Positions 1 through 64,000 of a stretch of DNA of 64,000 bases are shown here, one piece after another (positions within the stretch are counted from its first letter, which is position 1; each line of letters begins with the position of its first letter). The stretch spans positions 868,001 to 932,000 of the forward strand of contig OZ251236.1 of assembly GCA_965240325.2 (NCBI GenBank), written 5' to 3'. Origin of the DNA: Rebecca billardiae RCC1528 (taxonomy: Eukaryota; Protista; Haptophyta). The position numbers and the translations under genes were made by a program. The notes below the pieces were generated by a model that saw nothing but the letters and a program-made list of their open reading frames with translations, did no database searches and had not been told where the DNA came from.

Positions 1-823
1 ACGCCGCCATGCACCCGCACGCGGCGCACGCGGCGCAGGCGGCGGCGCAGGCGGCCGCGCAGCAGGCGGCCGCGCAGGTGGTCGCCGCCCAGCACGGGCT
101 GCACCTGCAGCAGCCGCCGCCGCACGCGCACCCGCACGCGCTGCATGCGCAGCCCACGGCGCAGGCGCAGCTCGGCGGCGCGCGCGTCGCGCACGTCCCC
201 CCGGTGCACGCGCACGCGCATCCGGCGGCCGCGGCGGTGATGCACTCGCACTCGGCACACCACGCCCACGGCGCGCACGCGCACCTGCAGCCGGGCGCGG
301 CGGCGGGGCACCAGGTGCACGCGCCGCACCACGCGGCGGCGCACGCGCACGTGCACGCGCACGCGCACGCGGGCCACCCGGCGCACGCGCCGCACGCGCC
401 GCACGCGCAGCACGGCGCGGGGCACCCGATGGCCGCGGGGCACGCGCAGCCGTACGGGGGCCAGCAGCAGCGCATGGCGCACGGCGGCGGCCACGGCGGC
501 GGCCACGGCGGCGGCCACGGCGGCGGCCACGGCGGCGGCCACGGCGGCGGCGGCGCCCCGATCCACATCGTCGTCGCCACGGACCAACACGGCAAGCAGC
601 TGCAGCACACGCACCCGCAGGCGGTGATGCCTCACCACGCCGCGCGCGCGGCGCCGATGCAGCAGCCGGGCGCGGGTGCGGTCGCGCTGGCGCAGCCGAT
701 GGCAGGCTCGCCGTATGAGGCGCATGCGCATGCTGCGCAGCACGCGCAGCACGCGCAGGGGCACGCGCACGCGCACGCGCACGCGCACGCGCACGCGGTG
801 GCGCAGCAGCAGGCGCAGCAGGC

Positions 824-859
<36 letters not shown>

Positions 860-910
860 GCAGCCGCAGCCGTCGCCGCAGCGGCTGCATGCGCAGCAGC
901 AGCAGCATGC

Positions 911-965
<55 letters not shown>

Positions 966-1883
966 GCGCTGCAGCAGCAGCATGCGCAGCAGCAGCAGCA
1001 GCAGCAGCAGCAGGCGCAGCAGCCACAGATGGCACAGCCGTTGCACCAGCAGCCGCCGCAGTCGCAGCAGCAACCGCAGCAGCCGCAGCCGCAGCGCAGG
1101 CGCACCTCCGCTGCGCCCTCGCCAGTGCCAATGGCGGGGGCTACGCTCGAGCCCGGGGCGCCGCCGCCCGGCGCGCCGCCGCCCGGCGCGCCTGCTCCGA
1201 AGCGCGGCGGGGCGCCGACGCCGCCGCCGCAGGCGCGCACAGAGGAGCCCCCCGACGGCGCGAGAGGGGCGCCCGCGGGCGCTCTGCCCTCGGCCGACGC
1301 ACTGGGTGGCCCGTTGGCGCGCACACCCACGCCGCCGGCCGCGCCGCGCGACGCCGCGCTCGCGCTCGGCACCGCCGCCGCCGCAACCGCTCTGCTGGCC
1401 CCGCCGAGCGTTGCCGCCGCGGAGGCTGGCGCCGCCCCGGCGGCGCGGCGCTCGCGCACGCCGACCCCGCCGCCGGAGGCCGTGCTGCGGGCAGTCGATC
1501 CGCAGCCTGAGCAGGAGCAGCGGCCGCGCACGCCGCCGTTCGGCGGGTCGGACGAGGACGAGGCGGAGGTGCCGGGCGGCGCCGGCGCGCTTCTGCCGCC
1601 CGTGCCGCCGCCCGCACCGCCGCCCGCGCCGCAGGATTCGCATGGCATCGCGCCGCGCTCGCCGGCGCGCGCGTTGCCCGGCGCGATGGATGTCGAGGAG
1701 CAGCCGCTCGCGCCCGCGCCGCCGCGCCCTGGGCTGGCGGCCGGCGGCGCGGGGCAGGCTGCACTGCTGCCCGCAGCAAGCACCGCGGATGGCGGCAATG
1801 ATCATGATGGCGGCGCTGAGCAGGGGCAGCAGGGCGAGGGCGGCGCTGATGCCGGTGGCGCCGCCTCGCCGATGGAGGAGTAA
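1..1883 (+). CDS. Low-complexity His/Ala/Gln/Pro-rich protein, probably the 3' part of a gene starting before the window
   Basis: Open frame to TAA at 1881-1883 with (HA)n, (GGGH)n, polyQ and Pro-rich tracts. AT-richer intergenic sequence follows. No domain recognised. Confidence 0.6.
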
Positions 1884-2378
1884 TCGTCGTGACTACAGTA
1901 GTGTGCAGCATCCCGTTCGCGGCTTCGAATCGAAGGAGCCCGCGCGTTTCAATAATATAGGATAAGACTATACAGGCGGTTCAGACGCGATGATTTTCAG
2001 CCGCCCGTTCCTAACTCCGCTAAGTGCCTTTAAGTGGCGTGTGACCACGTCCACTGCGGGATAACGACGGCGTATTGCGTAAGGCAACGGTGCGGGGAAC
2101 GCCCCTGGTGCATCGTGACACTGACACTGGTCAACTATACTGACGACAATAAGTGACAGCAGTGACACCGGCCTGCGCTCAGCGCTGTTGCCTGTGAGTG
2201 TGCCCCGTCGCCCGGCTGGCAGCCGGCTCACCCGGCTGGGCAGGGGGGAGCCAGCGCTGGGGGCGGCGGCGCCGCCCGGACCCACCAGGCCGCTCGGCAA
2301 GGTGGGTAGGTGAGCTCCAAAGCTTGGGCCAGCGATGGCGGCTGTAGCCCGGTGGTAACCGCCTTCGAGACGCAGCAC

Positions 2379-5300
2379 ATGGGCGCGGCCGTCCAACTGA
2401 GCGCGCAGGCGCGGAGCGTCGCCGCGGCCCTCGGCTGGGGCACCGGCTGGGTCCTCCTCGGCGACCCCCGCGACGCGCTCACCGTCGGCGTGCTCGCCAT
2501 GCTCGAGCAGTGCGGAGACCGCTATCTCGTCGTCGAGATCCCCGCGGAGGGCATGCTGCGGAACGCGTGGGTCGAGTTCGTCGCGGGCGGGCCCGAGGAG
2601 CCGCCCGCGCTGCTGGTGAACGGGCGCGACCTGTACATCGGGAGCAGCGTCATCGTCATGTGGCTCTACCTCCGCCACGGCCTCGGCGACGGCGCGCAGG
2701 TGGCGCGGCTGAGCGCGCTGATCGATGTGCTCGCCGAGAACGAGGCGGGGCTCGAGGACGTGCTGCGGCGCTGGGGCGCGCCGGGGCTGGTGCGCGGGCG
2801 CGACAGCAGGCCACGCCCCGGCGGCGCGGCGGACGGCACGCCCGATGGCGCCGAGGAGGGCGCGCACGGCGGCGCGCACGAGCGTGAGGACCAGTGGCTC
2901 ACTGAGCGCGTGCGCGCGGCGCACGCGGTCTGCGCGCACCTGGACGCGCTCGTGCGCAAGAGCCGGGGGCGGTACATGCTGGGCGACGCGCTCTCCGTCG
3001 CCGACTGCCTCGCGCTCCCCTGGCCCGGCGCGCTCAGCCTCGCCGGCCTCGACGTGCGCGCGCGCTACCCCGCGCTGCACGCGTGGGGAGATTTGATCTC
3101 CCGACCCGAGCACAGGCCTAAGGGCAGCCGGCGCTACTTTGAGCATCTGGCGGCGCTGCGCCCGCCGACGGATGGGCGCGGCGGGATCGAGGACCAGCGC
3201 CTCTGGGCGTTCCGCGGCGCGCCCTCCGTCGACGAGCGCGCGCGTATCGCCGAGCGCGCGCGCGCCGCCGGCGCGGTGATGAACGTCTCAGCGCCAACCT
3301 CGGATCTGCCGCTGACGGCGGCGCAGCGCGGGCGCGCGGACGCGGCGGAGTCGGACGCGGCGTTGGAGGAGGCGAGGTCTTCCGCAGCAGCCGCGGCCGA
3401 GGCGCGCTCCGCCGACCAGCCCGCCGGCGCCTCCGACGAGGCCGCCTACCATCGGCGCAGCGCAGATGCGGCGCGGCGCGCGGCCGCGGGCGGCACGGGC
3501 GCGGGCGAGGCGGTCAGCGAGCGGTTGTCGCGCGGCGCGGCGGCGCATGCGCCGGCGGAGTTGCTGCGGCTGCTGGCCGCGGCGGACGGGGACGCGCGGG
3601 CGGAGGAGGCGGTGGTCTGGGCGATCGCAGCCTGCGCGACGCGCGCTCCCGCGCGCGCGGAGCTCGCCCAACACGGCGGCGTGCCTGCCCTTGTCTTACT
3701 AGCCTTGCGCGCGCAGCCAGCGGCGGGAGGTGCGGGCGCGCCCGCGGCCGACGCGGCCGACGCGGCCCGCGCGGCGGAAGCGGGCCCTGCGGGTGGGCCG
3801 ACTGTGCCGGATGGCGGCGACGAGGGTGGCGTGGTGGAGGCGGCGTCGGCAGCTCTGCGCGAGCTCGCCGTCGACCCTGCAACGATTCTGCTCCTCGCGA
3901 CGGCGGCGGCAGAGCTCGGGCGCGCGAGCGTCGGCGGTGGCGGCGCCGCTGCGCTGAGCGTGGGCGGTGCGCACGAAGGCGCGCGGGCCGAGGTGGCGGC
4001 GGAGGCGGCGGCGGCAGCGAGCGTGGCCGTGGCGCGCGCGCCGAGCGCTGCGGACGCCGCCGTGGGTGCAGCGCCGGAGTTGGCGGAGGCGGCTGCGCAG
4101 ACGGACGAGCCCCTCGAGGAGCCAGCCGTGCCGCCGACGCCGCCGACGCCGCCGACGCGCGCGCCGACACCGCCACCGCCCGCGCCGATGTGCTTCGAGA
4201 CAGAGGGCCAGACAGAGGGCGCGGTGCGGCTGGCCGCGCCGATGGCGGACGCGGAGGCGCAGGTGCCCGAGCCAGGGCTCGCTGCGCCCGATCCCGCCGC
4301 CGCCGCGCCCGCCCCCGCCGCGGCGGCCATGGCTGACAGCAGTTCTCAGACTGACGCCACCGCGCCAGCGGCCAAGCCAGCCGCGGCCGCGGACGCGGCC
4401 GCGCCGAGCGCGCGCATCGAGCTGCGGATCAGCGTGAGCGTCGTGGTGCCGCCGCCCGCCGCGGAGGAGGCACCAGCCGCCGTGGCCATGGGCGAGGCCG
4501 CTTTTGCCGTGGCAGCCGCGGCGCCGCCCGCTGCTGCCGCCGAAGCCTTCGCCTTGCCTGCCGAGCCGGCGCCGGCGCCGGCGCCTGCAGCGGCGCTCGC
4601 GCCCGCGGCCGAGGATGCGACAGAGGAGGCGGCCGCACCGGCCGCCCCGGCGACGGCTGACGCGGGCGCGCAGGCCGCGGCGCCGTGCGCGGACGCGGGC
4701 GCGCAAGCCGCGGCGCCCTCCGCGGACGCGGACACTCAGGTCATGGCGACGTCCGCCGACGCTGCAGCACAGACTGCCGCCGAGGCGGGCGCGCCGGCCG
4801 CGGGCGCGCCGGCCGCGGGCGCGCCGGCCGCGGGCGCGCCGGCCGCGGGCGCGCCGGCCGAAGCGCTGGCCGCGGCCGAGTTGGCTCCCGCCACGGCGGC
4901 GCACGCCGACGCGAGCGTGCAGACAGAGCGCAGGCCACGGCGCCCGCCTCGCGCCGCCGCGCCCGCCGCGGGCGGCGCCGGCGTGGTGTCGGGCGTCGGC
5001 GCCGTTGCTGCCGCCAACGCCGACGCCGACGCGGTCGCCGACGCCGACGCGGTCGCCGACGCCGACGCGGACGCCGACGCCGACGCCGACGCGGACGCCG
5101 ACGCCGACGACGGCGCCTTCACCGAAACTTCCGACGAGGAGGCCCAGGAGGAGGAGGCCGGCGCGGGCGCGGAGGCCGCGCGGCGCGCGCGCGCCGCCGC
5201 CTCCATCCAGCGCGTCTCGCGCGGGCGCGAGGCGCGCGCGCGCGCCGACGCCGCGCGTCGCGAGGCGGCGGCGCGGCGCGCGCGCGCCGACCGCGCGGCG

Positions 5301-7292
5301 CGCGCCATTCAGGCTCGGCGTAAGGGCGCGCGCACGCGCCAACTGCTAGCGCTGGCGTTCTACGCGCCGGACCCGGCGACGGCGCGCAGCGCGGCGAGCA
5401 CGCTCGGCGTGGCGGCGTCGCGCGTCGGCGCCGCCGCGCAGCAGCTCGCCTCCGACGCCGAGCTCGCGCAGCTCGTCGCCGCGCTCGGCGGCACGGTGAC
5501 GCCGCGCTCGCGCGAGGCGGCCGCGGCGGGCGGCGGCCGCGCCGCCGAGGGTACTCGGGAGGAAGCGGCCTTGACGCTGGCCGAGCTGGCGTTCGAGGCG
5601 CCGGCGGCGCTGCGGCGGTCGATGCTGCGCGCGGGCGCGGCGACGCAGCTCGTCGCGCTCCTCGCCGCCGCCGACTCGGACAGCGCGGCGGAGGCCGCGG
5701 CGCGAGCCCTGTGCAACTTGGCTATGGACGATGACTCGTGCGCCGCGCTCGCGGGCGCTGGCGCGGTACCTCCCCTCGTGGCGCTGTTGCGCGCGGCGGA
5801 CGAGGGGGCGCGCGCGACGGCGGCGCGCGCGCTGTGCAACCTGGCGGCGGCAGACGGCGCGGCGCAGGCCACCGTGAGCGCCGGTGCCGTCCCTCGCCTC
5901 GTCGCGCAGCTCGGCGCGAGGACGGAGGCGGCGCGGCGCACGGCGGCGCGCGCGCTTGGCGAGCTTGCTCGCAACCCGAATACACGCGACGCCGTAGTCA
6001 CGGCCGGAGCCATCCCGCGCCTCGCGATCCTGCTCTCCGCGCGCGCGGCGGCGTCGCGCGCCGCGGCGGCGCGCGCGCTCGCGCAGCTCGCCCGAGACCC
6101 CGACGCGGCCAAGGCCATCGTGCAGGCCGGCGCGGTCCGTCGGCTGGTCGCGCAGCTCGGCGCCGCTTCTGCCAACGCTCGCGGCGCGGCCGCTAAGGCC
6201 CTTCGGCATTTGGCCGACGACGACTCCGCGACGCGCGCCCTCCTCAAGGCGGACGGCGCCGCGCGGCTGGTGGAGGCGGCGCGCGAGGCGAGCGCTCCGG
6301 AGCAGGACCCGGCGGCGCGCCACGCCGTCGCCGCCGCGCTGGGCGCCCTCGCCACCAAAGACGACGCTGTTGTCTCAGCCATCGCAACCGCGGGCGCCAT
6401 TGGCGCGCTCGTCGCGCTGCTCAGGGCGCGCGGGCCGGGCGCGGACGCGACGGCGGAGGAGGCGGCGCGCGCGCTCGACGCGATCGCGCGGTCGGACCAC
6501 GCGCGGCGCGCGATCGCCGCGGCGGGCGCCATCCCGCCGCTCGTCGCCCTCGCCACGCCCACGCTCGGCGCCGCCGCCGACGCGGACGGCGGCGGCGCGG
6601 GCGGCGCCGCCGACAGCGCCGCGGCTGAGCGCTTGCGGCGCGTGTGCGCGCGCCTACTTCGGAACCTCGCGCGCGACGTGCCGACGACACGCGACGCGAT
6701 CACGGGCGCGGGCGGGCTCGGTGCGCTGCGGCCGACCACCTCGCGCCCGGCCGCGCCGCCGCCGCCCCGCTCGCCACTCAGCTCCTTCTCCGCCGGTCGG
6801 CTGCGCCCTGGCTCTGCGGGCTCGGGCTCGGCCGCCAAGCGCGCCTCTGCGGCAGCTCTCGCCTTCTCCGGGGGAACCGCCGACGCGCGCTCGTCAGCCG
6901 ACGCGCGCTCGTCGGTCGCGCGCTCCGAGCGCTCGTGCGCCGCGCAGCAGCCCGGCAGGCCCTCGAGCGCGGCGAAGAGCGTGCCCAGCCCTCCGCGCTT
7001 CGGATGGCGCAGAGGTCCGTCCAGTGTCGCGTCGGCGTCGCAGGACGGCGACGGCGCGGCGGCGGCGGAGGGGCGGCAGAGGCTGGCGCCCGCGCGCTCG
7101 GCGGCGGCGCGGCTGCGGCTCTTCCGATCGCCGGCGGGCAGCAGCGGCGCGGCGGGCGCGGGCGCGGTCGGCTCGTCGCCGCGAGTCGAGCCGCGGCGCG
7201 CGGCGCTGCCCGCCGGCGGTGGCGCTGCGCCTGACGAGCGCGCCCGCCGCGCGAACAGCAGCCCAGCGCTGCCGCCGCTCACAGTTGGGTGA
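2379..7292 (+). CDS. GST-like domain + IQ motifs + armadillo-repeat protein
   Basis: First in-frame ATG at 2379. GST-like PPALLVNGRDLYIGSSVIVMWLYLRHG and YMLGDALSVADCLALPW...YPALHAW...SRP. IQ-like IQRVSRGREAR and IQARRKGARTR. Repeated ARM units (AGAVPPLVALL...AARALCNLA). Confidence 0.75.
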   Translation: MGAAVQLSAQARSVAAALGWGTGWVLLGDPRDALTVGVLAMLEQCGDRYLVVEIPAEGMLRNAWVEFVAGGPEEPPALLVNGRDLYIGSSVIVMWLYLRHGLGDGAQVARLSALIDVLAENEAGLEDVLRRWGAPGLVRGRDSRPRPGGAADGTPDGAEEGAHGGAHEREDQWLTERVRAAHAVCAHLDALVRKSRGRYMLGDALSVADCLALPWPGALSLAGLDVRARYPALHAWGDLISRPEHRPKGSRRYFEHLAALRPPTDGRGGIEDQRLWAFRGAPSVDERARIAERARAAGAVMNVSAPTSDLPLTAAQRGRADAAESDAALEEARSSAAAAAEARSADQPAGASDEAAYHRRSADAARRAAAGGTGAGEAVSERLSRGAAAHAPAELLRLLAAADGDARAEEAVVWAIAACATRAPARAELAQHGGVPALVLLALRAQPAAGGAGAPAADAADAARAAEAGPAGGPTVPDGGDEGGVVEAASAALRELAVDPATILLLATAAAELGRASVGGGGAAALSVGGAHEGARAEVAAEAAAAASVAVARAPSAADAAVGAAPELAEAAAQTDEPLEEPAVPPTPPTPPTRAPTPPPPAPMCFETEGQTEGAVRLAAPMADAEAQVPEPGLAAPDPAAAAPAPAAAAMADSSSQTDATAPAAKPAAAADAAAPSARIELRISVSVVVPPPAAEEAPAAVAMGEAAFAVAAAAPPAAAAEAFALPAEPAPAPAPAAALAPAAEDATEEAAAPAAPATADAGAQAAAPCADAGAQAAAPSADADTQVMATSADAAAQTAAEAGAPAAGAPAAGAPAAGAPAAGAPAEALAAAELAPATAAHADASVQTERRPRRPPRAAAPAAGGAGVVSGVGAVAAANADADAVADADAVADADADADADADADADADDGAFTETSDEEAQEEEAGAGAEAARRARAAASIQRVSRGREARARADAARREAAARRARADRAARAIQARRKGARTRQLLALAFYAPDPATARSAASTLGVAASRVGAAAQQLASDAELAQLVAALGGTVTPRSREAAAAGGGRAAEGTREEAALTLAELAFEAPAALRRSMLRAGAATQLVALLAAADSDSAAEAAARALCNLAMDDDSCAALAGAGAVPPLVALLRAADEGARATAARALCNLAAADGAAQATVSAGAVPRLVAQLGARTEAARRTAARALGELARNPNTRDAVVTAGAIPRLAILLSARAAASRAAAARALAQLARDPDAAKAIVQAGAVRRLVAQLGAASANARGAAAKALRHLADDDSATRALLKADGAARLVEAAREASAPEQDPAARHAVAAALGALATKDDAVVSAIATAGAIGALVALLRARGPGADATAEEAARALDAIARSDHARRAIAAAGAIPPLVALATPTLGAAADADGGGAGGAADSAAAERLRRVCARLLRNLARDVPTTRDAITGAGGLGALRPTTSRPAAPPPPRSPLSSFSAGRLRPGSAGSGSAAKRASAAALAFSGGTADARSSADARSSVARSERSCAAQQPGRPSSAAKSVPSPPRFGWRRGPSSVASASQDGDGAAAAEGRQRLAPARSAAARLRLFRSPAGSSGAAGAGAVGSSPRVEPRRAALPAGGGAAPDERARRANSSPALPPLTVG

Positions 7293-7361
7293 ATCCTGCA
7301 GACTGCTGGCAGCCGTACTGCCAGCAGCTGCGCTAGCTGATGCGCTGCGTGTTGATTCGTA

Positions 7362-7413
7362 CTACAGTTTACTTACTAAGAATAAGAGACGCACACAGCT
7401 CAGTCGCAGGCAG
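7362..7413 (-). repeat. Dispersed repeat R (CTGAGCTGTGTGCGTCTCTTATTCTTAGTAAACTGT), copy 1
   Basis: Reverse complement matches 30437-30473 and 56547-56583, apart from a 4-bp insertion. Confidence 0.85.
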
Positions 7414-7513
7414 ACAGAATGAGAAGTAGCCTGACGCCCGCCAACTGCGGCACTCTGCGGCATCACCGCCCATGAAGCCGTCGCCGATGGTAGCGCCGCC
7501 GGAAAAAATCGTT

Positions 7514-7660
7514 CAGCCGTCCGCCTGCGAGGCCTGGATGAGGGCTGCGGCCGCCTCGCGGCGCGCCAGCGCCCGTCGTCCTCGCCCCACCGTCGTCCAC
7601 AAAACGTCGTCGTCCGAACTCGCCGACTGGGCACCGATGCGACAGCGCGCCGACAGGATG
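7514..7660 (-). repeat. Dispersed repeat S (~150 bp), copy 1
   Basis: Reverse complement aligns with 55931-56092. Lies 5' of repeat R in the same relative orientation at both loci. Confidence 0.85.
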
Positions 7661-8966
7661 AGGATGTAGTAAGGAATGTGGAGCCCCACTGTCGGTTGGG
7701 GAAGGTGTGTAATTCACTGTGTATATCAAGGGGCATGACTGGGGTAGCTTATCACACAGAAGACCTGGCCCTCAGGTGATATGTGCCCCAGTGTGGCGTG
7801 TCGGCCTCAAAGCCGGCGGCAGGGTTCTGTTGCCCGGAGCAGGGTTTGCTGGCTCACCGCAGCTGCGTGGGCCCGGGGCGTCTGGCTGTTTGCCGCTTGC
7901 GGGCCGGGGCCGGCACTGACGCCACTCCGCCAGCTTGTGCTGGCCTGCATGTATGGCTGCTGCCCAAGGTCGGCCTCGGCGGGCTGCTTCCGGGCAGGCT
8001 GTGCCTGCACGCCGGGTGCGCGCGAAGCGTCGTCGTGCTGGTGTGGAGCTGCAGTCGTGCCTGCTGCGCGCGTGCGGGCTGCGGCGCTGGCACAGCCTGG
8101 CAGACTTGCGTAGGGGCGGGGCCTCAGGCACCGCAGGCGTCGGGGGTCTGGGCTGGACAGGAGCGGGGGCGCCAGGCCAGAGAGGCTGCTGCAGGGTATC
8201 GGAATCCGGGCGGCTCCGTTTGGCCGGCGGGCCACGCCCCTCCGCAGGGGGGTCGCCACGCGGCGCGATATCTTTGCAGGCAGCCCATGGGGTGGGGTGG
8301 CTTCCATCGTTGGGGCTGGGGGGCGGGAAGCGACAAGCGTTGGGCACGGACGACGTGCTGAGAAACAGAGAACATTCTTTCGGGAAGCAGAGATGGGAAT
8401 GAGGACGGCGACATCATCATGAAGCAGTCGTCGCGATAAATATTACTACGATAAACTGCATCGTCATGGAATAAGTCTGGGTGCTGTTCATGAGGAACCA
8501 ACCGGGGACGAGGCTTATTTACGCTTACGTTTAGCAGAGGTACGTGATTGGCTATCGACGACAAGCGCAGCAACATGCATCTATCCCTTTCGCGGGACGA
8601 AGGTTCGATCGGGAATTCCCGTGAGTTCACGTGGTACCCCCCCCCCCCCCTAGGTCGGTCTTCAGCCGGGGGACGTCCGCTTTTGTACCTTGTTGATCAC
8701 CCTGGCGCTTGCCAACACTGATCGATGAATACAACACTGATCGATGAATACAGGCAGCAACGACGGCCCACAGATTCGTGCGTTGACCGAAAGACCGCAC
8801 GTCCGCAGATGCCCTACGATTGCTCAGGTTGGGGGGTACGGAGGGGGTACTCATTGGACCGTACTCATTAGCGGTCAACCGGCACAGAATCGGTGGGGTC
8901 AACCAGCCTGCAAGACAACATCAATCGATCTGCTGCAGTGAAGTGTGAGCTCCGCAACCTGCCGCC

Positions 8967-10097
8967 ATGGAAGTGAGCGCGGGCGCGGTCCATCAGTATT
9001 CATCCACGGGGACATGCAGCATGCATCCCTCGCACCTGCAGATCGCCGTGATGAGGCGCGCATGTTGCCGGCTGAGCGGCGATCATGAGCCCGAGGACGA
9101 CGCGCGCGGCGCCAAGCGGCAATGCGTCAACTTCATCGCCTCCACGCCACCACCACTGTCGACGACCACGCAGGCGCTGGCGGGCGCAGCTGGCGCGGGA
9201 CAGACGAACGACCCGGAGCCGTCCATCCAGTCGGCTCTCGACAGCGTCATGCATGACGCTGCGGTGGTTGCTGAGCTGGACCGCTTGCTCTCGTGCAAGG
9301 CGGAGGCTGCGCGTATCGGAGCACTCTCGTCGCCATGCCGGGCTGTGCAACGGACATCCCCATCGCCGTTCGACTTTGTGCGACGCGTGCTGAGCGAGGA
9401 CCCCGCGCTGTCACCGCTCAAGGCGGCATCAATTGATGCTGGCCGCGACGCTGCTCTCGCGGTGGCGGGGGCGCCATCATCGACACGCCCGCTGCCTGCT
9501 CTTGCGCACCCGGCCGCGACGGCAGAAGAAGCCTTCACCCCGGATTGCCCGCAGCCCACGTGGAATGCCCGGGCGTGGGGAGCTGCTCTGCCGCACGGGC
9601 TGGCCCACGCATCGCGCTTTGCGGCAGAGGGCACCTACTCGCACGGCTTCACGCCGGCCACTGATGTCGTCGCTGCCTACGATGCGCCCCAGGCGCCGCG
9701 TGTGCTCACTACCGCGGGCTCCTCCTCCACCATGTTGCCTGATGCCGTGACGAATGGCATGCCTACCATAATGACGCCGACGATGGGCTTCTACTCGCTG
9801 GCCCCCGCTGCAATGCCGTTGCTTGCGCAGTCCGTGCAACCTGTCACCCAGCGGCAGCTCCCGCACACAGGGTTCATCGGCGTGCGCTGCCGCCAGTCAG
9901 CGAGACCGGGCGAGCGGCAGCACACGAAGCCGTATCACGGGCGCGTACGGTACAAGGGCAAGGAGCACTACACGCGCTTCTTCGCGTCGCCGGAAAAGGC
10001 CGCGCGCGCGCGTGACGAGCTCGTGGTCCAGCTTGGCCTTCACCACTCGCGAAAGTTGAATTTTGCTTTGCCGGAGTCCGACTCACAGCATATATAA
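8967..10097 (+). CDS. AP2/ERF-domain transcription factor
   Basis: C-terminal TGFIGVR...YHGRVRYKGKEHYTRFFASPEKAARARDELVVQLG...KLNF matches the AP2 consensus. Confidence 0.8.
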   Translation: MEVSAGAVHQYSSTGTCSMHPSHLQIAVMRRACCRLSGDHEPEDDARGAKRQCVNFIASTPPPLSTTTQALAGAAGAGQTNDPEPSIQSALDSVMHDAAVVAELDRLLSCKAEAARIGALSSPCRAVQRTSPSPFDFVRRVLSEDPALSPLKAASIDAGRDAALAVAGAPSSTRPLPALAHPAATAEEAFTPDCPQPTWNARAWGAALPHGLAHASRFAAEGTYSHGFTPATDVVAAYDAPQAPRVLTTAGSSSTMLPDAVTNGMPTIMTPTMGFYSLAPAAMPLLAQSVQPVTQRQLPHTGFIGVRCRQSARPGERQHTKPYHGRVRYKGKEHYTRFFASPEKAARARDELVVQLGLHHSRKLNFALPESDSQHI

Positions 10098-10553
10098 TAT
10101 TCTGAGTGATGACTGAATTGATGATGACTGATGATGATGACGACATTGATTTCATACTGCTAGTGCTCGTCTGGACTAGGACAGCTCGTCGTCACAGTGC
10201 GCCCGTCGTCTCTGGCAGGGGTCAACCGAAGCCAGAGCTAGCAGTCATCATCAACGACATATATAATACCGACGATGATGGGCGCTGCTGCGCCTGAGAC
10301 TGGCCACAGCTCGTAACAGCTGCCGGCGCCGCCGCTGCGGCCCGGCGACGACGTAATTAATTGCCATGGGACCGCGCGGAACTCGTCGTCATTAGCCAGG
10401 AGGACAAGGACCGGGCGCTGTAGTCGACCGCGGCGCCGTCATCGTTGGGTGCGCCGAGGTGCGCTAGATCACTACCTGATCAGCACCCGATGCAGCCCGC
10501 CAGTGAGCCTGCGCGCCGCGTGCTGCGCCGACGGCCGCGGCATGCCAGCCATC

Positions 10554-12558
10554 TCAGCGCGTGCCTCCCCGCGCGAGCCCAACACTCAGGCCGAGAGCAA
10601 ATCCGAGCGCGAGCATGAGCGCGCCACGCCCGCTATCGGACAGCGCGGACGGGTGCTGCGCGCTGCCGCCGTCCTGTGGCGGCCAGCCGTTGGCGCGCGC
10701 GCCACCGTCGGCCGCGTCCGGCGACTCGAGGAGCGCCTCCGCCACCGAGCGCTCGAGCTGATCCTGCGTTTTCACCGCAGAGGAGTTGCGGCTGCGCGCG
10801 AGCCGCGCGCCCGAGAGCGCGTCGAACTGGCGGCGCAGCTCGCCCGCCGAGCCCGAGCGCGAGCGCTGCCGCACCATCGAGGGGAGGGGCGAGAGGACGG
10901 TCGTGTGGTGCTCGAGGACGAAGATGCGCCCCTCCGCCTCCATCTGCCGAATCGCCTGCACGTCGCGGTCGAGCACGGCGCGATCCTTGTGGCACAGTAT
11001 CGCGGAGCCCACCTGCGTGAAGACGTCCACCGTGCGCTCGACGTGCGAGCCGACGTGGATGCCGCACTCGAGCGAGATGAAGGAGCGCAGCTTGCAGATC
11101 GCCTCGAGGCCGGGCGCGGCGACGACCTTCCCCGCGTCGGTCGAGACGAGGAGGACCTCCTGTCCGCACGCCTTGAACGGGAGCGGCGGCAGCGACGGCA
11201 GCTTGCCAAAGGCGGCGGGCGACTTGTCGTAGGCGAGGATGGTCGCATCGACCTGCCACCGGACCGGGCGCGTGGGCGGTCAGGAGCGGCGGCGCGCGCG
11301 CGGCGCCGCGAGATATGTGCGACGCGCAGTGCGCCGCCGCCGCCCACGGCCGCGCGCGGCATGGCAGCGGCGCGCACGCGCGCTAGCGCAGCCCCGCCTC
11401 ACGGGGCGCGGGCGCGCCCCGCGCCGCGCACACCTGCGAGTAGCCGCCCGTGAGCGCGCGCGCCAGCGGCACCCACGCGCCGTCTCCCCCGTGCGTGCGG
11501 CAGTTCATCTCGACGAGGCACGGCCCTGTCTTGGTCAGCATCACCTCGCCGTGCGACGGGCCGTGCCGGATGCCGAGAGCGTCAAGCACGCCGCGTGCAT
11601 ATGGCACGAGCACGTCGATCACAGCCTTGTCGCTCACCGGGAGCATGTTGACTGCGCGCGCCGAGCGCAGACGGGGGCGGTGCGCGGCGGGAGTTCACGG
11701 CGGACGCGCGCATGCGCTCTCGCTTCGGAGGGGCCTGCGCGCGCCCCGCTCCGAGGCCGGCGGGCGCAGCCGCAGCGCGGTGTGCTGCGCCGCAGCACGG
11801 CGCGCGGCGCGCGGCGCGTGGCGCGCACAGTAGACAAAGGGCGCGCCGTTGAGCGGCCGCTTGTCGTACAGCCAGACCATGCACGTCTTGTGCACGCCGT
11901 CGCGGCTCACCTGGTCGATTACGTACTCCTTGCCCACGAGGAACTCCTGCACCAGGATCGGCGCGCCCTGAGCGCCAAACTTGCGCTGCTCGCCGAGAAG
12001 CTTGTGGAAGTGCTCTTGCGCCTCGGCGGCGGTGCGGCACAGCTTGACGCCGTCCGAGCCCGCGGACTCGGCGGGCTTGACGATCACGGGCATGGGCTCG
12101 GAGTCGACGAAGGCGGAGACCTCGGCCCAGGTCGTGCCGCACGCCTCGCGCACCGCGCGCATCCCCGACCTCGCCACTGCGTCCTGCTGCTCCTTCTTGT
12201 TGCGCCGCGCGTTCGAGAGCTCCGTCCCGTTCGAACGCACGCCGAGCGCGGACGAGAGGGAGTCTGTGACCTTCACGCCCGACTCGCAGCCGCAGAAGCA
12301 CGCGATCAGCTCGAGCCCGCCCGCCGCGCTGCGCACGCGCTTCGTCGTCTCGACAATGTCGTCTTCGCACTCCTCCACCTCCGCGTGGAAGCTCAGCTTC
12401 TCGCGCACGTGCGTCGGCACGTGCGAGCGGAATGCTGGCGGGAGCTCGGCTGTCCACACCGCGATCACGGCGAATCCGCGCAGGTGCGCCTCGAGCGCCA
12501 CATTCGCGCCGGTCGACACGGGGTCGACGACAGCAATGGCCCGCTGCGCCGCGGGCAT
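10554..12558 (-). CDS. ATP-grasp ligase 1 (L-amino-acid ligase/DdaF-like), 3 exons: 12558-11829, 11651-11434, 11252-10554
   Basis: AVVDPVSTG, IVKPAESAGSDGVKLC, LVQEFLVGKEY, GPSHGEVM...LVEMNCR. GT..AG introns restore one frame. C-terminal hydrophobic tail. Confidence 0.85.
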
Positions 12559-12867
12559 GATTCGCGCCGATTCGGGAGCTCCGTCCCCTTCATTCTTTTG
12601 GCCCAATCTTCCGGACCGCAGCCCGGACTGGTAAGAGAGACCTGGAAACTGGTTTGAACCCATGACCTCAGACAGTAGGATTAGGAAGCCCGTCTCACCG
12701 TTTAGGACCCAGCCGTCCGGCGCGGCTTACAGTCCGGTGCTAGCCCACCCTGAGGCGCAACGATTACGAATGATGTAGGTGACTTAGAACACGATTAGCA
12801 TCATGGTCATCTTATCAGCCTTGACGTGACGAACGTGGCCGCTGCCACGCCCGCACGCCGCCACCGC

Positions 12868-14349
12868 TTACTGCTGCGACGCGGCAGACGAGGCTGGTGC
12901 CGCGCCGAGGACCGTCGGCGCCGCGCTGCCGTGCGCGGCGAGCAGCTCCTGCAGCTCGTCGAAGCCGATCGTCTCGGCCTCGACCAGCTTCTCCGCGAGC
13001 TCGTCGAGCAGCGCGCGGTTCGTCGTGAGCGTCTCCTTCACCGTGTCGTACGCGCGCGAGACGATGGCGGCGACTTCGGCGTCGATGCGCTCCTGCGTCG
13101 CCTCGCTCGCCATCTTGGGCGTGTTGAAGCCCGTGCCCTGCGGCCCCTCCCACGCGGTCGGGCCGAGCGCGTCGGAGGCGAAGCCCCACTGCGTCACCAT
13201 CCGCCTCGCCACGTCGGCCACGCGCTGCAGGTCGCTCGACGCGCCCGTCGTCACCTCCGCCGCGCCGTACACGAGCTCCTCCGCCGCGCGCCCGCCGAGC
13301 GCGACCGCCAGCTGCGCCTCCAGGTAGCGGCGCGAGTACAGCCCGGACTCCTGCTGCTCCTCGGAGGGGACGAAGAGGGTGAAGCCGCCCGCGCCGTTGG
13401 TGCGCGGCACGATCGTCACCTTGCCCACCGCGTCGAAGCCCGGCGTGAGCGCGCCCATGATCGCGTGCCCCGCCTCGTGGTACGCCACCAGCTCCTTGCG
13501 CGCGCGCGAGCTCATACCCGTCGACTTCTCCAGCCCGACCGTCAGCCGGTCGAGCGCGTACTCGATCTCGCTCATCGAGATCTCCTCCTTGTCGCGCCGC
13601 GCGGTCACGATCGCCGCCTCGTTGAGCAGGTTCGAGAGCGACGCGCCGGAGAAGCCGGTGGTGCGCGCGGCGACGGCGTCGAGCGAGACGTCGGCCGACA
13701 GCGGCTTGTCGGCCGCGTGCACGCCCAGGATCGCCGCGCGCCCCGCGCGGTCGGGCAGGTCGACGGGCACGCGCCGGTCGAAGCGGCCGGGGCGGAGCAG
13801 CGCGGCGTCGAGCACGTCCGCGCGGTTGGTCGCGGCGATCACCACCACGCCCGTGTCCTTCTCGAAGCCGTCCATCTCGGTGAGGATCTGGTTGAGCGTC
13901 TGCTCGCGCTCGTCGTTCCCGCCGCCACCCGCCGCCGCGCCGCTCGCGCGCGACTTGCCGATCGCGTCGATCTCGTCGATGAACACGATGCACGGGCCGT
14001 TCGCCTTGGCCTTGGCAAAGAGGTCGCGGATGCGCGACGCGCCGACGCCGACGAACATCTCGACGAACTCGGAGCCCGAGGCGGAGATGAACGGCACGCC
14101 CGCCTCGCCCGCCACCGCGCGCGCGAGCAGCGTCTTGCCCGTGCCAGGCGGACCCTCCATGATCACGCCGCGCGGCGCGCGCGCGCCCACCTTTGCAAAC
14201 TTGGCGGGCGTCGAGAGGAACTCCACCACCTCGCGCAGCTCGAGCTTCGCGCCGTCGCAGCCGGCGACGTCGGCGAAGGTGACGCCCGTGTTCGGCTCGA
14301 GCTGCAGCTCCGAGCGGGACTTGCCGATCTGGCTCAGCATGCCCAGCGG

Positions 14350-14380
<31 letters not shown>

Positions 14381-14940
14381 ATGCGCGGGCCGAGCAGGCT
14401 GGAGAGCAGCACGAGCGGGAACACGAGGTTCAAAGCGCCGCCGATCAGCTGGAGCGGTCCCTTGCCGCTCGGCTTGGGCGCGACGGTGAAGGGCACGTCC
14501 TTCGCGCTCAGCGCGTCGACGAGCGTGTTCTGTGCCGACGGGAAGATCGTCGTGCGCTGCGTCTCGCCGTTGGCAGTGCGCACGTACACGGTGCGATCGT
14601 CTTCGCCAAACAGCGCGTCCGTCACGGCGCCGTCTTTGATCTCGCGCTGGAGGACGGAGTACGGGATCGGCGTGGCCTGGGGCGCCTTGGGAGCGAGAGG
14701 GTTGCCGAAGAGCAGCGTGGCTGCGACGCCGAGCGTCGCCACCGGGGCGACGGCGCGCGCGACCTTGGCGAGGCCATTGTCGTTCTTGTCGCCGCCCTCC
14801 TTCATGCGCGTCGACGCGACGCGGCTCGGCGAGGCGTGCGCGGCGGCACGCGGCACGACTGGGCGTGCCGTGTGCTGGGTGTACCCGGCGCCGCCCGTCA
14901 CGAGCGCGAGGAGCGTCGCGGTGGTGAGCATGAGGTTCAT
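12868..14940 (-). CDS. ftsH: ATP-dependent zinc metalloprotease FtsH, plastid-targeted, copy 1 (intronless)
   Basis: Signal peptide [17 protein letters not shown], two TM segments, Walker A GPPGTGKT, Walker [30 protein letters not shown] zinc motif. Confidence 0.95.
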
Positions 14941-15144
14941 CGTGCCGTAGTGCGCGGTGGACGTCGGTCTTGGGCCGGCGGCAGGTCGGTGAAGCTTCGG
15001 GACGGTGCAGTTGGTTGGGACTCGGGCGGAGAGCAACGAGAGCAAACGGCAAACGGTGGACGGAAGGGCAGTCGGCACGATGGCCGCCTCATGCCGCCAG
15101 CGGGAACCGCACCCGCGCCCGCTGCGGTGCGTGCGACGTCCTAC

Positions 15145-15281
15145 GAGAGCGGAATGCTGCTGGAAGCTCGGCCGTCCACGTTACGATCACGGCGCATCCA
15201 CGCAGGTGCGCCTCGAGCGCTACATTCGCGCCGGTCAACTACACGGGGTCGACCACGGCAATGGCCCGCTGCGCGCGGGCA
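15145..15281 (-). pseudogene. Decayed fragment of the ATP-grasp ligase 1 5' end
   Basis: Aligns to 12425-12557 (e.g. cgcaggtgcgcctcgagcgc, ggggtcgac, gcaatggcccgctgcgc) with substitutions and indels. The ATG is lost. Confidence 0.85.
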
Positions 15282-15859
15282 CCGCGCGCTTGAGATCGCT
15301 GCGGCCTGACGACCGCCTCTTCGGTCCGATTCCGACGATGATTGACGACCAAGTCTTCGGCCACCACCTGGTTGCGGTCTTCTGGGCCGACGGATGCTCG
15401 CGGATGACGACGGGAGCGTCTGCACCACCCGCCCCCGGTCCGCGCACTTGTGGATACGGACCGATCGACCGTATTTAGGTTAGAGCCGTCACTAGTTGGT
15501 ACGAACGACGCCAAGTCGTGAGCTACAGCTGCTGTAGTATTATCACAGTAGAACTCATCAGTGTGAAGACTCCGCGGCCTGAGTCGAACTACTATATCTA
15601 CTACTCTCTCTCTCTCTCTAGCTATCAGCCGCGTGATTTGTGACTAGACACTACGGTCCGACGCTGCATGTCGGATTGTTGAGCCGCTTCTGTAAGGAGT
15701 GTACAGCTCAGCTGTCGTACGCCGTCGGTAGTCGTGGCATCGCCGCTCTGAGCTAGTGGCAGTGCTGACAGTGTGCTACGACAATAAGTGTGGACCACCG
15801 ACCGGCCGCTGCACGCGGTCCGCGTTGTCCCGTGTTGGCCACTGCCACGCCGCCACCGC

Positions 15860-17341
15860 TTACTGCTGCGACGCGGCAGACGAGGCTGGTGCCGCGCCGA
15901 GGACCGTCGGCGCCGCGCTGCCGTGCGCGGCGAGCAGCTCCTGCAGCTCGTCGAAGCCGATCGTCTCGGCCTCGACCAGCTTCTCCGCGAGCTCGTCGAG
16001 CAGCGCGCGGTTCGTCGTGAGCGTCTCCTTCACCGTGTCGTACGCGCGCGAGACGATGGCGGCGACCTCGGCGTCGATGCGCTCCTGCGTCGCCTCGCTC
16101 GCCATCTTGGGCGTGTTGAAGCCCGTGCCCTGCGGCCCCTCCCACGCGGTCGGGCCGAGCGCGTCGGAGGCGAAGCCCCACTGCGTCACCATCCGCCTCG
16201 CCACGTCGGCCACGCGCTGCAGGTCGCTCGACGCGCCCGTCGTCACCTCCGCCGCGCCGTACACGAGCTCCTCCGCCGCGCGCCCGCCGAGCGCGACCGC
16301 CAGCTGCGCCTCCAGGTAGCGGCGCGAGTACAGCCCGGACTCCTGCTGCTCCTCGGAGGGGACGAAGAGGGTGAAGCCGCCCGCGCCGTTGGTGCGCGGC
16401 ACGATCGTCACCTTGCCCACCGCGTCGAAGCCCGGCGTGAGCGCGCCCATGATCGCGTGCCCCGCCTCGTGGTACGCCACCAGCTCCTTGCGCGCGCGCG
16501 AGCTCATACCCGTCGACTTCTCCAGCCCGACCGTCAGCCGGTCGAGCGCGTACTCGATCTCGCTCATCGAGATCTCCTCCTTGTCGCGCCGCGCGGTCAC
16601 GATCGCCGCCTCGTTGAGCAGGTTCGAGAGCGACGCGCCGGAGAAGCCGGTGGTGCGCGCGGCGACGGCGTCGAGCGAGACGTCGGCCGAGAGCGGCTTG
16701 TCGGCCGCGTGCACGCCCAGGATCGCCGCGCGCCCCGCGCGGTCGGGCAGGTCGACGGGCACGCGACGGTCGAAGCGGCCGGGGCGGAGCAGCGCGGCGT
16801 CGAGCACGTCCGCGCGGTTGGTCGCGGCGATCACCACCACGCCCGTGTCCTTCTCGAAGCCGTCCATCTCGGTGAGGATCTGGTTGAGCGTCTGCTCGCG
16901 CTCGTCGTTCCCGCCGCCACCCGCCGCCGCGCCGCTCGCGCGCGACTTGCCGATCGCGTCGATCTCGTCGATGAACACGATGCACGGGCCGTTCGCCTTG
17001 GCCTTGGCAAAGAGGTCGCGGATGCGCGACGCGCCGACGCCGACGAACATCTCGACGAACTCGGAGCCCGAGGCGGAGATGAACGGCACGCCCGCCTCGC
17101 CCGCCACCGCGCGCGCGAGCAGCGTCTTGCCCGTGCCAGGCGGACCCTCCATGATCACGCCGCGCGGCGCGCGCGCGCCCACCTTTGCAAACTTGGCGGG
17201 CGTCGAGAGGAACTCCACCACCTCGCGCAGCTCGAGCTTCGCGCCGTCGCAGCCGGCGACGTCGGCGAAGGTGACGCCCGTGTTCGGCTCGAGCTGCAGC
17301 TCCGAGCGGGACTTGCCGATCTGGCTCAGCATGCCCAGCGG

Positions 17342-17372
<31 letters not shown>

Positions 17373-17932
17373 ATGCGCGGGCCGAGCAGGCTGGAGAGCA
17401 GCACGAGCGGGAACACGAGGTTCAAAGCGCCGCCGATCAGCTGGAGCGGGCCCTTGCCGCTCGGCTTGGGCGCGACGGTGAAGGGCACGTCCTTCGCGCT
17501 CAGCGCGTCGACGAGCGTGTTTTGTGCCGACGGGAAGATCGTCGTGCGCTGCGTCTCGCCGTTGGCAGTGCGCACGTACACGGTGCGATCGTCTTCGCCA
17601 AACAGCGCGTCCGTCACGGCGCCGTCTTTGATCTCGCGCTGGAGGACGGAGTACGGGATCGGTGTGGCCTGAGGCGCCTTGGGAGCGAGAGGGTTGCCGA
17701 AGAGCAGCGTGGCTGCGACGCCGAGCGTCGCCACCGGGGCGGCGGCGCGCGCGACCTTGGCGAGGCCATTGTCGTTCTTGTCGCCGCCCTCCTTCATGCG
17801 CGTCGACGCGACGCGGCTCGGCGAGGCGTGCGCAGCGGCACGCGGCACGACTGGGCGTGCCGTGTGGTGGGTGTACCCGGCGCCGCCCGTCACGAGCGCG
17901 AGGAGCGTCGCGGTGGTGAGCATGAGGTTCAT
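15860..17932 (-). CDS. ftsH: FtsH, plastid-targeted, copy 2
   Basis: Same 2073-nt length as copy 1, with about 10 substitutions seen, mostly synonymous. Confidence 0.95.
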
Positions 17933-18104
17933 CGTGCCGTGCGCGGTGGACGTCGGTCTTGGGCCGGCGGCAGGTCGGTGAAGCTTCGGGACGATGCCTC
18001 TCGCTGGGCCGCTTCGCGGGGCAACATTCTTCAACTTTCGCGGCAATTCGGACATGCATGCAGCTTCGGAGCCGTCCATCCGAGCTTGCTCTTGCGTCTG
18101 AGGT

Positions 18105-18212
18105 CCAGTTTCCAGGGCTTGTTCCAGGTCTCTCTTCGGAGAGCGTGCGATGAAGGATGGCGCGGCAACCTGCCACCGTGAGCCTTACGCACGTTACAAC
18201 AAATAAACTGTA
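18105..18212 (+). repeat. Dispersed repeat T (~105 bp) ending AAATAAACTGTA
   Basis: Reverse complement at 47683-47785, plus a 21-bp remnant at 12633-12653. Confidence 0.85.
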
Positions 18213-18812
18213 GGACCCAGCGGCAGAGTCGCGGGCCGCCGCTGCCCATGGCCATGAAATTGTAACGCAGTCAAGTTAGGGACTCTGCACGAAGCTGCAT
18301 GCATGTCAGTCACACAGTGACTCGCGTACCGTAGTCCGTATGCAGGCGGGCGACACGCGACGCGTACGATGTAGCCTATATGTCATGTATCATGTATGCC
18401 ACATTCTGCCTCGCGCGCGAGTCGTCTACTTTCACTGTGATATTCCCACGGTCCACCGAAGGACGAGCAGCCTTCTGCGACAGTGCTCACTTGCCAGACT
18501 GCACTTGCACGCAGCTGTTTCAACTTCAACCGACGTCGCTCACTCAGCGGCTGGCTCACTCGTCCCGTCACCCGACTCGCCAGTGATCAGGACCAGTGAC
18601 GCTTTGCACGGGCGCAAGCCACGCGTGCTCGCGATGGCCGCGAGCCATGGCGCGCGGGTTGCCCGACGGCTGCCACCTCCGAGCCTCGACCCACACACCC
18701 GCCAAAGTCAACGGAACCCCGCGCGATCGATCCCCCTCCGAGTGCGAGCAGCGCGCTCCTCACACGTCGGTCCGCATGCGGCAACGCGCGCCGAGCCCGC
18801 GCGCGCACCGCA

Positions 18813-20261
18813 TCAGATGCCCCTGAGCCCCTCGCGGTGCTCGCGCAATACGCGCTGCGCCTCCATCAGCTTCCACGCCTTCGCCGCGTCCTCGCGGTGC
18901 TTCAGCACGTACGGGTTCGGGTCGTCCGACTCCATGCCCGCAAACGTGTGGTTCACGTCCCGGTGGTTTGCCTCGTCCGCGTAGATGCACTTGAGCGCGT
19001 CCACCCACTTGGCGTCGTCGGGCAGGTGCCAGTAGCCCTTCGCGATGTCGGGCGCGGGCAGCTCGGACCACGCGGTGTGCAGCTTCGTGCCCGGCGTCTC
19101 GATGTGCATGATGATGTTGTGGTAGGTCTGGCACGCCGTCTGCAGCCGAGACGCGCGCGAGTGCGCGCGGCGCGGCGCGGCGGCGCTGCGCGTGAAGAGA
19201 GTCGGTGGGCGGGCACGCGCGGGGGCGCGCGCCGGCGCGCGCACGGGCGGCTCGGTTCGGAGCGCGCGTGCACGCACCTGCTCGAGGTAGCCGACGAAGC
19301 GGTGCATCGCCTTGGGCTGCACGAGGTAGATGCCCATCAGGAAGGGCGTCATGCTGAGCTGCGCGGCCACGCACAGCGTGCGGGTGATCGGCCCGGCCTC
19401 GAACATCTTGAGGCAGGTGAGCAGGTGCATGCGCTCGTTCTCGGCCTCCTCGAGCAGCGTGCCGATCCTGCGCGCGCGCGCGGCGGCGGCGGCGGCAGCG
19501 GCAGCCATGGCCAGCGACACGGGCACGTGCGCGCTCGCTCGCTCAGACACACAGCCAACGCTATGGCGTGGCCGCGCGCGCGCGAGCGCGCGCTGCGAGC
19601 ACGCGCGGATGGCTGTGCGCGCACCAGCCGTAGTCCTTCTTCAGCAGCCGCAGCGAGCGGAAGTGGCGGAAACCCGCCGCAACGAAGCCCGGCACGCCGG
19701 CGAAGGACTCGAGGATGATCAGCCGCCACTCGATCGACTTGGGCGACGGGTCCACGTGCGTGTACCCGGTGATCAGGTTGAACGGGTGGTCTGCGGGTGG
19801 GCGGACGGGGGCGCGGGGGCACGGGCCGGGGCGCGGGTGTTGGTGGGGACGCGCTTGGAGGGCTGGGTGCGACGGGGAGGCGTGCGGCCGGGCCCACGGG
19901 AGCCAGCGCTCTTACAAAGGCCATAGTACATAATCTTGTGCATCACCTGGTCCGAAAAGGTCTCGGGCACGTGCACGTCGTTGTACGTCTGCAGCTTCGC
20001 TTTGAGCTCCTCGGGCGACCAGATGTGGTTCTGCTGCCGCCCCACGCGGTCCGAGATCTCACGCTCGCGCTGCTCGTACATCGCCTTCGTGAGCACAGGC
20101 GACGGCCCGTTGAGCGGGTGCTTTTTCGTCGAGAGCCGGAAGTGCTCCGTGCGGATGCCCTCGATCTCGGCCTCGGTGCTCAGCCCGCGCAGGCGCGGCA
20201 TGAGCATGCGTGCTGTGCTGCGCGATGCAGCTGGTGTGCGGCGGGCGGCGATGCGCAGCAT
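18813..20261 (-). CDS. AOX: Mitochondrial alternative oxidase, 4 exons: 20261-19916, 19790-19625, 19467-19278, 19139-18813
   Basis: Arg-rich presequence and di-iron motifs [45 protein letters not shown]. Introns are canonical and restore the frame. Confidence 0.93.
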
Positions 20262-20715
20262 GTGTCCCGCGCTGGGTGCAGCTGAGGAGCGGCGGACGGC
20301 GGCGCACGAGATGTCCCACGTGCGGATGCACTCCCACTCTTGGACGTCAGACAAAGGGAGAAGATGCACGGGGAACCTTGTAAGTTCAGTACTGTACCGG
20401 TTGGACAATCGATTTGGTCGTCGACGCCACCGAACAACATACCTGCGAATGAAAGTGGGGTTCGAGATGACGATCTCGGCGGAGCAGACTTGTTGATATT
20501 CCAGATATTCTACCTTCTTGATGTACAGCTCGCGGTAAACAATGTCGTAGATCTGCGAGACACTGAGAGCAAGGGTGGACCACCCTTGCTGAGAGACAGA
20601 CTGGTCAGCAGTGAGCAGATTCCCCATCAAGATTCTTGTGCAGCTCTCCACCCAACCTACCGCCGCAGCTGCAGGAGCGGAGGTGTGCATGCATGGGATG
20701 GGCTTGATCGGCTGC

Positions 20716-22441
20716 TTACGAGACGCTGATTGTGCTCGCGGCCGCGTCGCTGAGCTGCAGCACGGCGCGCAGCGCCTGCTCCGGCGATGTGTACTCGTCG
20801 ATGGCAACCATCACGTCCGCGAGCCAGCTCGGCATCCCGTCCTCCGGCCCCACCACCTTCTCGCCCACGCCCACGAGCGGGCGCACGTACACGGCGCCTG
20901 GCGTGTCGCGCGCGAGGCGGTCGAGCTCGCCGTGCGATTGGACGGTGCCCGAGCGCGTCGCGCCGACGTAGTTGTAGGCGAGCGCGCACCGCGGCTTCTC
21001 CGCCTTGCGCGGCGTGCACGGCACGCCCGCGCACGCGCACAGCGTCTCCGTCACCAGGTCGACGCCGTGCACGCGCCGGTGGGTCTCGCACACCTGGCCG
21101 CCGCCCATCCGCGCGTTGATCTCGATCAGCCGCGCGCCGCGCGAGGAGTACTTGAGCTCGACGTGGAAGACGCCGACGGAGAAGCCGCACGCGCGCAGCG
21201 CGGCCACGGCCATCTCCTGCGGCCGGAGATGGGCGACGCGAGGTGGCGGTGGCGGTGGCGGGGTGAGCTGTGGGGCGCTCTGCGCGCGCGGGTCATGCGC
21301 GCGCGCACGCGCGCTCGCTGCGCGCGCACACCTTGAGCTCCGCCTGCTGCTGCGCGTCGAGCGTGGAGGGGCACACGCCGTAGGTCTCGTTAAAGTACGG
21401 CTCGGCCGTCGGCCCGTTGTCCACCACCTCGCAGAACGTCGCCTCGCCGCCATGCAGCACCACGTCCACATCGACCTCAGTACCGTCAAGGTACTCCTCC
21501 AGCACAAACGCGACGGCGCGCTCGGCGGGCACGCGCTCCGCCTCCGCGGCGCTGGCGAGGTCGGACATGCTGAATGAGTGCGGGAGCGGCTTGGGCGAGG
21601 TGGGGCCCGGCGCACCGAGCTCCATCCCGCGCAGCGCGACGCTCAGCTCGGCCGCCGCGCCCTCCGCCGCCAGCTGGCCCTCGCCGTCATTACCATGTTC
21701 GTTTTCCGGCTGCTCCGGAATACTCGCCGGAAAATCGGGCTGCGACTTGAGCTTGTCGATGTGCTCGTCGACGGTGTGGCTGCGCCGGACGAGCGCGCCG
21801 TTGCTCACGACGGTGGAGCGCATCTCGCGCTGCATCTGCGTGAACGTCGCGTGCAGCTCGCCCGCCGACAGCACCTTCTTCACGCCGAGGCTCGCCGCGC
21901 CGCCGGTCGGCTTCAGCACTGCGGGGAAGCCGACGAGCTCGACCGCGCGCGCCACGTCCGCCTCGGTGCGGAGGAGCGCGTTGGCGGGCGTGTCGAGGCC
22001 GGCCGCGGCCATCATGGCGCGTGTCGCGTACTTGTCCCGCGCCGTCTCGATCCCCTTCACCTCGGGCCCCGGCAGGCCGAGGACCTGCGCCGCGCGTGCG
22101 GCCGCGAGGACCATCAGCTCCGAGAAGCTTGTGAGCCCGTCCACCGGACGGCCGACGGCGGGGTCGCTGGCGAGGTCGTTGGCGATGATGACCAGGTCTT
22201 CGACGAGCTCGTTCACCTCCTGCGACACGTCGCAGGGGACGAACTTGGCGATGACGCCCTGCTCCTCGAGGTCGCGCGCCCAGCTGCCCGGCGAGTCGAC
22301 GACGACGCTCACGACGCCCAGCTCGTGCGCGCGCTCGTAGATGAAGCGCTTCGACGGGTAGCCGGGCGTGACGAAGACGATGACCTTGCCACGCAGCTGC
22401 TCGAGCCGAGCCGACTCGTCCGCACTGATCGGTGCGCACAT
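20716..22441 (-). CDS. ATP-grasp ligase 2 (carnosine-synthase-like), 2 exons: 22441-21332, 21216-20716
   Basis: GYPSKRFIYERA, ARDKYATR, VLKPTGGAASLGV, VLEEYLDGTEVDVD, FHVELK...LIEINARMGGG. Confidence 0.85.
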
Positions 22442-22867
22442 GGATGGAACGGAGGGTAGGGCGGGAGGAGGCGTGGCGACGCCGATCGAAGACGGGTTCC
22501 AGACGGCTTTGTGATGCGAAGTGCGCGCGACAACGGCGGGCCGTGGCGGCGGAAGGGCAGCCAAACGCGCGCATTCGGTTATTGCCGCATTCGTCAGAGC
22601 CGTGAGCTCAATACCATCTGCCGAAGGTCGGCGCTGACATCATTCGGCGTCATGCCGGTTGATTGCTCAGCCATTGGCCCAACATTCAGGCCGAAACAAA
22701 AGAAATCATTCACCGCGAGGTCTACCTCGAGTGGCGCCCACCAACGATGAATAGAAATCTGATCAGCGCGCCCGCGCTTGGAATTCGTCAGTCCGCCGCT
22801 TCCGCCCAAGTTGACACTGTTGTCTGTGCATCATGCTTGAAGCACTTACGAGTTGAGAGGATGATTA

Positions 22868-23171
22868 CCGCGGGCAGGCTCGCGGCGTCGCCTCCGAGCG
22901 CCTCAGACTTCAGGCCGAGCAGCAGCTCACCCAGTGCCAGAGAGCGCGCGCCATCCTCGTCCGCGGCGCGCTCGCCGTGGGCGAGCTCCGACAGCGCCTC
23001 CCAGCACGCGCGCGGCGCACGGCGCACGGTCACACGCTCGCTGCTCAGTGTCTCGCGACATGAGCACGTCCCACGCCCCACCCGCGCAGCGCGCGCGTCG
23101 AGGCCGGGCAGTGCGACACGCCTGGCGCCGCGCGGAACGCGGCACAGAGGTCGCCGACGAGCCCGTCGACT
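22868..23171 (-). pseudogene. Decayed copy of the 3' end of the epimerase-fusion gene
   Basis: Direct repeat of 33202-33470 with indels (VDGLVGDLCAAF...SHCPASTR; EALGGDAASLPA). Confidence 0.85.
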
Positions 23172-23267
23172 GGCACCAATGACACCGTGACGTCGTGGTG
23201 TCGCGTGCCAGGCGCCCATGCCTGCCTCTGTGTATCTGAAATCTGAGGCAATGACAGTGTCATCGTG

Positions 23268-23850
23268 TCACTGGCACCCCAGCCCCTGACACTCTGGCCC
23301 TGCCCACGCAGCTGGAGAAGTGCAACGCTGCGGGCGTTGTCGTGCTGAGGACGTCGTCGCCCTGCGCCACGCCCTCCTCCGGCGCAGCGCGTACGCCGAG
23401 GCCGAACGCCGCACACCGCCAGCCACGCGCGTGCACAGACCGTAAGTCGTGACAAGTAGTACAGCGCGTGCATGCCACCGAGCGAGCTGGACGTGCACAC
23501 ACGCCTCCCGCGCGAGCAGGCGACGACGGCCGCGCGCGCACACGCCAGCTCGCGCGTGCGCGACAAGAGTGCCATTCGCGCGGCCGCCCACGTGCACGCA
23601 GCCGGCGGGAGCGCCCGCACGCGCGCCGGCGCGAGCGCACAGCGCGTGCTCGACCGGCGAGCGGCCGCTCGGCGCGCCGCGGAAGGGGCGCGAGGTGTCG
23701 TTGGCGGTGGCGAGGTCCGGCTGCTGCAGAGAGACCAGCACGCGCTCAACCATCTCGATGGGCAGGTCGGCCGGCCATCGCGCCTTCTCGGCGATCGGTG
23801 CAGCTGTCCGGAGCAGCCGTCGTGCAAGCAAGCAAGGACCGGCCTGCGCG
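23268..23850 (-). pseudogene. Possible F-box gene remnant abutting the transposon nest
   Basis: DLPIEMVERVLVSLQQPDLATANDTSRPFR resembles an F-box. No convincing start codon, and the 5' side runs into the insertion. Confidence 0.35.
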
Positions 23851-23889
23851 GTAAGTAAATGGCCTATCTCGCCTGCCTGAGCCAAGGGT

Positions 23890-26800
23890 TCCCCCCCCCA
23901 AGACGGGCCCGGCCCGTGATGTGCGCAGCGGAGGCGCGCGGTCGAAGTCGCGCTTTCGCCGCGTCTGAAAAAGCGCCGTGGTACCTTTGCGCGCGCTGCG
24001 CGCCACTGGGCGCACGGTGGCGGCCGCGCGCCGCCGCGCGGGCCGCATCCTCGCGGCCACTGGCGCCACCGCGAGGCCGCGCGCTCGGGCTGGGCGGGCT
24101 GCCAGCCGCGCGTAGGAGCCCGCCGCGCGCGTTCGGCCCGGCTCGCGGCCTACTCGCCGCCCGTGCGCTCGGCACGCGGCCGGCGCGACCTGGGCGGCGC
24201 GGCGCGCGAGGTTCGCGCGCCCGCTCGCCGGGCGCGTGAGCGAGTCGGGCGCGGTCGGTCGGCAGCGCCTGGGCGAGCGTGTCCGTCACGGGCTGTAGCG
24301 AGCCGGGCTTCCTCGCCTCGACGCCCGAGGCGGTGCGCCGCGCGCGTTCTGTGCCGGTCTGCGGCGGCGCAGTGGCTGCGCTCGCGCACGGACGGCCGCT
24401 GGGCTTGGATGGGCGCTCTCGAGCGCGTTTGGCGGCGGATCCCGCGCGGAGCGCTGGGGCAGGCACGGCGACCCGCTCTGTCCGCGCCCAGCCCGCCTCG
24501 TGACGGAGGCCTTGCCCATCGACCGCTCGCGCGCCTCACCGCCGGCGCTAGAGCGGAGTCGGGCGTGGGCCGCACGCGCCGCGCGGGCCGCGCGCGCGCC
24601 CGGTCGGCCCACGAAGGTGGCGCGGCATCTGGCGGCACGCGAGGGCAATGCAGTTGCAGCAGCCTACCTTTCAGCTGGCATCTCTGCTCAGCCGGTCGCA
24701 CTCGTTTCTCGCCATGCTCAGCGCTCATGCGTCTTCATGCCTGCGGTGCTGGAGGAGTGCCCTCCTGCTGCAGTCATGACCACTGGCTGCTGCCCTTTGA
24801 GTGCGCTAGCTGGCAGCGTTCACAGACATGCGGCGCGCGGCGCATGCTGCTGTCCGCGCCCAATGAGCCCACAGCTGCGCTGACCTTGGCACAGCAGGGC
24901 ACAAAGCGCTGCTATCGCCCATAGCAGTGACTGTGCCGAGCCGACTGAGCACCGGCTGCGCATGCGCACAAGCTGAGCTAGCAGGCCCAGCTAGAGTGTT
25001 GGCGAGCGACATGCGCAGTTGATGCAGCCTGGACCGCCCGAGCGCAGCCGCGCACGCCCGTCTCACGGCCGTGCTAGGCATGCCGTGCCCATGGCTGTGT
25101 GCGCGCTGTTCACTCAGCAGTGCTGCACATAGACGCTGTAGTGCGCGAGTCCGCACGTGTGCAGTGCCGACAGCTCTGCCAGACTCGCCAGAGCCCGAGC
25201 AGCAGCACGGATGTAGGGAACGTACACCTGTTGAGTGGACGACGCTGCTTGACACCCGTTGCCATGCGCACCTGGGACCACCACCCGGCCTGCTGATGTA
25301 GTGTCGACCGTTGAGCTTGAATACTGTGCGATGACCGCGCGAGACTGGACTGGCTGGGCAGCGGCGATGGCGGCAGAGACGATGGCGGCGACGACGCTCT
25401 GGGATCGGCGGCGGACTGGGCGGTGATGATGACGGTGATGACGGCTGTAAACTAGGTGGTGACGACGCTGGCGGTGATGGTGGTAGCGATGGTGGTGGAT
25501 TCCGCGGTGGGCTCGGCGGCGGACTGGGAGGAGGGGGCAACTGTGGCGGTGATGCCTGCGGGCTTGGCTGCGAGCTCGGTGGCGGGCCTGGCGGCGGCGA
25601 CGGCAGCGTTCTACGCGGCGGGCGTAGCGGCGGAGATGTTGGCAGTGGTGGCGGCGGGTATGCCAGCGGCGATGGTGGTGGCGGCGACGGTTGGCTGGCC
25701 GGCGGGCTGGGTGGCACCTGCAGCCAGCCCTTCCAGCAAGCAACGCTGACCATGCGGGCAGCAGTGTCAGTCGGGTAATGATTCTCAACCGCTCTCGCCA
25801 CCTGCAGCGCCACCTCGGCGTGCTCTCTCGCACTGCGACGTCCGCGTGTGACACGGGGCACAGCCTCTGCCGCCTGACCACCAGCATTTCGCCCCACTGA
25901 ATTGCACTCTGGATGGCACGGCTACACGAGCAGTCACCAATGATGCCTCTGTCTGACAGACGGTCACACAGGCTGGCTGGCGCACTCAGCGCGCCTCTGC
26001 CGCGGCAGCAGATGGCGAGCTGCTTGCGCTTGGCGTTTGAGGCAAGGTTGGCCGGCGCGCACAGCTGGTGGCCCACCACGATCTCGACCTCGGGAGGAAG
26101 CGCCTTATGGGCCGAGCAAACTTGCGAGCACACTTTGGGCCGGCGCGTGCCTGCTCGGCCAGCAACTGCCGTCCTGGATGCCGAGCCCGAGATGATGTCG
26201 GCCAGCATGGTGGGCTGCCTCGGGCCTGCCTCGGGCATACCGTGATGGCGCATGTTCGCTCGGGCGTGTGCCTAGCCGCATCGACGCGGGCACGGCATCG
26301 GTGATGGCGGCTCTGACCTGTCAGCCAGAGAGTCTCAGCTGACGTGACACCACGACGGGCCTGGCCGTCGATGTTGGTAGGTATTCGGGTCGCCGCCTCA
26401 GTTGTTAGACTCACCCGACCTTCCGCCTAGACGTGTTGGACGTAGCCACGTGCTATCTACTGGCGCATACCTGGACGTGTGTGGCATAGCCTCTCGCGTG
26501 CCCAGCGATATATCAGGCACGGGGCAAGCTGCATACGTAGCCCGCAGGCTAAGCGCCGCTCACGATTGCTACACTTCTGACTTGTGCCCACTTCGTGCAC
26601 AGCGACACACGCGCGCATGCTGGAGCCAGGCGCGCCAAAGGCGACGGCCAAGAAGGCGTGCGGCCAGCCAGCGCATGCGAGAGTCAGGCGCAGTGAAGAG
26701 CACATCGCATCGCCTTCGTGGGCCGACCGGGCGCGCGCGCGGCCCGCGCGGCGCGTGCGGCCCACGCCCCGGACTCCGGTCTAGCGCCGGCGGTGAGGCG

Positions 26801-27442
26801 CGCGAGCGGTCGATGGGCAAGGCCTCCGTCACGAGGCGGGCTGGGCGCGGACAGAGCGGGTCGCCGTGCCTGCCCCAGCGCTCCGCGCGGGATCCGCCGC
26901 CAAACGCGCTCGAGAGCGCCCATCCAAGCCCAGCGGCCGTCCGTGCGCGAGCGCAGCCACTGCGCCGCCGCAGACCGGCACAGAACGCGCGCGGCGCACC
27001 GCCTCGGGCGTCGAGGCGAGGGAGCCCGGCTCGCTACAGACTGTGAGGGACACGCTCCCTCAGGCGCCGCCGACCGAACGCGCCCGACTCGCTCACGCGC
27101 CCGGCGAGCGGGCGCGCGAACCTCGCGCGCCGCGCCGCCCGGGTCGCGCCGGCCGCGTGCCGAGCGCACGGGCGGCGAGTAGGCCGCGAGCCGGGCCGAG
27201 CGCGCGCGGCGGGCTCCTACGCGCGGCTGGCAGCCCGCCCAGCCCGAGCGCGCGGCCTCGCGGTGGCGCCAGTGGCCGCGAGGATGCGGCCCGCGCGGCG
27301 GCGCGCGGCCGCCACCGTGCGCCCAGTGGCGCGCAGCGCGCGGCAAGGTACCGCGGCGCTTTTTCAGAAGCGGCGAAAGCGCGACTTCGACCGCGCGCCT
27401 CCGCTGCGCACATCACGGGCCGGGCCCGTCTTGGGGGGGGGA
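23890..27442. mobile_element. Element A: ~730-bp TIRs around a 2.1-kb interior
   Basis: 23890-24617 is the reverse complement of 26713-27442. GGGT is duplicated at 23886-23889 and 27443-27446. No transposase motif seen. Confidence 0.85.
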
Positions 27443-27449
27443 GGGTAGT

Positions 27450-28177
27450 CCACCCGTCCCAGCCCAGTACGTCAAGCTCCGTCGCGGGCCGGCCCGCTGA
27501 CTCAGCGAAAACATTTGAAAGAAATGGCCGTCCGCCACGCGGGCAGCTTCGCTCTGGTCGTGCGCGTGCGCGTAGGCGAGGGCTGTGCGACGGCGCGCCA
27601 GGTGGGCTGATCTGGTAGTACCTCGGAACCCCTTCCGGCGCTCATGTCTCGGCTTCCCGGCGTCTTTTGCGCCCATGCTCACTAGCCGAGCGGGTGCGTT
27701 TCAACAACAGGCCGGCAGGCGCCTACGCCACCGCTTCATCGCACAGAGTACGCTGCAGGAGCCAGGCGCGCGCTGTCTGGAGAGAGGGCCAGTGTATATG
27801 TTTCCAATGCGCGCGCGCTCAAGGCGCCATTCAAGCGCGTGTCGCGGGCAGAAGCGGACTCAGTAGGCAATGCTTGGCTTTGGCGACCGAGTTGCAGTCG
27901 AGCCGCGCTAGCAGGCGGAGGAGGGCCCAAGGCGGCACATGTCTGCTGCGCCGAAGGTCGCTTACAAGTGTGCACTGAGGATGAGCGCAACGCGCCGCCG
28001 CTCCAGCCATCTCAGCCGCCGCAGTCAAGCGCGCGCGACGGGCGCTGTGACGGGCCTTGCGTGCTCATCTCGCCTCGAGGCTCAGCTCGCGCACTGTGTC
28101 CGGCGGAGTTTAGCGTCCATGGACGCTAAACTCGCCCCCGGACTGGGACGGGTTCAGGAGCTTCTTGGGACGGGTGG
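27450..28177. mobile_element. Element C: ~730-bp MITE-like insert
   Basis: 12-bp TIR CCACCCGTCCCA / TGGGACGGGTGG, interrupting the B1 left terminus between GGGTAGT and AGGGTGAGC. No clear TSD. Confidence 0.65.
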
Positions 28178-29242
28178 AGGGTGAGCAACTCCGCTGGCGA
28201 CAGCCGCGGAGGTCGGGAGGGCTCTGTTTGCCTCGGCGCCCGGTGCGAGCGGAGCGGAGCGAGTACTATCAGCGGCGGAGGGCGCTGAGGCCGCGCACGG
28301 CGTGAGGCGCGGCGTCGGCCGAGTCGGTCCGCGGAGGATGCGCGGCGCTCGGCCCGCTGCGCAGCGGCAGTGCACCTCACTTTGCCCCGAGCGCCGTCCT
28401 CCTCGTCGCCTCCTTCCCGCCTTGGAGCAGCACGCATGTGCGCGCCGCCGCATCGAATGCGGCACAGGCTTGCTCAGACGACCGCGCGCGCGTGGCGCGC
28501 GACTTGGTCGGCTGCGCGCGCGTGCTGCCGCGGTGCAATGTAGCGCCACCGCATACGCGCCGTGCCCGCGCGAGAGCGTGTGCATGGACGTGAGTGCGAG
28601 CTCACACACATGTCAAGAGTGCTGTCTGCGCAGCACAGTGCTGGCAACTGAAGTAAGCTAGAGAAGACAGCAGCGTGAGTGTTAGTACCATCGATGCGGA
28701 GCCTTAGCGTCCGCTTGCGTTCGTGCTGAGAAGGGATACACAAGACTAGGCCTTCGTCCTGGGTATCCAATGTCACTCAACACCTCGCTGATCGACCCGA
28801 CGAGCGTCGGCGTGAGGCACAGCGAAACATTCGTGAGAGCAACAGACAAGCGAGCACTACGCTCATGAGATGGCCGTGAGCAAAGGCTCGCGCGGGCACG
28901 GCGCGCGTATACGGTGGCGCTACCTTGCCCCGCGGCAGCGCGCGCGTGCGGTCGACCAAGTCGCGCGCCACGCGCGCGCGGTCGTCTGAGCAAGCCCGTG
29001 CCGCATTCGATGCGGCGGCGCGCACATGCGTGCTGCTCCAAGGCGGGAAGAAGGCGACGCGGAGGACGGCGCTTGGAGCAAAGTGAGGTGCACTGCCGCT
29101 GCGCAGCGGGCCAAGAGCCGCGCATCCTCCGCGGACCGACTCGGCCGACGCCGCGCCTCACGCCGTGCGCGGCCTCAGCGCCCTCCGCCGCTGATAGTAC
29201 TCGCTCCGCTCCGCTCGCACCGCTCGCCGAGGCAAACAGAGC

Positions 29243-30372
29243 CAAGGGTAGTAAGGGTGAGCAACTCCGCTGGCGACAGCCGCGGAGGTCGGGAGGGCTC
29301 TGTTTGCCTCGGCGCCCGGTGCGAGCGGAGCGGAGCGAGTACTATCAGCGGCGGAGGGCGGTGAGGCCGCGCACGGCGTGAGGCGCGACGTCGGCCGAGT
29401 CGGTCCTCAGAGGATGCGCGGCGCTCGGCCCGCTGCGCAGCAGCAGTGCGCCTCACTTTGGCCCGAGCGCCGTCCTCCTCGTCGCCTCCTTCCCGCCTTG
29501 GAGCAGCACGCATGTGCGCGCCGCCGCATCGAATGCGGCACAGGCTTGCTCAGACGACCGCGCGCGCGTGGCGCGCGACTTGGTCGGCTGCGCGCGCGCG
29601 CTGCCGCGGGGCAAGGTAGCGCCACCGCATGCGCGCGCCGTGCCCGCGCGAGAGCGTGTACGCGCACGTGTGTGCGAGCTCACACGCATGCCGAATGCTG
29701 CCTGCGCATCTGACTTGCCGACTGACGTGAAGCTGGAAAAGACAGCGGCGTGAGTGTTATTACCATCGATGCGGAGCCTTAGCTTCCACTTGCATTCGTG
29801 CTGGGAAGGAATACACAAGACTAGGCCTTCGTCCTGGGTGTCCAATGTCACTCAACGCCTCGCTGATCGACCCGAACAGTGCCGGCGTGAGGCACAGCGA
29901 ACCATTCGTGAGAGCAAGCAGACAAGCGAGCACTACGCTCATGAGATGTCCGTGAGCAAAGGCTCGCGCGGGCACGGCGCGCGCATACGGTGGCGCTACC
30001 TTGCCCCGCGGCAGCGCGCGCGCGCAGCCGACCAAGTCGCGCGCCACGCGCGCGCGGTCTTCCGAGCAAGCCCGTGCCGCCTTCGAGGTGGCGGCGCGCA
30101 CATGCGTGCTGCTCCAAGGCGGGAAGGAGGCGACGAGGAGGACGGCGCTCGGGCCAAAGTGAGGCGCACTGCTGCTGCGCAGCGAGCCGAGCGCCGCGCA
30201 TCCTCTGCGGACCGACTCGGCCGACGTCGCGCCTCACGCCGTGCGCGGCCTCGCCGCCCTCCGCCGCTGATAGTACTCGCTCCGCTCCGCTCGCACCGCT
30301 CGCCGAGGCAAACAGAGCCCGACCGACCTCCGCGGCTGTCGCCAGCGGAGTTGCGCACCCTTACTACCCTTG
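29243..30372. mobile_element. Element B2: intact 1.13-kb copy of family B inserted in the right TIR of B1
   Basis: Perfect ends CAAGGGTAGTAAGGGTG...CACCCTTACTACCCTTG with 7-bp TSD ACAGAGC (29236-29242, 30373-30379). Spacer is homologous to the B1 spacer. Confidence 0.9.
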
Positions 30373-30701
30373 ACAGAGCCCTCCCGACCTCCGCGGCTGT
30401 CGCCAGCGGAGTTGCTCACCCTTATTACTACCCTTGCCTGAGCTGTGTGCGTCTCTTATTCTTAGTAAACTGTAAGTAAATAGGCCGCACCTCGGCCCTC
30501 GCTCATTTATTCTGCGATACTGGTAACGGGGCAAAGCCGCCGAGGGCCGCCCTTGAACGGGGTTCACTAGCGATCGGCCTGGGCGGCGGGCCGCCCGTCC
30601 AGCATCATCTCGGAGGCGAGGCTGTGGCGGAGAGAAGCTGCGGCCTGGCGGAGAGAAGCTGCGGCCTCCGTGGCGCAGTCACGAGGCAGGGAGAGGCACT
30701 C

Positions 30702-32375
30702 ATGGGCATGTGTGGCATTCCTCCGCACTTCGCGTGCCGGTGCGTCTACAAGCTGCCCCGGAAGTCCATCCCAGACAGCTATCACTTTGTGGAGCCGGAT
30801 GATTGCGCTGCGTGCGCTGTGGTACTCGTAGTTGTCACCGTCCTGGCGTTTGCGATGAGCTACTTCTTCGCGAAGGCTCGCGATCCGACTGTGCCGCCAA
30901 CGCAACCATCAGCCGCAGATGCCCCTTCAGGTGTGATCAGCTCTGAGGGCGGAGTGGAAGCGCAAATTCTGCCTGCTACCGCGATGCGCTCGGATGCGGC
31001 CAAAGCAACCGCCTGCTCGTCACGCGAGTCTGTCGACGACGCCCCAGCAGGCACGGTGCCCCCCTTCCAGGCGCGCGAGGAGGTGCATGCCCTCGACCAT
31101 GCCCGCTTTTGGCTGAATGTGCTCATCTACATCACTCACGCATTGCTTACGCTCATGAGCGAGTGCCGGACGGCGTGGATGCTAGCCTGGTGCGCATGGG
31201 TCAACTCCTTCGTGTTGATGACGTTCTCCTTCGTCAGTGGTGTGGTGTCCAAGGGCGAGCTGACGCCAGAGCGCGCACAGCGCACGATGGCATCCACGTT
31301 TGCCACGTACGCCATCCTGAACGTCATCACTGACCTCAACGCGCACTGGGCCCGAGCAGTCTTCACCCATGGCAAGAGCCAGTTCCAGCTTCTGTACACG
31401 TTCCCTGACCTTACCCACGCCACACCTGCAGTCGGGTGGTACCTCCAGTGCTGGATCACGTGGAAGATGCTTCTGCCCTTCCTGCGCACGATCACTGACT
31501 GGCGCAAGCTGCTCGGCCTCGCATGCTTCATCTCGTGGTTTGGAGGGTACTGGATGATCCCGCGGAACGGAAGCTTCCGCGGCGACACTGCTCTGGGCAT
31601 GCTGCCTGCGTTCGTCCTGGGGTACATCGTGCCCAGTGCGACCTTCGTGGGTGTTCCGGTGCGAATGAGGCAAGCAGCAGGAGCAGCGCTGTTCCTTTGG
31701 CTCGCAATCTGCCTTTGGCTGGCATACGGGTGGCCAGAGGAGTGCGATGGTGCGCCTCAGCATGCAGGGCCTTTCACAGCTTCAAGCCTCTTTGTGTGGG
31801 CAAAGCACATGACCCAGTATAGCTACTTTGATTCCAACAGCATAGCTGACGCCTGCAGACCTGCAGAGCACGCTCAGGCCAGCTTCACCCCCGTGGCCTG
31901 CCGACCGAGCTACTACTTCTGGTGGGCCTCCAGAGCTGCCTCTCACGTTCTTGCTCTGGTCGCTGGAGGGTCGTTCATGTGCCTTATGCCTGACAGGCCA
32001 ACACGCATCTCGAGAAGCGGGAGGCACGCTCTGTACTCGTTCTTGTTGCAAGACAATTATTTCTTACCATTCGTGACATTTCTGTTTGACGTCTGTGGCA
32101 TACGTGCGTGCTCTTCACCAGCCATGTTCTTCCCGGTGGCTGCACTGTGTGTGGGGGGTGCGATGATGCTGGCGTCAGCCCCAGTGCGATTGGCAGTATG
32201 TTTTGCCTTTGAGCCCACATGGTTGAATTGGCTTTGGGACCAGCCGTACAAGCCATTACCGCACATGCGATCTGCACTGCTAATGTCCCTGGTGATCTGG
32301 CTATCCGACTTCGTCTACAGAGGCTTCGCGTGGGAGCTCATACAGAGTCTGCTCAAATGTGATGCTGACGACTGA
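30702..32375 (+). CDS. Acyltransferase-3 family polytopic membrane O-acyltransferase
   Basis: ALDHARFWLNVLIYITH, NSFVLMTFSFVSG, WYLQCWITW and about 10 hydrophobic segments. Intronless and visibly lower in GC than neighbouring genes. Confidence 0.75.
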   Translation: MGMCGIPPHFACRCVYKLPRKSIPDSYHFVEPDDCAACAVVLVVVTVLAFAMSYFFAKARDPTVPPTQPSAADAPSGVISSEGGVEAQILPATAMRSDAAKATACSSRESVDDAPAGTVPPFQAREEVHALDHARFWLNVLIYITHALLTLMSECRTAWMLAWCAWVNSFVLMTFSFVSGVVSKGELTPERAQRTMASTFATYAILNVITDLNAHWARAVFTHGKSQFQLLYTFPDLTHATPAVGWYLQCWITWKMLLPFLRTITDWRKLLGLACFISWFGGYWMIPRNGSFRGDTALGMLPAFVLGYIVPSATFVGVPVRMRQAAGAALFLWLAICLWLAYGWPEECDGAPQHAGPFTASSLFVWAKHMTQYSYFDSNSIADACRPAEHAQASFTPVACRPSYYFWWASRAASHVLALVAGGSFMCLMPDRPTRISRSGRHALYSFLLQDNYFLPFVTFLFDVCGIRACSSPAMFFPVAALCVGGAMMLASAPVRLAVCFAFEPTWLNWLWDQPYKPLPHMRSALLMSLVIWLSDFVYRGFAWELIQSLLKCDADD

Positions 32376-33196
32376 TTCAAAGTCGCTAGTCAGCAGCACA
32401 GCATCATTACCGGGCCCGGGCGCGCGCCCGCGGCAGCGGGGGGGGCGCAGGCTGACAGTGACAGACCGGCGCACCGTCGAGCGCGGCTTCACGCGGGCCG
32501 GCGCCGCCTTCGGCCTTAGTACCGGGCGCCGGCGAGGGCGCTGCCAGTTAGGCCGACTGGCGACTACGACTACTGGCCTGAGCACACGTGGGCCACCAAT
32601 AATAACCCCCGCCACTCGCAGCGAGTACTCGGTCAGCGCCGCCGGCTACGACATCGATCAGATATTAGATGAGTAGCTAGTCGCGTTATAGTTATTGCTG
32701 CTCGGATGATTACGGTGTCAAGACAGTAGTGCCTGACCATCACCGCTCGGCGAGCTGGCCGAGTGCAGTATGAGTAGCGGTAACAGTCTGACCGCGCTCG
32801 CGGCCCTTATTTGTTAGTAGTAGTACTAAGGCTACTCCACGCATATCACACGGACGACAATCACCGAATAATGGATGAGTCATATGCTCTCTCTCTCTCT
32901 CTCTCTCTATATATATGTGTATATATATATAAGCTATACTAGCGCTAATTAAATAACCGCCGATATATAATAGCCGAGTAGCAGTATTGATGATTCCATA
33001 TGTCAGTGGCGGCGTTATACTTATATAGGGATCCGCGAATCTATAACTGCGAGTGTCTATGCTGAGCGAGTGAGAGCGACGCGCCATATCCGACGCGCCG
33101 CCGGCTGGACTCGTCCCGGTCCAACGTGCTTACGTGAGTTACGTGCGTCACTCCGTCAGGCTGTGACTACGCCGGCCAGCAGGCCCCGGCAGAGGC

Positions 33197-36100
33197 TCAT
33201 GCCGCGGGCAGGCTCGCGGCGTCGCCTCCGAGCGCCTCAGGCAGCAGGCCGAGCAGCAGCTCATCCAGAGAGCGCGCGCCCTCCTCGTCCGCGGCGCGCT
33301 CGCCGAGCTGCGCCAGCGCCTCCCAGCGCGCGCGCGGCACGCGGCGCACACGCTCGCTGCTCGCGACGAGAACGTCCCACCCACGCAGCACGCGCGTCGA
33401 GGCCGGGCAGTGCGACACGCCGAGCGCCGCGCGGAACGCGGCGCAGAGCTCGCCGACGAGCCCGTCGACTCGCGCCCAGACGGGCGGCTTGGCGGCGGCG
33501 AGCACGGCGAGCCCGCGCGCGCCGTCCGCGCTGCCGTCCGCGCCCGCGCCGGCCGGCGCGCCGAGGAGTGTGCGCACGCGCGCCGGCGGCGAGAAGAGCG
33601 CCTCGGGCGTGCCGGGGCGCACCAGGAACAGCCACGCCGGGAGCTGCTCGTAGCTGGCCGCGATCGCGCGCGCGATCGCGCTCGAGTTGGTGAGCGCGAG
33701 GGCGGCGCCGGGCGGCGCGCGCGTGCGCAGCACGTGCCGTGACGCGTCAGCGAGCGCGCCGCCGCGCGCGCCGCCCGGCGCCGGGGGCTGGGGCTCGCAG
33801 CGCTCGAGCACGCGCACGCCAAAGCGCACGCCGTCCGCGGGCACGAGCGCGGTGAATCCGTCGATCCAAGCCTCGTCGCGCTCGGAGCACCGCCAGCTCA
33901 GCGCAAGCCAGTGCGGCGGCAGCGAAGGTGCCGGCTGCGGCGGCATGTGCGGCGCGGCGGCCGCGTCGTGACGGGCGACGGCCGCGGCCCGCGCGGCGGC
34001 CTCGCTCCGATGGTGCCGCCTGTACCCGCGCTGCGCGTCGAAGGGCGCGTTGAAAGCGGGCTCGAGCCCCGACGCGCCGCCACCTTCAAGTATGCTGTCC
34101 ACCGCGTCCGCGCCGTGAAGGCACGCGACCGACGCCGACTCAGCCTGGCGCGACACCCAGGCGCGCGCGCGAGCAGGGCGATCGCGCGGCGCGCGGGCGC
34201 GGCGCGCGCGCGGCGACGCGGGCACGGCGGAGGCGGTGGGCACGGCGCGCGCGCGTGAGGCGCGAGGGGCGCGAGACAGGGCGAGACAGGCGGGGTCGCC
34301 CAACGACGGCACGCCACGGCGCGCGCTTTTTCGCGCGCGCACACCTCGGCCTGCCACGCGCCGAGCGCGCCGCGGCTCCACACGCTCGCCTCCCGGCGCA
34401 GCGCGCTGTCCGCCCACTGCAGCGCCAGCTCGCGCGTGGACAGCGGCACGGGCCGCGGCCGCGGGCCGCCTGGGCGCACGCGCGCGCTCTCGACGTGCGC
34501 GCCGGGCACGATCACGCCCGCCTCGAAGAGCCCGCCGATCACGCGCGAGATGAGCTCGCTCTCGTTCCGCGCCGCCGCCGCCGCCGCGCCCGCCGCGCGA
34601 GCGGAGCGCAACCCTCGGCCGCCGTTCGGCGCGGCGCCCGCGCCCGCGCCCGCGCCGGGCGCCGGCGCGCGCGTCTCACACAGCAGGGTGTGGCGATCGC
34701 GCTGGGCGGGCGCGGCGGCAGGCGTGAGCGCGGAGAGCAGCGTGACTCGGAAGCACGGCTGCGAGTCGTCCGCCAGGTGCAGCACGTGCGCGCCGTCGCG
34801 CAGCGCGCCGCCCAGCCTCCCGCGCACGCCGAGGCCCACCATGTGTGAGTGCGCGCGCCGCAGGTGCGGCCGCGCGCGCTCGCGCGCCGCGTCGAGCGCG
34901 CCGCCGCGCGGCGCGACAGAGTGGAGAAGCGTGTCGAGAGGTGCGGTGGAGAGGAGCGCGGAGTAGCGCACGCGCTCGCCGCCCTCGAGCACCGCCTCGT
35001 GCACGTGCGCGGCGAACGAGCGGCTCGCGCCGCCGTCCTTGTCAGAGCCCGTCGTGACGACGCGGCTGAGCCGAGCGAGCGCTGGCGCGCCCGCGCGCAC
35101 GTGAGATGGCGGCAGCGCGGCCAGCGCGGCGCGCCACGCGCGCGCCGTGCCCGCGCGGGGCACACGCGCGACTAGGCCGTCGGCCGCGAGCGGGGCGTGG
35201 GCGCGGGGCGCTGCGCCCGCGCCCGAGCCCTTCTGAAGCATCGCCAGCGCCGCGCCTCGAAAGTTGAGCGGGCCACCGCCGCTGCCGCCGCCAGCCGCCG
35301 CCTCGGCGTCGGCGTCTGCGCCGGCCGCGCCGCTGCTGAGCGCGCGCGCCGCGTCGGCCGCGGCGGCCGTGGCCTGACTCTCGCCGAGCGCGCCAAGCGA
35401 GTACGCGGGCGAGAGCACGTGCGCGGGCACGCCCCACTCGCGCGCCGCCATAGGCACGGCGTGCAACCCGGCGAGGGGCGCGCCGAGCGCGTCGCGCAGC
35501 CGCTCCGCAAGGCTGCGCGGCGCGCGCGGAGCCGCGCGCGCCGCGGAGCGCGGCGCCGAACCCTCCGTCCCTGCGCGTGCGGCGGGCCCGACATCGGCGT
35601 GGTCGGTGCGCGAGGCCAGCTCATGCAGCACGGCGAGCTGCTCCTCCGCCGGCAGCGCGTGCAAAGAGCCCTCTAGCGGTAGCGGCGCCCACGCGCCCGG
35701 CCGCACGAGCGCCGCCGCGCTCGGCCAGAGCTCCAGCCAATCACGCGGCGCCGTGTGCGCGCCCAGCAGCCGGTCCGCAATCTCGGCGTGGGAGATCAGG
35801 GCGCCGCCGGCGAGGCCCCAGTCGTAAGTGTACCCCTGCGCGCGGCGGCGGCGCGGCCGCGCGCGCGTCAGCCCCGGAGAGCGCGGCGAGCCGCGCCAGC
35901 GCGCGCGTGGAAGAGGCGGCAGCCAGGAGCCGTGGCCGTGCGCCGCGCACGCTCGCTCGCCCGAGAGCGCCCGGCCGCCGCGGCCGCGCGCGCGCGCGCG
36001 TGTGGGGGCGTGGAGCGCGCGGCTCGCGCGGCGCGTGCGGCGTGCGGCGCGTGCGCGCACCTGGTCATCGAGCTCGAGCGCGTCGGGCCCGGCGCCGAGC

Positions 36101-38049
36101 GCCGAGTCCTGCTCGCCGCGCCCGGTGTACAGCAGCTGCCAGTTCGCGTGCCCAAGCTCGTGCAGCCGCGCGGCCGCGCACACGGCCGTTGGCCCGGAGC
36201 CGACAATGAGCACCCGCCCCCCGGGCTTGATGGGGGTCGAGCGATCCGCGGCCGGGGCCGGGGCCGGCGGCGCGCGCGCGCGGCGCCAGGTGTAAGAGAG
36301 CGGGTCGACGGGCGCGGCGTCGCCCAGCGCGAGCAGCTGCGCGCCCGCCGGCTCGGACGCGCGCAGCTCGGTGCCGCCCGCCCGCGGGTACCGGCGCACG
36401 CGCCACGCCCACGCGGTCTGAATGGCCGCGCGCAGGTCTGCGAGCTCGGGCGCCCATGCGAGTTCGGTCCGAATCTTCTGCGGGTCGGTGTACAGCGTGG
36501 GCGGGTCGCCCGGCCGGGCGGGCGCGATCTGCACGGGCACCTTGCGCCGCGTCACCGCCTCCACCACGCGCACCACCTCCTTCACCGACGAGCCGCGCCC
36601 GTTCCCCACGTTGTACACGAGCGGCTCGAAATCGCTTAGCGCGCGCAGCGTGAGCACGTGCGCGCGCACCAGGTCGGACACGTGGACGTAGTCGCGCACC
36701 GCCGTGCCGTCGGGCGTGGGGAACTCGGCGCCGGTGAGCTGCAGCGCGGGGCGCAGCCCGAGCGCCGCGTCCATCGCCGCGTCGACGATCCGCGGGAAGC
36801 GCAGCTGCTCCGAGTGCGCCAGCACTGGCCCCAGCCGGCCGCGCGGGTCCGCTCCGATCACGTTGAAGTAGCGCAGGGACGACACCGCAAACGGTTGGCG
36901 CACGCGGTGGCGCACGCGCGCCTTGAGCAGGATGGCCTGCTCCGCGTGCAGCTTGGACAGCCCGTACGGGTTCGTCGGCACCTGCGGGCTGTCCTCCACG
37001 ATCGGCATCTCGGCCGGCGCGCCGAACGTCGCGCACGACGACGAGAAGACGAGAGCTTTCACGGAAGCTTCGTCCATCGCGCGCAGCAGCTGCAGCGTGC
37101 CGATCGTGATGTTCTGGTAGTACTTGTCCGGCGCGGCCATGGACTCGCCGACGTACGCGTTGCCCGCGAAGTGGATCACCACGTCCACGCGCTTCGTGCG
37201 CATCAGCCGCGCCATCGCCGCCGTGTCCGCGAGGTCCTGCGCGGCGCGCGGCGGTGGCGGGCGCGCGGGCGCGCGGGCAAAGTTGGCTGGCGCGCGCGGC
37301 GCGGGTGAGCGAGCGCGCGCACCGCGGCAGCGGCCGCGGGCGGCCGACGCGGCGGCGCGGACCTGCTCGTAGAACGCGAACGAGGTCGCGCCGCCGCCGC
37401 CGCCGCCGCGCGCGCGCGCGCGCCCCGCCAGCTCCTCCAGCCGCACGACCGTGTCCCAGGAGGAGCGGCTCATGTCGTCGACCGCCGTGACCTCGTACCC
37501 GCCCTCGTCGAGCAGGAGCAGCACCATGTGCGAGCCGATGTACCCGGCCGCGCCGGTGATCAGCACGCGGCGGAGCGGCACCGCGCGCTCGGGCCGGCGC
37601 GAGTAGCGCGGCGACGCGCGGCCGAGCACGCGGCCGTGGCCGAGCGCGGCGCTGCTGCCGTTCACACCGGCCTGCGCGCTGCCGCGCGTGCCAGGCTGCC
37701 CGAGCGGTGCACGCGCGCGGGTGCCCACTGCTGCGAGCGGGCTTGGGGCGAGCGAGGCGTACGGCGCGTACTCCCGCGCGCTGACGCCCGCCGCTCGCGC
37801 GCCGACGCCGCCCTCACGCGCAGAGCCTTGGGCTTGCTCGTCACACGGGCACGCGCATGCGCCGCCACGCGGCATCCGCGCGCCGCCCGGCGGCCAGACT
37901 ACGCCGGCGAGGATGACGAGGAGGGTGCCCGCGAGTGCCAGCGCCAAGCGCGCCCGCCGGCAGCCCACCGCCCCCGCGCCGCCGACGGCCTCACCGCCGC
38001 CGCGGCCCGACTCCGACGGAGCCGCGCACTTGTGGGTCGTCGTCGCCAT
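33197..38049 (-). CDS. Type II membrane fusion: UDP-xylose/glucose 4-epimerase + UDP-galactopyranose-mutase-like flavoprotein + DUF3431-like domain. Exons 38049-37363, 37236-36061, 35835-34345, 34144-33197
   Basis: N-terminal TM; ITGAAGYIGSH, HFAGNAYVGES, SSSCATFG, NPYGLSK, LRYFNVIGADPRGRLG; then VLIVGSGPTA...GYTYDWG...FRVTLLS...VWSRGALGAWQAE|AESASVACLHGADAVD; then a DUF3431-like tail (IAASYEQLP..LFLV). Confidence 0.8.
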
Positions 38050-38625
38050 GGCTGTGCTCCTCGGCAGGATGCACGATGGCTGTCGACCGACCTCCCAAGC
38101 ACAGCATCAATAACTGTACATCCATTGTTACATTGTAGGACCAAAGGACCCGTCAGAGAGTGAGAGTTATACTGTCAGTTGTACGGGACAGGCAGAAATT
38201 CTCGGAATGCAGATGCTGAGCAGATAACACTGTTCGGCGTGCTGCAGGTACGCAGGTCCCAGGCAGACCCAGCTCGCCTGCGGACGATGCCGAACTAGTC
38301 GATAATGGCACGCACGCTCGCCCCAGTAACTCATGTCGCCGGCGTCACGCCTCACCGCTCACGCCCTCACGTCGCCGGGACCGATCGCGGATCGGCGATC
38401 CTAGCCGTCGACAGCGCCGCAACCACAGCCGCCCCGCGTCGCTGCGTGGTTGGCTGTAGCGGCATAGTGCCACTCACGTGGCACGTCTGCTCGCCACGCC
38501 AAATAGACGTGCGTGCGCGCGTGCCTCTGCGGCAGCGCGTCGCCCGCCGGGGCACACGCGTGCGAGGGGTCCTCGCGTCGCGGCGTCGGCGTCCGGGCGT
38601 CGGCCCGGGCGCCGGCACAGCCCGC

Positions 38626-41600
38626 TCAGGCGCGCGGGTTGTGCATGCGGAAGATGTGCCGCTCCTTCTTGTCGTCGTCCAGCATGGAGGACATGTCCTG
38701 CGGCGTGAGGAATATGAACTGCGCGAACGGGTGCCGGTCGCACGCCTCGAGCAGCGAGCTGACCGCGCGCCGGCGGAACGCGTCGTCCATGAACACGTCA
38801 AACTCGTCGATGCAGCGGAACGGCGTGTCGATGAAGCCCCACAGCGAGATCTGGAAGCACATCGTGGTGAACGAGCGCTCGCCGCCGGAGAGCGTGGACA
38901 CGTTGCGCGTCGTGCTCGCCGCCTGGTCGACCGAGTTGGTGCGCACGCAGATGCCGAGCGTGCTCGCCGTGTCGGTCGAGTTGTGCTCAAAGTCGAGCGT
39001 GCCCGAGAGCTGCCGCTTGCGCATCTCGATGTCGAAGGACTCGGACGCGTGATCGCCTGCGCGCGGCGAGGCGCGGCGGCGGCGGCGGCGAGTGTCGCGC
39101 GCGGGGCGGGCACGCGTACGAGTTGGTGAGCGGAGACGACGCGCTGCGCACGCGTATCGCGCGCGCTCGCGCCCGGGCGCGCGCGCCCCGCGGCGCACCG
39201 AGCTTCTTGCGCTCGCGGTGCCACTGCTTGAAGCGCAGCTTGCGCGCGGTCTCGAGCGCGTCGCGGTCGATCTGCACGCACGACTTCCGGTGCTCCTTGT
39301 CCTCCAACGCCGCCACCGCCGCGTCGAAAGTCGCCTTGAGCTCGGCCGCGTCGACCTGCCGCTCGCGGCCGCGGCTCTCGCGCGCGCGCTTAGCGGCCCT
39401 TTCCTTCTCCTTCACGAGGTTCTTCATCTGATTTTGCAGCGCGCCTGCGCGCACGGCGCGCGGCGGCGGCGGGCGCGAGGGTGTGAGCCGGGCGCGGCGG
39501 CGAGCTGCCATGCGCGCGAGCGCGCGCGCGCGTGCGCGCACCGATCGTGTTTTTGTCGCCGCTGACATCGGGCTCGGGCTCGCCCGCGGGCATCGCGCTC
39601 GCCGCGCGCTCGCGCAGCCTGGCCGCCGCGGCCTCGAGCTCGGCCAGCTTGTGCTGGTCCTCGGCCGCGGCGCGCTCGGCCTTGGCGAGCGCGTCGTTGG
39701 CGTTCTGCAGCCGCTTCTCGCACGCCTTCACCTCGCGGTACGCGCGCTCCATGTTCTGGATCACCTCCTCCTCGCCCGCGACCAGCGCGTTCTCCTCGCC
39801 CTTCAGGTCGCGCAGCTGCGCCTCCAGCGGCGCGAGCTCGCGCTCCGTGTCCGCCTTCTTGGCGCGCAGCTCCTCCGCGGTCTTGAGGTGCTTGTCCGCG
39901 GCGCCCCTGACCTGCAACGCGTTGTACGTCGCGTCGTCCTCCTCCTGCTCGTCCACGCCGCCCTCGAGGCCGAGCGCGTGCAGCTCGTTCTCCAGCTCGC
40001 TCGCGCGCCTGCGCAGCGTCGTCATGTGCTTCTGCAGCTGCGCCTGCCGCTGGCTGAAGCCCGCGGACGACGCCGTCACCTCGTGCGCGTGCTTGCGCGC
40101 TGCTTGCAGCTCGCGCTCGAGCACGGGCAGCTGCTCCTGGAGCCCGGCGAGCTGCGCGCCGTCGTCCTTGTACAGGAAGCGCGAGCGCTCGAGCCACCGC
40201 GCCGGGCGGTCCTGCACCTGGATGCCGTTGCGGTCGTACAGCGAGTACCCGTCGGGCAGGTACACCCTGCTCACGTTGCGCGCCGGCGGCCTGGCGTACG
40301 CGATCGCGCGGCCCTCGTCGGGCGTGTTGGCGAGCACCACCTTCTCGAGCGAGCACTTGTCGATGACGACCTGCTGCACGATGGGGCTGTCGAAGGAGAC
40401 CTGGTCGAGCGCGCGCGTGAGCCGCGGGTCGGGCTGCACCGCCTCGCTCAGCTCGTACTCCTCCGCCCTCGCCATCGAGCTCGTGATGATGTTCGGCACC
40501 CACTTGATGCCCAGCTCGCGGCACACAGACTCGAGCGCAATCCGGTCCGCGTGCGAGTCGACGATGAACGCGTTCAGCGTGCCGCCGATGGCGTTCTCGA
40601 GGGCGCGGCCCCACTTCTCCTCGCCCTTCAGCTTGATGTGCATCCCGATCGGCCCGACCGGCATCATGCGGAACTTGCGCGAGTACGACGGCAGCTTGGC
40701 GACGAGCTTCTTGATGTCGTTGCTGAAGGGGATGAGCCGCTTGTTCGAGGTGCCCTGCTGCGCGTGCTGCGCCTGCTTGAGCAGCTCGCGCACGTGGTCG
40801 TACTCGGCGCGCGCGCGGCGCTCGGCGTCCTGCGCCTGCTTCGCGCGCTCGCCCGAGCCGCCCTTCTCGCGCACGAGCGCGTCGAGCTCCGCGTCCGCCT
40901 TCTTGAGCCCCTCGCTGTTGGTCGCCTGCTGAGCGTGCAGTGTGGCGCGCCGCGCGTCACGCTCGCGCGCCGCCTCCTCCTGGCGCGCCGCGCGCGTGCG
41001 CCTGAGCTCCTGCGCCTTGTCCTCGTACGCCTGCGCCTCCTTCTGCCGCTTGAGCCCGGTCGCCTGCTCCTGCTCCGCCTTGTTCGCGAGCTGCTTGCGC
41101 TCGCGCTCGAGCGAGTGCTTCTGCGTGACGAGCTGCTTCGTCTTCTCGCGCAGGCGCGCCAGGTTCTCCTCGCCCGGCTGCTGCGCCTGCTTGAGCTGCT
41201 CGTGCGCGGCGCGCGCGGCGGCGAGGCGCTCGCTCACGGCGCTCACCTTCTCGCGCGCCGCGTCGATCCCGCCCGTGCGCGCCTCCACTTCGGTGCGCAC
41301 CGCCGCCGCCTCCGCCGTCGCGTCGTACGCCTCGCGCCACTGCACGCGCCGCTTCTTCTCGAGCAGCTTGCCGTCAATCGTCGTGAGCGCGACCGCGTCG
41401 TCGTACGCCTGCTTGGCATTCGTCACCGCCTGCTCGAGCGCCGGGAGCTCGTTCTCGAAGTTCTCCAGGTCGTCGCCCATCCGCGCCACGTCCGCGTCGA
41501 GCTTGAGCAGCCGCACCTTGGCCTGCTCCAGCCCGGTCGCCTCCATGAAGTACTGGTACCGGTGCGTGTCGTCCGTGCTCGAGAGGAACTTCTTCGCCTT

Positions 41601-42230
41601 CTCCTGCGTGAGCACGACGGTCGGGTTGGTGACCTGGATGTTGAAGTGCTCGCAGATCTCCGCGATCTCCGACACGCGCTGGTACACCACCGAGCCGTTC
41701 GCGCACTTGGCCTTGTGCGAGCTGCAGCTCGTGCCCTTGGCGCCGATCGTGCGCTCGATCAGGATCTCGTTGCCGAAGATCTCGGGCTGGTACGCGTCGG
41801 GGCCGCCGTTGAAGAGGGTGATGCGGATGATGGCGGACGACTCGCCGTGCCGCACCAGCTCGCTCAGCTTGTCCGCGCGCAGGCTGTTCGACTTGGCGCC
41901 GAGGCCGATCATGCAGCCCGAGAGCAGCGCCGACTTGCCCGAGCCGTTCCGGCCGAAGACAAAGTTGACGCCCGGCTTGAGGTCGACGAGGAGGTGGGCG
42001 TGGTTCATGAAGTTGATCAGCTCGATCTGCTTGATCGAGCCCGCCGCCGACTGCGCGCCCGAGAAGAGCTCGTGCGAGCTCGACGCCGCCGCGAGGTCGA
42101 GCTGCTGGCCGATCAGGCGCTCGCCCATCTGCGTCTTCTGCTTCTTCGAGGCACGCTGCGTCTTCTCGGCCGAGAGGATCTCCTGCGTCTGCACCTGCGA
42201 CGTCGTCATGCGGTCGAGCGCCGGCGCCAT
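38626..42230 (-). CDS. SMC6: Structural maintenance of chromosomes protein 6, exons 42230-39542, 39444-39199, 39056-38626
   Basis: INFMNH...GRNGSGKS Walker A, coiled coil/hinge (PVGPIGMHIKL), LSGGERSF...PFRCIDEFDVFMD. About 1120 aa after splicing. Confidence 0.92.
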
Positions 42231-42525
42231 CCCCGCCAGTGCGTAGTACGCCTAGAACAACGCGGCCAACGACCACGCCGCGCTCGTTGGCCCAGGAGCC
42301 CCTCCTGCACAACTCGAATCGATTGCGCTGTCCACCAGTGGCAGCGGCTGGCGAGCTTCCACTGCCAGCGTCGCCTTTTTCGTGGGTCGAACTGGTCAAC
42401 GGCCTTCGCCAACCCGGTCCTGCGCGGCCACGAGTCCGGGAGCGCGCGGTGACTTACTCGAGCCAAAGAGGTTGCGGCCTGGCGGTGGCGTCAACGGTCT
42501 GCGCGCGAGTGGCGGACGTCGACCT

Positions 42526-43062
42526 ATGGCGGGGCGAGCGAGCGCGCCGCTCGCGACGGAGCTCGCCTCGCAGACGGCGAGCGTTGCGCTCGGCATTGCG
42601 CTCGGGATGCTCTCACGCTCACATGGCGCCTCGCGACGCCTCGTCTCTCGTGCCCTCGTTCTTCTGCAGCACGTGCACGAATACCCCGTGTGCCCGAGGG
42701 CGCTCGGCCTCGCGCTCGTGCCCGTGCCGCCGTCCGAGCCTGGCGTGTACAGCCCCGCGCTTGGCACGTGCTTCACGACGGCAGTATCTGCCGGTCTCGA
42801 TGCCGGCAACCTCTCGACGCCGCCTGCCGCGGGCGCGATGGTCGCCATGCTGATGGGCGGTCTTGCCCTGCTCCTCCTCTTCTTCGCGTGCCGCGCGGTG
42901 GGCCTGGCGCGCCGCGCACGCGCGTCGCGCGCTGCCGCGCCTTTGGCGATTCCACGACTGGCACCTCGTCGCATCATCCGCCCCGCGCGCCGAGCGCACG
43001 ACGCTGACTTCGCCCAGGCCGTCTCAGCATACAACGACGCGTGCATGAAGATGCTCGGCTGA
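42526..43062 (+). CDS. Hypothetical small membrane protein, divergent from SMC6
   Basis: GC-rich ORF with TM segment AMVAMLMGGLALLLLFFAC. No family recognised. Confidence 0.45.
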   Translation: MAGRASAPLATELASQTASVALGIALGMLSRSHGASRRLVSRALVLLQHVHEYPVCPRALGLALVPVPPSEPGVYSPALGTCFTTAVSAGLDAGNLSTPPAAGAMVAMLMGGLALLLLFFACRAVGLARRARASRAAAPLAIPRLAPRRIIRPARRAHDADFAQAVSAYNDACMKMLG

Positions 43063-43478
43063 CGCGACCGCCGGCCAGCTCGCAGGCGGGTTGAAGAGGA
43101 CGTGCGCGGCGTACATCTGCACGAGAACGTGCAAGTGCAGCCTATGTGTGCTGCCACTCGCAGCGTCTAGCATGGACCATGGGGCATGGATCAGATGCAT
43201 CATCATGAGTGCCGCGGGCCAGTCCGTGCCCGAGCCAAGACTCTGTGCAGCGCATGCACGGTGAAGCGCACGCCAGTGACCCAGTCGCAGCACGCTGCTA
43301 AACTGCAGTCTGCACTCTGCAGACGCAGCAGCATGAACAGCGCCGCAGCGCGTGGCCTGATGAGCTGCCATAGCTGCTTCCTGCTAGCAGGCTACTACTC
43401 GGAATAGACTCGGTTGGCAGACGAGGATCCGCGACGGACCGTTGATGTCACGGTACCGTCAGCGCGGCGGGCTTGTAA

Positions 43479-44000
43479 CTTTACGGGCAATCGCGGGCAA
43501 TAAGAAGTCAGAGATCTCACGGCTAGTCTCGGTGTCTTAGCCGTTCGGTAGCCCGAGCGCCTACGGAGTCTCAGTTTCTTAGCTAGGTCCGCCCGCCGTG
43601 CAGGCGCGGGGGGCCGGCGCAGGGGGGCAGAGTCCCCCGCTGAGTCTTTAGGCCCGGCCGGCGAGGCCGAAGAAAAGTTTGGGCCATTTGGGAGCAAATA
43701 TGGCATGATGTTGCATGGATGCAGCGGTGCACTGGCCAGGAGTCAGTCAGGAGAAGTCGGGACTTGGCCTGTACTCGTAGTCGGGCCGCGCGCCGCGTCC
43801 CACGGGCACTGCGGCCTTGGCGGACCAGTCGGACCACGTCAGCCGCGACGACGTAACTAGTCCCGGTTTCTTAGTGTGACTATATGCGTATAGCGAACCA
43901 GCCAATCGCTAGTCTCAGTTTCTAGGCCAGATCCGCAGATAGCAAGCCCCCGTTTCTTAACGTGACAGCTCCTTATTGCCCGCGTCAATTGCCTGTAAGC
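43479..44000. mobile_element. Degenerate MITE-like element
   Basis: Imperfect ~35-bp TIRs (ttacgggcaatcgcgggcaataagaagtca vs tgacagctccttattgcccgcgtcaattgcctgtaag) and internal direct repeats resembling gtctcagtttcttag. Confidence 0.5.
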
Positions 44001-44376
44001 TAGTTAGCCGTTTACGGTTTAGGAGCCATCACCGGAGCCTGAAGTCTCCGTGGTGACGACGATAGTCATAGTTATTACTACTACGGGATCATCGTCAAGG
44101 CGCCCAACTGGCGAGCGGTTCCAGTCTGCAGACCTGGACCTACGCCCCGGACACCCCCCGGACCTCCACGCTCGGTGTGGGGGTTGGTCCGGTACGGTCC
44201 GGCTGCAGACTGCGACTGTCTGCGAGCGGTTCCTCAGTCAGGACTTGTTCAGCAGGACTTGCCCGTGCGGCTGCCCAAACCGCCAAAGAGATTGAAAATG
44301 CAAGCCGGGAAAGGTCAAAGCCTCAAAGGAGGCCGCGCTGGGCGCCTTGGGCGAGCTCGGAGCGGCGACCACGCGA

Positions 44377-47300
44377 ATGCCGAGGATGGACGTGGCGGCC
44401 CCCGCCGCAGCCCCCGCCGCAGCCGCGTCGTCGGTCGTGAGGCGGTGCTTGAACTGTGGGGTGAGGAATGGCAACGGTGTCAAGCTGCGGCTCTGCGCCC
44501 GGTGCCGCCGGGTCTACTTCTGCGGCATGGACTGCGCGCGCGGGCTCTGGAATGTGCACCGCAACGACTGCCTCGCCGCGCGCAGCGCTCCGGCCGCAGA
44601 CGCGGCGCCTGCTGCGGCGCCAGCGCCTGATGGCGGCGACGGCAGCGGCGCTTTGACTAGCCGGGCCGCCGGGCCCATGCCAACCGTCGCCGAGCTGCAG
44701 CGCATCATCGCCGGCATGAGCGCGGACGACACGCTCGTTCGCTGCACGAGTGATCTCATCGTCGTGTGCGCGCGCGACTTGGACGGCGGCGGCGGCGGCG
44801 GGCAGCTGGCCGTCTCGCCGACGACGGGACGGACGCCGGGTCTCGTGAGCGACCTGCAGCTCCTCAAGCGCGCCGCCAATGCCGCCTTCGTCGCGGGCGA
44901 CATGGAGGCGGCGCTCGTCGGGTACGACGAGATTGTATCTCTCTTCGTGACCGTGCCTGAGTCTGAGACGCTGCGGCCGCTGAGCCGGCTGAACGTGGCC
45001 CTGGCGTGCGCGCTGCCCGCGCTGGAGGAGCTCTGCGCCACGGCCCTCGCCAACCGCGCGCAGGCCCTGCTCAACCAGGCTCGCCACGTGGAGTCTGCGC
45101 TCTCGTGTCTGCTCGCGCTCGAGCTGCCGAGCGTGCACGAGGCGGCGCCGCCGCAGCCGGCGCAGCAGCAGGGGCGGGGGCAGCACGAGCGGCGGCAGCG
45201 GCCAGCCGGGCGCGTCAGCCTGCTTGAGAAGGTGCTGCACCGGCTGAGCCACGCCACCCGCGCTTCTGAGCCGGAGCAGATCGATGCGGCCGCGCAGCGC
45301 GCCGCTGCGGAACGAGAGGCGTCGGCGGCGCCCTCGGAGCAGGACGTGGCTGCCGTGCGCGCGCCTGTCAGCGCGCATGCGCCGGGCCCTGCCTTGCAGC
45401 CGCACGGCCACGCGCCCCACCTGCCGAGCAGCGTGATGGGCGAGTGGAGCCGTGAGGCCGCGGCGCGGCTGCTGCGCGTGTGCGCAGGCTCGGTTGGCAC
45501 CGCGCTGCTGCTGCGCCGCTCCACGCTGCCGCGCTCGCTCGCGCCGCCGTTCAGCTCGCAGCCCGCTGCGATCAGCCAAGTGCTGAGCGCGCTGCGTGAC
45601 GCGCTCAGCCTGCACCGCGCGACGCGGCTGGGCCGGAGCGAGGTGGGCGCGCTCCTGTCGGAGCTCGGCTGCGTGGACTGGCCGCGCGAGGCGGCGGCGC
45701 GCAGGGCGCGCCTGCTCAAGGCGAGCGAGCGCGCGGAGTTGCGCGAGCTTGCGCAACTGTGCGCAGGCCCGCTGCACCGCGCGCTCGTCGAGGATATCGA
45801 ATATATGGGCCGGGGCGGGCTCCTCTTCGGCGCGAGCGCGGCCGCGCAGGGCCATCTCGATGAGGCGGTCCTCTGGCTCAAGTCGGAGCGCGATGAGGCG
45901 CTGTCGATCACGGCCTTCCTGAGCGCCGCCGACGCGCTGATGCCCGGCTTTGGCTTGGAGAGCGTCAGCCACTTCACGCTGCGCTTCTACGCAGAGGCGC
46001 GGCGGGGGGGCTTGGGGGCGCTCGAGGTCGCGCTTATGGCGGCGGCGGGCCGATCGGACATCGACGTGGTGGCGCTGATCGACGCCGCGTGGGTGCAGCT
46101 GTGCGACGCGCGCGCGCTCGAGTCTGCCGCCGAGCGGTTGGGGGCGGAGCTGGCAGCTGAGCAGCTGCGCGGCCACGGGCACCCGCTCGAGGCCGACGAC
46201 GTGCCTGTGCCCCTGCCGGAGGGGCACTCCGCGCTCTCGGAGGTGGACGGTCGCGTGCTGCTCGACGGCAGCCCGCGGCCCTGCGTCCCGCTCCGCTCGC
46301 TCGTGCGCGACGTGCATCGTGAGAAGCAGGCGGCGCACTGGCGCGGCGCGAACGGGCTTGCGGAGCCGCCGAGGTGCGACGACGGCGTTAGGGTGCGCGA
46401 GGCGGCAGAGCTGGCGGACGCCGAGGTGGACGACGAGCTCGAGCTCGAGGACGAGGACGAGGCCGGAGCCGGCGCGCCCGCTGCTGCACGCGCGGCTGCC
46501 GGCGCGCCCGCCGCTGCGGACGCGCCCGCTGGCGGCGGTGGTGCTTCTGCGCCGGCCTGCTCGTCCGCCTCGCCAGACGCGCGCGCACGCCTCGCGGCGC
46601 GATTCGCCGCCCTCGCGGCCGAGCCCGAGGCGCGGGCGGCGCTCGAGCACGAGCGCGCCGCCATCGCGCGTGACGCTGGGGCGGGCAGCCCCGCCCTCGA
46701 CGCGGCCGGTGCGCCCGTGGGCCCCATGCGCACGGCGGGGCCGTGGCTCGTCGCATGCCGCGCGCAGGAGCAGCTCCTGCGCGCGCTGCTCGAGCAGATG
46801 CCACGGCCGCTGCCGCTCGCGCACAGCGACAACGGGGGCGAGTGGCACGTGTCGTTCGTGCCCGCGTCGGCGTGCGGCTGGCGGCTGAGCGAGACGACGA
46901 TGCTCCCGGAGATGGCGAGCCTCAAGAGCGCGCGCGAGCTCAAGGTGGGCCGCGTGGAGGTGGTGACGGCTGCGGGCGGAGTCAGGCCACGTCGCCTCTT
47001 CGAGCCCGGCGCGCCGCGCCCAGCGGGAGCATCAGCACCGCCAGACTCGGCGAGGACGCGCGCGCTCGCGGTGGTGAGCACGCGCGCCGACCCAGCGGTC
47101 AGGCGTCGCGATGAGACGGGCGTGGAGTACGAGGCGCGCACGCTCGCGCACGCCGTGTGCCGGGCACTGCTGCTCGCCGTCGCCGAATGCGGCGGGCGGC
47201 CGCGCACCGTGCGGCTCGGCACGCACGGAGCCCCCGCCCTCCACAGCGCGAACCTGTCGGTGCCGCCGCTCTGGCCGCCCCCGGCCGACAGTACCGAGCA

Positions 47301-47520
47301 GCCGGCGATGTCTGGCAGCTTCCTCCCCATCCCGGCGGACGCGCCCATGACGGCTGAGCGCGAAGCGGCCGGGTCCGCCGAGCAGCCGCCGCCGTCCACA
47401 GGCGCAGCCGGACGGGCGGGTGCCGCTCCGGCGCGGCTCGCGCAGCCGCTGGCTCTGTGGATCACTGAGCACATCGGCGCGGAGGTGTTCACGGCTGTGC
47501 CTATGTTCTCTGCTGCATGA
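44377..47520 (+). CDS. MYND zinc-finger protein with TPR-like helices
   Basis: CLNC...LRLCARCRRVYFCGMDCARGLWNVHRNDC; LKRAANAAFVAGDMEAALVGY...ALANRAQALL. Confidence 0.8.
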   Translation: MPRMDVAAPAAAPAAAASSVVRRCLNCGVRNGNGVKLRLCARCRRVYFCGMDCARGLWNVHRNDCLAARSAPAADAAPAAAPAPDGGDGSGALTSRAAGPMPTVAELQRIIAGMSADDTLVRCTSDLIVVCARDLDGGGGGGQLAVSPTTGRTPGLVSDLQLLKRAANAAFVAGDMEAALVGYDEIVSLFVTVPESETLRPLSRLNVALACALPALEELCATALANRAQALLNQARHVESALSCLLALELPSVHEAAPPQPAQQQGRGQHERRQRPAGRVSLLEKVLHRLSHATRASEPEQIDAAAQRAAAEREASAAPSEQDVAAVRAPVSAHAPGPALQPHGHAPHLPSSVMGEWSREAAARLLRVCAGSVGTALLLRRSTLPRSLAPPFSSQPAAISQVLSALRDALSLHRATRLGRSEVGALLSELGCVDWPREAAARRARLLKASERAELRELAQLCAGPLHRALVEDIEYMGRGGLLFGASAAAQGHLDEAVLWLKSERDEALSITAFLSAADALMPGFGLESVSHFTLRFYAEARRGGLGALEVALMAAAGRSDIDVVALIDAAWVQLCDARALESAAERLGAELAAEQLRGHGHPLEADDVPVPLPEGHSALSEVDGRVLLDGSPRPCVPLRSLVRDVHREKQAAHWRGANGLAEPPRCDDGVRVREAAELADAEVDDELELEDEDEAGAGAPAAARAAAGAPAAADAPAGGGGASAPACSSASPDARARLAARFAALAAEPEARAALEHERAAIARDAGAGSPALDAAGAPVGPMRTAGPWLVACRAQEQLLRALLEQMPRPLPLAHSDNGGEWHVSFVPASACGWRLSETTMLPEMASLKSARELKVGRVEVVTAAGGVRPRRLFEPGAPRPAGASAPPDSARTRALAVVSTRADPAVRRRDETGVEYEARTLAHAVCRALLLAVAECGGRPRTVRLGTHGAPALHSANLSVPPLWPPPADSTEQPAMSGSFLPIPADAPMTAEREAAGSAEQPPPSTGAAGRAGAAPARLAQPLALWITEHIGAEVFTAVPMFSAA

Positions 47521-47682
47521 TCAGCGGCTCCAGCCACAGTCAGGGACAGCCAGTGACCCTATGGGGGGGGTGCATTCAACGGAACCCCTGGGAGCCAGAG
47601 AGCGACGAGGGTACCAATCGCCAAGATCTCCGGGGCGGCGGACGAACGGCCTAATCGGTATAGCGTAGTCCGCTCATCGAAG

Positions 47683-47785
47683 TACAGTTTATATATTTGT
47701 TTTAACGTGCGTAGTAAGGCTCACGGTGGCAGGTTGCCGCGCCATCCTTCATCGCACGCTCTCCGAAGAGAGACCTGGAAACTGG
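47683..47785 (-). repeat. Dispersed repeat T, copy 2
   Basis: Reverse complement of 18105-18212. Confidence 0.85.
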
Positions 47786-48205
47786 TCGGAGCCAGCGGCG
47801 GCCGCCGCAGCGGTCTGATGCGTCGCTTGATCCTGCACTACGCTACGTCTTGACTCGCGATCGGGAGACGCCGAGATCAGGCCGTGCGTGCGAGGCGTCG
47901 CATGGTCGTCGCGAGGCGGCGCAGAGCTGACGCTGTCAATCGACGCCGCTGCACGCCCTCTGTCAGGCTCAGCCGCGCAGTCTGTGATGCAAATCTGGCG
48001 AGTTGGGCCCCTATTGAGGCGTATTTGGTCCTTCAATCGGCTGCGGGGGCAGCCGCCCCCCAGACCCCCCCCAAAAGAGATGAATGCACCCTTATTGCTG
48101 GATGTCCCGGACAGTGACCGGAGCCCAGCATCATCATCTTGTATGGGCGCGTCCTCGGTCATGCAGGAGTGCCGGGCAGTCAGCGGGCCGGAGCCCGCCG
48201 CAACT

Positions 48206-48313
<108 letters not shown>

Positions 48314-49153
48314 ATTCAGATGGCGTCCGGTCCCCGTCAGCGCAGGCCTGGCCCTGCCTAGCTTACAGCGTCAGCAGACTCGACGGTATCAACTATCTGT
48401 CTATCAATAGTATCATCAATCAGCATGTCCATGATTCATGTCAAAATCATCATCATGACGACATCATTGACGGTCGTCATAAATCATATAATCATTCGCG
48501 AGTATTATTATAATAACCCGAGTCGATACGGCGCGGGCCGGCACTGGCACTGCTGCTCGGAGTCGGATCACGTACATTCCGGATATTGGCACATATTAAA
48601 GTAGCTGATATGATACGTATAAGTAGCTCATTAAAAGTAGCTGGCACCCATGGCCATGCCTGGCCTGCAGCACCAAACGTAGCCGCCGAACGTGCCCCGC
48701 CACTGTGAGACGGCCGCCGCGAACCGCGATGCACGGTGCCCTTCAGTGACGTGAGCAAGGTAGTCTACTACTGCAAGGGGACGCCAACCTGACGGCTGGC
48801 CATGCCATGGGAGGTAGTAGGGACGTCAGACACGCGCCAAGAGCCCATGGGAAGCTTGCTCTCCCCAGTAGGTGAGCTCGTCGGGCGTGCGCACGCGGTT
48901 TGTCTCAAAGTGCCCTCCCCCCCCAAAGTGAGACAATCTTGCTGGTGCTCGTACTCTTCAACGGCATGGAGCTAGCCCACAAGACTCGCGGCTTGAACTC
49001 TTCGTCTGATGCCCTCCACAACGACGTGCGCGAAGGGCGTGAGCGCCATCGTGGTGGAGCGCAAAAACCAAGTGTGCACGTTAAAACATATAGTAAACTG
49101 TATATCGCCTTTTCGTCATCATCAATCACGCTCCGGCCTTCCCGGTGACTCTG

Positions 49154-49810
49154 ATGATGGCGTGGACGACAGCTCTCCGAGTCATCACGCTCGTCGCGAG
49201 CCTTGAGTACGGGCTCGCACTCCGCGGTCAGCCCGTCAGCCGGCGGCAAGCCACGTCGGTTGCGGTGGCATCGGCGTTCGCCCTCAACGTTCCATGCGTG
49301 CCACCACCCTCGGCGGGGGCCGCCACTGACGCGGCCTTCTCGAGGATGGCGAGCGAGGCGCCTGTCCTGAAGGATGGCACGGCGCCGTTCAACAGCCTGC
49401 CCTCTGGGGTGAAGGTGAAGGTGATGAAACAAGGGCCGGGTACGGGCGAGACGGTTGAACTCGGCAAGCTCGTCACCGTCGAGATGACAGCGGCTGCGCT
49501 GAATTTGAACGGCGTCCGATTCTTCACGACAAAGCTCGAGGATGGTACGCCGTCCCCGGTGGTCTGGAAGCTTGGCGACGGCACGGCCGTCCCAGGCCTC
49601 GAGGAAGGCATGATCGGCATGCACAAAGGCGAGGTGCGTCGCATCATCGTGCCCGCCGCGCTGGGGTACGCCGCAAAGGGGCCCAACAGCGGCAAGTACG
49701 TCCCGCAGCCGCGCTCATTTGTCGACCAGCAGGCGTTGAAATCCATCTTGGAGAACCCCAACCGCGACGCCTCCGTCCTGTTTGACGTGCGCGTGGATCG
49801 CATCCGTTGA
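49154..49810 (+). CDS. FKBP-type peptidyl-prolyl isomerase, probably thylakoid lumen
   Basis: Signal peptide followed by Tat-like SRRQATSVAVASAFAL; LGDGTAVPGLEEGMIGMHKGEVRRIIVPAALGY; LFDV. Confidence 0.88.
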   Translation: MMAWTTALRVITLVASLEYGLALRGQPVSRRQATSVAVASAFALNVPCVPPPSAGAATDAAFSRMASEAPVLKDGTAPFNSLPSGVKVKVMKQGPGTGETVELGKLVTVEMTAAALNLNGVRFFTTKLEDGTPSPVVWKLGDGTAVPGLEEGMIGMHKGEVRRIIVPAALGYAAKGPNSGKYVPQPRSFVDQQALKSILENPNRDASVLFDVRVDRIR

Positions 49811-50244
49811 TGACGAACCCGGCCCTGACGTCACAGCGCCCACTTCGGGTACGTATCACGATGACGACCAAGTACGCCCGCGGTATCACCGACCTCGCTG
49901 CCCACGGCCCACCCATGCTAGGCTGACGGGGTGGCGCGGCGGCGCCGCGCATCATGATCAGGCTCATGCGGCACGGCGCAGGGCGCGCGGCTGCGCGAGG
50001 GCGACCCGCACCGGCACCGGCCACCGACGATGCAGCATCACTCACGATGCATTGTCGTCGTCAGTCGATCGACGAGGGCGCGACCAGCATCGGCAGGCTG
50101 GCCGCTGTCACTGACCGACCGAGGACTCCGGAGCCGTCCGAGGCGGATGGCCGGATGCGCAGTGCCAGTGGCATCGTCAGCCATCACATGATTTAACACT
50201 CGTCACTGAGTATGACGAAATCAGACGACGGCATTCTGATGACG

Positions 50245-50247
<3 letters not shown>

Positions 50248-50293
<46 letters not shown>
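50248..50293. repeat. (AG)n microsatellite
   Basis: Direct reading. Confidence 0.95.
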
Positions 50294-50295
<2 letters not shown>

Positions 50296-50998
50296 TGAGA
50301 GAGACGCGAGAGTCTCGAGAGCATGACGACTGACACGAGTCCGGGAACCGCGCCGGCGCCGCGGCCCGCCGCGCCGCGGCGCCGCCGCGCCCGGAGCTGA
50401 CGCGGCAGCAACAATGTGACTGTGAGCTGCTGGACTCCTGAGTGCTGGACGACGAGAATGTGAGTGATGCCGGACGAGCGACGACGCGGCTGCGGTGTGG
50501 CGCTGCAGGTCGGAGGCGCTGACAGCAGCAACCTCACCGAGCACTGGGAGGGGACTGCCAAAGGTGTACGTCTACCTATAACCTAATGTGTGCCGAGCTC
50601 ACAAGAGTGGTCGGAGGAGAGCGGTGTAGCTAATCGCGTGCGGTGTCATGCCCCCCCCGTGCCCAGCTCGGCGCCTTGTGTTGTGAGGCCCCCGTACCTT
50701 GGGCCGAGCCGCGCCAAAGCCAGAAGAGACGCCTCGAATGAATAAACTACAAGAATCGCCGAGCAAACGAAACAAAACTCGCCGCCGAGCAAGCTTGTCC
50801 TGCAGGCGGTGGTGCCGATTGGATTGGCTGCCGAAAAGGGGGCCGACCCGAGGACTGCACGCGCCGCATTATCACGCGAAGGAAGCCAAGCGAGCCGGCG
50901 GATCTTGGTGTCGCTCTTAGACACTCCGTTATATTGTGCCAATAACGCCACATATCACTTTCGTTCCGCGCCTTGCGATAATAATAATTCGTCGTCAC

Positions 50999-51000
<2 letters not shown>

Positions 51001-51052
<52 letters not shown>

Positions 51053-51081
51053 CACAGTGTCACACACACATATGTATGATG

Positions 51082-51165
<84 letters not shown>
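51001..51165. repeat. Compound (CA)n/(TA)n microsatellite
   Basis: Direct reading. Confidence 0.95.
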
Positions 51166-51166
<1 letters not shown>

Positions 51167-51579
51167 GTAAAGCAGCTGCTGATTAGCATATGCCGCCACA
51201 TATAATTACATAATAATATTATTATATTATTATTATAATGGCACTTGTCTGCTCGCGAGCATATCCGTACGCCCGGTACCGTACGGATCGGCTACTCAGT
51301 GTTAACAGCTGGCAGCATATAAATATTCGTATCATACGGTTAATAATTACGGCCCGCCATTTCCGAATAAAATTGATTATTAGATGCGTTCCAGCGTTGT
51401 CACATGTTTATTACTGCGCTGCTATTGACGTTTCTGACGTTTCAGACACAGCCGCGGCACTACCGTTGCCGGCGGGCGTTGGCTTACGGCCCGTGGTCCT
51501 AGTAGATATCCGGGCCCCGGCGCGACTCGGGGGCGCATTGAGAGTGAGACGTACTCGGGAGGTCCGTCTGCATCAGCCA

Positions 51580-54296
51580 TCAGGCGGCGGCCGCCTTCGC
51601 CTCGCTGGCGCGCCGCAGCCCACGGATCGCGTCCTCGACGACCTCCAGGCCCTGCGGCGTCTTGTCCACGCACGTCGAGAGCCCCGCCTTCTCAAAGTTG
51701 ATGCGATCCGGACTCCCCGACGGGTCGCCCGTCATCCCGATGATCATCCCGGTGAAGCCGCGGGCGCGCAGCTCTGCCGTGGTCTCTGTCCCTCCCATGT
51801 GCGGCATCTGTCCGTCCGCGGGCGCGGGCGCGGGCACCGGCGCAGCACGGGGGACGGGCGTGGGCAGGGCGAGAGCGCGCGTGAGCAGCTGCACGCCGCG
51901 CACGTGCGGCTCGCGCGCGGCTCGCGCGCGTGCGGCCGTGCGGTCGGCCAGCGGTGCGCACCTGGTTGTCCATCAGCACCAACTCGAAGGGCGGCAGGCC
52001 CGCGGCCGCGCGCTGCTCCACGGCTTCGAGCGCCTCATGCCCGTCACTCGCGACGACGACGGTGGTGAGCGTCGGATCGGCGAAGAGGCGAAACCCGAGC
52101 GTGAGCTGCAGCATGGCGTCGTCCTCGACGTGCATGCACGCGACGGGCGGCGGCTCGCCGGGCTGCGCGGCGGGTGGCGCCACGTCCGCATCCGCATCCA
52201 CGTCGGTCGGCACCTCGGGCACGTCCTCGATGGTGCTGTTGGAGGGCCGCCCGGACGAGGCAATGGCGGACACGCGGGTGCTCTGGGCCTTTGGGGCGGG
52301 CAGATGACGTGCGCCGCCAAACTCAGCGGAGATGAAGGTCGCCGAGAACCTCGACGGCTTGCGCACGCGGCGCGCCTCGGGCGGCGCGTCCTCCACCCGG
52401 CGCAGGTAGAGCACCATCTCGAAGCTCGTGCCCCGCCCGCTCCCCTCCGAGTCCAGCCGGAGCTCCGATTGACCGTGCAGCCGCAAAATGTGCCGCACGA
52501 TGTTGAGCCCGAGGCCCGTGCCGCCGTTGCCCTGCAGCTGGCCGCGGCCCACCTGCGCGAACGCCTCGCCCGAGCGCAGCACCTCGAGCTCCTCCGAGCT
52601 GAGCCCGACGCCCGTGTCCTGCACGCGAATGACGAGCGACGGGATGGCCGCCTCTGCCGGCGGCGTGCCCACGGCGGTGGCCTTGTCGAGCGTGTGCGGC
52701 AACGGTGCGCCCTCGTGCACGCTGAGTGTGATCTCGCCGCCGGAGTCGGTAAACTTGATCGCGTTCGAGATGCCGTTGCTCAGGCACTGCAGCAGCCGGC
52801 GGCAGTCGCCTTGGTACCGCGCGAACATGAGGTTGGTCGGCAGCGGCTCGCACACCAGGCGCAGCCCCTTGCTCTCCGCGAGCGCGGCGAACGCCACCTC
52901 GGCATCCTCGAGCATCCGCCCGAGCGAGAAGGGCGCCTGCACGAGCTCGAGCCGGCCGCTGTCGATCCGCTCGAAGTCGAGCATGTCCGAGACGATGCCC
53001 TCCATCAGCGTGGTGCACGTCGCGATGGCCGAGAGCGCGCGCAGCACGGGCTGCGACTCGAGCGTCATGTGCGCCTCGGTCTGGCCGAGCACGTCCACCA
53101 TGTTGCGAACCGCGAGCAGTGGCGAGCGCAGGTCTGCGCGCCCCCGGGACGGCCAGGCCAGGCGCACGCGAGTGAGCACGCGCGCGCGTGCGCCGGCGTG
53201 CGCGCACAGGGCGTGCGCGGCGGCCGGGACGCGGTGGCGCGGCGGCGGCGGCGCGCGCACCGTGCATCACCACGCGGATCAGCTTGGAGCGCGCGTCCTT
53301 GGCGGCCGAGAGCCGCGAGCGCTCCGTGCGCGCTTCGAGCTCGACTCGCTTCATCTCCTCCCACGTGCGCGCGCCGAGCAGCACCTCGCGCTGGTAGGAC
53401 CACTGCTTGCGCTCCGTCACGATGCGGTGCAGCGTGGCCTTGACCACGGCGAGCAGGAGGAACGAGGCCACGCCCATCTCCTCCAAGAGCGGCCGCACAT
53501 CCGAGAGCGAGACGGCAGTCTCGCCGATCACTGTCGCCACGACCGTGAGGACGCACGCGATGGCAAAGGGCAGCAGCTGCATGCGCGTGAAGAGGCCCGC
53601 GCCCATGAAGACGACGCACACCCGCACGAGCGTCACCCAGCCCGACGTGCTGGCCGCCGCGAGCTCGAGCTCATCGGTCACCGTGCCGCGCAGCCGCGCC
53701 TCGACGAGTGCCGAGCGCTCGGGCGTGAAGACGATCATGTTGACCGCGGCGATCACGAGCCACGAGATGAAGGCGGAGTCCAGCACGGCGAAGGACACGC
53801 GCGCGCGGAACGACGGCGAGCGCCACACCGCCACGCTCAGCAAGAAGACCGGGAAGGCATACACGTACGCGAACGTCGAGACCAGGTTGTTGATCGAGGT
53901 CGGGCCTGAGTGCGGCAGGGAGAGCTCGGACAGGAGGGTGATCGGGTAGACGATGAGGACAAAGCAGCTGGTGAAGGCGTACGCGCGGGCGTGCTCGAGG
54001 CGCATGTCGACCTCGAAGATGTGCTCGAGCTCGGCATCCCGGAAGGTGCAGAGCCATGTCAGCCGCTCAGCCGCCGCCGCCTCGAGGGGCGACGGCGAAG
54101 GCGCGGGCGACGCAGCAGATGCGTCAGAAAAGTCATTTGCGCGAGCGGCAGAGGAGGAAGAGCGGCGATCCTTCGGATGATCCTGCGAGGAGGAGGAGCG
54201 GTCAGCACCCGGACGATCTTGCGGTGCCCCCGAGAGCTCGGCCTCCGCGGGCGCAATCCTCGCCCTCATCGGGGTTACTATGGTGGGGCTCTTCAT
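51580..54296 (-). CDS. Membrane hybrid histidine kinase (6TM-HisKA-HATPase-receiver), exons 54296-53261, 53133-51962, 51807-51580
   Basis: Splicing restores H-box VVMHDLRSPL; N-box NGISNAIKFT; VQDTGVG; GGTGLGL; receiver HVEDD...VLMDNQMP...MTG...DK. Confidence 0.92.
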
Positions 54297-54494
54297 CCAC
54301 AACGCCACAAGCCTACGGCAAAGCAGCGCTGCTCTCGATTGGCGAGCGGCGTGGACCCCCCCCCCCGAGCGCGCGCCTAGGTGTGCACCTCATGCCGTTC
54401 CCGCGCGAGATAGCGCGGATCTTATTGAGATGTGACTTTTAATTACGACGTAAAGCTACGGGCCTACGGCCGCAACTTTACTATGGGTTGGGTT

Positions 54495-55220
54495 GGGGTG
54501 AGTTCTTAATCATTGCACTTATCAGTTCGGCTCGTCGCCCAACATTAATAGGATCATAAACCTGGCCTGATGGATACTCGACGCCCACCAATCGACGAAA
54601 ATAATGGTGGGCCAACAGCTAAAGGTAGGGCCTTGAATATAGTATTCAGGGACCGAAGGGCCGCATACGTATTCGTCAATCGGTCAATACTGAAGACGCT
54701 TCGTCAATGATACAATCTTCTCAATAGTCATCAGGGGCGTTCCCCGCACTGGTCATACGCCAAATCGAACCGCGTTCCTATTGAAATTGCTTTCCTATAT
54801 TTCAAGCGGGTACATTTGATTACGGCCCGCGCCAGTCCGGTAGCAATGCCCCCCCCCAGGGGGGGGCATTGCTTTCGGGAGCGTGTGGCAGGATCCCGGG
54901 AACGCCCTTGTGCCAGCCTGTTGGCCGTCGAGCCCGGCCGGCTCTGCGCTGCATGCGTGCGGCGCGCGCTGACCACTAAAGTGCGACAAAGCCTGACGAG
55001 GAGGAAGCAGCGGAGCGCAAAGCGGAGCATATCCGCGCTCTAGTGCTGCACATGCATGACAACGCGCCGCCTTCGCACGGCAACGCGAAGGCCGCAGTGC
55101 CTCGCGCGGTGCGCATTCCAACGCCCAGCCGGGCCGACGCAAGCACAGGCACGTGAGGCGGGCAGGCTACCAGGGCCAGGCATTTTCGTTGATTTAAAAA
55201 CAGAAATAGGAACTCACCCC
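54495..55220. mobile_element. Possible MITE upstream of the histidine kinase
   Basis: TIR GGGGTGAGTTC (54495) / GAACTCACCCC (55220) and an internal hairpin at 54842-54873. No TSD seen. Confidence 0.4.
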
Positions 55221-55930
55221 GAGGCGGCGAGGCGTGTGGTAGCAAGGAGTCTTTAAAACCCTACTCATTGGTAAGACCCCTTGGTGGTCGTAGGCAGGGT
55301 CGAGCCCGTGAGCGAGACTACTCGGAGAACGCCCTCTCTCTCTCTCTCTGTCTCTCTCTCTCTCCGTCCTCTCTCCCCCTCGATCTCTCTAAGTCTCTCC
55401 CTGGCCGATCGCGATGTAAGTATGAGTCAACGACGCACTCCGCCATCAACAGCATGAGCGTGGCTGACTGGCTGGAGTCCGGCGACCGTATCATCCACCT
55501 CGGCACAGAATTCGGACACTAAGACAGTCTGCGCTGCGCGGCTTGCTCAGTGCCTGATTAACTGTGTGCCACTTATGGCGCGAAGTCTGGTGTAATGCCC
55601 ACCGGACTCTGAGACTACTGGCAGCGCACTCTACAGTCTCAATAGCCGATTTAAGTCGGACCGTCACAGTCCCGGAGTCCGCCGGACTGTGTCCGTTAGA
55701 TAGACGAAATGGGCGAAAGGCGAATAAAATAATCCGGGCCAGATCGCCGAGTGAGTGAGATCGCGTCGCCGTCATATCATGAGCATCGCCATCGGCGGCA
55801 TCGCAGCCGGAGCCTGCCGGGGCCGGCACCCTGACCCGCGGTTCGGTCACTACGGCGCCGCCACCGGAGTTATCGGCTATACACGCCTTCCCCAACCGAC
55901 AGTATTGGGGCTCCATATTCCATACTACTA

Positions 55931-56092
55931 CATCCGACTGTCGGCGCGCTGTAAGCTACGGCTGTATCGGCGCCCAGTCGGAGAGTTCGGACGACGACGT
56001 TTTGTGGACGCCGGTGGGGCGAGGACGACGGGCGCTGGCGCGCCGCGAGGCGCCGCCGCAGCCCTCATCCAGGCCTCGCAGGCGGACGGCTG
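55931..56092 (+). repeat. Dispersed repeat S, copy 2
   Basis: Reverse complement of 7514-7660. Confidence 0.85.
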
Positions 56093-56533
56093 CATCGAAT
56101 TTCGTCCGCATAGTAGTAATACTTCGGCTGCCAATCTTAAATCTAGTAACGGAGTAAGCCCTACTATCACACTGAACTGTCTGAGACTGTCTTCCCCGAC
56201 AGAGGCGACAGACCGCCGGGACCGCCGAGCTCGCCCGAGTCGGGCGAGTCTTCCGGCGGCGCTACTGAATAGTTACTGATGATGAGTGTCTGATCGGCGA
56301 CGGCTTCGTTCATAGTGTTATTTAGTGATGCTTTCATCGGATGAGACGGATCGCCCGGATCTGATATCAGACAACTATATATTCGTCATTATTCAATGAT
56401 CACTCAATCCCGGATCACTCTGACTCAGTGATGATTCATGCGGGCCGGACTCCCCGCCCCCCCCCGGCCCCCGCGGCCCCCCCCGCCGGAGTGCCACAGG
56501 CACAGACACTTAGACCTAGGCTGGCGGGCGGCA

Positions 56534-56583
56534 ATCTCGCCTGCCGCCTGAGCTGTGTGCGTCTCTTATTCTTAGTAAACTGT
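56534..56583 (+). repeat. Dispersed repeat R, uninterrupted copy (empty site of B1)
   Basis: atctcgcctgccgcctgagctgtgtgcgtctcttattcttagtaaactgt equals the left flank (23866-23882) joined to the right flank (30444-30473) of B1, apart from a 3-bp indel. Confidence 0.9.
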
Positions 56584-56930
56584 TACTCTCATGCATCCGA
56601 CAGCGGCATCCGGCCCTGACCCGGCGGCGTGGACTAGGCGTGACTTCACGCCCGGGACTTGCCCGGCCGCCGCCGTGCCCGCGTATCCCAGCACCCTGAC
56701 TCTGGCGAGACTCACCGAGCGCACGTTGGGCCCGAACGCAGCCGAGCACAACCGCCTGTTCCAGGTCCCAAAGAGCATCCGGTCGCAGCCAGCTGAGTCC
56801 AGCTGCAGCGCGGCTTGGGCGAGCTAGCCCAGCAGTGGTGGCGAGCTTGAGTCTTGCCGTCCGATAGCCAGGTCGGTACAGCCACCAGGGTGCCAGGCAT
56901 CGCCGCCTTGCGCTTCGTCGGCGGTGCAAC

Positions 56931-57596
56931 TTAGTGCCCCACCACGTTCTCCTGGAACGCACGTCGCACCGTGCGCACGAACTCCGAGAAGTTGTTCGTC
57001 TCGTTGAGGCGCGCGACGAGCGTTGGCAGGCCCGGCACCGCGGGCGAGCACTTCTCAATGTGGTACGTGTTGGCCGCGTCCACGTACACCTCGAATGAGA
57101 AGGCGCGGGATGGCTCGGACGGATCGATGTGCGTCATGTCCAGCCGCAGCCGGTCCTCGCCCACGCGCTCGAAGGCGAGCCCGAGCCAGCGCCTGTACAT
57201 CGCCGTGCCCTTTGCGAGCTCAGCCGTGCGCTTCTCGCCGATACTCTCTTGCTCGGCGACGGTGCGCTCGAGGTTGGCCTTCGTCGCGGCGAGCTCGTCG
57301 ATCGAGGTCTTGATCGCCGCGCGCTTCGACGGGAGCTCCGCCTGCGTCAGGTTCAGCTCGTCGAGCGTGCCCGCGAGGCGGGATGCGACGCGCTGCGCCT
57401 CGGCCGCGGCTGCCGAGCGATCGTTCAGTTGCGACTTGAGCGTGGACTCCTCCTGCGCGAGCGCCGAGGCGTTCTCCTTCAGAGCGTCGACGGACGCTCG
57501 ATGCGACTCGATGACCTCGTCGTACCCCTTCACCGTGCGCGACGCCCAGCTGTCAAGCTCGGCAGTCACCGACGCGAGCTGCGCCTCGCGCGCCAT
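56931..57596 (-). CDS. SPC25: Kinetochore NDC80-complex subunit Spc25
   Basis: N-terminal coiled coil, then YRRWLGLAFE...LRLDMTHIDPSEPSRAFSF...YHIEKCSP...LNETNNFSEFVRTVRRAF. Confidence 0.9.
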   Translation of the reverse strand: MAREAQLASVTAELDSWASRTVKGYDEVIESHRASVDALKENASALAQEESTLKSQLNDRSAAAAEAQRVASRLAGTLDELNLTQAELPSKRAAIKTSIDELAATKANLERTVAEQESIGEKRTAELAKGTAMYRRWLGLAFERVGEDRLRLDMTHIDPSEPSRAFSFEVYVDAANTYHIEKCSPAVPGLPTLVARLNETNNFSEFVRTVRRAFQENVVGH

Positions 57597-57792
57597 GTCA
57601 CTTGAAACTCTCGCCCTGCCGTTTGACTGGGGCGTAGCCCGAGACGGCGAGACCCACCCGTTTTCGTCCTACAAGTTCCTGTAATCGAAGCAGTATGGTC
57701 CGGGACCGGCGGTGCGAACCCTCCCGGACGGCGATGGCGGCGAACGACTGCGATGCGTCGATCAAGACGGCGCCGTGCGCTTGCTCAGTCGA

Positions 57793-60700
57793 TCAGTCGC
57801 CGCGCTCGGGCTGCCAATCCGTTGGGGCGCCCGCCGGGTGCCACTTGAAGCGCCGCCGCGCGCTCTGCGACGCGCCGTCGCCCGTGCCCCCGCCGTCGTC
57901 GTCGCCGCTGTGCGCGGCGCCGAGCAGGTCCCAGCTCACCGCGCCGAGCTCGAGCTCGCCGCCGCTGGCAAAGCGGAACGTGGCGTGGAAGCTGACGCGC
58001 ACGCGCGCGCCCCGCGCGTGGTGCGGTCCGAGCGCGGCGGAGAGCGTGCCGCACGCCTCGCCGCGGCATGCCATTACGCACTCGTCCGCCGTCGGCGTGA
58101 TCTCGACGAGGCGCGCGCGCCAGCCCGGCGCGAGCGCGGCGCCGAGCGCGGCGTGCCAGCGCCGCACGCCGTCGAGTCCGCGCAGCTGCTCGCGCGCGCC
58201 GACCCAGCTGTCGACCCAGAGGGCGGCGCGGCAGACGTGCCGCTCGAGGGACGCGAACGCCGCGCTCTCGGCCGCGGGCGCGCTCAGCGCGGCCCACAGC
58301 GCGCGCACCGCGCGCTCGCGCGCGGCGCGCGCCGGCTCGGCCTCGGCGCGCGCTCGCGCGGCCGTGATGTGCGCCGAGAGCTGAGACAGCGCGCGCGCGC
58401 CCATCAGGCGGTGTGCGAAGGCGCAGAGCGCCGAGCACTCCAGCCGCGCCTCCGCCGACGCCCACGCCCCCGCAGGCCCGTCCGCCAGCGCGCCGAGCGC
58501 GCCCGCCTCCTCAAGCACCCGCGCAACCAACCCGCTCGGAACGATCGCGACGCGCGCGACCGCCGGCGCGTCGTCTGCCTCGATCTCGGCGGCGGCGGGC
58601 TCGGGCTCGGCGGGGAGCACGGCGTCGGCCTCCGCGCCCGGCGCCGAGAGGTCGTCCTCGCTCGCCACGAGCTCGAAGCACGCCGCGCACGCCTGCAGGT
58701 AGCACGCGCTCAGCCGCAGCGCCCAGACGCGCTCGGCGACGCTCGCGCGCGGCAGCCTTGCAAAGAGCAGGCAGACGCGGCGCGCGGCGCGCAGCGCGGG
58801 CGCGTCGGCGGCGTAGAGCCGGCGGATCGAGCCAGCGTCCGCCGGGCCGGCGCCGCCGTCCGCGCCCTCGCCCGCCGCGCGCGCGCCCCAGTGCAGCGCG
58901 GCGGGCGGCGCGCGCGCGGCGCCCAGATGAGCGAGCGCGGCCGCGAGCGCGTGCGCGTGGTGAGAAGCGAGCGCGCCCGCCGGACCGGACTCGCGGCAGA
59001 GCTGCTGCAGCCGCGCCCACGTGGCGGCGCCGAGCTCGGCGTCCGCGCACGCCGGGCGCAGCAGCACGCGCGCGGCGTGCGCCGCGGCCGCGGCCAGCGC
59101 CGCCTGCGCGCCGCCCACCTGGCCACCCGCCGCGTGAGCGCCGCCGCCGAGCGCGCGAGGCGGCGCGCCCTCGGCGCCTCCGGCGGAGCCTGCGTCGTCT
59201 GGCGCCGGCGCGGTCGGAGCGCCGCGCTTGGGCGCAACGGCGGCGGCGAGGGCGAGCGCCCACCCGTTGAGCACCGCCTCGGCGCGCGCCGACGGCGGCG
59301 GGCCCTCACGCCTCGGCGCGAGGAGCGCCGCGCCGAGTCTGCCGACCGGCCGCGACGCTTCGAGCGCGCTGCCCGCACGCGCGAGCTCCGCAAGCAGCTG
59401 CGCCCACTCGGCCGCGTCGACGCTGCCCGGCACGGGCTGCTGCGCCGGCGGCGCGCGGCCGAGGCCCGCCTGCCAGTCCCCCGCGCGCGGCCCGGCGCCA
59501 TCGCCGTCGGCGGCGGCGTCGCCGGTCCGGGCGCCATCGCCGTCGGCAGCGGCGTCGTCGTCGTCGTCGTCGTCGTCCGCGCCGTCCGCGCCGTCCGCGC
59601 CATCAAGGGTAATCACTTGACGCGCGCCGCCGCGCGCGGCGGGCCGCGCCGCGCCGCGCCGCGCGCCGCGCGCCGAGCCCTGCGCCTCGGCACGCAGCTT
59701 CTCCACGTGCGAGGGCGCGGCGAGCTCGGCGGCGACGAGCACGCCCAGCGCGCGCGCGCACGCGCGCTGCTCGAGTGCGCTCAGCACTGCGTCGTCCTCC
59801 CGCGCCGCCGCGCCGCTCACGCTCGCCGCCACCAGCGCCGGCACGACGGCGAGCCGGAAGTGCGCGGCGTGGAAGAGCTTGAGGTTGCGCGCCGCGCCCA
59901 CGAGCTTGCGCTCCGCCTCGGCCGCGCCGCCGCCGCCGCCGCCCGCTCCGCCGCCGGACAGGCTGCCGAGCATCCGGACCAAACGTGCCGCGTCCTCAGA
60001 GCCGTGAGCGGTCCGCCCGCCGGCGCTGCTGTTGGGCGCGCCGGGCGCGGGCGCGCCGGACGTGCCCCCGAGCTCGACCAGCCGCGCCCTGCCGAGGTCG
60101 ATGTACTGCGCGAGCTCGGGCGCGAGCGCGAGCGCGAGCGCCGAGCATGCGGGCGCGGCGGGCACGGCGGGCGCGCGGCCGGCGCCGCCCGTTGCGCGCC
60201 TGCCGCTGCTAGCGGCAGCGCGCGAGGCGGGAGCGTGCTCGGCGCCGCGCGAGCTCGTCGCGGAGCTGACGCTCCGCTGGAGCAGCCTCGCCAGCTTGAG
60301 GTGCGCGCGCACATTCGCCGCGTCGTCCAGAGGCAGCAGCGCCGTCCACGAGCGACTGATCGCATCGGCCAGGCGGCGCGGCGCGCAAGCCTCGGCCTCA
60401 GCCGGCGCGCCCGGCGCGCCGCCCCCGCCCTCCGCGGCACCGTCGGCGCCCGACGGCGCGGTTCCGAGGGCGGCGGCGGGCGCCGCGCACACATGCTCGA
60501 GCACCCACAGCCCGTAGTCGCTCTGCGTCACGTCACGCTGCCGCGCGCGCGGCGACGGCAGCAGAGGGGCGCGCGCGTGCGCGCGCGCGCCGCCACCGGC
60601 CTCGGCTCCGTCCGCGTCCGCGCCCGCGCCGCGCAGTCGGCCGCGCGCCTCGCGCGCGGCCACCTCTGCGTACGAGTCGAGCGCGTGGCACAGCCGCGCC

Positions 60701-62164
60701 GCGAGCAGCGTCGCGCCCAGCGTGCTCGGCGCTGGCTCCCGCGCAGCCCGCAGCGCGCGTGCCACGTCGTCGAGCGTCACTCGCATCAGCGCCAGCTTTG
60801 GACCGCCCTGCCGCGCGAGCGCTGCGCACAGCCCAAGAACGTGCTCCCAGCGAGCGGGGCGGCCGGAGCACGCGCCGGTGCTCAAGAGCGCGCGCAGCCG
60901 CGTCGCGCTCTCCGCCGCACCGAGCACGCCCGCCAGCTCGCTGTACACGCCGCGCCAGGCGCGCGCGCGCTCCGCGTCGGCGTCGGCGTTGGCGCCGCGC
61001 CCGCGGCCCGGCCGTGCGGAGCCGGCCTCGGCTGGCCGCGGGCCATGCGGCGGATGGGCAGGCCCGGACGGCGCGGCGTCGTCGGCCGGCCGCGTGGGCG
61101 AGGTGCTGCCGCCTGCCCTGCCCTCCGCCCGCGCCGCCGAGACCACCGCGTGCGCCTCGGCGAGCGCCGTGCCCAGGTCTGACGCGGCGCGGCCTCCGCC
61201 CGCGCCGCCCGCGCCGCCGCTGCCGCCGCCCGGTGCCTCCGCACACATGAGCGCCATCCACATCGCATGGGCCAGCGGGCCCGCGGCGGGCGCGCATGGC
61301 GCGTCGAGCGGCGCGTCCCCGCGCGCCCCGCACCCGCCGCCCGCCCTCGCCGCGGCCGCGCCGCCCGGGCCGACGGCGGCAGCACACTCGCCGGCAGCGC
61401 TGGCGCCGCCGTACTCGCGAATGCTCGCCGCGACCCGCTCGAGCAGCTGCGCCTCGGCGGCCGAGGCGCAGCTGCGCGCGAGCTCGCTGACCGTGCGCTT
61501 GCCCAGAAGCGCCATCCGCCCGTCCGAATCGTCGGCCGTCGCCAGCGAGACGAGCTGCGCGATCACCCCTGCGCGGCGCGGAGGCGGGCGCCGAGCGCGC
61601 GCGCGAGCGCGCCGCGCGCGCCGCGCACCGCGTGGTGAGGCTGCGCCCGCGCACCGCGGCGGAGTGCGGGGTGCGGGGCGCGCGCGCGTGGGCGCTCGTC
61701 GCACCTCGACACGCCGGGAGCGCGAGCGGTCCGCGCCCGTGCAGCCGGCGCAGCGCAGCGGCGAGCCGTGGCGCCTCGTCCGCCGTGAGCGCGCACAGCC
61801 ATGCGCTCAAGTACAGCGCGCCCGACGTGTGCAAGGCGTGCGCGGCGAGGACGGGGAGCTCCCGCGGAGGTGCGCCGGCGCGCGTGAGGGCATCCGTGAG
61901 CACGGCGCGCGGGACCGTCGCGCACAGCGCCTTGGCGCGAGAGGCGATCTGCACCATCAGCTGGCAGCTCGATCGCGTGAGCGGCGCGTCGTCCGCGTCG
62001 ACAGCTGCGACCAGGCGGGAGACGAGGGCGTCGGCGCCGGGTGGGGTGGGCGGAGTGGCGAGGGCCTGGCCGGTGCGCTCCTCCAGCGGGCGCGACGGCA
62101 GGCCCGCGCCGCCGTGCCCGCGCGCCAGCAGCACGCGGAGGGTGTCGTCGCCCAACCCACTCAT
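57793..62164 (-). CDS. Large helical protein, FANCA-like, exons 62164-61705, 61568-57793
   Basis: Collinear blocks resembling FANCA as recalled: LHTSGALYL, WEHVLGLCAAL, YGLWV, LLPLDDAANVRAHL, LAQYIDLGRARLVEL, LFHAAHFRLAVVPALV. Confidence 0.6.
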
Positions 62165-62512
62165 CGTTGGCCGCGGCGACTGATCGTTGGCGGAGCCAGT
62201 AGCAAGTCCGGGGGCGTCCCTCCCGACTCCCGCCCCGGCCGAGCGTGCGTCCACTCGGGAAGAGCCGGACATGCACCGTTACAACCTGGTTGATAGTCGC
62301 GAATATGGGTATGGGTTCATATGTACCGAGCCACCCATGCGAGGCTAATACGCACATACCCGCATTTCTATTGGGGCTTATTGTAGTCGTTCCTCTCGTG
62401 AGTCGTGGCTGCGCAGTGCGGGGGAGGGCTGGCGAAAGCAAGAGGGAGGACGCCTTTGCCGAGGCGGGCGGCGAGACTTGGTGGTCAGCGGGCCCGCCCT
62501 GCGTGGGCCACG

Positions 62513-64000
62513 ATGGCTGAGCCACTTGCCTCTCCGCAGGAGGGCCGACGCTCTTCGCACGCCTCCCGATCACCTCGCCCGCCGTCGCGAACCGTGGGCG
62601 ACAAGCGGCTGACATCAGACACGACTTCGCAGGCTGGCAGCCGCCGCTCGAGCAACGCGAGCACGATGGCTGTAGCCGCGGCGCAAGCCGCGGCGAGGCA
62701 TCTGCCTCGACAACTGTCGAGGTCGATGAAGCACCTCGTCTCCCGGCAGAGGAGACTACGGCCGCAGCCGCCCTCGAGCTGGCCGACCGCACATGACTGG
62801 CTCTTTCAGGGCGACATCCACACGCGCGACGAGAATGACGCCGACGCCACGCCGCCAGGCCTCATCTCGTCCGACCAGATGGCGGATATTGCGGGCATCT
62901 GGAAGAAGCTCGGTGCGCGCGCGCGCGTGCTGCCTGCCGTCCGGGCCCGTCAACCCCCACCAGGCGGCTGCGCGCACCCCGTGGCAGCCCGCGCGCTCGC
63001 GCGCCGCGCGCCCTGTGCGGTCCGCCCCTCACCCGCCCCGCTGCTGCCCCGTGCACACCGCCGGGCCGCGGCACGCGCAGACGCCGACGGCAGCGGCTCG
63101 CTCTCGCTCGAGGAGCTCGACAAGGCGCTCAAGCTGCTGGGCTACGAGAACGACGAGGACACGGCCGAGCTCGTCCGGCTGATTGACAAGGACGGCTCGG
63201 GCGTGATTGAATGGGAGGAGTTCCGCACGCTGATGGTGACGAAGGTGGTGGAGGAGTCGAACGAGGTGGAGGTGCGCGCGCGCGCGCGCGGGCTCGCGCC
63301 GCGGGAGCCGCCGCCCGCCGGGCCGACGCGCCTGTCGCCGCACCTCTCGCGCGCGGCACACGCGCACTGCGCGCGCGAAACGCGCATACGCGCGCATGTT
63401 TGCGCGTGCGCGACCGGCGCACGCACGCCCTTACTGTACAGCACGCACCGCTGCTGCGCGCGGGTGTGCCTGGCCCGGCGCCAGATGGACCTGACGTTCG
63501 AGATGCTCGACCTCAATGGCGACGGCGACATCAGCGGCGACGAGCTCAAGGCGCTGCTGATGCACCGCGGCCAGGCGCTCTCGGCCGCGGAGGCGGACGA
63601 CCTGGTGTCGCTGCTCTCAGGGGGGTCGGGCGTGGTGAGCTATGAGACGTTCAGAGAAGGGATGAGCGCGCTGTTCCGGGCGACGCCGTCGACCTCGCTG
63701 GAGAACAGGCACGCCGACACGCCGCAGCGCAAGGCGCGCTTCTCGCGGCCGACGAACGCGAACGGGGCCAGCTACAACTCGCTCCCAGGCGGCGGCGGGC
63801 CGCAGCAGCCGCCGTCGCCAATCTCGGAGAGCAACTCGCTGCCGCCGCCATCGCCCGCGCACGCCGCCGCCGTGAGCGGCAGCATGTGCCACTCGGCAGC
63901 CGCGTCGGAAAACACCGCGTCGTTCTCCGAGGGCGCGGTCGTTGTGGACCGGCAGCGCTCGCGCTCCCTGGAGGAGCGCCAACCCGAGCTCCCGGGCGCG
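62513..64000 (+). CDS. Calmodulin-like EF-hand domain protein, 3' partial; introns 62913-63080 and 63272-63484
   Basis: EF loops DADGSGSLSLEE, DKDGSGVIEWEE, DLNGDGDISGDE. The frame runs off the end of the window. Confidence 0.85.
   Translation, partial: MAEPLASPQEGRRSSHASRSPRPPSRTVGDKRLTSDTTSQAGSRRSSNASTMAVAAAQAAARHLPRQLSRSMKHLVSRQRRLRPQPPSSWPTAHDWLFQGDIHTRDENDADATPPGLISSDQMADIAGIWKKLGARARVLPAVRARQPPPGGCAHPVAARALARRAPCAVRPSPAPLLPRAHRRAAARADADGSGSLSLEELDKALKLLGYENDEDTAELVRLIDKDGSGVIEWEEFRTLMVTKVVEESNEVEVRARARGLAPREPPPAGPTRLSPHLSRAAHAHCARETRIRAHVCACATGARTPLLYSTHRCCARVCLARRQMDLTFEMLDLNGDGDISGDELKALLMHRGQALSAAEADDLVSLLSGGSGVVSYETFREGMSALFRATPSTSLENRHADTPQRKARFSRPTNANGASYNSLPGGGGPQQPPSPISESNSLPPPSPAHAAAVSGSMCHSAAASENTASFSEGAVVVDRQRSRSLEERQPELPGA

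Follow-up and report, generated by a model that had tools for sequence, protein, structure and literature searches.

A membrane-anchored fusion of a GalE-type epimerase with degenerate mutase-like and DUF3431-like domains in a GC-rich haptophyte-type alga

Introduction

Characterised eukaryotic UDP-galactopyranose mutases (UGMs) are soluble single-domain flavoenzymes, and 4-epimerases of the MUR4 type carry an N-terminal membrane helix. Consecutive sugar-nucleotide steps can be combined in one polypeptide, as in the yeast GAL10 epimerase-mutarotase (PDB 1z45) and in an RmlC/D fusion of Prymnesium (PMC6556577). For DUF3431, no characterisation was found in the searchable literature. In the window, the 64,000-nucleotide stretch of DNA analysed here, an earlier note had described a gene that joins a membrane anchor, an epimerase, a UGM-like flavoprotein and a DUF3431-like domain, and had proposed that this single protein converts UDP-Xyl via UDP-Arap to UDP-Araf, or UDP-Glc via UDP-Galp to UDP-Galf, and transfers the furanose to a glycan. 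We compared each module with solved structures, Pfam profiles and homologues from other algae.

Results

A spliced minus-strand gene with four exons

The gene model comprises four exons and three GT-AG introns that join into one spliced frame of 1433 aa (Table 1). At ~80% GC, few stop codons occur in any frame and all six contain long open reading frames, so that an open frame alone is little proof of coding. Every exon shows codon periodicity in its GC content (positions 1/2/3: 0.72/0.46/0.96 for the epimerase, 0.83/0.65/0.91 for the UGM-like part, 0.83/0.63/0.93 for the DUF3431-like part), whereas the three introns show none (0.82–0.90 at all positions). The splice of intron 1 joins FAFYEQ to DLADTAAM, and the GalE alignment runs on across this junction. 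At the site of intron 2, homologues run straight through (TDAKGFTWDIG) and lack the 75 residues that the intron would add. Across intron 3, the spliced protein (WSRGALGAWQAEAESASVACLHGADAVD) has the same length as an uninterrupted stretch of 28 aa in L002, a GC-rich relative contig that carries all three modules; the exact spacing noted earlier over this intron is thus matched by a homologue that lacks it. The second part of exon 2 shares one continuous frame with the epimerase, and the junction between epimerase and UGM-like domain is the same in the homologues P0108 and L002 (IDPLAY ... RIVIVGAGPTG).

The spliced model draws its support from codon-position GC and from homologues, and it is from such signals that transcript continuity, each of the three splices and expression itself are read; some of the large insertions in exon 3 could be introns that went unrecognised. 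Judged by these signals, the locus is a real spliced gene from a haptophyte-type alga with a very high GC content, in agreement with the single frame proposed earlier.

Table 1 Features of the fusion gene, in window coordinates.
Feature	Position	Strand	Description
Gene	33197..38049	-	four exons, three introns; ATG at 38049
Exon 1	37363..38049	-	ATG, short N-terminal tail, membrane helix, Ala/Gly/Arg-rich stem, first epimerase beta-alpha-beta (GAAGYIGSH)
Single predicted transmembrane helix	37894..37953	-	aa 33-52, LALALAGTLLVILAGVVW, RRAR just before; candidate type II anchor
Intron 1	37237..37362	-	126 nt, GT...AG, in frame; codon-position GC flat, 0.88/0.90/0.86
Exon 2	36061..37236	-	epimerase core, then linker and start of UGM-like domain
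Exon 2, first part	36385..37236	-	GalE-type 4-epimerase catalytic core (SSSCATFG, YGLSK, RYFNVIG)
Exon 2, second part	36061..36384	-	linker with conserved VDPLSY motif, then UGM-like Rossmann start RVLIVGSGPTAVCAAARLHELG
Intron 2	35836..36060	-	225 nt, GT...AG, in frame; codon-position GC flat, 0.85/0.85/0.89
Exon 3	34345..35835	-	degenerate UGM-like domain body (GYTYDWG ... PCFRVTLLS ... VWSRGALGAWQAE)
Intron 3	34145..34344	-	200 nt, GT...AG, frame-shifting; codon-position GC flat, 0.82/0.84/0.82
Exon 4	33197..34144	-	end of UGM-like domain, linker, DUF3431-like domain, stop
Exon 4, first part	33944..34144	-	last UGM-like helix (HGADAVDSIL) and linker; basis: alignment to L002 and UGMs
Exon 4, second part	33197..33943	-	divergent DUF3431-like domain, predicted GT-A-like fold, stop codon 33197-33199

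A predicted membrane anchor precedes an intact epimerase module

The proposed N-terminal anchor appears as one predicted hydrophobic helix, whose 19-residue Kyte-Doolittle mean of 2.27 is the maximum of the protein; a hydrophobic helix is likewise present at the N-terminus of full-length homologues. The epimerase, described earlier as an intact short-chain dehydrogenase/reductase (SDR), indeed matches Pfam PF01370 at an E-value of 4.7e-42, with profile positions 1-33 falling on aa 162-195 of the exon 1 product, and aligns over its full length with solved GalE 8wxk (E 1.5e-65; query 3-283 to chain 60-331). Its NAD-binding GxxGxxG motif (aa 166-174), catalytic Ser and YxxxK (NPYGLSKLHAE) are all present, the latter two at the same positions as in 8wxk.

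The epimerase shares 65% identity with that of L002 over 284 aligned positions (69% over 216 aa). Compared with the prymnesiophyte fusions, it is 54-57% identical and that of L002 53-59%; the epimerase domains of the two copies are equally conserved. It grouped with Pavlovales-like sequences and, in a tree built without characterised MUR4, fell into a eukaryotic clade of 430-490-aa proteins beside a 428-aa Sphagnum protein. The names of its matches include both 'UDP-glucose' and 'UDP-arabinose' 4-epimerase, and the Atlas label is GalE only. Sequence evidence thus places the domain in the GalE family, within which a MUR4/UDP-xylose type is not separable from a UDP-glucose 4-epimerase. Because the epimerase is paired with a UGM, conversion of UDP-Glc to UDP-Galp would be a more economical assignment than one starting from UDP-xylose.

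The middle domain is a UGM homologue without the catalytic residue set

The assignment of the flavoprotein domain to the UGMs held against solved structures, among which its only significant matches are eukaryotic UGMs (14 sequences, E ~1e-13), led by T. cruzi 4dsg (9.3e-14) and A. fumigatus 3uka (1.5e-13). A non-UGM oxidoreductase was rejected as the better match, as the next structures, unrelated oxidoreductases, reached only 0.035 and 1.1. Among 1.84 billion representative sequences, 112 UGM-like matches were found, the best at 5e-19. The domain gave no match to Pfam NAD_binding_8 or Amino_oxidase, while its homologues match NAD_binding_8 at 1e-7 to 1e-19, and canonical UGM motifs were found in none of the minus-strand frames.

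With residue numbering verified on the Aspergillus-type UGM (24/24 letters match), 18 invariant positions are replaced: H63G, R91P, Y104L, Q107E, Y162M, N163A, R182S, W204A, N207R, W315V, Y317H, Y419R, R447A, Y453A, N457S, Q458A, D459S and H460V. These positions are canonical in L002 and 20 other relatives. The GGLA flavin motif (aligned AGPD) and the acidic Rossmann residue D/E38 (aligned Q) are also lost, so that about 20 invariant cofactor or substrate residues are missing in all. In the His loop (G-[GV]-H63), 21 of 22 relatives retain His, and of the substrate set R182, R327, Y419, R447, Y453 and N457-H460 only R327 is kept. The FAD-binding Rossmann motif GSGPTA is still present. From this residue loss we infer an inactive domain and do not expect the window copy to make UDP-furanose.

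The divergence extends over the whole domain, which is 31-34% identical to the prymnesiophyte fusions, compared with 64-68% for L002 and 64-78% among the relatives themselves. Alanine, glycine, arginine and proline together make up 52% of its residues versus about 30% in relatives. Exon 3 carries at least 12 copy-specific indels, all of which preserve the frame; at 1/3 each, the chance of 12 such indels is about 2e-6. Collinear hydrophobic and structural blocks persist over 2.7 kb. Because the reading frame survives these indels, the UGM-like domain is probably still made into protein, as a pseudoenzyme.

The C-terminal domain is a divergent DUF3431 relative with a predicted GT-A-like fold

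Searched against Pfam DUF3431 (PF11913), the C-terminal domain gave no match, at an E-value limit of either 10 or 0.01. At the profile level the earlier assignment was nevertheless confirmed: 39 of the 49-50 homologous domains that align with it are Pfam-positive for DUF3431 (best 5e-23), and hhalign against the 49-domain alignment gave 98.1% probability (E 1.1e-13, 198 columns). A direct phmmer comparison with the L002 C-terminus scored 94.8 bits, and Atlas features assign DUF3431 to 56 of 60 matches. Three conserved positions are replaced in the window copy and retained in L002, namely Y46 by L (Tyr of the YExC strand in 49/49 other domains), H93 by A (His of the 'HI' helix in 47/49) and H18 by R (His in 35/47).

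The AF2 model of this domain (pLDDT 84, pTM 0.83) retrieved 27 chains at Z ≥ 8, almost all of them GT-A transferases, and the top Foldseek matches were likewise GT-A enzymes. With Z scores that are middling (up to 9.6), the DUF3431 domain is predicted to have a GT-A glycosyltransferase-like fold. In animal-type DUF3431 domains, the fourth strand is followed by Q-[GA]-[DE]; in haptophyte-type domains and the window copy (FLVRPG), no acidic pair was found at this place, nor an obvious DxD.

The fusion is conserved in other algae

The same architecture was found, besides L002, in Prymnesium (P0258), Emiliania (P0264), an MMETSP protein (P0253) and many metagenomic proteins, which cover 96-97% of a query made of the UGM and C-terminal domains and carry Epimerase Pfam domains. 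In L002, the UGM end and DUF3431 lie in one frame of 360 aa. By sequence, the membrane-anchored epimerase-UGM-DUF3431 fusion is therefore conserved in other algae. The version present in euglenids contains a different SDR, and echinoderms, a coral and an amoebozoan have UGM+DUF3431 di-domains. DUF3431 is also common in giant viruses, according to automatic cluster labels. In Stenamoeba, the UGM-like+DUF3431 protein P0008 shares many of its degenerate positions with the window copy (H63Q, Y104E, Y419R, R447S, N457S), which suggests that a non-catalytic UGM-like module can be retained beside DUF3431.

Discussion

The architecture of the proposed furanose line is real, and as a reading of that architecture the pathway is reasonable at the level of the family; for the copy in the window it is not supported, given the loss of the UGM catalytic set and of the DUF3431 Tyr and His. 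In intact members the modules would act in sequence, from UDP-Glc to UDP-Galp, to UDP-Galf and on to an acceptor, and intact relatives in other algae can plausibly run such a pathway. In the window copy only the epimerase keeps its catalytic signature; remodelling would have left the mutase module as a pseudoenzyme domain, non-catalytic and Ala/Gly/Arg/Pro-rich, and the DUF3431 module has lost its most conserved Tyr and His. We favour, with a probability of about 0.68, the reading that the working protein is a membrane-anchored 4-epimerase with a translated, catalytically inert mutase-like and glycosyltransferase-like tail. This tail might serve as a scaffold or as the partner of an intact paralogue.

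It appears unlikely that the gene, entirely or in its 3' two-thirds, is instead a decaying duplicate, an unexpressed or untranslated relic of the intact family member that is open only because stops are rare at 80% GC. Long open reading frames in all six frames, the heavy drift towards Ala, Gly, Arg and Pro and the loss of catalytic residues from two of three modules would fit decay, but the epimerase has diverged at a rate equal to that of its counterpart in the intact relative, codon-position periodicity is strong in exons 3-4 and absent from the introns, the exon 3 indels are all in frame, and the conserved blocks have stayed collinear. Maintained frame and fold-defining blocks, together with the independent Stenamoeba case, are also what one would see if the UGM-like domain had been neofunctionalised, either for another ligand or reaction or for a role in sugar-nucleotide binding or oligomerisation, through which it regulates or docks an intact paralogue. 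A remodelled site with a different activity is possible; as an account of the module, we regard neofunctionalisation as improbable, as there is no positive sign of any new site and the shift in composition looks less like directed change than like a relaxation of constraint under GC pressure.

Least probable, in our view very much so, is that all three modules are active and that the protein, within the secretory lumen, epimerises the sugar, converts pyranose to furanose and transfers the product (UDP-Xyl/Arap/Araf or UDP-Glc/Galp/Galf). A conserved architecture, an open reading frame and the retained GxGxxA motif, R327, WSRG...W...E block and overall fold signature speak for it, yet nearly all flavin and substrate contacts of solved UGMs, which are invariant in more than 20 relatives including the closest, are replaced, the UGM-like domain has diverged twice as far as the epimerase would predict, and the invariant Tyr and near-invariant His of DUF3431 are gone.

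The reading of a membrane-anchored epimerase with an inert tail can be placed in a wider, more tentative proposal to which we give somewhat less than even odds. Haptophytes, and euglenids with a different SDR, would carry a single membrane-anchored polypeptide in which UDP-Galp is made, turned into UDP-Galf and passed on to a GT-A-like DUF3431 transferase; DUF3431 would be the missing galactofuranosyltransferase of haptophyte, euglenid, echinoderm, coral and amoebozoan lineages, and the window copy a paralogue with a pseudo-mutase, maintained and acting to dock or regulate the active protein. If this is true, DUF3431 would constitute a new family of GT-A-like transferases.

Comparison with known systems

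With the GalE-family epimerases and MUR4 the window protein has in common the extended-SDR fold, GxxGxxG, catalytic Ser and YxxxK, and with MUR4-type enzymes also the N-terminal membrane helix, but it continues for ~900 residues after the epimerase. Its middle domain is collinear, block by block, with eukaryotic UGMs (A. fumigatus 3uka/3ute, T. cruzi 4dsg) between the Rossmann start and the final helix and retains GxGxx[GA], R327 and the WSRG...W...E...G..AVD skeleton. Unlike known UGMs, this domain is fused, membrane-anchored and interrupted by long low-complexity insertions, and it lacks H63, GGLA, R182, R447, Y419, Y453 and N457-H460. The DUF3431 domain aligns in fold over 160-190 residues (Z 7.5-9.6) with A. 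fumigatus GfsA (8yrl), M. tuberculosis GlfT2 (4fix), SpsA, ArnC and WrtF, whereas it has neither sequence similarity to these and other GT-A enzymes nor an evident DxD. GAL10, which is among the epimerase matches, and the RmlC/D fusion similarly unite consecutive sugar-nucleotide steps, but with other partner domains, and neither is membrane-anchored or joined to a transferase-like module. The closest counterparts are the fusions of Prymnesium parvum (AB1Y20_001196, P0258), Emiliania huxleyi (A0A7S3-series, P0264) and L002, which have the same domain order and N-terminal helix, a GalE-type epimerase 54-65% identical to that of the window copy and a homologous C-terminal domain; a DPL linker motif is common to the window copy, L002 and related fragments. 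Whereas the window copy has lost the catalytic set, these three fusions keep every canonical UGM residue.

The spliced window gene

The region of the window gene has a G+C content of about 80% and holds long ORFs in all six frames, so that an open frame alone proves little. Its gene model was built by exact matching of splice-site strings: one minus-strand frame runs through the epimerase and the region resembling UDP-galactopyranose mutase (UGM), a second ends behind the C-terminal domain, and removal of three GT...AG introns yields, as had been proposed, a single frame of 1433 aa. This model is supported by a G+C content that is periodic by codon position in the exons and flat in all three introns. 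The most hydrophobic segment of the protein spans aa 33-52 and is directly preceded by RRAR. The exact spacing claimed across intron 3 was confirmed together with the intron itself, since the spliced window protein (WSRGALGAWQAEAESASVACLHGADAVD) equals in length a 28-letter stretch encoded in one frame on L002, the contig carrying the closest relative found.

Reading the epimerase and the UGM-like part as two genes was rejected on sequence grounds, because their junction lies within exon 2 and coding periodicity is unbroken there. In addition, homologues share the linker motif (VDPLSY in the window, IDPLAY in P0108, a fragment of L002 covering the epimerase-to-UGM junction), and some homologues are single transcriptome-derived ORFs.

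Just downstream of the stop codon lies a (TC)n and (TA)n microsatellite in a lower-GC (~52%) intergenic stretch. Directly upstream, on the same strand, an ORF with SMC_N, AAA_23, and SMC hinge matches encodes an SMC-family protein with a probable further exon. Another nearby ORF has many hydrophobic stretches, matches no Pfam family, and probably encodes a multi-pass membrane protein.

Coordinates and positional G+C content of the window gene, its neighbours, and genes on two related contigs
Feature	Coordinates	Strand	G+C at (codon) positions 1/2/3	Remarks
Exon 1	38049-37363	-		splice-site string match; ATG at 38049
Exon 2	37236-36061	-		splice-site string match
Exon 3 (UGM-like)	35835-34345	-	0.83/0.65/0.91	splice-site string match
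Exon 4	34144-33197	-		splice-site string match; stop at 33197-33199
Epimerase core			0.72/0.46/0.96	
DUF3431-like part			0.83/0.63/0.93	
Intron 1			0.88/0.90/0.86	126 nt
Intron 2			0.85/0.85/0.89	225 nt
Intron 3			0.82/0.84/0.82	200 nt
Membrane protein ORF	30624-32375	+		583 aa
Microsatellite	32880-32930			
SMC-family ORF	39390-42230	-		946 aa
Stand-alone epimerase	L001:7216-8590	+		contig of another sample
SASA-family gene	L002:4199-5173	-		sialate O-acetylesterase-like

The epimerase module and its closest relatives

The window epimerase matched Pfam PF01370 (E 4.7e-42) and the solved GalE structure 8wxk (E 1.5e-65) and retains GxxGxxG, the catalytic Ser, and YxxxK, and by these motifs is predicted to be an ordinary, intact GalE-family enzyme. 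Match names, the Atlas, and the epimerase tree gave no split between UDP-xylose and UDP-glucose 4-epimerase for it. The best named match, at 57% identity, was a Pavlovales sp. CCMP2436 protein of 433 aa, with which it forms a small clade adjoining that of the prymnesiophyte fusions. The epimerase on contig L001, 62% identical to the window's and located beside an ankyrin-repeat gene, was rejected as a fusion relative, as no UGM or DUF3431 region was found downstream; stand-alone relatives of the fused epimerase thus exist.

L002, a 5.2-kb contig of 73% G+C, carries all three modules, including 360 aa in a single frame that cover the UGM end and the DUF3431 domain. Its epimerase is 69% identical to that of the window over 216 aa and 65% over 284 aligned positions. 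The SASA-family gene follows the L002 fusion gene on the opposite strand.

Loss of catalytic residues in the UGM-like module

Among all solved structures, the only significant matches of the middle domain were eukaryotic UGMs (4dsg, 9.3e-14; 3uka, 1.5e-13), which bears out its assignment as a UGM homologue over non-UGM oxidoreductases. HMMER, run exhaustively against 1.84 billion representatives, revealed 112 UGM-like proteins (best E 5e-19) and no match at E 1e-30, indicating that this collection holds neither the window protein nor a close relative. A word search limited to the UGM region of the unspliced 1383-aa ORF gave no match, probably because its candidate list was taken up by low-complexity words. 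No Pfam match was detected in the window domain, not even NAD_binding_8 (Rossmann), which every homologue matches.

The domain was aligned with 21 relatives and the L002 model, and A. fumigatus numbering was mapped via an Aspergillus-type sequence; the UGM residue letters used for this fitted that sequence in 24 of 24 cases at one offset. Retained are the Rossmann glycines (the third as Ala), P105, W167, R327, P420, W443, R445, G446, G449, W451, E454, and G465. Replaced are H63 (G), R91 (P), Y104 (L), Q107 (E), F158 (H), Y162 (M), N163 (A), R182 (S), W204 (A), N207 (R), W315 (V), Y317 (H), Y419 (R), R447 (A), Y453 (A), N457 (S), Q458 (A), D459 (S), and H460 (V), every one of them canonical in L002 and in nearly all other aligned relatives. 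The window copy also lacks the GGLA flavin motif and the acidic residue that follows beta-2. An intact mutase hidden in another frame was rejected, as no minus-strand frame of 33100-38100 holds a canonical UGM motif.

A relative-rate comparison of the window copy and L002 with five prymnesiophyte fusions led to the same point, a degenerate mutase module. While identities were similar for the epimerase (window copy 54-57%, L002 53-59%), they diverged for the UGM (31-34% and 64-68%, respectively) and were 18-25% and 25-35% for the C-terminal module. Ala, Gly, Arg, and Pro make up 52% of the window UGM-like domain compared to about 30% in relatives, whereas Phe, Tyr, Ile, Asn, and Lys account for 4% compared to about 20%.

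The DUF3431-like C-terminal domain

Direct sequence scans of the window C-terminal domain against Pfam and PDB gave no match, so that its membership in DUF3431 had to be established by profile-profile comparison with 49 homologous domains (98.1%, E 1.1e-13, 198 columns). In line with this assignment, which the earlier note had made, language-model features placed it with DUF3431 in 56 of 60 matches (score 0.95), and in the DUF3431-type alignment, whose 50 domains include that of the window, 39 individually match PF11913. The one invariant Tyr of DUF3431 (49 of 49 other domains) is Leu in the window copy, a near-invariant His (47/49) is Ala, and a further conserved His (35/47) is Arg; L002 retains all three.

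An AlphaFold2 model of the domain, computed from a 50-sequence alignment (pLDDT 84.1, pTM 0.83), shows an alternating beta/alpha sandwich. Its best Foldseek matches, weak at E ~1e-3, were GT-A nucleotide-sugar transferases, including ArnC, Dpm synthase, B3GNT2, GlfT2, and AfGfsA, and nucleotidyltransferases of the same fold class. A structure scan independent of Foldseek returned 27 chains at Z of at least 8, almost all GT-A transferases (WrtF 9.6, chitin synthase 9.5, ArnC 9.5, SpsA 9.4), with the galactofuranosyltransferases AfGfsA and GlfT2 at 8.1 and 7.5; as these values barely exceed the background range of the tool, their weight lies in the consistent class of matches. No DxD motif is evident in haptophyte-type DUF3431 domains. 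The predicted fold, together with the repeated fusion to UGM, suggests that DUF3431 may be a glycosyltransferase-like module working with UDP-galactofuranose (UDP-Galf).

Related fusions in haptophytes and other lineages

Many of the best UGM-like matches are long fusion proteins. The combination of epimerase, UGM, and the same C-terminal domain was found in haptophytes, namely in Prymnesium parvum AB1Y20_001196 (1212 aa), an Emiliania huxleyi protein (1142 aa), and an MMETSP transcript (1185 aa, with PF11913 on record), and also in many metagenomic proteins. Full-length fusions of the haptophyte type carry an N-terminal hydrophobic helix.

In Euglena longa, E. gracilis, and Ploeotia, the module order is unchanged but a different SDR takes the place of the epimerase (P0004, P0246, P0247, P0007). 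The nearest solved structures of this SDR are dTDP-glucose 4,6-dehydratases (1.6e-18), whereas the haptophyte type matches GalE at 6.7e-73. Because the euglenid SDRs are not of the GalE type and fall on a very long, separate branch of the epimerase tree, the epimerase partner was gained at least twice. Two metagenomic proteins (P0024, P0265) show the permuted order UGM, DUF3431-like, SDR after an N-terminal helix, which, together with the euglenid SDR, implies more than one origin or rearrangement of the assembly. Two-domain UGM-DUF3431 proteins occur in Patiria, Acanthaster, Desmophyllum, and Stenamoeba; other arrangements are UGM-DUF707-UGM in Carpediemonas (P0001) and, in metagenomic proteins, UGM-GT2 (P0266) and UGM-GT90-DUF3431 (P0271). 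UGM thus recurs in fusion with transferase-like domains.

Discussion

The four-part architecture and the domain identities proposed earlier held up in the gene model, the domain searches, and the homologous fusions. The furanose pathway proposed for this polypeptide did not: judged by its residues, the window copy has the fusion with a dead mutase, its catalytic residues lost, and an impaired DUF3431 domain lacking conserved Tyr and His. Annotating the gene as a UGM or a working 'furanose line' would be wrong. For the fusion family as a whole, such a pathway is plausible.

The UGM-like and DUF3431-like part could be a dead tail under neutral decay. Against this reading, exon 3 contains at least 12 internal insertions or deletions specific to the window copy when compared to tightly conserved relatives, and every conserved block nevertheless remains in the same frame. 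At one third each, the chance of all 12 being in frame under neutral decay is about 2e-6, or about 5e-5 for the nine small ones alone, if the large insertions, some of which may be introns that escaped recognition, are set aside. Since codon periodicity is also kept in the exons, unlike in the introns, we favour a translated, structurally constrained, and catalytically inert module encoded by exons 3-4. An independent parallel is the Stenamoeba stenopodia transcript P0008 (944 aa, UGM-like and DUF3431), in which many of the same catalytic residues are replaced (H63Q, Y104E, Y419R, R447S, N457S, H460Q). The window gene would then show clearly how a multi-enzyme protein can retain a pseudoenzyme module.

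In the searchable literature, 'UDP-galactopyranose mutase' was not found together with 'haptophyte', and DUF3431 was mentioned in passing only, by four papers; in a review of microalgal glycosylation, the only mentions are of stand-alone UGMs and of Galf in prymnesins. The fusion family, whose members are in public databases as hypothetical proteins, therefore appears to be undescribed. DUF3431 has a broad distribution across protists and marine invertebrates and, judging by automatic cluster labels, giant viruses. Its fusions to UGM, the GT2 and GT90 domains at the same position elsewhere, and the predicted GT-A fold give it a testable candidate function. To our knowledge, galactofuranose-transferring enzymes are largely unidentified outside fungi, trypanosomatids, and bacteria. 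In the usual picture, a cytosolic mutase is followed by a UDP-Galf transporter, a picture that a membrane-anchored, possibly lumenal UGM would challenge.
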